Source: Trichoplax adhaerens (lineage: Eukaryota; Animalia; Placozoa). From it: 64,000 bases of DNA. Location: positions 958,267-1,022,266 of the forward strand of contig NW_002060964.1 of assembly GCF_000150275.1 (NCBI RefSeq), given 5' to 3'. Shown here piece by piece: positions 1 to 64,000 of this stretch (its first letter is position 1; each line of letters opens with the position of its first letter). The position numbers were made by a program, and so were the translations under genes. The notes beneath the pieces are model-generated. The model had not been told where the DNA came from. It saw only the letters and a program-made list of their open reading frames with translations, and ran no database searches.

Positions 1-789
1 AATATATATATATATACAACTAATAATCCTCCAGTGTCCTATTAATTATTTTCCTATTTAACCTAAGGCAAAGTCTGAAATTGTTATGATTAGGAATAAC
101 TTGTTACCGTTTTTGTTAACATCGGCTATCGATAAACTACGAGTTAGAAAAGGTAGAAATCTCAGATCATCTAGTTATGAATCCATTTAGCGCTACTGGT
201 GATCTGTTATTGTATTAAATTGAATTCATATTAAAGCAGTATTCCTTGAAATGAGGAAATGTAATGGTCGTGAAGGAGAGATACCTGATGAGTAATTTCT
301 TTATCGTACTAAATAATAATCCTATAAGGTCACAACTTAGGCACCTACGTATGAAACTAATCACAGTAGAATACTGTACTTTGATAGAATTGTTAGCAAG
401 CAGAATTTTATAAAGATCTTATAATAACGTTAGTAAAATTCTGGATGTAGTTATCGGGTGTAGCATTTTGTCTAGCTTAAACCGAAGGCCATTGCATAGA
501 TCTGAGAAAGAAGATTTTGTGCCATAGATTAGCTCGCAAAGTAAATTGTCATCATCAATTCTTTAATGCAAAAGCGAACTACAAAAGAAATACAATTCTC
601 TACAAATAATTATGTTGATTTTAATATATGAACATTAAGAAAAGAACTTTAGTTGTATCCTAATGTTACTAGTATAATAATAGACAAGAACTAGATCAAT
701 ATTGCTAAAGGTATGCGTTCAGTATGTACGGTATAGCCTGTACCATCTTCGACAGTCATGATCATTTTTCTTCTTCACGTTTCATACAG

Positions 790-3700
790 GAAAATAACGA
801 TCCGCATAATTACGCCATCTTAAGTAGCTGCCATGGATTACAAGGTATATTTTCATTTCAAGGGGAAATTTTTCGAATACAACCTTCAAATCCACAAAGC
901 ACAAGTTTAAATAGTCTACATGTCGTCTCCAAATTAAATCACTTGAACCATTACCATCGAATTACTCGCTCTATATGCAATATAGAAGAGGCAGATACAT
1001 CATCTCTAGTAGGTAAAGAAATCAATTGGAAACCCGACTTATGGCGACAAAGACGTATCTTGAACGTTAATACCATGTACATAGAGCTGGTGATTGTTAA
1101 TGATTATCAACAGGTTCAAAAATTCAAAGGCAATTTAACTGCTTTGGAAGAAAATATCTTTCAGGTTTACTTCTTACCGTCATTGCATTTATCAAAACAA
1201 ATAGCTTCTGTTATAGCAGTAATTTTATATCCATTTTATTGCCTAAACAACATGTCCGTCTCCTTTACTAGATCGTCAATCACCTTGATAGTATCTATAA
1301 ATCCGTCAATATACGCATTGGATTAACCGGTATTGTTAGTTGGAATATTAAAAATCCAATTACTGTCACTAATGAAGCTCGTAGGACCTTGGATAACTTT
1401 GCCACTTACAAGATCAACACCTTATCCAAATTATTTAATCTCGACAATGCACAACTGTTAACGGGATTATCATTAAATCAACATTCAGGTAACCATTCAT
1501 TATAAATAGGCTGCATCATGCCGTACTTGCTCTGTCATAGTCTATATTAATCAATGTTTTTCTAGTATTTTAATATCCTCAAAGTAGAATGCTAATAGAA
1601 TAAAGTAGCTTTCTTCACTACTTCGTTTACTTTGATACCATAATCTTAATTACTCTTAAATCAGTTCCGATTAAAAATAAATGTATCGTTGATAGTAGAA
1701 TACAGTACAACTATTGTAAAAGTAGCTATTTGTAGCTGTTGGTTTACTATGGCACAGTAATTCTACTTGAATCGATTGTGATTAAAATAGTTAACGTCCT
1801 TGAAAACAGAATATGCATAATGCAGTAGGCATCTTAAATCATGTAAATTTGTTCTGATAGTGCTCTTGAGTGGGAGTGATTAAAATAGTTTACCGGTATA
1901 ATGATTAAGAAAGAGCTAATATATAAGGCCGCCTTGATTACTGCGGCTTAATATATGTCGAGCACTGATATCGACAGGCCCTCTGTCTACCTTTATGTCA
2001 TAACGGCTATGAACTATTTTCTTATAATGAGTTGACACCAATAAATTCTTATTTTCAATCAATTTTAGGCTTAGCTTATATTTCGACGATTTGTTCGCCT
2101 CAATCAGTTGGCGTAGTCCAGTCTTATGACGATAATTTTGACGCAACGGTGACGGTTATTGCTCATGAACTTGGCCATAACTTAGGCATGAGACATGATA
2201 ATAATGATGTATGCCATTGCCAGTTTAAACCTGATCATGCATATCGCTGCATCATGTCGAGTGCATTAACAGAACCTCCACCCCAAACATTTTCCTCCTG
2301 TAGTCTTGATCAACTAAATATAACTATTCAACAAGGGAAGGTAGACTGTTTATTCAACAAACCGATACAGGTAATAACTCCGCCACGATGCGGTAATGGC
2401 CTACAAGAAAATGGGGAAGAATGTGATTGTGGCTCTTTGCAAGAATGCGCTAATTCTTGTTGTAATGCAACAACTTGTAAATTATATGATGGGGTTCAAT
2501 GCCAATCTGGGCCATGCTGCAATCAATGCCATTTTAAAGCTTTTGGTGAATTATGTCGTCAATCTATCAACCAATGTGACTTGCCAGAATATTGTAATGG
2601 CCAATCTGCAGCCTGTCCAGCTGATGTTGTAAAGCAATCTACTACACCTTGTGACAACAGTTCCGGGTATTGTTATCGTGGTAGTTGCTTAACAATTAAT
2701 CGCCAATGCAAGACATTATGGGGATCAACTAGCTATCCAGCTCTACCTATATGCTGGAATACATTAAATATTAGAGGTGATAATTACGGATTTTGCAAGC
2801 AAAATGGTAATGATTACAAGCCATGTAATCCAATTGATGTCTATTGCGGTGCTTTACAATGCAATTCGTCAGCTGATAATCCTGTTATAGATAGATCCCA
2901 TAAAACAGCGAAAATTTATTTTCCAAAAGTAATCAGAATTTGCAATTTGATATTTGCATTTAAGTAATTGTGCAGCAGCTTTAAGATTACTTTTTTTGCA
3001 GTTTTACTTTAATAATAGAAATGCAACAAATAGGCTAATGTAAATTTTAAATTGAAGCAGCCAAACACTGATATTATCTCATTTATTTTATAGAATGGCC
3101 AAAATATAGAATGCAAAAGTGTGACGATAAATGATGCAAACAGTATAAATATGTTAAATCATGTAGCTAACGGGACCAAATGCGGACATGATAAAATCTG
3201 CATTAATCATCAATGCCTTGATATTAATAAGTTAACGGATATAATTCAGTGTTTACCAAGCAATTGCTCTGGACATGGGGTAAGTTTAACTAGCAATCTT
3301 TCATGCGTTGATATTATTATTAATGAAATGTTGAGATCTTAATTATGATTTCTTGATTTAGGTCTGTAATAGCAAAGGTCACTGCCATTGTGATGCAGGC
3401 TATCGGCCACCGAATTGTCTTCAACCTGGTCACGGAGGAAGTATTGATAGCCATGGTCACGCAGTAATTCTTAATATCACAGCAAATATTTCAGTTAATG
3501 TTACTAGTGGTTTATGGGAAAGCACCATAAAAACAACTAAAACTTCTGGATCGCGATCTTTTGATACTTCAACAACATTGAGTGAATTATCCTCAGAACT
3601 AGAAATTTCTGCTTCGTTTACAAAAGGAGCTCCATCAAGTAATAATGAAGTATTGATGCTACTTGTAACGACAACAGCGGCAAAACTATTTCAGCCTGGT

Positions 3701-4186
3701 AATAGTGATCTTTCATATATTGACACTAGTAAAACTAATTCAGCCTTACTTGGCCAAGATAACTCAGTTATGACAAGGCTATATTCTAGTAATCTCGTAT
3801 TAAATTCCACTACGGAAAAGATTGCAGCAACAACAACCGATCCATTTCTAACGTTAGGTAATAACCAATCAGTGACGAATTCAGCATCAAATACTCCTTT
3901 AACTAACGATAAAACGACCTTAATAACCATCCTACTAACAGCATCTGCCGCTGCTGCTATTATTGTAATATCTATAATTGGTTATTTGAAGAGGCGTCGA
4001 TGGTGCAAGAAAGCTATTACAGAAGATGAAGTTAGGAAATCTGAAATAGAGGATGATAGAAAGACCGACAAAGCAAGCAGCCTCAGGATCACAAACGGAT
4101 CGGGAATACCTACAAAGCTGATTATCCAAATCAATCCGATCGCTACAGCCAGTTCAAAACAGGAATCAGCAGTTAGCGACACGTAG
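790..4186 (+). CDS. ADAM-family (reprolysin/M12B) metalloprotease-disintegrin, multi-exon, 5' end not resolved
   Basis: Exons at ~790-1164, 1272-1488, ~2069-2928, 3094-3279 and 3362-4186 splice in frame. Domain order: prodomain, furin site RQRR, YIELVIVND, zinc motif HELGHNLGMRH plus Met-turn CIM, disintegrin (CGNG..EECDCG..CDLPEYC), Cys-rich, EGF (CSGHGVCNSKGHCHC), S/T stalk, TM (LITILLTASAAAAIIVISIIGYL) and basic tail. Confidence 0.92.
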
Positions 4187-4766
4187 GGTAATAACTAAAA
4201 AGGCTCGTTACGATTGTCTATGCGTGGCTGGGCTCGCGAGAATTGTCTTAAAAGCAGACTCTAGTGGTTTAATAAACTTTAGCTAATCCGGTATATTTAA
4301 ATTAGTAATCCTTATCTTGAATCTGCTAAATATACCAACACAATGTGTAAAATCGTTTTTTTATCAATGTAAAAATGTGTTAAAGGATCTTAAGCACTAC
4401 ACAAATATTAAACTATTTATGAATCGTTATCCAACAAATGATTTTAAAATTTATTTATAGACTGATTTCAGAGACTGAAGAAGATCATTATCAGTCAACG
4501 TGTACATTTTTATATCTAATAGATTATTAATATTTAATCACCTACTACAGCAGGCGATTCTTTCCAATATCAATCAAAGAAAGTACTGTATACATTACAA
4601 AATGTTTCTTATCAGCTACATGTAAAATTTAAGATTATGACTTATTACTGATAATAAATCAATTTTGGAGATCATTTCTATCGTTTCAACGAATACCACT
4701 GGCAGTCAGAATATTCTGGTAAACTGGTTCGCACTTTTATATACAATAAAAGTAAGCAAAGCAACG

Positions 4767-7700
4767 CTACTGGCTGCCTTCATCCAAGGTAACGCTAATA
4801 TTACCTTGAGACTCTCCATGATCAGTATCTTGAGATGCTTTAAAGGACCAAATCTGGCAGTAAATACATAGCGGTTTATCAATCGTGTTACCATAATGTA
4901 GTGCATATATAATCAATTAAATGTAAACAAATTAATTTTCTGCAGAATGAAAAATGTAATCGTGGCTATAAAACATAAGTTCTACCATTAACGTTTTCAT
5001 CTGCATTACCGTTTTCTCATCTGCGGTCATTTGACGCCATTTTTTCGTTGCCAGACTGATAATTTCTCGATGTGCCGCAGTAGGATTTTCTTTTTCTAAA
5101 TGCGATCGGATTGAATCGAACCAAAGTGTGAACGATGAGACCCTAAAAAGAAATTGTTTATTCAGATTATGTTGTAGGATAATGTAATCGTCACTTTTTT
5201 TTCCGACTGACTTGGTCTTTTTTTCCTTCACTTCCGGTTTTTCTTCGGCTTTTCGAGTCTCTTTAAGGGTGTCAAATAACTTCGCTTGGCGCTATAAAGT
5301 ATGCGTGATGCAAAAGTTAAACAGTTACTTAGTTATTCTCACTTAGTCGTAAATAGTGATGGCAGTGTCAAATCATACCTGAACTTTAACTTTTTTCATA
5401 TTTTCTCGCTTTTGTTCTAAAACGTTAATAACTAATGTTAATGGCACGAACGTGAACAGATTTCATGATAATAATTGTAACTGAGTACCTGCAGGATTTC
5501 CAGGATAACCTCTTCGTTTAGGAGTAATGTCACTATTCGTAAGATTATCGAAATAGCTCATACCCCTTAATCGTGACGTCTTACTGGGGCTCTCAGATAC
5601 CTGTCAATCAAATTTGTAAATTAAAATCTTCTTTCTAAAACTTAAGTATCTATATCGAGTGTCGAATTGCTCATACTTTGAAAGGATTAGAGGCTTCAAC
5701 AACAGGCATGAGACGATCTGCTATGTTAAATATAATAAATCTACTTAAATCTAGGTGTATATGTAGTACTATACATGACCCAACTATAACTTCTAAAGCT
5801 GTACTTACCCTTGCCGTCAAGTGAATCAGCATTACTTAAAAATGAACTATTCTTTACTTGTTCATCTTCGAACCTATAGTATATGTTTACAAATTGCGAA
5901 TAACATTATAAAAAAGTAATGTCCGAAATATTACGAAAATGGACTAAAAAAATTTTGGATATGATAACTAACTCATTTTCAGTGGTTCTGGAATTCTTCT
6001 TGTGCGATACGATGCCACTCCCGTTATCTGTTTGTAATTCTTCATTTCGTTTTGTTAGAGGACTAGCATATTCCCTTGAAAGAGCAGATAAATCGCTAAA
6101 AAACTTTCGCCGCGGAGGTTCCAGGAAATTACCGCCTCCCTCCTCCTCTTCCTCTTCATCTTCTTCAATTTCTAGATTATCACCTAATTCCATTCTTCGC
6201 TGATAAATATCTTCCAATTTTTGAGATAACGCCATTCGCCTATTACGCGCAGCATATTTAATAGCTAAGCTAATCTGTAAAAGAAATAATAGTTGCTATT
6301 TCCCAATATACATTTGAATTCCAATAAAAGTACATATACATACGGTATGTTCATCAGATAATAGTTCACATAATTCCGCTGCACGAAATTCACGATCAGA
6401 CTTACATGCCAACTGAAATCAATATTGATATGAGTATATTATTGACATGGATATTTTAAGAGAAACTGTTGTATTCTCATATCAATAAGTAAAAACAATA
6501 AAATGCTACTATGTAATTCATAGTATTCACCGCAAATAGTTTCATAATAGTAGCATTTTGTTCCTTCACGTTGTTTCCATCATGCAGCTTCATAAATTTA
6601 GCATTGTTATTCCAAAGATATCTTTCCTATTAACATGCATTGTCCAGTTACGTTTCATCAAGTTTAATTATATTTAGAACTATTAAGTAAGCCCAACCTC
6701 AAGGGAGCTTTTGTCGGTATTTATCTCGCATAAGGGAATTTGAAGTGGTAATACGGTCGCCACGGGACGTGGTACAGTAGAAGGATAAGCGGACGCTTTA
6801 CATAAAATACAGCGCAGCTGGCGTGAGTTGCCATTTAGCCCAATTGCCCAATAAGTATCTGATTTGTTTTTCGACTGATAAAAGCATTTCATGTATTAAT
6901 TTTAAGACGACATATATAGTTAATATCAAAAAAGTAGCAATGAGAGGATTGCTGAGTCATTATGCTAGCATACCAGCTGTCTGGCATTTAGCACAGGAAT
7001 CCAACTATAACCATACGATTTTTGTAATACTCTCACTATTCCAGCAGTATCGTAAGTGACGGGTACGCCTTCATCACTGAAACTATACGTTCACGTAAAG
7101 ATTAGAATTAAACAATGATAAATAATAGCCGCCAGCTTTTCATTGCAATACACAATACAATTACTATTACCCTAGCCATGATAGCTTTGATCCAGGTGTG
7201 ATAGGTAAAGCAGGTTCTAAATATTTATAAATGGAACGACCTTTCTTAGCATCAATGATCTTAACATTAAATCGCTGATTATTGTCGAAAGGTACTCCAG
7301 CATGATATACCACCATAATGATATCATCATGTCCTGACATGGCTACAACAGGGCCTGCCAAAGTAAATATTCCTAATTGTATTCCTGATATCGAATATAT
7401 TCTAACGTTAAAATTGTCAGTGGCTGCAGCTACCCAGGTTTTACCAGCAGCAATGGCCTACAACATAATTAGGTTAAATACACGTAAGTACACCGATAGT
7501 AAGAAACTAAAAGTAATGCATCAAGATACCTTAATAATCTCTTTTTCTGGCATGGTAGTTGACCATTCTTTGGAGTTATCCCAGGTAGAGAAATGTAAAC
7601 AAACTAAAGTACTAGTAGTAAGGATTGCAAATTAAAAGATAAAATTAGTACTTCTAGTATAACTACTCGATCATTACCTATCGAAATAAACCATTGTAAT

Positions 7701-10700
7701 TATATTGTATTGTAGTGATCTAGCTTGAATAGTGGCAAAGTAAATGAAATGATGGTACTAATGCTAACTGTATTACCTAGCCATACTATCATTTCCTTCA
7801 GAAGCAAGAAGAAGAGCTTGCGATGATAAAGCTGCCAAGCTATGATTTAGATGATTAGCAATATGTAATGCATGATGCGTAGTGACATCATGAAATTCTA
7901 CATCAATTGACGATAGATCATCTTCTGTGTGATGATGCACAACACCAACAGAGTTCCACATCTAAGTGAAAGCGAACATAATTAGATTATATCGTCACTT
8001 CATGCACGTTATGAATTTTAGTATCCAACCATAATTCGATGATTCAGGTATTTTGGTGTTGAACCAGGCTGAAATTCCCGTTGTAGTGTGATGGCAACGG
8101 GTTTAGGCTGCCTCCGTACGGTCTATGGCCCGTGTCGTAATAACATACATTAAAATGGATCATAAAGCCGGAGCGTTAGTACATAAATATAAAATGCCAT
8201 TTTAAAGTTATATTTGACAACTTTATTCCTAACCACTTTGTCATCTTCAACAATAAATCTATCAAGGTTGTTGTCTATTCCGGACGATAGACCTAAAAAG
8301 TCAGAGCTAATTATTTCATATTGCCAGCCTTGTCTTTAATGAAATAACTGCAACCTCAAAAAAAAGATTGTGTGTTACTTTTCTCATACTTATATTGTCA
8401 TCTTCTTCCTCTGCGCTGTCGATAACAAAATTGCTACGTTTACACCTCTTTTGCTGGTCCAATACCATTTCATCGTCCAATGAATCGATATCCTTTAGAT
8501 CAATTCCATTGTTTACATCATCATCTGCATCCTTTTTCAAAGTCTGATGTATTTTCTGAAGACAGCAGACAGGTAGAATTTAATGAAATATATTTTTAAC
8601 TGAAAATTATCCTACAATGTAATATACCCTTTTTTCACTAGATTTCTTTAATAAATCTTCTGGAATAATATTGCTACAGATGCCTAATTGACCCTATCAA
8701 GATAAAGACGGATAATTCTTTAATCAAAAGTATACACTGATTTAAAGGTATATGAAACTTCTTCCTTACCTCGATATCAGTATAGGCAATTTCGTTAGCA
8801 GACGGGTGCCAAGACAGACCAGTAATTTTTAGGTTTTTATCGTGCGTTACCCTATCGGTACAGTGTTTTGGAACGAGTACAGAAATAGAATTTAGCGCAA
8901 ACTTTATACGGGAGAAAAGAACGATAGTTAAAAATAGAAGTATTTTAATAACATACTTATCAATTACTTCTTCCCTGGATACATTCCAAATAATTATGAC
9001 TCCATCATCTCCAGCGGAAGCCAAATATTTACCATTGGGAGACCATACCAAAGTACTTATGATCTATACAAATTGAGGTTAAATTTAATATATTGCACAT
9101 ATCTTCCTAACGGTAACTATCTCTATTACATACGTTTTCATGACCATTTTCACTCAAATTTCCAATTTTTTTCCAGGAAGAACGCTTATATAGCTGTATA
9201 TTCAATGTACAAATATCGCTTAAATTACGCTATGACTGGTAGCAACAACATATCAGTTTATCAATACTAACCTCAATAGCACAGTCTATGGGTATTGCTA
9301 ATAATTCTCCACTCTTAGGTTGCCAGGCTAAACGACAAAACGATTTAGTGGCCGAAATATCATTGCATTTAGGCAAAATGGATAGCGAATGACTGCAATC
9401 CTGTATTTGTTAAGGCAATAGTAAGATTGTGTTAATTTGTCCATCAATTGCTTCCCAAGTGTCGGATGCATTATTGTACTATTTATGATTTTATTATCCT
9501 AATAATGCAAACATTGTCGAAATTGCATCTTACATAAGTTTTCATATCCCAAATTTTCACTGTTCCGTCGCAACTTGACGATACCTAGGTGATGTATTGA
9601 AATTGAATCAAGTCACTAACAGAAACACAGTTTTGAGAATTTACGCTGCATGTACGGTAATCATTTTACCAAATAACTGTCAGTTGGATCGAATGCTACG
9701 GTGAGTATAGGAGCTTCGTGACCAGTTAAAGTATGATTGTTATAGTTATTAACAGAGACAACTTTAATTTCGAAATCCCTTAATAAATAATTATAAGATA
9801 TATATCAGACATTTTATCAGCAACAGTTAAGTCAAGTTAAAAATATATATATATATTGAACGCCACTACATGACGGAACAACTATGACATGACTACTTTA
9901 TTCAATGTATTTTAAATCTGGAAATCCATTCATTTCGTCTATAATATTCTTTATCCCATGCATATGTTAACAAATGCTATCCAATTTATAAGTCACTATT
10001 AACATCAGCTTACTCAGCTCCGGCAGCAACTTTATCTCCATGTTGATTAAAAGTGACATGAGAAACTTGTGCTGTAAATCGTGTTACGATTCCATCAGGG
10101 GTACCCTAAGGAAACATAATACCATTGTCAATGACGAAGCATTGCTTGAAGCCTATGAGCGACAGCAAGAGCACAATCCATACGCACAAAGACGATTGTA
10201 GGCGCACAGCAGTACACTTTATCAAGAAAAGTGTTTGCGACAATTTACCGTTGGAAAAGAATACATCCACACAGAATTACTTTCACCAACAGCGACAAGG
10301 AAATTATTCTGAAATGATTTGATATCAGGATGAGAAAAGATTGATCTTGAGCATATCCGTCTGAGTATTAGAAATACTACTGCAGCTGTCTTACGAAGTC
10401 GTTTAAATTACTTTCTACACGTGATAACTATTAGTCAAACATATATATTAGACGCTGTAGGCAATGCCGTTTGAACTAAGAGCAATTCAATTACAAATGG
10501 CATCATGAATGATTTGCTTCTGTTATCAAAGTCTCTAACTTCCATTTACACCGTTGTATTTGAGATAGAAACATTGCTAACGATGCATACGATCGAGTAC
10601 AAAATATAGTCACTGAATTATTTCATAATTAAAAAATTCATAGTGAGTAATTGCCATTTATAATACCTTAACAGCAATACTGTTTACTGGATGCTTGACT

Positions 10701-11104
10701 CCAACTGAAACTGGATCATCATCGTCGTGACCATGGTAAATTCTAACATCGCCATCACTACCTGCTGTTGCTAAATGCCTATAGCAAGAAATACAGTCCA
10801 TCAAGCCGTATGTTTCATTTTAATTATTGAATGCTAAAGACTACTTTTTGCTCTATCCATTCGTCTCCTGACCAAACAAAATCACTTAGACATTCTTTAA
10901 TTTTTATTAACACTATTGCATAGGTGATCGTTTCTTATTTTACTCCGAGTGCTACATCAGTGTAGGAGACCATACGTACACGTTACGTTGAAAGCTACTC
11001 TATCAACGAAGCATTAGGCTGACTTACTCTCCATTAGAACTATAGCAAACATCGGTATGGCCTTCGCTGTGAGCAAATCTCATACATTCCTTGACTATAA
11101 CCAT
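4767..11104 (-). CDS. WDHD1: WD repeat and HMG-box DNA-binding protein 1 (AND-1/Ctf4), ~20 exons
   Basis: N-terminus MVIVKECMRFAHSEGHTDVCYS and WD40 exons (WSPNGKYLASAGDDGVIIIWN). SepB-domain exons: FQPGSTP..RFMMWNSVGVV..IDVEFHD and GPVVAMSGH..LSWLGFS. The C-terminal HMG box is SSFTLWFDSIRSHLEKENP..ATKKWRQMTADEK. The stop position is approximate. Confidence 0.93.
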
Positions 11105-11306
11105 TTCTATTGAAAAATTGAACAAGAAGGATAAAAATCTCTTTTAGTGATGAGTATCCATATCCATACGAGCTTTTTGCACAAGAAGATCACTCACGAA
11201 CATGCATGAATGATATCCTATCTTTGATGGACAATGTCCGTTACGACATGATAGCAAAGCAACCTCAAAGCCTAAAATATGCAATTCTACTATCAAGCCT
11301 ATCTAT

Positions 11307-13360
11307 CTAGCACCTATTATTATTCCATACCTTAGCTCTCTCTGAATATGAACAACAGTAATGAATGATTCCTTGGTTGAGAAAAGTTGAGATCAACTTG
11401 ATGGATTCTGATGTCTGTAGGGCAAGAGTCAATGCTGTCAGGGATTTCTTGCTTTGACGCTCTCTCTCTCCAATCAATTGGTGAATGTCCTCCAACAACA
11501 GTAATGGTGGTTTTAATGACTGCAATGGATTTTAAACCAGTATTTCATGCAATAGTAGAAGGGATAGCTGCAATATTCAACTATTTGTAGCCAAGAAATG
11601 ACTTGATTGGATCGCTAAAGAGAGCTGCTCCAGCGACAGCATTCATTCTTTATTATTTTGATGGATTGGATTTCGCGCCAAGTTGAATGTACCGTGTACA
11701 GTACACGTAGTACAGTACTGTACAATATATACTGTACAAGTGTACTGTACTGTAGATGTCCATTGTCCAGGACGGTAGACTGTCAAGGGCCGATTCTGTG
11801 CAGCTCAGTACTGTACTGTACTGTACTATACGTCTGATAGACTCCACTGGTGTCGTTTCGGTAGCATTGCTATTTTCACAACTAACTTCGTTCTCAGTGA
11901 AAATACACTTCGCATCATTTTGGACTTGCCTTAATTGCTTACTGTAATTACTGTACTGTAAGTCACGGTAGTGACAGTGTTGGCAAGGGTAATGCTCTGT
12001 GACTTTTTCTATATTCCATACAACATTACTATCCATTGACAGTATGAGTCTGAATTGGATATTGAGATAGACATGATGCATTAAGATGAAAGCCAGAGTA
12101 CAGTTACGCAAAGCATGCTGAAATACTATACTGTATACTTTAATTTGCCTGTGCATCTCATAGTGCTGTAGTTCGTGTCGAGTTGAAGCGTCAACCACTT
12201 TGTAAAGCGAGACTACGGTACAGTGTACAGTGTACAGTACGTAGAACAAACTACTGTACTGTACACTAGAAAAGGTGTACAGTACAGTACTGTAGTGTTT
12301 GATTTGCCTGTTCATCTCATAGTGGATCTCATAGTATACAGTGTACAGTGTACAGTACCGTACTGCGTTCCACCGTACTGTACTGTACAGTGTACAGTAC
12401 ATTACAGTACTGTACAGTACACTAGAAATGGTATACACAGTACTGTACTGTAGTGTTTGATTTGCCTTTCCATCTCATAGTGGATCTCATAGTGTACAGT
12501 ACAGTACAGTGTTCCACCGTACTGTACACTGTACAGTACGTGTACTGTACATTCAAGTACTGTAAGTGTACAAGCAACGACACTACAGTATAAATGGTGT
12601 ACTGTTGATTTGCCTGTCCATCTCATTGTGCTGTAGTTCGTGTCGAGTTGCAGCCTCGACCATTTTGTAAAGCAAGACTACAGTACAGTATAGTACAGTA
12701 CAGTACAGTGTACAGTACCGCGTTCCACCGTACTGTACTGTACTGTACAGTGTACAGTACAGTAGAACAAACGACACTAGAAATGGTGTACAGTACTGTA
12801 TACTGTAGTACTGTAGTGTTTGATTTGCCTGTCCATCTCATAGTGCTGTAGTTCGTTTCGAGTTGAAGCCTCAACACTCTTGTAAAGCAAGATTTGCCTG
12901 TTCATCTCATAGTGCTGTAGTTCGTGTCGTGAAGCCTCAACTACCTTGTAAAGCAAGACTACAGTACAGTGTACAGTGTACAGTACCGCGTTCCACCGTA
13001 CTGTACTGTACTGTACTGTACAGTACAACCAGCGACCCTACAAATGGTGTCGTTGGTTCAAGTATTTTCCCGCCAACATGCGCTGGAAATGTGATCGTAG
13101 TGTACAGTGTACAGTACGATCACTGCTACCAGCATACTGTAGCAGTCTGATGCTATGGGTACAGGAGGTACAGTAGACTACAGTACAACTCAGGATGACT
13201 ACAGTCCAGTGGTGCACTGTAGCGTGCAGACTGTACCTCCTGCAGGAACAATGACAAGGGAATCCACTATTGCTGGAGGAGAGAAATGATCCAATCTTTT
13301 GTCCGCCTTGGCTCTAATTTCTGAATGAAAACGACTTGCATCGGATGCAGTTTCCACCAT
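11307..13360 (-). pseudogene. Zwilch-like (RZZ kinetochore subunit) N-terminal fragment, frameshifted and truncated, with an amplified internal exon
   Basis: Spliced reading from ATG 13360: MVETASDASRFHSEIRAK..PAG|AHVGGKILEPTTPFVGSL|LYKVVEASTRHELQHYEMDRQIK|LILSMDSNVVWNIEKV..TPVESIRRIVQYST..SLPSW..YIQLGAK (frameshift) AVAGAALFS..LLLEDIHQLIGER. This is collinear with human Zwilch motifs as I recall them (AAEDFYSRLLQK, DIVFIVEKV, LPVGKARQLIGLYT, LPPLW, CWLGAE, ITGIVLY, LENLKNLHKKR). There is no room for the remaining ~400 aa before WDHD1. The alignment was made by eye only. Confidence 0.45.
12140..13030. repeat. Complex tandem array: six copies of a GATTTGCCTGTYCATCTCATAGTG core (four extending to ~75 nt) separated by CAGTA/GTAC microsatellite spacers
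   Basis: Cores start at ~12142, 12301, 12459, 12607, 12822 and 12891. Spacers are built from TACAG/GTACTG/TGTACA words with recurring GTTCCACCGTAC and CACTAGAAA sub-motifs. Confidence 0.95.
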
Positions 13361-13389
13361 GTCTTCTTTAAGGTACGCTATTTGATGGT

Positions 13390-13470
13390 ATCCATTGGTT
13401 CAAATGCATGTCGAAAGGCATCCTTGTTATTGCACACCAATCAATAGTGTTGGAAGAAAGAATTGGACGG
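13390..13470. promoter_or_regulatory. Probable bidirectional cell-cycle-type promoter (CCAAT boxes plus CHR-like TTTGAA)
   Basis: It lies between the divergent Zwilch-like ATG (13360, -) and RAD51AP1 (+). ATTGG at 13394, TTCAAA at 13399-13404 (TTTGAA on -), CCAAT at 13437 and ATTGG at 13462. Confidence 0.4.
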
Positions 13471-14053
13471 TAGTCATGTAGTGGAAAATGCGCAGTAAAA
13501 CAACAACAACAGCGATCGGACATGACACTAGCTTAGAAAGCGTCTTTCTCAATCAGTCATTCCTGAATCAAGATAGTGTTACATATCCAAAGCGATTTGC
13601 TAAACAGTCTGTAGCATGTTATTGCAACCAGGAGGAACTTTACCCTCAACTTTTTACTGTCTTCATACTAAATAAAGGTGGCATCATGTTAGTTACAGTA
13701 CAGTATTTCAAAATCGATCTCCACAAGACCACAGTCGGAATAGACTGCAGTAAGAGTGCTTTCGGTATTGATTGTTGCCATTTCTATCTTACTCCGAAAT
13801 CATGAAACTCACTTGTCCTTCAATAACTCGAGCATCATCACACCATAGATAGATACTTCATTGCATAGAACATACCATTTTGTCTACTACCAAAGATGGA
13901 TCGCTTTCTACCCATGAATGACGTCGCTCCTGTGCTACTGTAGTAGATACTTACTGTAGTCTGCTTGATTGAATCAATTCACTTGCAGGAGCAAAACGGG
14001 ATGACTGTTTCATTTGACACAAGTTAATTGACAACTTTTTTTATCACCCACAG

Positions 14054-16282
14054 AGCTCGAAAACAAATCGACTACAGCAAGTTTGATGTGGTAGAAGACG
14101 CCAGTGATGGTAATGTACCTCCAACATATTTCATATTCAATATCAAACTTGTTTATCTACGGTATTGATGATCTCGATCTGGATCATCAATATGAACAAC
14201 AGTCATCAATGATAGTCTAGTCGGATTAATGTAGTTTACAACTGACTCAAATTGCTACCGTACTGTCTAATCCTATATATGGACATATCGAAAATCAGTC
14301 ATGTAAAAGTGGATCAATTTTCTTTCTAGATGACTTTCAGGAAACGTCACAAGGTAAAAAAACAAAATCAACATCCCGCAAAGGGAAGGAAAAGAAGGAA
14401 ACTCTATCGAAAAATGCTACACCAGCAACCAACAACTTAGCAAGCCCTAACAAACCTAGGTAATCGAGTACACTAACGCTAGAAAAAGGCTACAGTTGCG
14501 CTTCCAGGCTTCTATTATCTTTCAATCGTCGTTGATTGGTTCCATGGTCTTTCAACTCAGCACAGTGTGGCTTTAAACCTGTCTAGACTTACAGTATACG
14601 TATTAGCAATACAGATGAACTTATTCGAATCGATGAAAGATTTAAATACCTTACGTAATTTCTGATTACTTGCATTGACTGTCGTCAATCTGTAGTGATA
14701 AAAAGCCTTATTATAATATTGAACCGTAATCCTGCCTTAAGTGGTTTGGATTAGGCCATCTATAGACAGCACAGTATTAGTAATATCGTGCTACTGTACT
14801 AAATTGATCCAATTCAATCAAGTATTGGAAGCGATTGAAACAGTCATCAGTAAGCAAATGCAGCCTTTCACGGCCAGCGTTATCATCATGGATTACTAAA
14901 GTCAACATTAACTTTATATTTGTAACTTTCGACAGATTATCGCGTTCCGAAAAAATGTTCCAGCGAGACTTGGAAGCGGCAATTAAAGCCTCTCAAGATT
15001 CAACAGGAGAAAGTAAAAATGAAAGTGGGGAATTAGTTTCGGAGAATTTAGAGGACGACGAAGAAGCAGCTGCTGACTCAGTTCACGAAGGTATTTTTTT
15101 TTACTGTTTTGCACTGTTGACAGACATTAGTTATAGATACAATATAGTTTGGAGCTTGAAGTGTAGAGTAAAATAGTAACGTCTCGTCAGCCGATAGTTT
15201 GCCCTTACCGCTAATCTCGATATAAATTTTTGGGGGGGATTTTGATGACCAAAAGATGAAGCTAAGGAAGAGGAAGAAAGTGAAGAAGGCAAGGAATCTG
15301 ATGAGAGCGAAGTTAAGCCGGTTAAGAAAGGTCGCAAAAGAGCTGCTACTGCTGCTGCTTCTACACCTGGACGACCGCGTAGGCAAGCAGCAGTCAAAAA
15401 AAGTAAGAAACAGATAGAAAGCGAAGACGAAGAAGGTAATCAACATCTGATTGAGATCTCTTTTCATAGCTAAAGCTTAATGTCAGCCACTGACGTTAGA
15501 GTTGCTTACTTATTTATTACCGGTACTTAATGATTTTATTAATGGTTTTATGTTGTTGCTCAAACTTTCTTAAACAGATGATGACGATGATGAGAGTGCT
15601 TTCTCTGCTGAGGAAGAGGAAGAGGATGAAGACGATGAAGACAGCAGCAATAGCAGTGATATTAGCGAGGAATTCGTACCTCAGCCTAAAGGATCCAAGA
15701 AAAAGACGCCGGCTACGACTAAGAAAGGTAAAAAAGCAGCAGCAACCAACAATAAGCGTCAAAAAGTTACACCCCGTAAAGCTAAGCCTGCTGTCAAAAA
15801 AACTGCTAGCCCTAGAAAGATCAACCTCGATAAAATCAAACCAAATCGCCCTCGTCCTCGATGGAATGTTACTGGTAAGTGCTATTCAGCAATTTTTATA
15901 AAACTGTTAAAAAGCAATGAATCTTACTACGTATTCATGAACCTATCACATAAACCAGTTGTAAATAAGGCAGACAATACTCCCGGTAAGAAGGGGCGAA
16001 GTATTGGTAAATCTGGAAGAAAGAGTCTTGGAATGTCAAGAAGTTCTTCTACATGTAAGACACATGAAGGCTATGCTTTTCTCGTCCATTTCAATTTTGT
16101 ACACATTTTATTTATTGCTGCTTTTGAATAATTATTAATTTGTAGCCAACTCCGGACTGGGAAGTACTCCTCTGCCATCCCCAGGTTCCGTTGCAAGTCC
16201 CTCAGCAGCGGTAGTTCGAATCGGTTTATCCAAAAAGCAGTCTGTAAAGCCGCTGCATCCAAGCGCTAATAATAGCAAATGA
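14054..16282 (+). CDS. RAD51AP1: RAD51-associated protein 1 (RAD51AP1/NUCKS family), multi-exon; first coding exon not resolved
   Basis: N-terminal RKQIDYSKFD, then LSRSEKMFQRDLEAAIKAS (compare LYQRDLEVALALS) and acidic/basic low-complexity exons. The final exon VRIGLSKKQSVKPLHP matches the RAD51-binding LRLGLSR..VKPLHP motif; TGA at 16280-16282. Confidence 0.85.
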
Positions 16283-17437
16283 TCCAACCTCTCGTATTTT
16301 GTGATGGCTATTGCTCATCTTGTAGCACTGGAAGTCTAAATGTGCTGATTGCATTTTTTAGTAATTTTCTATTTCTACTTTCCATGGTTTATTTAATATT
16401 TAGTATCATACTGTATCATTTTTATCACGCTATATCAGCTACATTTAGCTAATTAATGATATCCGGAAGCAAGAGTTTTAATTGTTCATCATCGTCCTCA
16501 TAGTGAAGCCTTATATGTTGGTTTCATGTAAATATTGTATAGACATAGTAAATAAAATTCCAGCATATAAATCATATATTGACTCGGTGCATCCTTGTAT
16601 ATATAATTTTATACTGTAATTCTTTTGCGTTGGCTCAAGTTTGATTGAGGCACTGGTCTGTCAGTACTTTACTGCAGAAAATATATAGAAATACTGTGTC
16701 TTTTAAGGTAAGATACCGATATGTTTAATATAGGCATCTGTTTTCTGGTTTAAATGACTCACGCAATCTAAGTTCGTAATAGTTATAACCGACATGATAT
16801 GATAGCATTCACGTGTGATATCTACGTACGCGTAGTGCGTTTCGAAGTGCTGTAAGACTAGTTGTGTGAGTCCAGTTCGTAAATTGTCAACTGATTATAT
16901 GTAATATGTATAAATATTAACGCTCGTGTAGTATTCGAAAAAGTATGCAAATTCGTATCTTCGAATTGGATCCGTATTTGCATCCATTTTAGTAATACTG
17001 TCTTCCACACCTCAGACGGCCTATTTCGTACTATAGATCGAGTGTCGATAAGACGACAACAGTCATTCTGAATACTTTTTCTAGACTCTAGACCAGTATC
17101 GATTCAAGATATTAAAGAACATATGCACTAATTTACTGGGACATAATTGCGTCACACAAAATCGAGCAAACAGAGATGAGGTGTCATCATTCTTGATCGG
17201 GACCGGATACCCTTCGCCGATTTGTTTGCTCGTTGATGTAAGCGGGTGCGGCCTGCGTTACTGCTGTAGAATTCGCGTTATTTGCTCTTACTGTTTATAA
17301 AATACTGTACTGCAAATGAACCAATATCTATCAATACTAATTCCTGTACTTGATCCAACCATTGGTCCACAGTGCTTCTGAAAGACTACAGTATTCCGTG
17401 AAGTGATGACGCAATATTGACATCAACTACTGTTCTA

Positions 17438-18054
17438 CAAGTCCTATAACATCAAGCAATGTGCTGGCCTGTTATGTTGATGTATGCAAGGGATCATTTT
17501 TTCTTCCGTAGTCCCTCGATATACTTACTATATGTCGCATCGTATACAGTGTTCTTGTGCAGAGTCTGTATTGCTACTAGTGCATTGCATAATAATAACA
17601 TTGCCAATGAACTTGGCTGCTATCCTTCTACCATTGCTTTCACTCAGGACAAGCTGCGTTGATGTAGGCAAGGGGTCATTTTTTCTTCAGCAGTTCCTTG
17701 ATATACTGTATATTGTATCTGTATTGTTACCAGTGCATTGTATAACAACATTGTAAATGAACTTGGCTGCTAGCCTTCTACCATTGCTTCTACTCAAGAT
17801 AGGCGAGTGCAGGTTCCATTCATATCCACTGCTGTAATGCAAGTCCTACAACATCAAGCAAAATGCTAGTTATATTGATGTAGGCCGGGAGTCATTGTTT
17901 TCTTCCATAGTCACTTGATATACTGTCTATTGCATACTATACAGTGTTCCTGTGCAGAATCAGTATTTCTACTAGTGCATTGCCTACTAACATTGCCAAT
18001 CAACTTGGCTGCTAGCCTTCTACCATCAAATTAGTTCTTCTGCACTCAGGACAA
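17438..18054. repeat. Three degenerate tandem copies of a ~150-215 bp unit
   Basis: The motifs TTGATGTA, TCATTTTTTCTTC, AGTGCATTG and AACTTGGCTGCTAKCCTTCTACCAT recur in units starting at ~17438, ~17657 and ~17840. Confidence 0.9.
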
Positions 18055-18369
18055 GAGAGTGGAGACGAATCACAAATCAAACCTTCAGAGATTTTATCAA
18101 ACCACAGTCCTGTACAGACCTGACTATCACCACTGATTCATCAGTACGAAGTTAATACTAATTCCTATTACAGCATGGTATTGGCACCACAGTAGGATAC
18201 AGCACAGTACAATGCACTGTGTTGAGTACAGTGGGTGGACTGTAGCACTTTCCTCTAACGGCCAAAGCAGCAGCCGGTATATCCCCTTTTAAATTAGCCA
18301 GTGGATGGCGATGGTGGTCCTCCGCAAGCTGCAATCCTTCATCGTCGCTTGCTTGTAAAATAATCCAAA

Positions 18370-21108
18370 ATGGTTCGAGCGATTTTATTATCCATTCTAC
18401 GAGCGCCGTATTATCCACCAGCCTCACAAAAAGGTTTATGGGGCGGTGAAGGAGTGGTTAGTGGCTATTATACGACCAAGCGTAGAAAGCATAAGTAAGT
18501 AGCGTCCAGCACCATGTGCTACTTTATTAGGCTGGGGAGAAGGGTCCATTCTTGCTAATGGACATCTTTCCTCAGCTTGTTCATGCCTATTTCTAAAGTG
18601 AAGCTGTCTAGGGTTAACAAGATTCACTATAGTACTGTCAATCTTCAGTCCTACCCTACTTGTTACTGTAATCACTCACAACGGTCTATTCTATCCTGCT
18701 GTTTAGAATACATTCAGATAGCAAGAAGCGTAGTATAGCACCATCTTGCAATTGCTGTAAAGCTGAGCTGCCTTGTTTGACCTACAGTAGCCATAATAGA
18801 CATCGATCTCGAAATGTTCTCATCACAGAAATGACACATCTGTACAGTATTCGTCAGTAGAATGGTTCTATACCGTCAAGGAGATAGATGTTTAACGCTG
18901 TAGACTAGCTAGAACGACCTGCTGTAATAGTCAATTTTGTTCGTGAATAGTACGCCAATGCATGAGAAAAATCAGTCGACAACCACCTCGGAAAATAGAA
19001 TGTCTGCACACTATTGACCAGTTTAAACACTATTCATGCATAGTAATTCATAAAGTTAGCTCAAACAGTTCGCTGCCATTCTTGATGCACGTACAGCATC
19101 ATAGTGTGATAAGTATCTACAAATGGCGTTTCTCTACAATATTGACCAGTAGAATAGTTATCGATCGTCAAGAATAATCAAGACAGCGCTAGACGTTCAC
19201 TACTTGTTTGAGTAATCATGGCGATAAGCATAGTAATTCGTTATGTTAGCAAGTGTGGATAAGACCAGATTAGAAAATCTCACGGAATGAAACATTTATA
19301 GTGAAAGATTATTGGAGACAACATTTGATATGAACAATAACTACCCCTTAATTAGTCCTTCAGAATGGAATTCAATCCATGCCTAGTAATGCATTAAGTT
19401 AGCAAGATTTGCGTAGCACCAGCTTAGAAAATTCCATCGCGGAAATGACAAGCTTACATAATCACGACAATCCTGTACATTAGCGATCACTGTCTGCTTG
19501 AGTAGTCAATCAGAACGGCCATTCCATCTATCTATGCATAGTCCAGTATTCACCATGTTAGCAGGAAGAGCATGCAGTTAACAGCGATGCCTGATTCATG
19601 CATACTGTTTCCATGTATCCAACAATCCTCCTACCATGGAAATGACCTAACTGTACGAAGATTTACTACCCGTATACGCGTACACCGTCAAGAATAGGAA
19701 ATACCACGTTGTACATCAACTTTGACCGTCTGCAAGAGTAATTATCACAGCGATAAATTTTACCCATAATTAGTATAGTCATTCTTTCTGTTAACATACT
19801 CTCGTATAAAGTTTACTGTAGGGCTAGCTTAAGCAATCCCCCAATTGACTGTACCATCCTATCTTCTCCTGACATCAATAATTAAGTGATCAAGCAAAAT
19901 TGTTTCGCTCACGCAATTATTAGATACCATTTCAGTCGTTACATGTGATACGAGAACAGACGCATTCGTCCATTTTACATTACTAATTCTGCTAAATAGC
20001 TCTGTTGATTAATGCGATCTAGACAAGTACTTATGCTACCAAGTGATAGTGCCATATCGAATAAAGCACAGTGCTAATTAACACATCATCAATGCAAGTT
20101 CACGCTCCAATTCAAGATGCTGATGAATACGAGCTATTTAAAAGTGGTACTAGAACAAGTCTATACTGTATATTATCAAATGACCAGCTAGTGCGATGCA
20201 GAATAAACATAGTGTTAATGAAAACACCATCAATGCAAGTTCAGGTTACTAATCAAGATGAAACATGCTATTCTTGTCATTCTACCAATGGCTTAGGCTA
20301 TTCAGTACCGAGAGAGAGGCAGTATTTGTAGTGGACTATGCAACATTCGTCTACAAATGACAAAGCTATAAACAATTGTTTGATACAATAATATTGATGT
20401 TGACTCGATCTGGTGTGCAATAGATTTCACCAATAAATAATCGATGAATTTTTTGATCATTTTTCAAGGATTAAACGCAAATGGCATCCCAACGTCCAAA
20501 CAATGAAACTGTTTAGTGATATCCTGGATCAGACGCTTCGAGTCCCAACTACCATGTCTGCTTTAAAACAAATAGAACGAGCTGGCAGTCTAGATAATTA
20601 CATCTTGCGTACACCTGATAAACAATTAAACTCAGAATTTGCCTTTGATCTACGTAAAAAGATCCTATCTAGAGTCATATACCTTAAAAAGAGAGATATC
20701 CGAAAGTATCAAAAAGCCATGGACAATTTACAGCGTAAACGAGATGCATATCAGTTCAATCTAACACTTGCTATAGAAGAGGAACCAACTAAAGCCTTTA
20801 AAGAGCAAAAATTACAAATTAGAGAAATTAAAAATGAAATGAATGAAATTAAAAAGAATATCGGTATTTGTGAATGGGAGATTTTAGATGCTAAACGTAG
20901 ATCAGTAACAGAGAAAGAGAAATATTTAAGAAAGAAAGCACAAAAATTCTGGATGGAGAAAGCACGTAAGAAGCAATTAAAACAAGCTGCACATGCTAGA
21001 GCGGTAGCTCGCGCACAAGAAAGCCTTGAAGACGAAGACGAAGAGTCTGCTGAGCCTGAAAGGAAAGGAGTTTGGAATTGGATTAAATCTATCTTTAGCA
21101 GAAAGTGA
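18370..21108 (+). CDS. MRPL28: Mitochondrial ribosomal protein bL28m; 2 exons (18370-18494, 20469-21108)
   Basis: Exon 1 MVRAILLSILRAPYYPPASQKGLWGGEGVV has the YxPPxSQxGLWGGEG signature and a gtaagt donor at 18495. Exon 2 reads IKRKWHPNVQTMKLFSDIL..IERAGSLDNYILRT, and the phase-2 junction is in frame. Confidence 0.9.
19030..20265. repeat. Degenerate tandem repeats filling the ~2 kb MRPL28 intron
   Basis: GCATAGTAATTC..GTTAGC-like motifs at ~19036, 19226, 19379 and 19534; CTTGAGTARTCA-like motifs at ~19205 and 19495; CATCAATGCAAGTTCA..TCAAGATG at ~20087 and 20228. Confidence 0.65.
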
Positions 21109-22763
21109 CCTGGCATATCACCGTTGAACTATGACTAGAACGGAAAAATTTCAATTCTGTGTAAATATATTTGCGGTAGTTTGTACTCATTTCATTCTAA
21201 AAAATACTTATTGTAGTACATGACATTGTAATGTTTTTTATGGCCAATATCTTAACGCTGGGAATTCTAATATAATGCATGGATTTTATGTTATCGTCCA
21301 TATCTAATTATAAGCAAGAATAAATTGATATTTTGCAATTTTATGCTTCCAGCACCGTTCAATAAAATGAGGTGTTACTACAGTTGTCAAGTAGTTTTCT
21401 CTGATCGTCATCATCATAAAATAATGATTACACCATTGAATCATGATGCAGCTAAGCCCATGACTTATCATCATCTACACTCGGCTATTTTACGGTAGAC
21501 AGTTCCAATAAGTATGATGATGATGAAATAATGTTTACGCTATTTTCTCAGGAGCAATGACAATTATTAATTGTATCATTAGAAGAGAAATTAAGGTTGG
21601 AAAAATCATGTTACATAAATGCCGATTGCAGTTGATTGCAATACAAACTAATGTTAGTCTGTCGATCTGTGATGAAATCCAGCTCAATTACTTGGAAATG
21701 AGGGACGCCAGAGGTTCGGTTAAATATGTTGATAAATTCTTCAAATTGGAGTTACAAATAGCCTACAATGCACCAGTCTTACCTTCTAAAGTGCATAAGA
21801 TCCAAAGGATCAAGTTCAACTTCAGCTCGGAAATGGAGCAATGCTATGATTATAATATAGCGGTCTGCAGAACTACCTCACCGCAAAAGAGTACTCTACC
21901 GTTGGGTAGTGATATTGTCGTAGCTGCTAGCTTCGATAATAGTTTATAATTTACAGAGAAAGCCAGTTGTGGACTCATCTTCTCCATGACTACTGTCTCC
22001 ATGGTATTACTTCCTTCTACAGTATCTAGTCGGCAGAAACACATACGAAGGCCTAAGATCCTTGATTAGATCCCCAAATCATCTCGCATTAGCTGATGTG
22101 GATAATTCTATAAAGTTGTAAACTGTCCTTTAGAAATCTAAACTTGTCCTATTAAGAGATCAAGACTTTAACTCGTGGTCAATAGTGTGAAAACCTGAGA
22201 TCCATCTGGAACGTATGCGTCCTTAATGACCTCATTCAGAACAGAAATGGTGGAAAGGTAACCCTTGTATTTTAGCTTACATGCCAAGAATAGATTAATC
22301 TATGATTTTTAAACGTTTTTAAGGATAGGAAATGATCCACTAAAAGGTTTTTAACCTTTTCTAGTGAAATAGAAATGATAATAGATACTGTCATGTTTTC
22401 CAGCCCTTTTTAGTGGATGACAGTTCTGCAAGTTGGATTTCTAGCCATGAAAGACTGCTTAATTAAAGCATGAGCTATTTAGTTGGCGTATAACTAGCAT
22501 TGCTAGTGGACAATTGCTATACTGTACAAGTAGAAATGGAATACTGTACGCGTAGTTCAACCCTTGTTGGCCACGTGTTGGCCAATCGTTTCAACATGGA
22601 GCCATTTTTAGAAGAGGGTTAACGATATCCAGACGTACTAATTTAGTCCTCTGTGAATGGATTGCGTAGCGAAAGATACACGTAGATTAACACTAGCGTT
22701 TAATTGAAACATTTGAAAGCATTCTTTGATATATTTTATACTTACAGATCGGAGAAAACTGTT

Positions 22764-25121
22764 ATGGAGTCGTTCGATGGACTGGATGATTTATTTTCCA
22801 AATTGTCATTGGAATCTTTAAATGCTCCATTCAAATCATCAACACAAGATACCAAGAGCAATAAACTAAGACAAGATGGAAGCTTACTGGATAAAAAGAA
22901 TCCATTGGATATTAATAATCAGCCAATTAATCAAGATAGCGTCAATCAAAGTAAAAAGCAAAACTTGACAAATCTAGAAGTCATGTCGCCATTACAGCAA
23001 AAATGTTTTATTAAAACGGTTCCTTTTGAATCATTCCAAGTTGGAAGCAACATCAAAATTGAGGTCTTAGCTGTTATAAATCCCAATTACTTTTTTGTTC
23101 GCGATAGAGCACAAATGAATGAAGAAATGAAGACCAGTTATCAACAGTTACAAGCTAAAATGAAGAAACTCTATCAACAATTTTTGCCAAGGAAACAGAC
23201 ATGGTATTGCGGCGATATAGGTGTTGCACGTTTAAAAATAGATGGCGAATGGCATCGAGTAATGCTGGATACTATAGGAAAAACACACGCTGAAGTACAT
23301 TGCATTGATACTGGCTACTATCAACAAGTATCATTAAAAGATTGCTTTCCTTTATATTCGTGTCTTGCAAGCCGAAAGGCAATGGCTGTAGCTTGTAGCT
23401 TAGACAACGTGGATTACTCACCTTGCTTGCAATACTGGCCGATGGATGTTACTCAATTATTCTCTTCTTGGTTAAAAAGTCATCATGTTACCATGAAAGT
23501 ATCGTCAAGGCAAGATGATATCCATTTTGTTCAGATTGAATTTTACCAGTTAACGGAATGTTTTCATGCTAATACAGAATTGCTTAAATGCAAATGGGCT
23601 ATTACAAGGTGCAACCATTTGCAAAGTCAATCAGCTCGTCATCGGATACATCACTATCAACGTATTCTGCGAGAGTCGCAAGCCTGTTCGGTTCCATTAA
23701 TTTCTATTCCTCGTAAGAAATGGATCGATGTTTATGCTACAGCTATTGTCAGTCCAAGTTTATTTTGGCTCAAATTCTCGCATAATACTAAAGCTAGCGA
23801 TGATCATTCGTATAAACCGCATGCTAACACTATTGCTAAGAAAAATTGTGAAGTTGGCTGCGTTTTTTTAATTCGTAACAAGAATGGAACTTATTTTCGT
23901 GGACAACTTAAGTGCTTATTAATGTATGATTATGCTTTAGTACAAGATATCGATTCTGCAATTGTTTCAAAGGTTATGTTAAAAGGAAATTTAATCAAAT
24001 TATCCAATGCGCAAAAACGATTACCAGCTACTGCTGTCCAATGTTACCTCGATCTTGTCAACGGTGATCGTGAGATGAATTGGAGTAGTTCCATTCTACA
24101 TCAATTTACGTCAGCTGTAAATGCAGGCAAATTAAAGGCTTTATTCCATCCTCAAGCTACCGATATACATGGTATAAAATTGCATCAAATGAAGCAAACG
24201 GATTGCATCGATATTAATCGGATAATAGAACAAGCACTTATTGAGAAAGATGCTATGGATATAAGTAACAACGATGAAAATTTACCCATAATGAATGATA
24301 ATATACATAGTTTGGATAGTTCAGTTTGCAATTTAAAGCAACATACACCCTACCTAGATACATTAACCTTAAACAGTTCGAAATCGATCGATTTAACATC
24401 AGCTAAGAAGATGGGACAGCATGGAAATCGGCCGAGTGATCCTTCAAAAAAACGACTGGAATGTTTCTCTAGCTTAAAATCATCTCCAATAGCCAAACCG
24501 AAGGACAAATTATCACGCGATGTCAATAATACAAGTAGTCAGCGGAATAAATGTATGAAGGATACATTGGAAAATGGCAAACAACACTCTAAAATTTACA
24601 GCAATTATCCAAATTCACCAAATTATAATCACTCACAACGACCATCTGATCTCATGAATTCATATACAAGATTGCCTTCGATGGATTATTCTATGCCACA
24701 CAGTAGATTTACAAATTGCCACCAATTAAATTGGAACGAATATTATTACCAACATCATAACGGTTATCATTATCGACCATTGGAATATAATTATTCCAGA
24801 CTAGCATGTTTAGAGAGACCAGCTCGACAGCCGTATGCAGGATATAGGACTCCATTGGATGAAAGATGTAGCAATTATCCCTTGCGACAAGGTATGGTAA
24901 GAGAATCGAATAATTCTGATTTAAGATGGATAACTCCTCCATACCCGGAAAGTGGTTATCCAATGGCAAATAATCCACAATTCCGATACCATCGATTTCA
25001 ACACCCGAGTCCTCACTGGATGATGACCAGGCCTCATCAGCCTGCCTGGCCTAGACCTCAGTTAGGAATGCATCCCCATTTTCCTCCTAACCCGCCAAGA
25101 GCAAGAGATTTCAGTAGGTAA
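22764..25121 (+). CDS. Tudor-domain-containing protein (two extended Tudor domains plus low-complexity C-terminus)
   Basis: Single long ORF with first ATG at 22764. Tudor 1: VLAVINPNYFFV..DGEWHRV..VHCIDTG..KAMAVACSLDNV..WP. Tudor 2: ATAIVSPSLFWL..GTYFRG..LPATAVQCYL..WS. The tail is P/Y/H/R-rich. Confidence 0.85.
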   Translation: MESFDGLDDLFSKLSLESLNAPFKSSTQDTKSNKLRQDGSLLDKKNPLDINNQPINQDSVNQSKKQNLTNLEVMSPLQQKCFIKTVPFESFQVGSNIKIEVLAVINPNYFFVRDRAQMNEEMKTSYQQLQAKMKKLYQQFLPRKQTWYCGDIGVARLKIDGEWHRVMLDTIGKTHAEVHCIDTGYYQQVSLKDCFPLYSCLASRKAMAVACSLDNVDYSPCLQYWPMDVTQLFSSWLKSHHVTMKVSSRQDDIHFVQIEFYQLTECFHANTELLKCKWAITRCNHLQSQSARHRIHHYQRILRESQACSVPLISIPRKKWIDVYATAIVSPSLFWLKFSHNTKASDDHSYKPHANTIAKKNCEVGCVFLIRNKNGTYFRGQLKCLLMYDYALVQDIDSAIVSKVMLKGNLIKLSNAQKRLPATAVQCYLDLVNGDREMNWSSSILHQFTSAVNAGKLKALFHPQATDIHGIKLHQMKQTDCIDINRIIEQALIEKDAMDISNNDENLPIMNDNIHSLDSSVCNLKQHTPYLDTLTLNSSKSIDLTSAKKMGQHGNRPSDPSKKRLECFSSLKSSPIAKPKDKLSRDVNNTSSQRNKCMKDTLENGKQHSKIYSNYPNSPNYNHSQRPSDLMNSYTRLPSMDYSMPHSRFTNCHQLNWNEYYYQHHNGYHYRPLEYNYSRLACLERPARQPYAGYRTPLDERCSNYPLRQGMVRESNNSDLRWITPPYPESGYPMANNPQFRYHRFQHPSPHWMMTRPHQPAWPRPQLGMHPHFPPNPPRARDFSR

Positions 25122-26608
25122 TTGACAGTAGCATAACTATTTTATCAGCACCATGGAATAAAAAGACATAGATCGAAACAATTTAAGGATAATTTTTTGT
25201 GCAGTATCTTTTCAAGTAGTAAGTAGCTCAATAGATACAATGACGCGTTGTTTATGCAATTTAAAGCCTCTAAAGGAGATTGATAAGTTTCTCTATCGAG
25301 ACAGCTTGATCTCAGTGTAGATATAGTATCCATACCCTAATTAAGGAACTCTACTAACTGCTAATATTGCTGAATATGTGCTTAATTATCCCCAGACATC
25401 CTACTAATAGATATGCAGTGCATTACTAATTGTTGAATAATTAAGAAATCAATGCAGCCAATGAATCTGGAATTTTGAATGGTCGATGATTTATAGACTC
25501 GATATATCATCACTGTGATTCTTGTCTATTTGATAATATATATATAATCTGTTAACAAAATGTGAAGTATATAAATTGGATTGTTTTGCATGTAATGATC
25601 GGTCTCTTAGATATTTGCTAATTCGTGCGTGAGTTTCTGATGTCCTTAAAATTAACATCTGCTCAGTTTATTAAAATTAGATCTTTACATCTGAGCTTTC
25701 CTAATGTTAATATTTATTTTTCATGTCTTGGTTATTGAAACGTAAAATCAAGTATTGTGCATGGCAAATTGTTCTTAAATTATACTATATCTTTATTATT
25801 TTGTCATTTCTATTTCGTTGATGGAGCTGGAAGCGATCACCTACACATATTCATTCAATTTGATTATTTACTAAACAATACTGTATGATCTGTATTTTGT
25901 ATCAAATGGCTTAAATTACAAATATTGGTTCTTGTCGTTTAAGTGAATAATCAGTACACGTTTTACTTCTTTAAGTACGTATTTGTATAAGATTGCAATA
26001 AATGTATTCACATAATTTTTTCAGCAATAAAATTGATCGTATTTCCTTGCGCGAAACTTTTAGAAGAGCGTGAGTATTTTATGTACTTAATGCTGTTAAT
26101 CATGGCGAGGATGCAGCAACTTACAACTACGTGCTAAATATAGTACAGTGATCGTACAAGTCTTAAAAAATATAGTAGTTATGCTCGATACTATAGTTGC
26201 ATAAAAACTACCATTTCGTGTATAAATATTGATACCATAACGTATTATATCAGCCATGCATAACTAATATCTTTAAAAGCATAACTGTAAGCTTTGCCAT
26301 CAGATAATACGGGCTACGCCACTAATTGAAACTATAACAATTATTGATATCTATGAGCCATGATCGTAATTTAAACCTTTTCATCACGGCAATCTGTTGC
26401 TTCAAACACCGTCACATTTGCGTTTTTGAGGAAAGGTATACCTGGCTAAAATCCTACATCGTCGTAACATGATCGTAACTTTGGCGTTATACCATGTTTA
26501 GGTTACGTATCTGATGCAGAAATAGATCACTACCTATTTTGATGATATTATGGCGGGTGCTTATGATTTTGTGTATGTTTACTCGTATGTAGTCATTAGC
26601 GCTATGTA

Positions 26609-26801
26609 GCAAAGAGTAGACTCTCTCTACGTTAGATAGAGTAATGGTTTATCAGTCACGGATGATGTGACTGTTATTCCATAGTTTGTGTAAGCAATAT
26701 GACATGGCAAAGAGTAGACGCTGTAAAGATAGTAGATAGAGCCATAGGTTATCAGTCTCGAATGATGTGACTGTTATTTCATAGTTTGCGTAGGCAATAT
26801 T
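26609..26801. repeat. Two-copy ~97 bp direct repeat
   Basis: GCAAAGAGTAGAC..TAGATAGAG..TTATCAGTC..ATGATGTGACTGTTATTYCATAGTTTGYGTARGCAATAT occurs twice. Confidence 0.85.
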
Positions 26802-26945
26802 ACGCAAGAATATGTAAATAGTATTCCAGTTGAATATATAAGGCAATAAAGCGAATTTGCTAATTAATTTATCGCTTACGCGTAAGGAGTTATTAGAGAG
26901 TCTATATTATATCTGTTTCGAGTTTTGAGTGGAAAAGTTTATAGT

Positions 26946-27591
26946 TGTCGCAGAGTACTAATCTTGATCAGTAGTCCAAGATATAAGAAGATTACAGTAA
27001 TACTTCTATGTGAATTTTTTTTGTCTGCAGATTATATACTAGCGAAAAGATCAAATTGTGTGAGATGCAATATTGTGATCTGTATCAGAATTAGATATTT
27101 CTAGATTTAATGTTAGCGCTATGTTCGATTGGCCGCGAGACCGTTGTTTAGCCGTGTTGATTGGATTCAGACTAATGACACCGCAAGCCGAGGATTAACT
27201 ACTTCACGGGAGATGAAGCTGTGAGTCCAGGGGGAACTGGATTGGCTCCGGAAGGCCAAAACAAGGGTCAAGAAGACGAAAACAAGGCACAGCTAGCGGT
27301 GGCCAAAATTTACAGTATAGTAAAATGCTAATAAATGTTAGTCCCTGTATGGGAATTTTTACGTTAGAGATTTGTCTAAAATATGCTGACAAATAGCTCA
27401 GACCCAAATAGTATAAAAGGGTCTTAGAGCGAGAGCTAAAGTAGACTCTCAGTTTTGCTAAGTCAGAAGTACTAGACAACTTTCTACTATAGGTTACAGT
27501 TTCTCGTTATTGCTAATATCGAATAACCTTTTAACATTGTAATAAAGTTATTTTTATTCTACGACGTTCGGTCTCGATATTACTGTGAACA
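26946..27591 (+). mobile_element. Candidate solo LTR (646 bp)
   Basis: Termini TGTCGCAG...CTGTGAACA are imperfectly inverted, with flanks ATAGT/GTAGT (4/5 TSD). The GC-richer interior has GATTGG at 27127, 27159 and 27240, TATAAAAG at ~27412 and AATAAA at 27541. No empty-site paralog is available in the window. Confidence 0.5.
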
Positions 27592-28595
27592 GTAGTTAAG
27601 ATGAGCTTAGAAGTAGCTATTATTACATGAGGCTATAATGATTAACTTAGAAATTAAAATTTTAACCGTAGCAAAGGTTCCCATTCAATCAGTCTCTTTC
27701 TGGAAAGATGAACTACTGCGCAATTATCGTTTAAATGAGAACTTCCTTTCAACAATATCAAACCAAGCCTTAGTTTTAGTTGTTTTTTTACCTTTAATAG
27801 ACTTCAAGGGTAATTCCAATGGAAAGAAACACTCAAATAGTTGCCAAATTATGACAGTCATGATAGAAAAAAATTGTCTTACAGACAAATAATACATATT
27901 CAATTGAACAAACGGATGTGAAAAACCAATTCGAACATAGAAAAGAACGTAATCTCAGCCAGTTATATACCAAAACGAATAACTAGAAACTCTCGTACCG
28001 ATGTTATATGCTTACATAGAAACTTGCCATGAAAATCGAAATTGGATTTTTCTATCCAGGCAACAGCAATTATTTAAATGCAGTATGTTTAACTTGTTTT
28101 AAAGGCCATATTACTTTATCAAACACCAAATAAACTAATAACATCCAATTAAAATGGAGTCAATGTTGTATATATAACAAAATATCATGTTATTAATTAT
28201 AATGCAAACTTTTAGCTTTCCTTATTGTATCATTTCTTATTTACTGGATTGATTTCATTCGCTATTACTTATATTATCACTTCAATTGTAATATTCTGAC
28301 TGAATCTCAATTCCATAAGGACTTACTGACATTGAGCTACATAAAGGCAATCTTAGGGACGACGATGATACTAAGTATAGCCTGCTAATACACGGAATCT
28401 CATTAAATTAACAAGCAATGTAAGAAAATCTATGAGGGCAAGAAAATGATAACTTTCAATCATAATTATCTATTAACCGATAGAAGACAACAATTTAATC
28501 TTCAATAAACTGCATTACTGAGGGCTAGAGCGAGGGCGATAAAAGCAAGCTGCCTCGAATAGAGAAAACTCGTATCATCTTATACAGTAAACAAT

Positions 28596-30885
28596 TTAGA
28601 TAGTCTCGGTATCGACGGCAGTATCACTGCTTTTGCTACTTTCATCTGTAGTATCAGCATTAGACCTTTTTTGCTGGAAAGAATCATCGTAATTACCTCT
28701 CAACTTAAATAGTTGTTTAAAATGAGGCTTGCAATATAGTACTCCACGCAAACCAGCAAAATTGCCAGCACTAATTTAGTAAAGGAAAAAATGATGTACA
28801 ATCAATTATAATCGATAAGAAATGTAATAAATTATGTAAGAGTGAATTCAAATTCTCTTCAAACCTCAACGTTTTTTTACACTCTGTACAGCGAAAGCAA
28901 GTCTTGTGATAACATTTTCCATCGGCTTCTAATCGCTCCATAAAATAAGCTACTTTACCACATAATTTACATGTTTGATTTTGAGAGCCAAAGCGAGCAG
29001 CAATGCCACTAGCTCGACTAGTTGGTTTTGCTTGGGATACCTTAGCATCGTCAGTCATGATGTTATTATTAGAATGTAAATGAAAAGTTTGTTTTTTTGT
29101 AATCTTACAACTTGATTGATTAGTGTATATAATAGCAGTAGTTGCGTACTAATGTTAGACTACGCTATCGTACTCTACTATTTTTTGGTCTGTGAACTGA
29201 CAAATTACGCCAATTAAATTACAAGTGTCCGTGTTTTGCCGTTAATTTCAATCTATCCGTAGTAATAAATATCGCTAACTAAGAGTATTGGAAAAATAAG
29301 TATAAATACACTACCGAATTTTCACGAGATCTCTTCTCAAACAATTCAGACATCTACAGAAGAGCAAAGTGCAAAAAAATACATCGTCAATTACAAGCGT
29401 TTCAAAGTTCAATGCAAATTAAGTTGTTTATCCATCTCTATTCTACCTATAGCATTCAAAAGTAAATATAATGCAATTATTATGGTTAACTATTCAACTC
29501 AAATCAACATATGTACATTGGGTCAAGTTTGTAAACTTGAAATAGGAATGTATTTTTCGATTGTTTAACGACTAGGTCAATATGGTCAATACAACATCAT
29601 TGGATGTCAATAAAGATAATCAATAGTCTAGATGTATTTCTTTTATTTTACCTTTCTAGCACTTCCGCTGGCTGTAGTTGCTTCGTCTTCTGCCTAAAAT
29701 CGCAGTTGACGAGGATTAGATTATGATGTCATTATCGTAGAATAGAGTAGAGATTTTTATGTATTGAATCGTCAATTACAACATGTTACTCTACTGTAGT
29801 TCTACATATCCAAGCCAACCTCTTCATTGACGTCTTCACTAATCGAACGGCCAAAGTTACTACCCTCATATTTTGTTTGTTTAAGTTGCACCTTACGAAC
29901 ACTAGCAAAAAATGACTATTATCAACATTGGACGGCAGGAGTAGAAAAGTTACTACGATATTGATGTCGGTAAAAGGCGCCGTTTTTAAAAGTATTCATG
30001 GTAGGATACTTATTTTAACAGGGAAAAGATAATTGATATCAAGTAATTACCCAACAGATGACTTTCTTTCCATATTGTTAATCTTCAATTGTAAACTACT
30101 AATCTGTAATATCAAAGTATCGATACATTTAGCAAAGGGTACAGTATACTGTAGATCGAAGTTAGAAGCTACAAGGGACTTACTTGACTGTCCTTCGATT
30201 TAATTTGCCTGTCCAATTCTCGTTTTTGTTCCATTAGTGCAACTCGAGACTCTTTCAGATCTGTCATCGCTTGGCGTAATTCATTGAGCCTCGCTTCATG
30301 GTTTGATATTGCGCCATTTCCATCAGCGTCTAAAGTAGAAGAGAAAATAGATATACTGTATAAACCTCATTCAATCCATTTTCTAACACTTGAACGAGTT
30401 TTATTGCTCTTCTAGCTCAGTTACATATCTACAGCGTATCATATAGACCAGGCGATGATGAATGCTTGCCGATCGATAATTATTATTTACGTCCATGTCA
30501 TCATGACACAATTCTTATTACTTACTTTTATTATTTGTAATGTTGGGGTCATCGTTGACAGGCTATGGCAAGAAATAACATGAGTAGATCAAGTTAATTC
30601 ATTGGCGAAATTGATTCACTTTACACATATTCAATAGGAGCAACTTGCACATGTAAGTTTGTTAGCAAAATCTATCTTATCGAAATTTTACTCATTTACT
30701 ACGTAGTCATTATTAACTTTCTGGTTGCAGTCATAACTACAAACCCTAGTTAAAACCTGGAATAAAATCCACTGATCTATCATACTTGTTCACATTGTCA
30801 TACTAAGTTTATTTGTTTCCCATTACCAAATATATCATTTTTACACATCAGGTAACTTATCTATTTTACCTACCTCAATATCCAT
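28596..30885 (-). CDS. Coiled-coil + C-terminal LIM-domain protein (LIMD2/EPLIN/MICAL-type LIM), >=8 exons
   Basis: The LIM domain is split over two exons: [35 protein letters not shown]|[31 protein letters not shown]. Upstream exons at ~30874-30885, 30525-30563, 30184-30329, 30050-30104, 29819-29900 and 29651-29695 all join with consistent phases. The coiled coil is [34 protein letters not shown]. The gene may extend to the hydrophobic ORF at 31179-31367. Confidence 0.85.
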
Positions 30886-31604
30886 GTTGATAGCACGTAC
30901 AGCGGCTTTGCGATAATACGATGCAGTAGTTTTACTTTTTCCTCCAAGATATGAATTTAGACTTTGTTGTAGGTTTCCTTTATCTCAGTTTTACCTATTG
31001 AAGGATGATGATGGTTAATATAGAGTTACTAAAAAGCCTTATCGTGCAGGTATAATAATGTCTTTTTTAAGTTCTACATTGTTGGTCGTCTTGCGTTTAC
31101 TACTCCCTTTCCAATCTGCACTTAAAGTAAGAACATGATTGGCCAATTTTACTTCAATAATAAGGAATTGTACAGCAATCATTTGTGCTGATCTCTAGCT
31201 ATTCTATCGAAGGCAGAATATCCAGTTACTATTTTAAAAAGGACAAGTGATATTAATGCTGCTACAAATGACTGATTGCTTATAGTCTCATCAAGTACAG
31301 AATTATAGATGTAGTAGATGAGTAATAGTGCTACAAGCCATCGACCTAGATGCTTTGCAAGGTCCATGATAGGAGCAAATAATAATCATCTCTGGTCATA
31401 GTTGAGAAGGCTAAAATTTGAAGAAGGACAATAGCAATAAATAACGATGTAAGTGAATGCAATTCATCTGTAATCGTTAAAAAAATTCATTCATTTCATT
31501 AAGAAGAATAAGCCATGCTATAAACTACAAATATCAAGCCACCTAGAGGAATAAAATACTCTAACTGCATGCAAAATTAATTTCGCAAAAAGAGGTAGTG
31601 TCCT

Positions 31605-32230
31605 CGTACTCGAGCTAGAATTGAACTCGTTCTATTACGACTTGTCCAATTTCCTAGCCATGATGGCTTCAAATTCATTCTCAATTTACTACAAGAGATT
31701 CACTGGTGTTTAGTATTATAGATGTCTGATAGAGGCATTGAGCCTGAACTTGAGCGAAAATTAAGCTTGATCCCTTGCGACTTGTCTTATTTCTTGCTCA
31801 TTATGGCTATTGTGTCCTCATACTTAAGCTACAATTGAACTCAATCTATTGCTACTTGTTCTATTTCTTACTCATGATGGCTTCTAAATTCAATTTGTCA
31901 AAGGACATTCGTTTCCAGTACTAGTATGGATGTTAAAATAAAGAAATTGTACCCAATCGATTGCGGCTTTTCCTATTTCCTACTCATGATGCCTTCTGAA
32001 ATTCAATCTGTCAAAAGAGAGACTTTCTTCGTATTATAATTATGGGCATAAAAAATAAAAAAATTGAGCCCTGGGCTAAAACTAGAATTGAAGTCGATTG
32101 ATTGCGACATGTTCTATTTTCTACTGATGATGGCTTATGATCCACTCTCCATTTGCCATAAAAGATTCGTCCCTTGTACCATGGGTGTTAGGATAAAGAA
32201 ATTGATCGTGAACTCGATCGCTCGTGATTT
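31605..32230. repeat. About five degenerate tandem copies of a ~75-140 bp unit
   Basis: CTTGTYCTATTTCYTACTCATGATGGCTT-like motif at ~31641, 31781, 31855, 31968 and 32109; CTAGAATTGAACTC-like motif at ~31615, 31829 and 32082. Confidence 0.8.
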
Positions 32231-33119
32231 GTTCAAAAAAGAATCAATCCATTGGCTGCTAACTGACTTGAACCCATCTATGAATCGCCATGTTGAGTAA
32301 GCCTGACGGCAGAAAAGCTTTTTCCTTCATGGTAGAATGATCATGGAGCTTATTATGACAGCTTGAGCATGTTATTTGTTGTTGTTCGTTGCGATGAAAT
32401 TAAATAGAATAAAAATTACAGGCTCATTCATAACTCTGCTTATTAATTATATTATTAATGTTCATGTCCATGGGATAGTGGAAATACAAATAGAGTTAGC
32501 TTGGGGCCAACAGCGGTCATAATTTCATCTAGCAATATTGATCAGTTTGCAGTGATTATCGGTATAAAGTGCAACTGCAGTCTGTTCCATATGATTTCTA
32601 ATTTCATTTTCTCCGTAGATAAAGCTAAATCAAGGATATCCATTGCAAATTGTGGCAATGGCCATATTTCATTTTGGGCAAACAGGAAGCAATGACTAAC
32701 TAATGTAATAGCAGAAAAATTGTGGCAAATATCACTGCGGGATGTTATACTCGTCACAATAATAAACATTATAAACTGTATACTCGTATATAATTAATAA
32801 ACGAATTGTTATATTAATAAAAACAAGTGATCAAGTCGAAATTTCTTGTTACGACTTAATTAAGGTATGATTCAGTTTTATATGCTATTATGAAATTGCG
32901 AACTCATGTTGCCCATCGTAGGGCAGAATCTCTTCCTTAGGTCCTACTGCAGTTTATGAAACAGAAGTGTTTAATGGCGACCTCGATCCACACAAGCCAT
33001 GACAATGTGTGCTTGAAAGAGATCCTCTCATCTTCGTAAATACATCCATAATACATCCGAATAGTAAAATGAAATTTAAAGAATCAAGTGCTACTATCGT
33101 TTTTTATTTAGTAATATCG

Positions 33120-33315
33120 TGGAAAGCTCTAACTAGGCCTCTGTGTAGCGATTTCAATGATAGAATGAAATCGTATCGTCAAAAGCTTGAACTAGGTCTC
33201 TATCCCATGTAGGGATTTCAATATCAACGATAGAATGAAAACGAATGGTGAAAAGCTCTAAAAGAAAAGGACACTGCTATCCTATGTAGTAATTTCAATA
33301 CCCATGACAGAATCA
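33120..33315. repeat. Three-copy degenerate ~65-75 bp tandem repeat
   Basis: AAAGCT..TGTAG..ATTTCAAT..GAYAGAAT recurs three times. Confidence 0.75.
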
Positions 33316-35618
33316 GTTGCAAATCATCTGTTGTCATAGTCAATAAATTCCAAATGATGAGAAAGTAAAATCAAGAGCTCTAATGATGATGATCCATCAC
33401 CATAGGCAGAGATTACTTTGCCGCATGTAATGGTTGAAATGATAGGGAAAAATCGCCAATGAATTGCAAAGTATAAAAAGCCAACTGCAATCCTAGCAGA
33501 TTTCATCACCATCCTCATCAACACTTTCCTGCCAACGTTGGTCCACTTTAACTTCATTAAAAGCAACTTGATTGATTCGGATGATCATTCTCATGATGGA
33601 ACTCTTTCATTTTACCATAGTCATCACAGTAAAGCGTCCAATGTAGCAAATGACTCCACCAAAATGCTGCTATGGGCATAATTGAACTGATCTTCAAAGT
33701 ACCGGACTTGATCCATTTTGACCCTCGAGATGTAAACTTGAAGGCCATGATTAAATCATCAAGTAGTTGAAAATCACTGCAGGATACCCCGTTATGATAA
33801 CATCTTCCATCATGATTGGACAGAGTATGTGAAGACGAATCCAATATATTGTACTATTGCCGCTATCACACCGATCCAATGCTATTTATTGGATGCACAC
33901 GGTGAAAATATCCTATCCCAATCGACTCCATCTCTAAACATGATCGAACGGCCTAATGTTGAAAATATCACCCTCGCATCATGGGCGTTATTGCACGATT
34001 TCAAGTCAGAATTAATCCATCTAATCTTGTGCTTGTTTTACGTATCGTTGATGGCCACTGATGAAATCTTAAACTGTGAAAATATGCTCGCCATGTCATC
34101 CAATAGCTCAATCATCATTTCATCTTCAAAACGAAACCTTTCCTTTCTCGAACATACAGTAGAGGATACTATCAAAATGGGCTCATGGCTACTAGGATTG
34201 ACAATGACATGTTGAATGGAGATTTTGACCTCGTTGTTATCCTTCCCTTCTCCTACTGATCCCATTCCAACCCTACACCATCATAACATAGGAGAACTTG
34301 AGGAAGATTGGATCATTGAGATCAAAGCTTTTTCTTCGACCTCCATGTTGATGGCAATCCATAACAGGGACCATGTCAGTATCGATATTTGTCATCAGCT
34401 GATGTTCAATTCATCTCTAAACTCGAACTCTAACTAGGTCAAAGTCATCATCACCATCACCAAGTGGGAAAACTTTTGGATAGTATGAACTACACCATAT
34501 CGAATAATCCTCCATCAGGACTGTGTCAGCATTTACAGCAATTAAAACTACATCTGCTAAATACGTCACAGCTACTATAACAAAAATAAGAGAATTTCGG
34601 GGGATGTGGACCATCGAGTTCAAAAAATTTTCCTCGTTCCCTCTACGGTATGAGCTACGCCATATCGGGCACGAATCAATCGGAAGTCTTGCTATCCTAG
34701 CCTGCCATCACTGATCCCTGGCCATTCCTCCATTGCGATTGTGTCAGCGTTAATTCATCATCAGCTGATGTTTAATTGATTTATCCTACCATAAACTAAC
34801 ATTCTAAACAACGGCTCCTACAATCAAGTGAGTGTTATTATTCTAGAGGACATGGAGGACACAGACGACGACATGTCAAGTAGAAATTCATGAAAGTCTG
34901 TTATTCTAGCCTGCTCTTACTGATCCCTTCGTACTCCTTCCTCTACAGTTAATAGACTACGGCATACCGAGTAGAAATGGATCAAGTCTTGTTCGCTCAG
35001 CCTGTTCTCACTAATGACAATATTCTCAAAATATCCGATTATGTAGGGTGCATTGATTATCAGCTGGTGCTGAATTTCCATCCAATCGTAAACACAGTCT
35101 ATCCGATCACATCGCTAACAGCAATCATAATACAGTAAAGTAAAAAAACAGAGAATTGATCCAAGTCTCGTGATCCTAGCTCTCACGACATCAATAATAC
35201 ACTTTTACATGTCTTTTATCATTAGCCGCGATTGCAATGCTCGCAATAACATCCAATTTCCAACACATCCTATGATGAATGAACGCTTCCATAAACAACT
35301 ATTGCCCCATGGACGACAGTCAGACCACTCTACTATGGCTGCTATAATCGCAGCTTGACTCAACGATTAAAATAAATCAATACCAATGTTGTTGTAGATG
35401 ATTAATTGAATTGGATATGATCTCTTACCTTGTTGCGATGATGCAGTTCGCTTAATCGTTCAATCATGTCATCAAGTATTCATGCAAAGGAAAAGAATAC
35501 ATTGTTTATTCGAGTAGAATAGTTATTCTTAACATCAATCATCACCATCATTATTGATGATGGTTATTCTAGCTCAATCAAAGAACATGACAAGGATAAA
35601 ATGGCCATTTTTTTTTAC

Positions 35619-35900
35619 CTTTTCGATTTGGGAATGGCCGCCCAGGGTCCAGGATAGGGAGACCAAATGTTTATGACATACCTATAGAATGCCCGAATCC
35701 TTATATTGACCGTGACATTTACATCAATCGGGAGGGCCAGTAAATTATGTCGGCAAAGTAGGGGTGGTCCAGTTCTTCATGATCGGCGCCATTCTCCTAG
35801 TATCATGCTCTATACTACACTACGAGATCCATATTGTGCTTTGTCATGGATGTCCAGTAGAGTCTTGCTTTTGCTCTCCCGTACAAAAGCTTGTTGATTC
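35619..35900 (-). pseudogene. Decayed exon with fibronectin type III-like C-terminal half
   Basis: The minus strand reads LLALPIDVNVTVNIRIRAFYRYVINIWSPYPGPWA, resembling the FN3 pattern LxP..Y.VRVRA...GPWS, and ends at a gt donor. In-frame stops lie upstream. Confidence 0.35.
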
Positions 35901-35952
35901 TGAGGTAAGCTAATCATTTCCTACTGCATTCATCATTCACCGTCCAGCAAAT

Positions 35953-36455
35953 AAGGAAGTCTTTCCACAGCAATGGCAATCGACATGCGGACGGATGGGT
36001 TATCCAACTCCAATTGCATTACTGCCATCGTTAACCCTTAGTGATGGATTCAAGTAATAATGAAGAAGCAAAATGAGCTTGTACTGTTAGGAGACAGCAA
36101 GGACTAGACAATATCGTAAAAAGGAAGTCTTTCCACTGCAATAATCATCGACATGCGGACGGATGGGTTATCCAACTCCAATTGCATTACTGCCATCGTT
36201 AACCCTTAGCGATGGATTCAAGTAATAATGAAGAAGCAAAATGAGCTTGTACTGTTAGGAGACAGCAAGGACTAGACAATATCGTAAAAAGGAAGTCTTT
36301 CCACTGCAATAATCATCGACATGCGGACGGATGGGTTATCCAACTCCAATTGCATTACTGCCATCGTTAACCCTTAGCGATGGATTCAAGTAATAATGAA
36401 GAAGCATGATGAACTTGCACTGTCCTGAGACTGCAAGGATTGAACAAATATCGTT
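35953..36455. repeat. Three-copy 168-bp tandem repeat, near-identical
   Basis: AAGGAAGTCTTTCCAC starts at 35953, 36121 and 36289 (exact period 168). The third copy diverges at its end. Confidence 0.97.
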
Positions 36456-38870
36456 GCTTTATAGCGATTGAATAGATATCTAGAATGCACATCAGCACAT
36501 ATAGTCTTTAGTCGTTTTGATCAGTTATGCTTTTGGTATTGTCGTAACATCGCCTGTCCTGTAAACTACTGCTTGTTACCTTGTAGTGTACGCGCCATAC
36601 AACGTGGGGAATCCTAGATATCGTACAATATTATTTATTTATTTATTTACGGCTTATCTAAACCTTATCTAATGTTACTAGATTAAGATTACATGCTACA
36701 AATGTTCACGTGCATTAGGATATGGTATTCAAGTTATGTTGGTACTAGAGCTGATTCGTTGTCACAGTTCTTATGTCTCGTTAACGTGTGTATGATATCG
36801 CGCTTGGCATGTGCTTCCAATAAAATAGACTAAAAAAAAGGAAAGCTCAAAGTCTCAGATCTTGATCTCGTTACAGGTATTACTTAAATTATGGATTACG
36901 AAAGTACTCAATTTGTTTTCAAATGCATATTGCGTTGAGAAATGCTGGAATACCGTATTGTTGTGATATACTTTGTGCAGTATGTAATAACAACACGAAA
37001 TGGCTAATTTGATCAAGATCGTGCAGTGGCATGAGCTTTCTCATTTCATCAAGGCCGTGCAGTGAAAAGGGTTATCTCATGAAATGCCTGCAAGTACTTC
37101 AGTAAAGATACATAAATCAAATTGCCAATCTTATCTTGATCGAGAAGTTGCAAGAGCTATCTAGCTGGAATCATTTACATTAACCTCAGCTACTATGCTT
37201 TCGATAATGTCCTATTGTAAGATCTCTCTTCACTTCACTTATATTTGATCAATTTGCTAGAATTAGCAAAACACTATCTTATCTCACAATATTACAATTA
37301 CTGTACTTTCGATAGTACTTAGGACGTATAACTAGAATATAACTTGGCTAGTTAATACTGAAGGAATCTTAAAATTTACGCGGTACTACACCTACCTACG
37401 GACAAAAATGACTCATAGCACAATCGAGATAGTTTATGAATCACAACATGAATTTTCGTTTGCTAGTCAATGCATGATAGACTAAAGAGATAAAATGAGC
37501 TTGCACTGCCAGTAGACAGCCATGACTTTAAAATTGCTAGTCCTATCAAGGTCGTGCTATTACAGAAGATGGTACATGTAATTAATTTACACTATTGGGT
37601 TATAGCAGTGTAAGTAAACATACAAGTCAATGGAAAATAAAATCGCAAACTAAAATCATGAATATCGATTTCTGCGAGCAATAGACAACTCAATTGAAAT
37701 ATTTAATAAAGTTTACAGCATGCAGCTACTGGAGTAATGTTGTCAATTCTAATCAACCGAACTCTGTAAAGCTATAGTACTGTATACATGCAAATTCTAG
37801 CTCAAATAGACCCTATTCACTACCATATGCTGTTTTTGCAACAGTTTCGACCAGAGTTAGAAGCCCCTTTTCAACATGATCTCAAAATACAATTTTTGAG
37901 ATCCCCAAGACTTCATGATAACAGAAGTAAGTCATTTTGATAACAATCCATTTTTAAGTATTTTCAGCAATATAGGAAAGAATACTTCAACTATTGCAAC
38001 ATAGTCGAATTTCAACTACTGTATTGCTATGCATGCAATACTGCAACACAAATTATATATTAGCCACAGTTTGTAAGCCCTGCGCTAGCCAAGACATTCA
38101 CACATAGTGAATCTAATCAAACCAAATTCAAGCACGTATTTAGGAAAATTGCAAGCAATCATGATAGAAAAGCTAGACTATAGCCTTGTATTCAACTACA
38201 TTTTCTAATAGGCATGTAGCTGCTTCGGCCAGTGGGTTCGTAACATACACGCATACCCATCACCTTAATGGTGTGAAATACAGTAAAATATACATGCGCT
38301 TACTTTCTAATTCTTCAAAGCCTTAACGCCAAAATAATGATAAGAACTCAGATTCTGTAACTTTAGGCCAACTGATAGTTTATTGGATAGTATAGCATAT
38401 CAAAATTATCTGCTTTAGAGGATTCAATATATACAAAAGATATGCAAAAGAGTACTAGGACGTAAAAAAATATACCATTTTGTTGTCAATTAATAAAATC
38501 TTGTCGGCAAGTAGATATATAATTATGCTAAAATAGTGACACCCTATTGCAGGTGTAAATTATGACTAACTGTAAATGCCATTGGGCTAGATGTAGAAAT
38601 TCATCATGCTCATTGCTGCGTACTATATTGTCCTGTCTTGGACAACTAAATGTTAGTAAATCGACGTCAATAGGCTATTATTATACTGATGTCTATTTCC
38701 GTTTTTACAAGTATAATTCTTATATATCCAGTGGAAATGAAACTAGGATGCTAATAAATACTCCTAGAATTGAAATGAAAAGTAATGATGAGAATAAGCG
38801 TCCGAGTTATACCTACAAAATTGTATTCGATTTAACAAGTGGATGAGCCTCAGAGCGTAACTGTAAGAAG

Positions 38871-40286
38871 TTAAATATCCTGATCAAGTAACGGCTTGCC
38901 TTCTGCATTCTGCGCTACACGGATCTGTCTTGTATCGTTAGCAAGCAATGACTTCACTTTCATGTAATAAAAATGAACACTATACAACGTAGTAGGCAAG
39001 GCTATTAGTGATGCAAAAATACTCATTATACAAGCAGCAAGGAAAGTAGACGAAGCATCATTGGATGATATCTTCAGAAAAAGTTGATAGCCACTCATGA
39101 TAAGATTGGCTACTATAAAGAAACTTGTCAGTACACATAAAATAGTATAAGTACTATAAGTCATGACACACTTTTTACGAAGGATGTTAGCAGCAGTTCT
39201 ACCACTTGCCATTAAGAGGCAGCCAGTTAAGCCAGTAAATACAACTATAGGATCACCATATAAAATAGCAATAGCCAAGACTGCGGCTACAAAGCATATC
39301 ATTGCGCTTATAAATTGGATGACAGCAAAACAAAATTCTCGACTCTGGATCGCATATTCATATCCCATCCATTCTTCGCCATTCCTAACTGAATCAAATT
39401 TGTGAAGTCCCAGCCTACTTCCCACTAAAACTTCAACATAAACTGCGAAAAAAAAGCCAACTATGGAAGCTGCCAGTAAAATAAAGAGGAAAACGTAGAT
39501 CAGAGAACGATTGGAAATAAATGATGTGGCCCCCTGCGCCATATAAACGATATCACAAATCATCACTAGCCAACACGCCATCATAGCAATTCGACTAAAA
39601 GCAACAAACCAATTACCAGTATTGGCTGAATTCAGTTTAGCTGTAAATTCTCCCATGATACCCGATGTAAATATCATGGAACCAGCAGCAATAGCAACAA
39701 CAGGATAAACGATGGTGACATTGAATAATCCAACCATACCAATAATGGTGAGCACTATCCCAGCGAAAATTTGCCAAACCGCTAACGTTTTGTATTGAAC
39801 ATCACAACAACCATATTCATCGGCCCAGCTATATCGAACCCAAATACCTCTTCTGGTATGATTGTGATCATTACCATCATCATCCGTGGTTGTTAGGTAA
39901 TACTTATTGACAGATATGAAAGCAACGATGAGTATTGCACTAGTGCTGATACCGTTGATGATAAAGAGGATCGTAGGGCCAGAAAGATGAAAGTAGCCAT
40001 TAGTAATAAATATACTACAGTAGATGATAAAATTGCTCAAGCCTAAATGCAAGCACCAAAATGATAAGGCAAAGATAGCGGTAGTAACAGTATCATGAGG
40101 AGCATTCTTGCGATAAAATAGACAGAAAGCCAAAGACAATACCGCTATTGCAGGTAGTATGGGACCAGTAAAAGCAAGTGTGCGAATAGTTTGATCAGCT
40201 GCTATGGGAAGAACCACAAAAGAGACAACACTTAACAGAAAATTTCCCATTCCAAATAAGAGCAATACCATAATAATCCATTCCAT
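38871..40286 (-). CDS. Intronless ~12-TM membrane protein, apparently 3 tandem CD20/MS4A-like 4-TM modules (paralog A)
   Basis: 471-aa ORF with 12 hydrophobic segments in three groups of four. Module 2 reads KTLAVWQIFAGIVLTIIG..YPVVAIAAGSMIFTSGIMG. It is clearly paralogous to 42508-43908. Confidence 0.85.
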   Translation of the reverse strand: MEWIIMVLLLFGMGNFLLSVVSFVVLPIAADQTIRTLAFTGPILPAIAVLSLAFCLFYRKNAPHDTVTTAIFALSFWCLHLGLSNFIIYCSIFITNGYFHLSGPTILFIINGISTSAILIVAFISVNKYYLTTTDDDGNDHNHTRRGIWVRYSWADEYGCCDVQYKTLAVWQIFAGIVLTIIGMVGLFNVTIVYPVVAIAAGSMIFTSGIMGEFTAKLNSANTGNWFVAFSRIAMMACWLVMICDIVYMAQGATSFISNRSLIYVFLFILLAASIVGFFFAVYVEVLVGSRLGLHKFDSVRNGEEWMGYEYAIQSREFCFAVIQFISAMICFVAAVLAIAILYGDPIVVFTGLTGCLLMASGRTAANILRKKCVMTYSTYTILCVLTSFFIVANLIMSGYQLFLKISSNDASSTFLAACIMSIFASLIALPTTLYSVHFYYMKVKSLLANDTRQIRVAQNAEGKPLLDQDI

Positions 40287-41299
40287 CTTGTCCAGACGCT
40301 TTTACTTTAGTGAACAAGTGCCTTGATAGATGGACTGACCGTCAATACTAATGTAAGAATATTCTCTCTATAATGATCAATTTCTTGGATTTGTTAAAAT
40401 GATAATCAACCTTGACTTGCTACTTTATAGAATGGAGATTGGTGGACTGTCATCAACGAAGAGATGAGCAATTGGAAATGCCATACATAGCACTCAAGCT
40501 GAGTGATCAGTCATTGAAGCCCTTAATAGTCTTGTAGTGGCTGATCCACTTCTCCTAATAATGCACAGAATAGTAACGGCTTGTTCTACTATCGCTGGAA
40601 TGGATTTGTTCAATGGATCTTCAACGTTTCGTTGCCCTTTTCTTGATCGAGGTGGCCAGTGTTATGCTGCAAGTTGATTCTATGAGTAAACATCTGATAG
40701 TCACGCGCCTCCTACCTTACTGTAGTTTTCGTAGTCATGTCCAAGACGGTGGCGTTCTGTTATAGCGTAGAAAGCGTTAAAATAAATGAGAAATGTGGAT
40801 GGCTAGATAGTCACAGTCAATAAGAATCATAATTTACAGTACTCTACTGTATGATGTCCAATTCTCCACTCAAAACCAGCTAAAATGGCAGTTTTTAGTC
40901 TAAATTGATGTTGAAAATTTTGCTCTCTATGCTTGCACAGAACTGGAGCAAGTTAAAAGCCCTTGACAGTCACGAGTGCATCAAACACTATAGTATACAC
41001 AGTATGACAATCAATTAAGTAAATATAATCTGCTGTCGCTATGGTAATTCTACCGACTGGGTGCAGCCAAAGGCAACTTGCAATCAAGTTACAAGAGCTT
41101 AAAAGCACCGTAAAAGAAGCTAACAATTATTCTGCAGTCCTAATCCAACTTCTACTCGTTCTATTTCGTGTACTTGTTTGACTAAGAAGGATAATTCTAT
41201 TTATTGTGCTGTACTGCAATAATTTAGTAGTCTAGATAGCCATGGTAAGAGAGATTTTCTTATACCTATTGCTAGGCAGTTAAGCTCGAAACCATGGAG

Positions 41300-41331
41300 T
41301 TCTAGATTACTTCCCGGGAAGTAATCTAGAA
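41300..41331. repeat. Perfect 32-bp palindrome centred on TTCCCGGGAA
   Basis: TTCTAGATTACTTCCC|GGGAAGTAATCTAGAA. Confidence 0.95.
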
Positions 41332-42507
41332 GTCTATGCCGAAATTCTACCGTACTTTACTTACGAAGGTGCAGAGCTTTAAGGCTAAGAATGCATTCAA
41401 CGCTACAGCAGGTGCAGTACGATAATCAGAAGAAAGAAGCTATCCAAGCAAGGAACTACTGGTTTAATAATTAATGCATCTTCTATTAGGATATAGTTAT
41501 GATTGCAAAGTGTTATGTCGAAAAACATACAGCATACCAGTCATTGCTATAAATGACTGACTAATTTTTCAAAAGCGATTAGCAAAATACTGCCGACATG
41601 AATTTGGTTTTTAATCAAGATCCAGGATAGAAACTAGCTATATTATCGGTACTCTATATAGAAAACAAGTGGTTAACCATTTGCGTGATGATAACTCTAA
41701 AATTGCGCTCTCTGTAAACGTCTGAAATAGATCCTGTAGAGCTATGGGGAAGAAAATCAATTTTTCAACTGTATGTTGATTGTATTTCATATCGAGGCAT
41801 AGCAGGCGGCATTAACTGTGGGTTTTGTGCATTCAACACGCGTCTAAAATAGATCCTGTACAATGCCATCAGCATTGAACAGGAAGGTAGTCCATTTCTT
41901 GTCCTATACCGTTGTCATCACAAATTAAATTAGTAGAGTTGCGATGCATGCAAGATACAGGTAAAAGTGAAAGACTTTCCTTTTCTCGCAATACGCGATC
42001 GACTCCAACTCTCTAGTATTTCAAGATTAATGTTGATTCTGTATTAATGAATTATTCATCTTACAAAACACTGCAAATAACTAGTACTACAATAAGTGTA
42101 CGTACATAAGTACAGGCAGAAAAGATTTAACATACAGTAATTGTAAAGTACAAGGATAATATCGTGCAGTTGGGTGGTTGAAGTAATAAAATACTGCCTT
42201 GCAGAAGGTGAGTAACAATGATTTAAAAGCTGACGTTGCATCTACAGCATAGCATTGATATTAATAAATATATACAAGATGGAAGTAATTTATTATTGAG
42301 TGTCAGCAGAATTGATTTAACAAACAATCCTAAGTCAACAAATGCATCAGCAAAAATGCAAGGTGTGGAATGGTATACCACAAGTTTATCTTTTATACAG
42401 TATAGACAGTTATGTTGGAGGACCATCTGCCATATTGGTAAAAATACAATCGTTGTCCCCTTTCTATCGTCATTTTCATCGAAAATAGAGAATTAGCTTA
42501 CTCCTCA

Positions 42508-43908
42508 CTACAGTAAATCCTTCCTAACTTCAGATGCAGCATCTGCTTCTTCCGTTAAGACATCTTTAGTGACTTCGTTACCGTAGATATAGACGCTGTA
42601 CAATGTAGCAAAAAGACAGAATAATGACACCCCGATGTTGACTAGATCAATAATCATAAAGGCAGGCGATTTATGTGGCGATTTATCGATCAATATCCAC
42701 AAGAGCAACTGATGGATGGATAGAACAAAGTTGGCTGCTAGACAAAAGCTACTCATGCTGCACAGAACTAAATAACAACTGTGAATTGAAACATTTTTTC
42801 TTTTCAATATATTTCCTGCAGTTCTACCGGCAGCAATCAAAAAATAGGATGTTAAGCTAGTAAAAAGTACAAAAGGTGCAGCATGCAAGAGTATTGCCGT
42901 TAGAAAGGTAATCGCGATAAAGATACAACCACAGAGCGTTAATATGAAGCACAAGACAAATTGTTTGGTTTTCAATGCTTGGCTATAACCCTGCCAAGGT
43001 TCACCATTTTTCACCGGATCATACTTATGCATCCCTAATCGACTTCCAATAATTACTTCTACAGAAACCGATAAGAAAAATCCAGCTATACTTGATATAG
43101 CTGTAAATGCAAATATCACCAACGAGGTTGCTGTATTCCACCGAGAATATTCCTTTGCATGAACAATAAATATAACGTTACACATAACCGATACCCAACA
43201 GCCACATCCTCCAGCACGACTGAAAGTGAGAAACCATATACCAGCATCGGGTAATTGTAACTTAGATGTGATGATGCCTAGTATGCCCGCAGTCAATAGA
43301 CAAGTACCAGCTAGGATAAATAACATGGGGAAAACACTATTTTCGCCAAACAAACCAACGATACTACTGACTAATAGCGTAATACTGGCAATGACTTGGC
43401 CCTGGCCTACACTACCATAATATTGATTTGAACCTGTACAACAAAATTCATCTGTCCAGTAATATCGTACCCAGCCACTGCATCTTTCATAATCATTGCA
43501 CGCAGACAACGATTTATAATACCTATTGACGCTTAAACAAGACAATCCACTAATACCTAAAGCGGTAGCAATATTGACAATGAAGAGGATGCATTGCGGA
43601 GCAGTATTAAAATAATTGTTGCTAATAAAGATATAACAGTATGTTATAATATTAACGGTCGATAGGGCTATACTCCATACCGACAACGCCATGATAGAAG
43701 CTAAAAGAGTAGCATTCGGCTTTTGATTATAAGTTAGTAAAGCTGTTATTACGGAAAAGATGGAGATAGCTGGTAGTACAGGCGTAGTAAATGTCATAGC
43801 ACTGATGGTCCCATTACTTGGATGAACACCAATAACAAAGAAGGATAAAGAGCCAGAAAGAAAGCTAATAGCCCCTAAAATTGCTAAGATAACAAATACT
43901 TTCTCCAT
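42508..43908 (-). CDS. Intronless ~12-TM membrane protein (paralog B)
   Basis: ATG 43908 (MEKVFV) aligns with MEWIIM of paralog A. Shared motifs: FTxPxLPAI, SVNxYY, WVRYxWxDExxC, WFxxFSR, EVxxGSRLGxHKxDxVxNGExWxGY and GRTAxNIL. Confidence 0.85.
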   Translation of the reverse strand: MEKVFVILAILGAISFLSGSLSFFVIGVHPSNGTISAMTFTTPVLPAISIFSVITALLTYNQKPNATLLASIMALSVWSIALSTVNIITYCYIFISNNYFNTAPQCILFIVNIATALGISGLSCLSVNRYYKSLSACNDYERCSGWVRYYWTDEFCCTGSNQYYGSVGQGQVIASITLLVSSIVGLFGENSVFPMLFILAGTCLLTAGILGIITSKLQLPDAGIWFLTFSRAGGCGCWVSVMCNVIFIVHAKEYSRWNTATSLVIFAFTAISSIAGFFLSVSVEVIIGSRLGMHKYDPVKNGEPWQGYSQALKTKQFVLCFILTLCGCIFIAITFLTAILLHAAPFVLFTSLTSYFLIAAGRTAGNILKRKNVSIHSCYLVLCSMSSFCLAANFVLSIHQLLLWILIDKSPHKSPAFMIIDLVNIGVSLFCLFATLYSVYIYGNEVTKDVLTEEADAASEVRKDLL

Positions 43909-44939
43909 TGACGCGTAGATCAAATTTTAAAGATGGAAAGTGTGATTCACCAACCAGTGGTTAGTCTACCAGTAACAGTAATCAGTTTAAAGAGAAAGGT
44001 GGCTGTGATCCAATACCTACATCGGACTGCTCCTTAGACCAACAGTGCGTGTATGCTATTAATTAATGTGATGTAGTCCGTACGTTTTCTATTTGCGTTT
44101 TACACTCGTTGTTTGTACCCAGAGGTCCTTGACTATAGCTCGCTCTTGAGTATTGACTATTCAGGAAATCTGCTCCAGGTTTACCGCTAGCAGCCCAATT
44201 GATAATTTGACGTCATGGGCTAAGAATAGCGCGAGATGGCTTTAGTATTGATGACTGGTTGTATACAGTTTCCACCATAGATTTAGCAAAGAGAACCTTA
44301 TTGTACAAGAGCACCCCTATCTACTGCTCCGCTATCGCAAAACTAAATCAATAAGCAGCATCAATCATGTCAATCATAACTCGCCGAGAGGTGAGAACTG
44401 AAAGTTTTCTACTGTATTTGGGTATTTATCTGTTTTGTCTATAATAAGCCTTATTATTTTAGTGATCCAATCCTAATGCTGTATGGAAAATGAATCTTTT
44501 TTTTTTCTCTTTGTTTACTGTCCCTCTTTCTTAATAGTTAATTGAATTATTTCATACTTTTAATGTAGCGGTCAAAGTGAGATGAGTCACGTAAAAAGAG
44601 TGGAGACTGGAAATGATCGTTCCGTATACTAAACATAGAGAAGGCAATTATTTTGCTGGTGATTTGTACTGTACTTATGCAAAATGAGTAATTTTGTACA
44701 GTATAATGGTGAATGATACTATTAGCTATCCATGATTGAAAATGTAGTCTATAACTAGTCATTGAATCATGGTCTTTTCCTCATCGAGATACAAGAAAGG
44801 GGACTATGCAATACCATCCATGATTCTAGTTTGAAAGGTGTAGAACTCTTTATTGTAGTGTATACTGCAGACCTGTGCATGAGCTAACCCAAGATCATGA
44901 TCGCCTTTTAACTGAAGTTCTACTGAACCGAGATAATTG

Positions 44940-45570
44940 TACCGTTGCAATTCAAGTCTTTGATGATACAGCAAATTGGCCTGTAAAAAAGGTGGTCTAA
45001 GGAAGCCATTTCTGGTACTATACGTCACTGCATCTGATGGAGGTACAGGAATTTTTCTTTCTACTAGTGTTGTCCGGCCAAGCATTATAACTGTGTAGTT
45101 TTCAGTACAGTAGTGTACAGTATAGTAGACCATGCAAAATATGCAAATGATATCTGATCTTTGCTTACCTCTCTGGGCTGATACTTGGACTAATATACAG
45201 TACTGTACAACGATGATATTATTTTACAATTTTGTCCATTTCAGCTCATTTTCAACGCGCAAGATGAAGATATAGTGTATATTACGCAACTCGTATATTA
45301 TATCTTATACAACCAAATGGCTCATTTTCAAATATCTATTCATCGAAAATTATACTAAGATATTAAAAATGATTGCATAATGCATTAGTCAATCTATCAC
45401 CTGAGGGGAGGTGCAAAAAGATTTGTGGAGATATTTTCGGATGATGTCCCAACAGCCTACAGTACTACTGTATACTGTACACTGTAATCACAGGCCTGTC
45501 GACTATCATTCTTCCGTACTTACAGTGTAAGGTGACAGCAGTCCAGACTCCAGACCATAAAATCCATCTT
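44940..45570 (-). CDS. Candidate small spliced gene divergent from PEX16, product unknown
   Basis: GT-AG bounded exon candidates at ~45570-45524, 45456-45401, 45189-45169 and from 45090 join without stops in two frames, for example ..LLSPYTAVGTSSENISTNLFAPPLSPSISPESYNAWPDN.. Confidence 0.35.
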
Positions 45571-45709
45571 ATGGTTTCATCCTATCATTTTATTCATGTT
45601 TCTCATTTCTGTCATCATTCCAGGATTTCTATCAAAACATAAAACCTCGCCATACTGAAACCGAGATTTGATCCGTTGATTTACAGGAACTGTACACTAT
45701 TCTGTACCT

Positions 45710-46015
45710 CTAAAAACGTACAGTACACTATAGTATGAGAGCGTACAGTACGGTACAGTTCGGTGCGTTACGGTGCGGTATGGTTTGGTACGGTCCGGTA
45801 CGGTACCATAAAATCGCGCAACGAACATGGTTAAGAGTAGTATTAGTCTTACTATAGAAGTTCCTGACTGTATGGTATGATACTGTACCTGTCTGGTACA
45901 GACTCATACAAGGTCTCTCGTACAGATTCTGTACAGTACTGTACAGTACAGTGTACAGTGTACAGTACAGGTTTTGGGGCCCAGCCGGTACCAGTACCAG
46001 TACCAGTACAGGGTC
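45710..46015. repeat. GTAC-rich microsatellite-like tract ((CGGTA)n, (CAGTA)n, (CCAGTA)n) directly upstream of PEX16
   Basis: Examples: GTACAGTACGGTACAGTTCGGTGCGTTACGGTGCGGTATGG and CCGGTACCAGTACCAGTACCAGTAC. Confidence 0.85.
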
Positions 46016-46083
46016 AGCTGATACGGGACACCACATACAAACGGAAGGGCGAAAGTTGACACGTTAAAGGTCAATCAACTAAA

Positions 46084-49000
46084 ATGGCGTCTGGAATCCT
46101 CCATTTTATCACTGCCAAATGGCAAGAAATTGCTACCAATTACAGGGATTTAATCATTAAAGATCCTGAAATAGCTTCGAGAATAGAAGCTATCCTGCGT
46201 ATGGTCTCCTATCTTATCCAAGGTTATACACGTAAGATAGATACGGTGTTGAAAAGATTGCAAACGGGAGCAAAATATCTGCTAATAGTACAGAGTCTAC
46301 GGGGATATACACTACTAAGCTTGCATGCTAAATACGTTGGGTATCGTCTACACCCGATCACAAGAATGCTATCCACTTGGTTTTTTAATTTTAGACTAGT
46401 GTGTAAATAGATGTAGGGTAAAACAATTTCACCCTGTGGATTCCCCATTCTACAAGATAGGCCATAGTGTAATGCGATTTCTATGGACCCTTACGCTACA
46501 AAAGAGCAGCTCTCAACGAGTAGCAGTGACCACCAAGTGGATTCCAAGAAAGAGTCCACCTCTCTCGTAATTCTATCCTATATAGTCCTACTAGTAAATT
46601 GTACAGACAATATCAATGTGGATAACACGATTGAATAGTGTTGCTATTTAATACGCTAATGTGAAATGCTCGTGCTAGTATTCAGCATCGCTATGTGCCA
46701 GTACTAGTTCACGCAATTTCAGCCCCTTGTGTCTTGGTAGGAATGCTCGTCATGACAACCATCACGACTAAAACGATGTGATAGCGTTCATGTATACCAT
46801 CTGATCTAGCCTAGAATAGCAATCCTATCCTACTAGTATCCTACGAATACTTTAAGAGATACAATTTGAAGGATAGTATACTGTACAGTACTGTACTATG
46901 CATGATTGCTAGATCAAGGGTACAAGTACTTTTGCAGCGAATGGCGACGAGTTTGCTAAAACCTGTAATACTGTACTTATGTCGTTCCACACTCAATTGT
47001 CTAACTATGACTTTCTATCCTGTAGGCAAATTTCCTTTTTCTCAAGAAATATCAGAATTAGGTAAGTCAGGAAGCTGTAGCGCACTTCAATCCCACATCT
47101 CCCTCTGAAACTGTACATATTATAAAGAGATCTATTTGTCTTGTTACTCATCATGTATGTTAAACGCATACCTGCTATATCGATTATCCTCTGTAAACTG
47201 TATTTTACAGTAATTATTAATTAATTTTCAGGATAAGAATTCATATAATCTTAGTTCCGTTTTATCCATTTCTTGAATAAATATCTAATCGAATATATGC
47301 ATTTCATTGGACAACAGTTTATACTGCATCTAATCTGTTGACGTTAACCAACGACGAAATCTATAGACATGCCAGGAAATTAGCCAATGTTTCGGTAAGA
47401 TAAAACAGCAGGAATAGACCTAGAAAATTATGTCGTATGAACATACTGTAATCGACTAGCATAATATGCTTAGGTCTGATACTATTAGCAGTTCTTTCAT
47501 TCATCACTCAAAATATCAATACTAACCACTTCAGGATAACAACTATGACATCCAACATCAATACTTGCTCATAGAAAAGAATTGCCATCATAGTAACCAT
47601 GAAGGCATACTGTTGTATAATTAATTATTATTTATATAGCGATACTCCCCTGAAAGGTACATCATGGAAACCTAGTTGATAATATGAACTAATCTTGTGC
47701 TAATTCAGTATTAAAAAGGTGATCGTAATGACCAATAAAATGCTATGCTGTAGACTATTGCATAGGTTGCACTATGCGTAGGCTGTTATTACTGTATGTA
47801 CTAGATGCTATCGTACGCGGACATAACAATTGTGTAAATTCCCTAATCCATCTTGTAAAACAAGTAGTATTGATTTCAGCTATCAATAGAACAGTATGAG
47901 TAGTTACTGCAATGACTCTTATACCATTATTAGCAACTATATTTTCCAATGCAAACTCTTTTCTTTCGCTATAGTCTGCATCTGTAATAAAGATCAAAAG
48001 ATGGCTCACAGTAGTTGAATACGTTGAAGTATTTATTGAAGTTGGATCGGCTCGTCTTCTCGGCGACTTTGGACGCTGGGTGGTAGTATTAATGGTACAA
48101 ATTTTAAAGTAAGTCATTGTAATACTTATTACCATCCAATATGAAACCGGTATACTGTAGTTTTAATGTGGAAACACTCAACACCAAGTAATATTCACTT
48201 TATCAAAAAGAGCCGCAATGAGATTGGTCTTAGTTTTCAAGCACAAAGATGGTATCCAATGTCGACCAACGATTGCACCCATGAAAAGAGATTCTAAAAC
48301 TTTATCCGAGATGAACAACAAACAAAATATGAAAAATGATCCAACTGCCCAGGAACTGCCAGTATGGAAAGGAGAAAGATCCGGGCGATTCGTTCGATCT
48401 CTTTCTGCCGGTAGTCAAGCTTAAACTTTGAAATCGAAGATTGTCACTTACATTCAGTTACTTTGAACAATTTATACCGTGTAATTGTTGTAATGTTATA
48501 TTTTCATGCACCAGATCGTCGTCAATACCCTAACTTAGACCAATATAAGATGTTTGTTGAACAAGAGCCCACTCCCCTCACGGAAAGGCAAAAGCTAGCG
48601 GAACTGTTATATACTGTCCGCCCAGTTCTTCACAGTAAGTATTCATCAATAAATCATCGCTACGTTATAACCTAAAGTAGCCTATAGAAGTCACCTCTCA
48701 GATGAAAACTCTTATTGTAGTATTAAGCATGTTTACTTTTGGACAAAACTCCTGGAAACCCTGGCTAATATCCACATTTACGGATCTATCCAGGTATCGT
48801 AAAGAGCTTTAGAAAGGTTTCTTACTAATTGTAATAGATCTGCCATCCCGCATGAACTAATTTTTACTTTGGAATGAAATTCTTATCTTACAATAATGTC
48901 CTAATGTAGTTTAGTGATAGCGGGCGATACTACAAAACGAACTTTTCAAGAAAGACAAGAAATTTCTCGCCGATATATGGTGTTACTATTATATTTACTG

Positions 49001-49318
49001 AGATCTCCTTGTTATGACAATTATTCAAGGTAAGTGAGGCAATGACTGTAATAAATTTGATGCATCGGGCATTAAAATTGAACTATTATCTGCTTATGCC
49101 GAAATTGTATAGGGAGAAAGTGATAGCCATCCTTGGCTTTTTAAGCCGTTATATTCCTGGATCATCACTTATAATCGGTATGGTATATTTGTACAATTGC
49201 ATGTGTTAAGGCTTTATAATATAATACGTATTATTTGCTCTGCCAATGTCTTATAGGTCCGTTAATAGAATATTTACCGTATTGGCAGAAAACCTACTCT
49301 TATAATTGGACTTCCTAA
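46084..49318 (+). CDS. PEX16: Peroxisomal biogenesis factor 16, ~11 exons
   Basis: Exons encode EAILRMVSYLIQG|KFPFSQEISEL|VYTASNLL, WLTVVEYVEVFIEVGS..GRWVVV, PTPL..LAELLYTVRPVLH, SWKPWL..DLS, EISRR..LLLYLLRSPCYDNYS and PLIEYLPYWQKTYSYNW. TAA at 49316-49318. Confidence 0.93.
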
Positions 49319-50305
49319 TTATTATATTATTGTACTTTCTTATTACTCATTCCTGATTTTCCTTTTATGTGATTTCTTTAATCGAAATGGCAAACTATCA
49401 ACTATGGACTCGATGAGTGGATTAAACTGATAGCCCTGTTTATCGAAAATATTTAAAAGTTGATAACTCTCTGATAAATATTACTTGTATTATCATTCTA
49501 AATATGACAAACAGGAACGTCTGATAAAATCAAAGTGCAGCATTACCATTTATAACTGTTATATCATGCTTCACTCACATAATCGATGGGCAACACCAGT
49601 GATCCTACTAATGAGTAAAAGAATCAAGTTAAGCTGTTCATCTTCTAAATTTTATTGTAATTTGATGTGTTTTACATCATTTTGTTAATTCTTTTAATTA
49701 CATCATACAGTAAGAACTGTTTCATCTACATTTAATGTCAATATATAATTTGTCGTAGGCCTACATCTATTGTACAGCACAGTAAAATGTAAGCCTGTAG
49801 GGCAACGACAGCACTTGAACTTATTTGCTTATTATTTCGAGTATACTTTTGAAATAAATGATGTGCAACAAATGAAAATTACTTGTATACCACTCATCTG
49901 GCGATCGTGAACTGGAAAAAATTAAAAGTATGCTCATAACCGATACGCAATGACTATCGCTAAAACCCGTTAAATTATCGAAGTCTTATATAAATAAATT
50001 AATATGATTTTAACCTTTGATACTTGACTGAATCATGTCAAAGAAATTGACAATAATTACGCTAGTTTCAATCGCCTTCCTTTCATTAAAAATTATTACC
50101 GATGAACATTAGTCAACTTTACTTTATACAACCTGTACCTTCCTTACCTTGTACGATAAATTTGCAGACTTATCAAGACTAAGGATTTAATACTATTATG
50201 ACCCGATTTCATATTAATATCTATAATGTCTCAACGAATCTAGATTGCCTTGCCTAATAGAGGCCGATCTAAAAATTCATTCAATTCCCCATTTCTTTGT
50301 AAAAC

Positions 50306-50419
50306 TGTTACGAAGTAGAAATTTTCTAATTGGTTTACTATGTTGGACTCGTAGTTATGATTCGTATAGTGAACTCTTATTCTTATTACAAGAAAATCTT
50401 ACAAAAAAAGATCGTGACA
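50306..50419. mobile_element. 114-bp mini insertion with LTR-like termini (internally deleted LTR?)
   Basis: TGTTACG...CGTGACA (6/7 inverted, same ends as 58538-58970). It is absent from the paralogous flanks at ~53670 and ~58420. Only an AAC duplication is visible. Confidence 0.5.
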
Positions 50420-51542
50420 AACAATCCAAGGAGCAACAATAGGAATATTTTTATTTAAATTATAATTGAATACTACTTAATTATAATAATACAATTTTCT
50501 TCAATAATCAGCATTGATGAATGTGTAGTACTGAGCTAATAATAAATGAAGCTGATAATTAAAAAATGATGTATTGTAATGTAACGTTTGATTCTGATTT
50601 TGGGGCCAATAAATACTCAATAGTATGGAAGAGATATATTTCCTATTTATAAACTTGTACCTGTCGATACCTTCTATAGCGTATTTACTGAAGAACAAAT
50701 TTAAAATTAATAGGCAATCATTATAGCTATGCGTTGTGGGTATAAAATCGATTAACTACTAACTTCTACCGTATCTAGCTCTATTTTATGCTTTAAATTG
50801 AAATTAATTTCAAGCTCTCCAAAACATAATTCTGTACGTGAATTGTTATCCATCGATTTTCTAGTAAGTATTACAGGCCAAAGACAAGTAGAAACTAGCA
50901 AGTTACTGTAATGAAAATCGTATCTTAGAGCACAATTAAACTCTGATAACTACATGTCGAAAGATTGAAATCATCTTCGAGCTAATTAAGCCTCATAGCC
51001 GTTACTAATAGTATTTGATACTATACTTTTTTAATTAATAAAAGTTTAGCTCCATAGCTAAAATTGACAATAATTTAACACTACCTACTAACATTGTAAA
51101 GGAGTATTAAAACAAGAAGCAATTCAATTAACCCTTACTTAACGTTGTAATGATAATTTTACAATTGCTTTCCACTTTTCAGAGTAGCATTAACAATACC
51201 TTCTACTAATGAATAACAATGGATACACGATTACGTAGCAGCCAAGAGAAAATTGCTCAATTAAGCATAGAAAACTGATTTGAAACACTACTACCAGATG
51301 TTATAGCTGATAAATTTAAAGCCCTAATTCACTTGGGATAATTACAACACGGCTTAGGGTACATGAGTAAAATTAGAAATTCTCTTTAATCGTTGAACGT
51401 GTTCCCAGACTTTATTTAATCAAGAAACGTTAGATTGCAATCAAGTATTAACAAGTTCAATCATTCTACGGCCAAATAAGCACACTTAATCGCATCGATA
51501 TTTTGCAATAGAGGTAGATTAAAAGCATCTATCTCATCGACT

Positions 51543-52502
51543 ATGCTTAATAATAATACTAATACATACACGTCAGAAAGCTCTGCTTTTTTAGTCGTCC
51601 AACTTTGCGTTACGACATTGGTATCGGTTAGTAATATCGCTTTAGTGGTAATCGTGGCGTTCTCTAAAAATTTACACGATTTATCTTATAACTTTATTAT
51701 TAATGTATCTATATCCGATATTATTTCATCTATCATACAATATACATATATCGGTACATCAATCTCAACCGTTTCAATGCCTAGACCTGTAGGTGTTGTT
51801 GTATGTCCAATAGCATATGGACTTACGGTTACATCGATCAATACCTCTATTACAAGTTTAACTATGATAAGTATCTATCGATTTAAAATCGTTACTTGTC
51901 CGTTAACATTTCGAGATACAACTATTTTTAAACATTGTACTAAGTTTATTATACTGTCTTGGCTTATAAGCGTCATATTCGCTACCCCTGCTTTCCTAAT
52001 AGGAACTTATAATTCAGCCACGAACAACTGTGACTTTGGCTTCCCTTATGGTAACATCTTCAACGTTGTCTATTTTTCGATTACCTTGCTATTCGTGTAC
52101 TTGATTCCAGGAATAATAATGTTAAGGAATTATAACCGTATCGTTATCAGTTTATCTTCTCAAATATCTGATAACACTGCTATATCTCATGACCGCGAAG
52201 CTTCTATTAATCGTACACGAAGCGTTATTCGAGTTTTTATTGTCGCAACACTGGCACAAACATTACTGACATTGCCCTATATTATGACTATGTTGACTTA
52301 TTCAATACTCAATCAAAGCCAATTTCAGCTACTCTTTAACAATCCCCAATTTTTTGTAGCCAACTTTATATCGTTTGCGAGTAATACCGTATCCTACTTG
52401 ATAAATCCATTTATATTCTTGATTTTCGATAAAAATGTAAAAACGTCAATGTATGACTTATGTCTTCGAATTCGTGATAGACGTAGTAATACGAAATCAT
52501 GA
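51543..52502 (+). CDS. Class A (rhodopsin-like) orphan GPCR, intronless, paralog 1
   Basis: 319 aa with 7 hydrophobic segments: SN (TM1), NVSISD (TM2), C3.25 and ISIYRF (TM3), W (TM4), ECL2 Cys, YLIPG..Y (TM5), LPY (TM6) and NPFIF (TM7). Confidence 0.93.
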   Translation: MLNNNTNTYTSESSAFLVVQLCVTTLVSVSNIALVVIVAFSKNLHDLSYNFIINVSISDIISSIIQYTYIGTSISTVSMPRPVGVVVCPIAYGLTVTSINTSITSLTMISIYRFKIVTCPLTFRDTTIFKHCTKFIILSWLISVIFATPAFLIGTYNSATNNCDFGFPYGNIFNVVYFSITLLFVYLIPGIIMLRNYNRIVISLSSQISDNTAISHDREASINRTRSVIRVFIVATLAQTLLTLPYIMTMLTYSILNQSQFQLLFNNPQFFVANFISFASNTVSYLINPFIFLIFDKNVKTSMYDLCLRIRDRRSNTKS

Positions 52503-52654
52503 TTAATTTATCAAAGTAGCTACATCGGATACGGTGTCATTTTTCACTAGCCATTTAGTCTTAGATAGCTTGCGTACTATTTATAGTGTTTATTACAATC
52601 TAGTCATTATTATGGATCAAGCTACGAATACTGTAACTTAAATACAGATTATTG

Positions 52655-53050
52655 ATAGAGAACCTGTTCGCTATTTAACAGGTTAATTGTTATCCCATTC
52701 TTATTCTAAAGCGGATCAAATTTGTGCTATAATAACTTCGATATGTAATCAAGATAGGTACTTTCTCACTATTTGTGGGATATATAGTTATCCAATCCTT
52801 ATTCTGAAGTTAGCAGGACTAAATTGTTACTATAATAAGTTTGGTAAGAGATAATGATAGAGCTCTCTTTCGCTATTAATAGAGTTAGTGGCTATCTAGT
52901 TGTTACTCTAAAATAGACCAAATTAAAACTATAATAAAGTGACACGAAAGAATATTAGAGAACTTACTTACTACTCCTATTTATGCTCTTAATAGATATT
53001 CAATTGCTATTTTACGACGGATCAAAATTACTACTATGATAATTTTATTA
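52655..53050. repeat. Degenerate ~100-bp tandem repeat downstream of GPCR 1 (homologous array at ~56150-56640)
   Basis: GATAGAG..CTATT..GTTATC..TTATTCT..GATCAAATT..CTATAATAA units at ~52655, 52752, 52856 and 52954. Confidence 0.7.
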
Positions 53051-55032
53051 TACTGTAGAACCATATTAAGGATATTGTCTTTTAACGATATTAATCTCTT
53101 CTACAGTTATCCTGATTTCATCATGTAGTTAATCTGGTAGAAATCGAAACCTATAGAACAGCGAAACCACTTCAACTTATTTTTTGCTTATTATTTCGAA
53201 TATACACATACATTCGAAATAAATGACATGCAGCAAAACGGAAAATACTCGTATATCGCTCACCTGGCGAACTTTAACCGGAAATAATTAAAGCTTGCTC
53301 TTAACTAATACAAAATATGTAATGACCATCAACAAGACCCGTTAAATTATTACAATCTTATAATAGTAAACTATAATAATTTAACTATTGATACTTGACT
53401 GAATTATGTCCCAAAAATGGACAATAATTACAATACTTTTTATCGCCTTCCATTAATTTAAAGTTCCCACCGATGAACATAAGTCAACTTTATTTTATAC
53501 ATGTCGTATCTTCCTTACCTTCTGCAATAACTTTGAAAACTTATCAAAACTGAGAATTTAATACTATCATTGTACGATTTCGTACTAACATTTATGGGAT
53601 CTTAACGAATCTAGATTGTCTTGACTAGTAGAGGCTGATCTAAAAGTTCATTCAACTCTTTATTTCTTTATAATACACTAAAATAGAAATACGTTTTATT
53701 TAATTATGATTGAATAAAGCATAAATATAATAGTGCAAGTTTTCTTTTCTTCAATAATCAAAAATGATTAACGTGTACTACTGAGCTAATAATACATGAT
53801 ACTGGTAATTAAAAAACGAAATATTGGAATGTAATGTTTGAATCTAACTTTGGGTCAATAAATACTCAACAGAATTGCAAAGGTATATTTCTTACACATA
53901 AACTGATACCTGCCAACCTACTCCTTAGCATACTTTATAGAAGACATTTAAAATTATTAGACATCATCTAGCTATGCATCTTCTTGAAGGTATAGAAGTG
54001 ATTGCTAATTTTCTATTATATCTAGCTCTATTTTATGCTCCCAATTGAAATCCTAATTGATTCTAAGCATCCACGACACTATACTGTACATGAGTGGTTA
54101 TCAATCGATTTTCTAGCAGGTATTATAGGCCAGAAATAAGCAGAAACTATCAATTTACTGTGATGATAATCATATCTTATAATGCAATTAAACTCCGATA
54201 ACTATGTATTCAAAGATTGAGATCATCTTCGGGCTAATTAAGTCTTATAGCTGTTACTAATAGTATTTGATACTTCATTTTATTAATGAATAAAGTTTAG
54301 CTCATAGCCAAACTTTAATCGGTATAAGCCCGATTAATAAACGATCAGATTGAAAACTTCGATATTCTTCATACTTTCTCCTTCAAAGCATTTATAATTT
54401 TTCTCATTCGCTTCGTTCTACATGCTTAAAAGTAACTTCAAAATAAAGTAATATCAACTATCCGTTTAGCCTATACATTCTATTTACTTTAAAAATAGAT
54501 GACTTACGTTACAAAAATTGGTAATAATTTAGCAGTATCTTCTAACATTGTACAAAAGTACGATAAGAACAAAGAGCAATTAAATCAACGCTTATTTAAC
54601 ATTGCGATGATATTTTACATTTGCTTTCGACTTTTCAGAATATCATTAGCAATACCATCTATCAATGAGTAACAATGGATAAATAAGTAAATAGTAGTAA
54701 AGGGGAAATAACTTAATTAAACATAAGAAGTTGATGTCAAATACTACTAACAGATGTTACAGCTGACAAATTTAAAGCATTAATTCACTTAAGATAATTA
54801 CAAGACGGCTTAGGCATTAGTAGCCCCTAACTTAGGTTATAACAATAAAATTAGGTGAATTTCTTTCAATCGTTAAACGTATCTCAAACTCAATTCAGTC
54901 GAGAAACGTTAGATTCCAATCAAGTATTAACAGACTCGATCACTCTGAACGAAGCTCTCTACGGTCAAATAGGCATATTTATTCGTATGAACGTTTAGCT
55001 ACAGATGTAGATTAAAAACATACTCATCGACT

Positions 55033-55992
55033 ATGTATAATAATACTACTCACACACAATCGCAAGAAATTTCTATTTATTTAATTATTCAGTTTTGCCT
55101 TGCTACATTGACATTGATTAGCAATATCGCTCTAGTGGTGATTGTGGCGTTGTCTAAAAATTTACACGATCAATCGTATAACTTTATTATTAATGTATCT
55201 ATATCTGATATTATTTCATCGATCATACAGTATACATATGCCATTATAGCAATCCCAACTGTTTCAATATCTAGACCTGTTGTTGCAGTGGTATGTCGAT
55301 TAGCATATGGAGTTTTGGTTACATCGACTAATACCTCTATTACAAGTTTAACTATGATAAGTATCTATCGATTAAAAATCGTTACTTGTCCGTTAATATT
55401 TCGAAAAACAATCATTGTTAAGCATTGTAATAAGTTTATTATACTATCGTGGCTTGTAAGCGCCGTGTTCGCTATCCCCGCTTTCCTAATAGGAACATAT
55501 AATCCAGCGACAAAAAACTGCGACGTTGGCTTCCCTTATGGTAAAATCTTCAACGTTGTCTATTTTTCGATTACCTTGCCATTCATTTACTTGATTCCGG
55601 GAATAATAATGTTAAAGAATTATAGGCGTATCGCAACCAGTCTATCCTCTCAAATATCCGATAACATTGCTGTAGCTCATGACTGCGAAGCCTCCATTAA
55701 TCGTACAAGGAGCGTTATTCGAATTTTTATCATTGCGACACTAGCACAAATATTAATGACATTGCCCTATATTATATCTTCCTTGACTTATGCGATACTC
55801 AATCAGAGCCAATATCAGGTAGTCGCTGATGATAATCTCCAATTTTTTGTAATGTGGTCATCGTTTGTGATTAATAACGCATCCTACTTGGTAAATCCGT
55901 TTATGTTCTTGGTTTTCGATAAAAATGTTAAAGTTACAGCGCATGATTTATGTCTTCAAATTCATAATAGTTGTAATAATATGAAATCATGA
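55033..55992 (+). CDS. Class A orphan GPCR, intronless, paralog 2
   Basis: 319 aa, colinear without gaps with paralog 1; ISIYRL and NPFMF motifs. Confidence 0.93.
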   Translation: MYNNTTHTQSQEISIYLIIQFCLATLTLISNIALVVIVALSKNLHDQSYNFIINVSISDIISSIIQYTYAIIAIPTVSISRPVVAVVCRLAYGVLVTSTNTSITSLTMISIYRLKIVTCPLIFRKTIIVKHCNKFIILSWLVSAVFAIPAFLIGTYNPATKNCDVGFPYGKIFNVVYFSITLPFIYLIPGIIMLKNYRRIATSLSSQISDNIAVAHDCEASINRTRSVIRIFIIATLAQILMTLPYIISSLTYAILNQSQYQVVADDNLQFFVMWSSFVINNASYLVNPFMFLVFDKNVKVTAHDLCLQIHNSCNNMKS

Positions 55993-57498
55993 GTAATTTA
56001 TCGAACTAGATATATCAGATATGGTATCATTTTTCACTAGACACTTAGTCTTAAATAGCTTGTATACTTTTTATAGCTTTAATTGCTATATAACTGTTAT
56101 TCTGAAATGGATCGAATTACAGCTATAGTAACGTTGAAGTGGAATAATGATAGAGAACCTACTCACTATTAACAGGGTTATCTCTTCCTTATTTTAAAAC
56201 GGAACAAATTACCACTGTAATAGCTTCGATACAAAATCAAGTTAGAGTACTTGCTCAATATCTGTAGAGTTGATGATTATCCAATAGTTATTCTAAAATT
56301 AAATGAGCCGAATGACTACTATAATTACTTTTATACGAAATAATGTTAGAGTACATGCTCATCATTAATAGAGTTAATAGTTATCGAATCCTTATTCTAG
56401 AGCTAGATCAAATTACTACTACAATGACTTTGAAACGAGATAATGTTAGATCTCTTACTTACTATTGATAGAGTTAACGGTTATCTAATTATTACTCTAA
56501 AGTAGAATAAATAACTACTATAATAACGCGATACGAAATAATGTCAGAGAACTTGCTTACTATTTATGCTGTTAATGGTTATCTAATCGCTACTTTCAAA
56601 TGGATCAAATGACTGCCATGGTAACTTTATTATACTAATGAACGGAAATATGTTCTGTACTAAGCAATACATTGAAAGAAAACTCGTAACTAGATTATCT
56701 TACTATACATACTTCCTAGATAGGTACATTACTGGATCAAGTCCGTAGAATAAAAACATTATTATATTAGCTATTTGTTTTTGTTTTCAGTAAATGATCT
56801 AAAACATACATATTGCACATGTGCATTCTGTTCGCTTGTATAATTTTTATACCACGAAGGCTCAAAATAAAGTGCCAAGCTTTCATTTGAGTACGTTATT
56901 AAGTTATTAGCTCACATAATTACAATTTCAACCGGTTTTTATTCTTGTAGACGGCGATATTATTTATATTAATGCGTAAAATTGTATATTTCTGACATTT
57001 TTCAAATGCTACAATCAGAGGATTTCAGAATAAACTATGTTATCAGCGTAAGGGCTGCTGTCTTCAGCTAATTGTGCGTTTAAGCTAAATTTTTAACATT
57101 ATGCACATTATGCATGCGGCTAAGAGCAACATATCGTTGACCATTAGGAAAAAATAATCGATCTAAATATAGTCCAATTTTATTCGATGTTTACCCTTGT
57201 GATTTATTAGCAGTAATAGCAAATACTGGTCTAACTGGAAATTGCTTTCGCTATATATGAAAGGGATACATTTGTTTAGCTATATAATATTATTACTTTA
57301 TATCCTAGAACATATGAGCTGTTTCCAATACACTTTATTGGGTAGTGTTGAATCATTAAACAGTAACATAAGGTTTATTATAAAGCAAATTCTATTAAAA
57401 TTGATATACATTACGACGTGAAAATGATATTTTACAGTCATTCCGGTTATATCATATACTTAATCTAGTAAAAATCGTAATCTATAGAACAGTGAAAC

Positions 57499-57956
57499 TG
57501 TAGTGTTTACTTCTAAATACGGTATAGTCTATTTTTAGTAAAAGTCAATTTCCACTAGATTGTAGCATAACTCTAAATATGTATAATTTATATTTAACAA
57601 AATACTCTGTGGAAATCGCTTTGAATCTAGCTCAATTATATCGTAGCCCTGTCTTAACATAGAAGTAACATATTCTTATTAGTCTTTTATGATTTCCTCC
57701 TGCTGTGCTTCATACATTATAAAAGCTATCTTCTTTCACCTATCTCGTTAGTTAGTTCTGCTAGTTACACGGTAAGCTTGCACGCTTTACCTATGCTACA
57801 TTACTATAGCTATTCGACTGGTCACGTCGTTATACACGCTGTAATCTCACACGGTTTTTCCTTTGCACTAATTCCAATAAACTCTATTCCTCTACTAAAT
57901 TAACTCTGGTAATTTACTGTGATCATGACGAATCCACAATCTTCCGAAACATCACA
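57499..57956 (+). mobile_element. Solo LTR (458 bp), TSD GAAAC
   Basis: GAAAC|TGTAGTGTTT...AAACATCACA|GAAAC. The empty site CAGCGAAACCACTT is at ~53159-53172. TATAAAAG at ~57718 and AATAAA at ~57876. Confidence 0.88.
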
Positions 57957-57961
57957 GAAAC

Positions 57962-60660
57962 CACTTTAACTTATTTACTTTATTATTTCGAGTATACGCG
58001 TACGCTTGTAATAAATGGCATACAGCAAACGGAAAATACTCGTATATCGCTTGTCTGGCGAACTGTAACTAGAAAAAATTAAAGCACACTCTTTACCAAT
58101 ACGCAATCAGTAAAAATTGTCATATGAAATATAAAATTGATATAAAATCAGTCATTATAAGCCTGATTAATAAATGATCGGATTTAGAACTTGAATATTG
58201 TTTGTACTTTTTACCTGGAGTTATTTAAGATACTTACTCATTCTATTCAATGTATACGTTTAGAAATACTTTCACCTAAAGCTGGATTAATTGATCTATA
58301 CGTTCTATTTATATTAAAGGTAGATAATGTACGTTATAAAAATTGTTAATCATTTAATGTTACTTGCTAATATTATAAAGGATACCGATGTGAAAATTTA
58401 TTTAATCCTCTATTTCTTTATAATATACAAATGGAACAAGAATAGAAATATTTTTGTTTAATTGTGATTGAATACCCAATACTGAATAAATATAATAATG
58501 CAATTTATTCAATAATCAGCATTGATGAATGTGTAGTTGTTACGGTATGAACTACCGTGAAGAAATAGCTATCTAAATTTGGTTAATATAATATAGTGAT
58601 ATTATATTACAACTAGTTATTTACTATAGGAATTACTCTAATTATAAATGTGTTACAGTAAATTTAATGCTGTGCTGTAATGTGCACTGAAATGATTCTG
58701 TGAATGGACATACTGTATTCCGACTGTGAAAAACCAGTTATCTCACCTAAGTATTTTTATAAGATTACTTGTGAATGTTAGCTGCTGTAGAAGGGTATAT
58801 AAGCCCTTCAGATAGTTGAATAAAGCAGTTCTCAATTGTATAGTTGTTTTAACGTAGGATCAAAGGCGTCTAAATTCTTGTGAGGTAGTTAAGGGATACT
58901 GAATCCCGGAGACTATAGTAATTTAGAGATTTGTTTTACGTTATCCTTGTCACGAAGCTGGTTTGTGACAGTAGTACTGAGCTAATAATAAATGAAGCTG
59001 ATAATTAAAAAATGATGTATTGTAATGTAACGTTTGATTCTAATTTTGGGGCCAATAAATATTCAATAGTATGGAAGAGATATATTTCCTATTTATAAAC
59101 TTGTACCTGTCGATACCTTCTATAGAGTATTTACTGAAGAACAAATTTAAAATTAATAGGCAATCATTATAGCTATGCGTTGTGGGTATAAAATCGATTA
59201 ACTGCTAACTTCTACCGTATCTAGCTCTATTTTATGCTTTAAATTGAAATTAATTTCAAGCTCTCCAAGACATAATTCTGTACGTGAATTGTTATCCATC
59301 GATTTTCTAGTAAGTATTACAGGCCAAAGATAAGCAGAAACTAGCAAGTTACTGTAAAGAAAATCGTATCTTAGAACACAATTAAACTCTGATAACTACA
59401 TACCGAAAGATTGAAATCGTCTTCGAGTTAATTAAGCCTCATAGCCAGATAGAGAAGACCTATTCACCGTCAATTTTAGCAATGTTCCACATAGTTTATA
59501 ATGTATGTTCCACATAGATTATAAACTTCACAATATCTGTTCATAATAATGTGACACGAAATAATGGAAGAGAACTTGCTTACTCTTTATACAGTTAATA
59601 GTTATCTAATCGCTATTTTCAAATAGATCAAACTCTCTACTATGATAACTTTGCTATACTTTAGAGCCATGTTATCGATATTATTCTAAAATAATATCAA
59701 TAAATTATCCGTTTGAATGAATACAAACGTATTCTGCACAAAGAAACACATTAATTAAAGGAAATTTACAGCTAGGCTATTTTACTAAACGAGTATACGC
59801 TTCCGAGAAGGTACAATTAGAGATCAAGCCCATACAATAAGTATATTATTATTATATCTGTTTATTTTGTATTCAGTAAATGGTCTGGAATACAAAAATT
59901 TCTTATGTGTATTCTATTCGTCTGCATAGTCTTTACATCTTGACGACTTAAAATAAGGTGCTATGCTTTAATTTTTCTACGTTGTTATGTAAGAAACTTG
60001 TACAATTGCAACTTTACCCAATTTTTATTTTTATAAATAGCGATATTATTTATATCAATGCATAAAATAGTGTATTTCTGATATTTTTCAAATTAAATAA
60101 ATTACGTTATCAACATAATGACTGCTGTATTTAGCTAATGTGCATTTTTAGCTAAAATTTAACATTACTTAAGCTCGCATGTGGCTAAGAACAATGTATA
60201 GTTGACTATGAGAAAACATCGATCGGTCTAAATATAATTTAATTTTATTCAATGTTTGCTCTTATGATTTATTAGCAGTAATGGCAAACCTTGGCCTAAC
60301 TACAAATTTTGTTAGCTTCATATGGTAGGGATACGTTTGATCAGCTTTATAACATTATTACTTTATATCTTTAGAACACATGAGCTGGTTCTGATACAGT
60401 TTATTGCTTAGTGTTGAAACATCAGATAAATTACGTAAGGTTTATTACAAAGCGAATTCTCACAAACTTTAAATTTCATCATCCAATATTTTTCAGATTT
60501 TAATTCGAAAAATTAATTCTATAGTATTTCTAAATACTGTTGCATTTATAGATTCAATTTCTGAAATTATACAAAACTGATATAATATATGATGTGCAAT
60601 AATATTTTACAGTTATCGTGATTTATCATATACCATACTTAATCAAGAAGAAAATGAAAG
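57962..60660 (+). pseudogene. Fourth array unit whose GPCR CDS has been deleted
   Basis: The upstream flank (near-identical to 50500-50998) ends at ~59446. It joins directly to sequence homologous to the post-GPCR flank (GATAGAGAA.., compare 52655/56150 and 56520-57480). No GPCR coding remnant lies between them. Confidence 0.75.
58538..58970 (+). mobile_element. Solo LTR (433 bp), TSD GTAGT
   Basis: GTAGT|TGTTACG...TGTGACA|GTAGT. The empty site AATGTGTAGTACTGAG is at ~50520-50535. TATATAAG at ~58796 and AATAAA at ~58819. Confidence 0.92.
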
Positions 60661-61015
60661 CTGATGGGCAACGAGAGCTCTTGAACTTGTTTGCTTGCAA
60701 TTTCGAGTACACGCGTGCATTTAAAATAAATGACATGCAACAAATGGAAAATACTCGTATACCGCTCGTCTGGCGAACTTGAACTGGAAAAAATTAAAAC
60801 ATGCTGTTAATCATTACGCAATGTTCAATGGCTATTGCTAAGATTCGTTAAATTATTAGTGCCATAGCCAAACTTTAGTTGGTATAAGCCCGATAAACAA
60901 ATCATCAGACTTGAAACTTCAGTATTGACCATTCTTTCTCCTTGAAATCTTTTGTAATCCTTTCTTATTCTATTTATTCTCTACGTTTAAAAATAATTTG
61001 AAACTAAAGTAGGGC

Positions 61016-61577
61016 TGTGATGAAATCCGATCACAAAAAATTCCAAAGTTGTAGAAGATTAGAACTTTATTAGATCTAATACAAAGACTAGCTACACACA
61101 GCTCTACTTTAGTTAAAATACAAGTACTGAAAAACTTCTAGAATGAACAACAGATAATCTAATGTCTCCTGCTTTATACCTTCCGTAGCCTTCGCAGCTA
61201 CAATCAGCATAGCAACACTCTATCATATTTTGCACGTATTCAGCTTATTATTAGTCACAATATTTTACAACGAACCGCTATTAATCCAATATGGAAATGA
61301 TTACAGCATTTTCGTAGACATTATTCCTACCACTCAAAGTATAATGAACTAAGCACATCCTAATACATGATTTAAAATTCTATTTCTACCTCTAACCTTA
61401 TTAGTAGCTCAACATCTTTCTGTATATAGCCATCTGTACTCTAGCATAGAGTCTATCCTTACAGTCTATAATTATGGGCTACTAAATATATCATAAGATA
61501 AATATAGAAAAGACACTACTGTACTTCATACTAAACATGGCTAATAGTCTATAATTGCAATATTAAGCTACTTTACA
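61016..61577 (-). mobile_element. Solo LTR (562 bp), TSD AGGGC
   Basis: AGGGC|TGTGA...TTACA|AGGGC. It is absent from the paralogous flank at ~54445-54460. On the minus strand, TATAAA at ~61178 and AATAAA at ~61071. Confidence 0.85.
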
Positions 61578-62041
61578 AGGGCTAACTGTTCAATTGGTCT
61601 ATATACATGTACTCTATTTACTTCAAAAAGAACGACATACGTTATAAAAATTGACAATCATTTAACGTTACATTCTTATTACTGTCATTGTAATGCCTTT
61701 CATTAAGAATAACAACAGATAAATGATTATCTAATAGTAAAGAGAAATTAGCTCAATTAAGTATGACAAATTGATATGAAAACAATACTGCCAGATGTTA
61801 CCGCTATCAAGTTTCAAGCATTAATGTACTAGGGATAATTACAAGACGGCTTAGATTACAAGTGTAAAACTAGAAGAGTTCCCTTTCAATCGTTGAACGT
61901 ATTTCCAAAACTCAATTAATCAAGAAACGCTACGTCATAATCGAGTATTAACAGATTTAATCAATCCACAGTCAAATAGGCTTATTTAATCGTATAGAAT
62001 TTTAGCTATAATTGTAGATTAAAACATCCAACTCATCGATT

Positions 62042-63001
62042 ATGTTTAATAATACTACTCTTACACAATCGCAAGAAAATTTTGCTCTTATAGTTATCCA
62101 GTTTAGCCTTATTACGTTGACATTGGTTAGCAATATCGCTCTAGTAGGGATCGTGGCGTTCTCTAAAAATTTACATGATTTATCTTATAACTTTATTATT
62201 AATGTATTTATATCTGATATTCTCTCATCAATCATACAGTGTACATATGCCATTACAGCAATCTCAACCGCTTCAATATCTAGGCCTGTTAGTGTACTTA
62301 TATGTCGATTAGCATATGGACTTATGGTTACATCGGCCAACACCTCTATTGCAAGTTTAACTATGATAAGTATCTATCGATTAAAAATCGTCAGTTGTCC
62401 TTTAACATTTCGCAACACGATCATTTTTAAACATTGTACTAAGTTTATTATACTGTCTTGGCTTATGGGCGTCGTATTCGCTATCCCTGCTTTCCTAATA
62501 GGAGCTTATGATCCAGAAACGAAAGGCTGTGACATTGGCTTCCCTTATGATAAAGTCTTCAACATTGTCTATTTTTCGATTACTTTACTATTTGTCTACT
62601 TGATTCCAGGAATAATAATGTTAAGGAATTACAAACGTATCGCAATCTGTTTATCTTCTCAAATATCCGATAATACTGCTATAGCTCAAGACCGTAACGC
62701 TTCTATTAATCGCACAAGAACCGTTATTCGAGTCTTTATCATCGTGACAGTTGCACAAACATTACTGCCATTGCCCTATATTATATCTGTCTTAACTTAC
62801 TCAATACTCAATCAGAACCAATTTCAGTTACACGCTGATATTCCCCAACTTTCTGTAATCATCTGGCTATCGTTCGTTATCAATATAGCATCCTACCTAG
62901 TAAATCCATTTATGTTCTTAATTTTCGATAAAAATATTAGAATTGCAGCGCATGATCTATGTCTTCGAATTTATGATAGCTGTAGTTTTACGAAATCATG
63001 A
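62042..63001 (+). CDS. Class A orphan GPCR, intronless, paralog 3
   Basis: 319 aa, colinear with paralogs 1 and 2; ISIYRL and NPFMF motifs. Confidence 0.93.
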   Translation: MFNNTTLTQSQENFALIVIQFSLITLTLVSNIALVGIVAFSKNLHDLSYNFIINVFISDILSSIIQCTYAITAISTASISRPVSVLICRLAYGLMVTSANTSIASLTMISIYRLKIVSCPLTFRNTIIFKHCTKFIILSWLMGVVFAIPAFLIGAYDPETKGCDIGFPYDKVFNIVYFSITLLFVYLIPGIIMLRNYKRIAICLSSQISDNTAIAQDRNASINRTRTVIRVFIIVTVAQTLLPLPYIISVLTYSILNQNQFQLHADIPQLSVIIWLSFVINIASYLVNPFMFLIFDKNIRIAAHDLCLRIYDSCSFTKS

Positions 63002-63103
63002 TTAATTTATCAAATACAAACATCAGATGCGGTAACATTTTCATTAGACAGTTAGTCTTAAATAGCTTGCATACTATTTATAGCATTAATTACTATCCAA
63101 TCT

Positions 63104-63153
63104 NNNNNNNNNNNNNNNNNNNNNNNNNNNNNNNNNNNNNNNNNNNNNNNNNN
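63104..63153. other. Assembly gap (50 N)
   Basis: Run of N. Confidence 1.
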
Positions 63154-64000
63154 AGTGGATCTCATAGTGTACAGTACAGTACAGTGTTCCACCGTACTGT
63201 ACACTGTACAGTACGTGTACTGTACATTCAAGTACTGTAAGTGTACAAGCAACGACACTACAGTATAAATGGTGTACTGTTGATTTGCCTGTCCATCTCA
63301 TTGTGCTGTAGTTCGTGTCGAGTTGCAGCCTCGACCATTTTGTAAAGCAAGACTACAGTACAGTATAGTACAGTACAGTACAGTGTACAGTACCGCGTTC
63401 CACCGTACTGTACTGTACTGTACAGTGTACAGTACAGTAGAACAAACGACACTAGAAATGGTGTACAGTACTGTATACTGTAGTACTGTAGTGTTTGATT
63501 TGCCTGTCCATCTCATAGTGCTGTAGTTCGTTTCGAGTTGAAGCCTCAACACTCTTGTAAAGCAAGATTTGCCTGTTCATCTCATAGTGCTGTAGTTCGT
63601 GTCGTGAAGCCTCAACTACCTTGTAAAGCAAGACTACAGTACAGTGTACAGTGTACAGTACCGCGTTCCACCGTACTGTACTGTACTGTACTGTACAGTA
63701 CAACCAGCGACCCTACAAATGGTGTCGTTGGTTCAAGTATTTTCCCGCCAACATGCGCTGGAAATGTGATCGTAGTGTACAGTGTACAGTACGATCACTG
63801 CTACCAGCATACTGTAGCAGTCTGATGCTATGGGTACAGGAGGTCCAGTACAGTACAGTAGACTACAGTACAACTCAGGATAACTACAGTCCAGTGGTGC
63901 ACTGTAGCGAGGAGACTGTACCTCCTGCAGGAACAATGACAAGGGAATCCACTATTGCTGGAGGAGAGAAATGATCCAATCTTTTGTCCGCCTTGGCTCT
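63154..64000. repeat. Near-identical second copy of 12479-13315 (repeat array / Zwilch-like 5' region)
   Basis: Same orientation, offset 50675, with identical ORF translations in the track. Differences are seen only at ~63845-63915 (a 10-nt insertion and 3 substitutions). Confidence 0.97.

What the first reader, a model, noticed from the sequence alone, without database searches (positions are those of the whole stretch)
38871..43908. Pair of 12-TM proteins that look like covalent trimers of CD20/MS4A tetraspan modules
Seen: each protein has three blocks of four hydrophobic helices separated by conserved soluble linkers (WVRYxWxDExxC; GSRLGxHKxDxVxNGExWxGY). Blocks 2 and 3 share a (L/F)AVxQ start, a Pro before helix 2 and (S/A)G then basic residues after it, with conserved intramembrane Arg (FSR, GRT). 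Paralog A ends in an ExxxLL sorting signal (EGKPLL) and B ends in LL. Known: MS4A/TMEM176 proteins are single 4-TM units that oligomerise; some act as chemosensors or cation channels. Inference: an undescribed concatenated pseudo-trimeric channel/chemoreceptor family, sitting ~8 kb from a GPCR array. No MFS motif A was seen.
Basis: partly seen in the sequence, partly recalled or inferred. Interest (0 to 1): 0.8.

Follow-up and report, generated by a model that had tools for sequence, protein, structure and literature searches.

The report
Placozoan triple-tetraspan 12-TM protein pair
Two neighbouring intronless Trichoplax genes encode a placozoan-only membrane protein made of three four-helix bundles in one chain, two of which are predicted to fold like CD20/MS4A-type tetraspans; common ancestry with that family, a pore and any function remain unproven.

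Summary
Window 38871-40286(-) and 42508-43908(-) are two complete, intronless ORFs of 471 and 466 aa, 35% identical. The genome is Trichoplax (Placozoa).

The genes are real and under selection. dN/dS is 0.11-0.17 against orthologues from two other placozoan lineages, and the B-then-A tandem order is conserved. Charge bias puts both termini and both linkers in the cytosol. The outer loops are only 5-14 aa.

An exhaustive phmmer search of 1.84 billion representatives found only the two paralogue clusters. Pfam, PDB sequence profiles and block-versus-block hhalign all gave nothing significant.

At fold level the CD20 idea gains real support:
- Block 2 folded alone has FceRI-beta (MS4A2) and sarcospan as its top PDB matches by two aligners (Z 16.8-15.9; TM 0.80).
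- Block 3 has MS4A2 as its top match (Z 13.3).
- Language-model neighbours are CD20 and MLC1 clusters, but the scores are weak.
- Block 1 is not shown to be CD20-like.

No MFS or other transporter fold fits. Three-fold pseudo-symmetry, a pore, and channel or chemoreceptor function remain untested. Tandem 2x and 6x MS4A proteins and the 4+4 protein MLC1 are already known. I read this as a new 3x variant of a known kind, of moderate interest.

The parts
38871..40286 (-). Gene A: intronless ORF, 471 aa, 12 TM helices (P0001)
   Evidence: Orthologue P0002 is 68% identical. dN/dS 0.11.
42508..43908 (-). Gene B: intronless ORF, 466 aa, paralogue of A, lying upstream of A on the same strand (P0005; nearly identical to TrispH2_009965)
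   Evidence: Orthologue P0004 is 63% identical. dN/dS 0.17.
39882..40286 (-). A block 1 (residues 1-135, TM1-4)
   Evidence: Structural hits are generic 4-helix bundles such as LRRC8A, connexins and a de novo channel.
39807..39842 (-). A linker 1 motif WVRYSWADEYGC (residues 149-160), cytosolic
39402..39815 (-). A block 2 (residues 158-295, TM5-8), with predicted CD20-type tetraspan fold
   Evidence: sarcospan Z 16.8 and 16.1; MS4A2 Z 15.9, TM 0.80.
39360..39422 (-). A linker 2 motif GSRLGLHKFDSVRNGEEWMGY (residues 289-309), cytosolic; the most conserved segment
38943..39371 (-). A block 3 (residues 306-448, TM9-12); its top PDB match is MS4A2
   Evidence: 8k7t_B Z 13.3, 8yt8_S Z 12.1, 8yvu_F Z 11.7.
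38886..38903 (-). A C-terminal EGKPLL, an ExxxLL-type dileucine; K-x-L-L is invariant in the family
   Evidence: A sorting role is inference only.
43501..43908 (-). B block 1 (residues 1-136)
43438..43473 (-). B linker 1 motif WVRYYWTDEFCC (residues 146-157)
43027..43446 (-). B block 2 (residues 155-294)
42985..43047 (-). B linker 2 motif GSRLGMHKYDPVKNGEPWQGY (residues 288-308)
42559..42996 (-). B block 3 (residues 305-450)
42511..42522 (-). B C-terminal KDLL (last four residues)

Best explanation
These are two functional, tandemly duplicated, intronless genes of a family found only in placozoans. Each encodes one polypeptide of three consecutive tetraspan four-helix bundles (4+4+4 = 12 TM).

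Shown or well supported: both termini and both conserved inter-bundle linkers face the cytosol, and the outer loops are very short. At least bundles 2 and 3 are predicted to adopt the CD20/MS4A/sarcospan-type fold.

Inferred: the protein is a three-module, single-chain version of what MS4A-type tetraspans do by oligomerising and what MLC1 does with a 4+4 repeat. By analogy with the better-studied relatives (FceRI-beta, sarcospan, CD20, MLC1), the most likely role is a non-enzymatic membrane organiser or auxiliary subunit. Its conserved cytosolic linkers and K-x-L-L tail would then be the interaction and trafficking surfaces. Ion conduction is a minority possibility. The triplication is old enough that the blocks have lost all significant sequence similarity to one another and to CD20-family proteins.
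For: Real and selected:
- Complete ORFs; paralogues at E 3e-94.
- Orthologues in two other placozoan lineages.
- dN/dS 0.11-0.17.
- B-then-A tandem order conserved on metagenome contig L008.
- One paralogue is an annotated Trichoplax sp. H2 protein.

Architecture:
- 12 helices in three blocks of about 120 aa (AF2 pTM 0.71; Atlas model pTM 0.78).
- K+R count is 19-22 on the terminus side against 1-4 on the other side, in all four sequences.

CD20-type fold:
- Block 2 folded alone, VIA-align against 48,161 chains: ranks 1-3 are 8yt8_S and 9c3c_n (the only 4-TM component of the dystrophin-glycoprotein complex, i.e. sarcospan; PMC12750041) at Z 16.8 and 16.1, rmsd 2.2 A over 132-134 residues, then MS4A2 (8k7t_B) at Z 15.9. 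CD20 itself scores Z 11.6-11.8.
- Foldseek against 350,542 chains: the top five are four FceRI-beta entries and sarcospan, TMq up to 0.80.
- Block 3 within the whole model: top hit MS4A2, Z 13.3.
- The ESM feature search puts CD20/MS4A and MLC1 clusters first for both the whole protein and block 2.
- A profile of Trichoplax's own CD20-like exons aligns to the first helix of each block in the same register, but weakly.

Precedent: tandem 2x and 6x MS4A proteins (PMC2826416); MLC1 4+4 repeat with no measured conductance (PMC9144339).
Against: - No sequence test links the protein to CD20. Pfam hmmscan of whole proteins and of blocks lists nothing for CD20 at E<=10. PDB profile searches of the three blocks return no CD20-family chain and nothing significant. 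Block profiles hit only themselves in the own genome.
- hhalign block against block gives E 0.2-0.45.
- The CD20-exon profile gives P 0.01-0.2, against 0.06-0.36 for reversed controls.
- Models are of modest confidence (pLDDT 61 and 64) and built from only 4 sequences.
- Four-helix bundles are promiscuous. Tetraspanin uroplakin scores Z 15.8 for block 2. The Atlas shape search gave MARVEL, tetraspanin and flower families rather than CD20. Viral 4-TM proteins reach similar Foldseek E-values.
- ESM scores of 0.82-0.86 are in the range called 'lead only'.
- Block 1 has no CD20-family hit.
- The function is inferred purely by analogy.
Confidence: 0.55

Rival explanations
1. This is an orphan placozoan 12-TM family whose three bundles are generic up-down four-helix membrane bundles. 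It shares no ancestry with CD20/MS4A/MLC1, and the structural matches reflect convergence on a common packing.
For: - All sequence-level tests are negative.
- Tetraspanins, soluble copper-storage bundles and designed bundles also score Z 12-16.
- The Atlas shape search does not return CD20.
- Zuccolo et al. warn that short TM similarities to MS4A occur in many unrelated proteins (PMC2826416).
Against: - CD20-family chains take the top ranks for block 2 with two independent aligners. They also show the highest sequence identity among the top hits, 13-17% against 5-10%.
- The same family tops block 3.
- An independent language-model search names the same families twice.
Confidence: 0.3
2. One reading: the three modules form a pseudo-three-fold single-chain cation channel, or a chemoreceptor, with a central or intra-bundle pore.
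For: - Several invariant polar residues lie within helices: N85, N111, Q172, R232, N394.
- The best whole-length matches are heme-copper oxidase subunit I and NOR, which to my own knowledge are 12-TM proteins with three-fold pseudo-symmetry. Foldseek gives TMq 0.36-0.39. VIA gives Z 6.8-8.4 over 244-295 residues spanning nearly all helices.
- From my own knowledge, TMEM176B and some MS4As have been reported as channels or chemosensors.
Against: - The whole-length matches are below any meaningful threshold. Symmetry and a pore could not be measured.
- Outer loops are 5-14 aa and poorly conserved, while the conserved surfaces are cytosolic. That fits poorly with an extracellular chemosensor.
- To my knowledge, solved CD20, FceRI-beta and sarcospan structures show no pore. 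MLC1 showed no conductance (PMC9144339).
- Being 7.6 kb from GPCR genes is not functional evidence.
Confidence: 0.15
3. A divergent member of a known 12-TM transporter or enzyme fold: MFS, APC, otopetrin, or heme-copper oxidase subunit I.
For: Twelve TM helices. There are weak Foldseek rows for ba3 oxidase, MFS, POT and Otop1.
Against: - TM scores are 0.16-0.23 for MFS, POT and Otop1, and 0.39 at most for oxidases.
- VIA gives Z 6.6 at rmsd 8.1 for MFS.
- There is no invariant histidine in any helix, so no heme or copper ligands.
- No Pfam transporter family matches.
- The organisation is 4+4+4, not 6+6.
Confidence: 0.03

Closest known systems
MS4A / CD20-like family (Pfam PF04103: CD20, FceRI-beta = MS4A2, TMEM176A/B, sarcospan)
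   Same: Four TM helices per unit with N- and C-termini in the cytosol and short loops. The predicted bundle of block 2, and of block 3, superposes best on solved MS4A2 and sarcospan. There is a faint helix-1 (xxQ...G...G) and helix-2 (Pro start, then S/A-G) motif resemblance. Concatenated 2x and 6x MS4A proteins exist (PMC2826416).
   Different: No significant match to the family HMM. Three units sit in one chain, joined by family-specific conserved cytosolic linkers. There is no large second outer loop like that of CD20. The family is restricted to placozoans. Trichoplax has separate multi-exon CD20-like genes elsewhere in the genome.
MLC1 (Pfam PF27925, Membrane_MLC1)
   Same: Several tetraspan four-helix bundles in a single chain: MLC1 is 4+4 (PMC9144339), this family is 4+4+4. 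MLC1 clusters are among the nearest ESM feature neighbours for the whole protein and for block 2. One Atlas cluster carries both MLC1 and CD20 Pfam labels.
   Different: Three bundles, not two. No sequence match was found. The MLC1 HMM is absent from the local Pfam copy, so membership could not be tested. No MLC1 chain appeared among the listed PDB matches.
Heme-copper oxidase subunit I / NOR (12 TM; three-fold pseudo-symmetric arrangement of 4-helix arcs, from my own knowledge)
   Same: It is the best whole-length structural match, covering nearly all 12 helices.
   Different: TM <=0.39, Z <=8.4 and rmsd 5-6 A. There are no conserved histidine ligands. At most this is a similarity of overall arrangement, not homology.
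Tetraspanins, MARVEL and claudin-type 4-TM proteins
   Same: Generic 4-TM bundle. Uroplakin Z 15.8, PRPH2 Z 13.8, MARVEL cluster TM 0.72.
   Different: No large cysteine-rich outer loop. Sequence identity is lower and rank is below the CD20-family hits in both PDB searches.

Membership tests
CD20-like family (PF04103) | Significant match to the family HMM | tested here: not met
   hmmscan of A, B, both orthologues and each block at E<=10 does not list CD20. A PF04103 scan of the whole genome at E<=1 hits three other loci and not these genes.
CD20-like family (PF04103) | Tetraspan unit: four TM helices with both ends cytosolic | tested here: met
   Each block has four helices. The positive-inside count is 19-22 against 1-4, which puts the block boundaries in the cytosol.
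CD20-like family (PF04103) | Bundle superposes on solved family members better than on other 4-TM folds: blocks 2 and 3 | tested here: met
   Block 2: sarcospan Z 16.8 and 16.1, MS4A2 Z 15.9 and 14.8, CD20 Z 11.6-11.8. The Foldseek top five are all MS4A2 or sarcospan, TMq 0.61-0.80. Block 3: MS4A2 ranks first at Z 13.3. Caveats: models have pLDDT 61-64; uroplakin scores Z 15.8; the Atlas shape search did not return CD20.
CD20-like family (PF04103) | Bundle superposes on solved family members: block 1 | tested here: inconclusive
   In the whole-model search, block 1 matched a de novo channel, LRRC8A and connexins. No CD20-family chain appeared in the top 50.
CD20-like family (PF04103) | Family sequence motifs in helices 1 and 2 (as seen in Trichoplax's own CD20-like exons) | tested here: inconclusive
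   hhalign of the CD20-like exon profile lands in register on helix 1 of each block, with P 0.021, 0.011 and 0.21. Reversed controls give 0.36, 0.067 and 0.056. hmmsearch scores are about 0 bits.
MLC1 (PF27925) | Match to the family HMM | not testable with these tools
   PF27925 is not in the local Pfam library. The only evidence is ESM feature neighbours at 0.82-0.84.
MLC1 (PF27925) | Internal repeat of 4-TM bundles in one chain | tested here: inconclusive
   Three equal-sized 4-helix blocks are present, but sequence similarity between blocks is not significant.
Major facilitator superfamily or other 6+6 transporters | 6+6 helix fold; MFS motif A | tested here: not met
   Foldseek TM 0.16-0.19 for MFS; VIA Z 6.6 at rmsd 8.1; no Pfam hit.
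Heme-copper oxidase subunit I | Conserved histidine ligands for heme and copper in the TM helices | tested here: not met
   No invariant His lies in any TM core. The only invariant His is H295, in cytosolic linker 2.

The most novel reading that the evidence does not exclude
The family is an ancient, placozoan-retained covalent pseudo-trimer of CD20/MLC1-type tetraspan modules that works as a single-chain ion channel or channel regulator. The three fused bundles would fix in one polypeptide an oligomeric arrangement that relatives reach non-covalently. If so, the CD20/MS4A/MLC1 superfamily would predate bilaterians, and this protein would be a naturally 'locked' oligomer in which to settle whether these tetraspans conduct ions.
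Probability: 0.15. Interest if true: 0.7.

Novelty: new variant of a known kind. Interest (0 to 1): 0.45.

Why it matters
It is still disputed whether MS4A/CD20-type tetraspans and MLC1 are channels, chemosensors or only scaffolds, and how far back the superfamily goes. An early analysis concluded that invertebrates lack MS4A-like genes (PMC2826416).

If these proteins do belong to that superfamily, they would be a placozoan protein with three such modules in one chain. That would push the fold to an early-branching animal lineage and add a 3x form to the known 1x, 2x and 6x architectures. A fixed-stoichiometry protein of this kind could also be used for structural and electrophysiological tests.

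If the similarity is only convergent, the pair is still a conserved, lineage-restricted 12-TM family of unknown function. It would then be worth looking up in placozoan cell atlases.

Tried and rejected
- Pfam hmmscan of whole proteins, orthologues and separate blocks at E<=10: only sub-threshold noise such as DUF412 and DUF3273.
- Word-indexed protein search with A and with B: only self and one orthologue each.
- Exhaustive phmmer over 1.84e9 representatives: only the two paralogue clusters.
- Block 2 profile against 5.8e9 proteins of 77-245 aa: nothing at E<=10.
- Block profiles against PDB sequences: nothing relevant.
- Block profiles against the own genome: each hits only its own block in A and B, never another block or the CD20-like loci.
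- hhalign block against block: E 0.2-0.45.
- HMM and hhalign of Trichoplax CD20-like exons against the blocks: in register, but not significant against reversed controls.
- Whole-model Foldseek and VIA: no transporter fold; oxidase matches are weak.
- Atlas shape search of block 2: generic 4-TM families.
- BFVD viral search: generic viral 4-TM proteins.
- PF27925 search of the own genome: the model is not in the library.
- Literature search for the H2 locus tag, and for Trichoplax plus MS4A: nothing useful.
- Earlier scan notes near this place concern other features and did not bear on this finding.
- Not attempted: complex prediction, since no binding claim is made; block-on-block superposition, symmetry axis and pore analysis, since no tool gives model coordinates.
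- The genes are intronless, so no spliced model was needed.

Full report
**What is there.** The window is AT-rich, gene-sparse animal DNA. It lies at G000:C1393:958267-1022266 of a 105.6-Mb assembly in 1414 contigs. One of the two proteins is nearly identical to 'hypothetical protein TrispH2_009965 [Trichoplax sp. H2]', so the genome is a Trichoplax (Placozoa).

On the minus strand there are two complete ORFs: A at 38871-40286 (471 aa) and B at 42508-43908 (466 aa from the ATG). B lies 2.2 kb upstream of A. They are full-length paralogues, 35% identical at E 3e-94, and they are the only two copies in the genome.

**Are they real genes?** Yes.
- Each has an orthologue elsewhere: P0002 (68% to A, two Logan assemblies) and P0004 (63% to B, two ENA metagenome assemblies).
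- On metagenome contig L008 the B orthologue is followed about 700 bp downstream by the start of an A orthologue (62% to A, 72% to P0002). The B-then-A tandem pair therefore predates the split of at least three placozoan lineages, and the ORFs are uninterrupted in genomic DNA.
- dN/dS is 0.11-0.17. dS is saturated, so this is approximate.

**Architecture.** Hydropathy and AlphaFold2 on the 4-sequence alignment (pLDDT 61, pTM 0.71; the ESM Atlas's own model has pTM 0.78) both give 12 helices.
- They fall into three blocks of about 120 aa, at residues 5-126, 166-284 and 317-436 of A. All three have the same pattern of short loops.
- Lys+Arg counts are 19-22 on the side of the termini against 1-4 on the other side, in all four sequences. 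So the N-terminus, C-terminus and both linkers are cytosolic, and the outer loops are only 5-14 residues.
- Linker 2 is the most conserved segment, with 53% invariant columns.
- An invariant Pro opens the second helix of every block: P42, P195 and P346.
- K-x-L-L near or at the C-terminus is invariant. In the A lineage it reads ExKxLL.

**Sequence relatives.** None were found outside the family.
- Exhaustive phmmer of A against 1.84 billion representatives found only the A and B clusters.
- Word-indexed searches with A, with B and with the block 2 profile added nothing.
- Pfam gave no family for whole proteins or for blocks at E<=10.
- PDB sequence profiles gave nothing.
- Block profiles searched against the own genome hit only their own block in A and B.
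- hhalign between blocks gave E 0.2-0.45.

By sequence, therefore, neither the internal triplication nor a link to CD20 can be demonstrated.

**Fold-level evidence.** Whole-model searches exclude known 12-TM transporter folds.
- MFS, POT and Otop1 give TM 0.16-0.23. MFS gives Z 6.6 at rmsd 8.1.
- The best whole-length matches are heme-copper oxidase subunit I and NOR: TMq 0.36-0.39, and Z 6.8-8.4 over 244-295 residues. These are 12-TM proteins that, to my knowledge, have three-fold pseudo-symmetry. The scores are below any safe threshold, and no helix carries an invariant His.

The domain-level results are more informative.
- In the exhaustive VIA-align search with the whole model, block 3 (310-445) had mouse FceRI-beta (MS4A2, 8k7t_B) as the top hit of 48,161 chains: Z 13.3, rmsd 3.2, 136 residues. 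Next came 8yt8_S at Z 12.1 and human FceRI-beta at Z 11.7.
- Block 2 folded alone (pLDDT 64) gave 8yt8_S at Z 16.8 and 9c3c_n at Z 16.1 (rmsd 2.2 A, 132-134 residues, 14-17% identity), MS4A2 at Z 15.9 and 14.8, and CD20 at Z 11.6-11.8.
- The DGC chains must be sarcospan, because it is the only four-pass component of that complex (PMC12750041). That sarcospan carries the Pfam CD20 domain is my own knowledge.
- Foldseek, an independent method, ranked four FceRI-beta entries and sarcospan as the top five of 350,542 chains for block 2: TMq 0.61-0.80, E 0.02-0.08.
- The ESM feature search named a CD20 cluster (0.86) and MLC1 clusters (0.84) for the whole protein. For block 2 alone it named an MS4A cluster and an MLC1 cluster (both 0.82).

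**Caveats on the fold evidence.**
- Four-helix bundles match promiscuously. Uroplakin scores Z 15.8, and copper-storage and designed bundles score Z 12-13.
- The Atlas shape search for block 2 returned MARVEL, tetraspanin, flower and bacterial 4-TM families, not CD20.
- Viral 4-TM proteins reach similar Foldseek E-values.
- ESM scores below 0.9 are stated by the tool to be leads only.
- The models rest on four sequences.
- Block 1 matched only generic bundles and could not be folded alone.
- Trichoplax has ordinary multi-exon CD20-like genes elsewhere. A profile of their first exons aligns to the first helix of each block in the same register, but with P 0.01-0.2 against 0.06-0.36 for reversed controls.

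**Interpretation.** I judge it more likely than not (0.55) that this is a three-module, single-chain derivative of the CD20/MS4A/MLC1-type tetraspan fold. The main rival (0.3) is that the bundles are generic and the resemblance is convergent.

Precedents reduce the novelty of concatenation. Zuccolo et al. described MS4A proteins with 2 and 6 tandem units (PMC2826416). MLC1 is modelled as a 4+4 repeat, forms trimers and showed no conductance (PMC9144339, PMC8633789). The first of these papers also warns that short TM similarities to MS4A are found in unrelated proteins, and that warning applies to the motif-level resemblance here.

**Mechanism.** This is inference.
- The conserved surfaces are cytosolic: the two linkers, the basic loop after helix 10 and the K-x-L-L tail. 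The outer loops are tiny and variable. This argues against an extracellular chemosensor.
- It fits a membrane organiser or auxiliary subunit that binds cytosolic or lateral partners and is sorted by a dileucine-type signal, like FceRI-beta, sarcospan and MLC1.
- Invariant polar residues inside helices (N85, N111, Q172, R232, N394) leave room for an ion pathway. I give a channel reading about 0.15.
- The GPCR array 7.6 kb away is only a neighbour.

**Verdict.** I class it as a new variant of a known kind, of moderate interest. No spliced model was needed.

Noticed in passing
window 51543-52502, 55033-55992, 62042-63001 (+): Three intronless 319-aa ORFs in tandem, each matching Pfam 7tm_1 (rhodopsin-type GPCR, E 1e-20 to 1e-25).
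   Followed up: partly
window 2032-2967 (+): An ORF with Reprolysin, Disintegrin and ADAM_CR domains. It is probably a large exon of an ADAM-type metalloprotease gene.
   Followed up: no
window 22704-25121 (+): An 805-aa ORF with two Tudor-domain matches.
   Followed up: no
G000:C1409:5090438-5090566 and 5094747-5094878 (L005, L007); G000:C1408:3618838-3618963 (L006): Trichoplax carries multi-exon CD20-like genes, two of them 4.3 kb apart. Their first exons match Pfam CD20 positions 1-41 at E 9e-5 to 3e-3, below the gathering score because only one exon is read. This bears on the older claim that invertebrates lack MS4A-like genes (PMC2826416).
   Followed up: partly
L008 (ENA ERZ27263980 k141_609758) and L009 (ENA ERZ23499115): Metagenome assemblies contain genomic DNA of a placozoan other than the window's species, with the same B-then-A gene pair but a much shorter intergenic spacer: about 0.7 kb from the B stop to the A start codon, against 2.2 kb here.
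   Followed up: partly
ESM Atlas neighbours of P0001: A 162-aa cluster of hypothetical proteins from Nucleocytoviricota appears among the nearest feature neighbours both for the whole protein (0.83) and for block 2 (0.82). The BFVD fold search showed only generic viral 4-TM proteins.
   Followed up: partly
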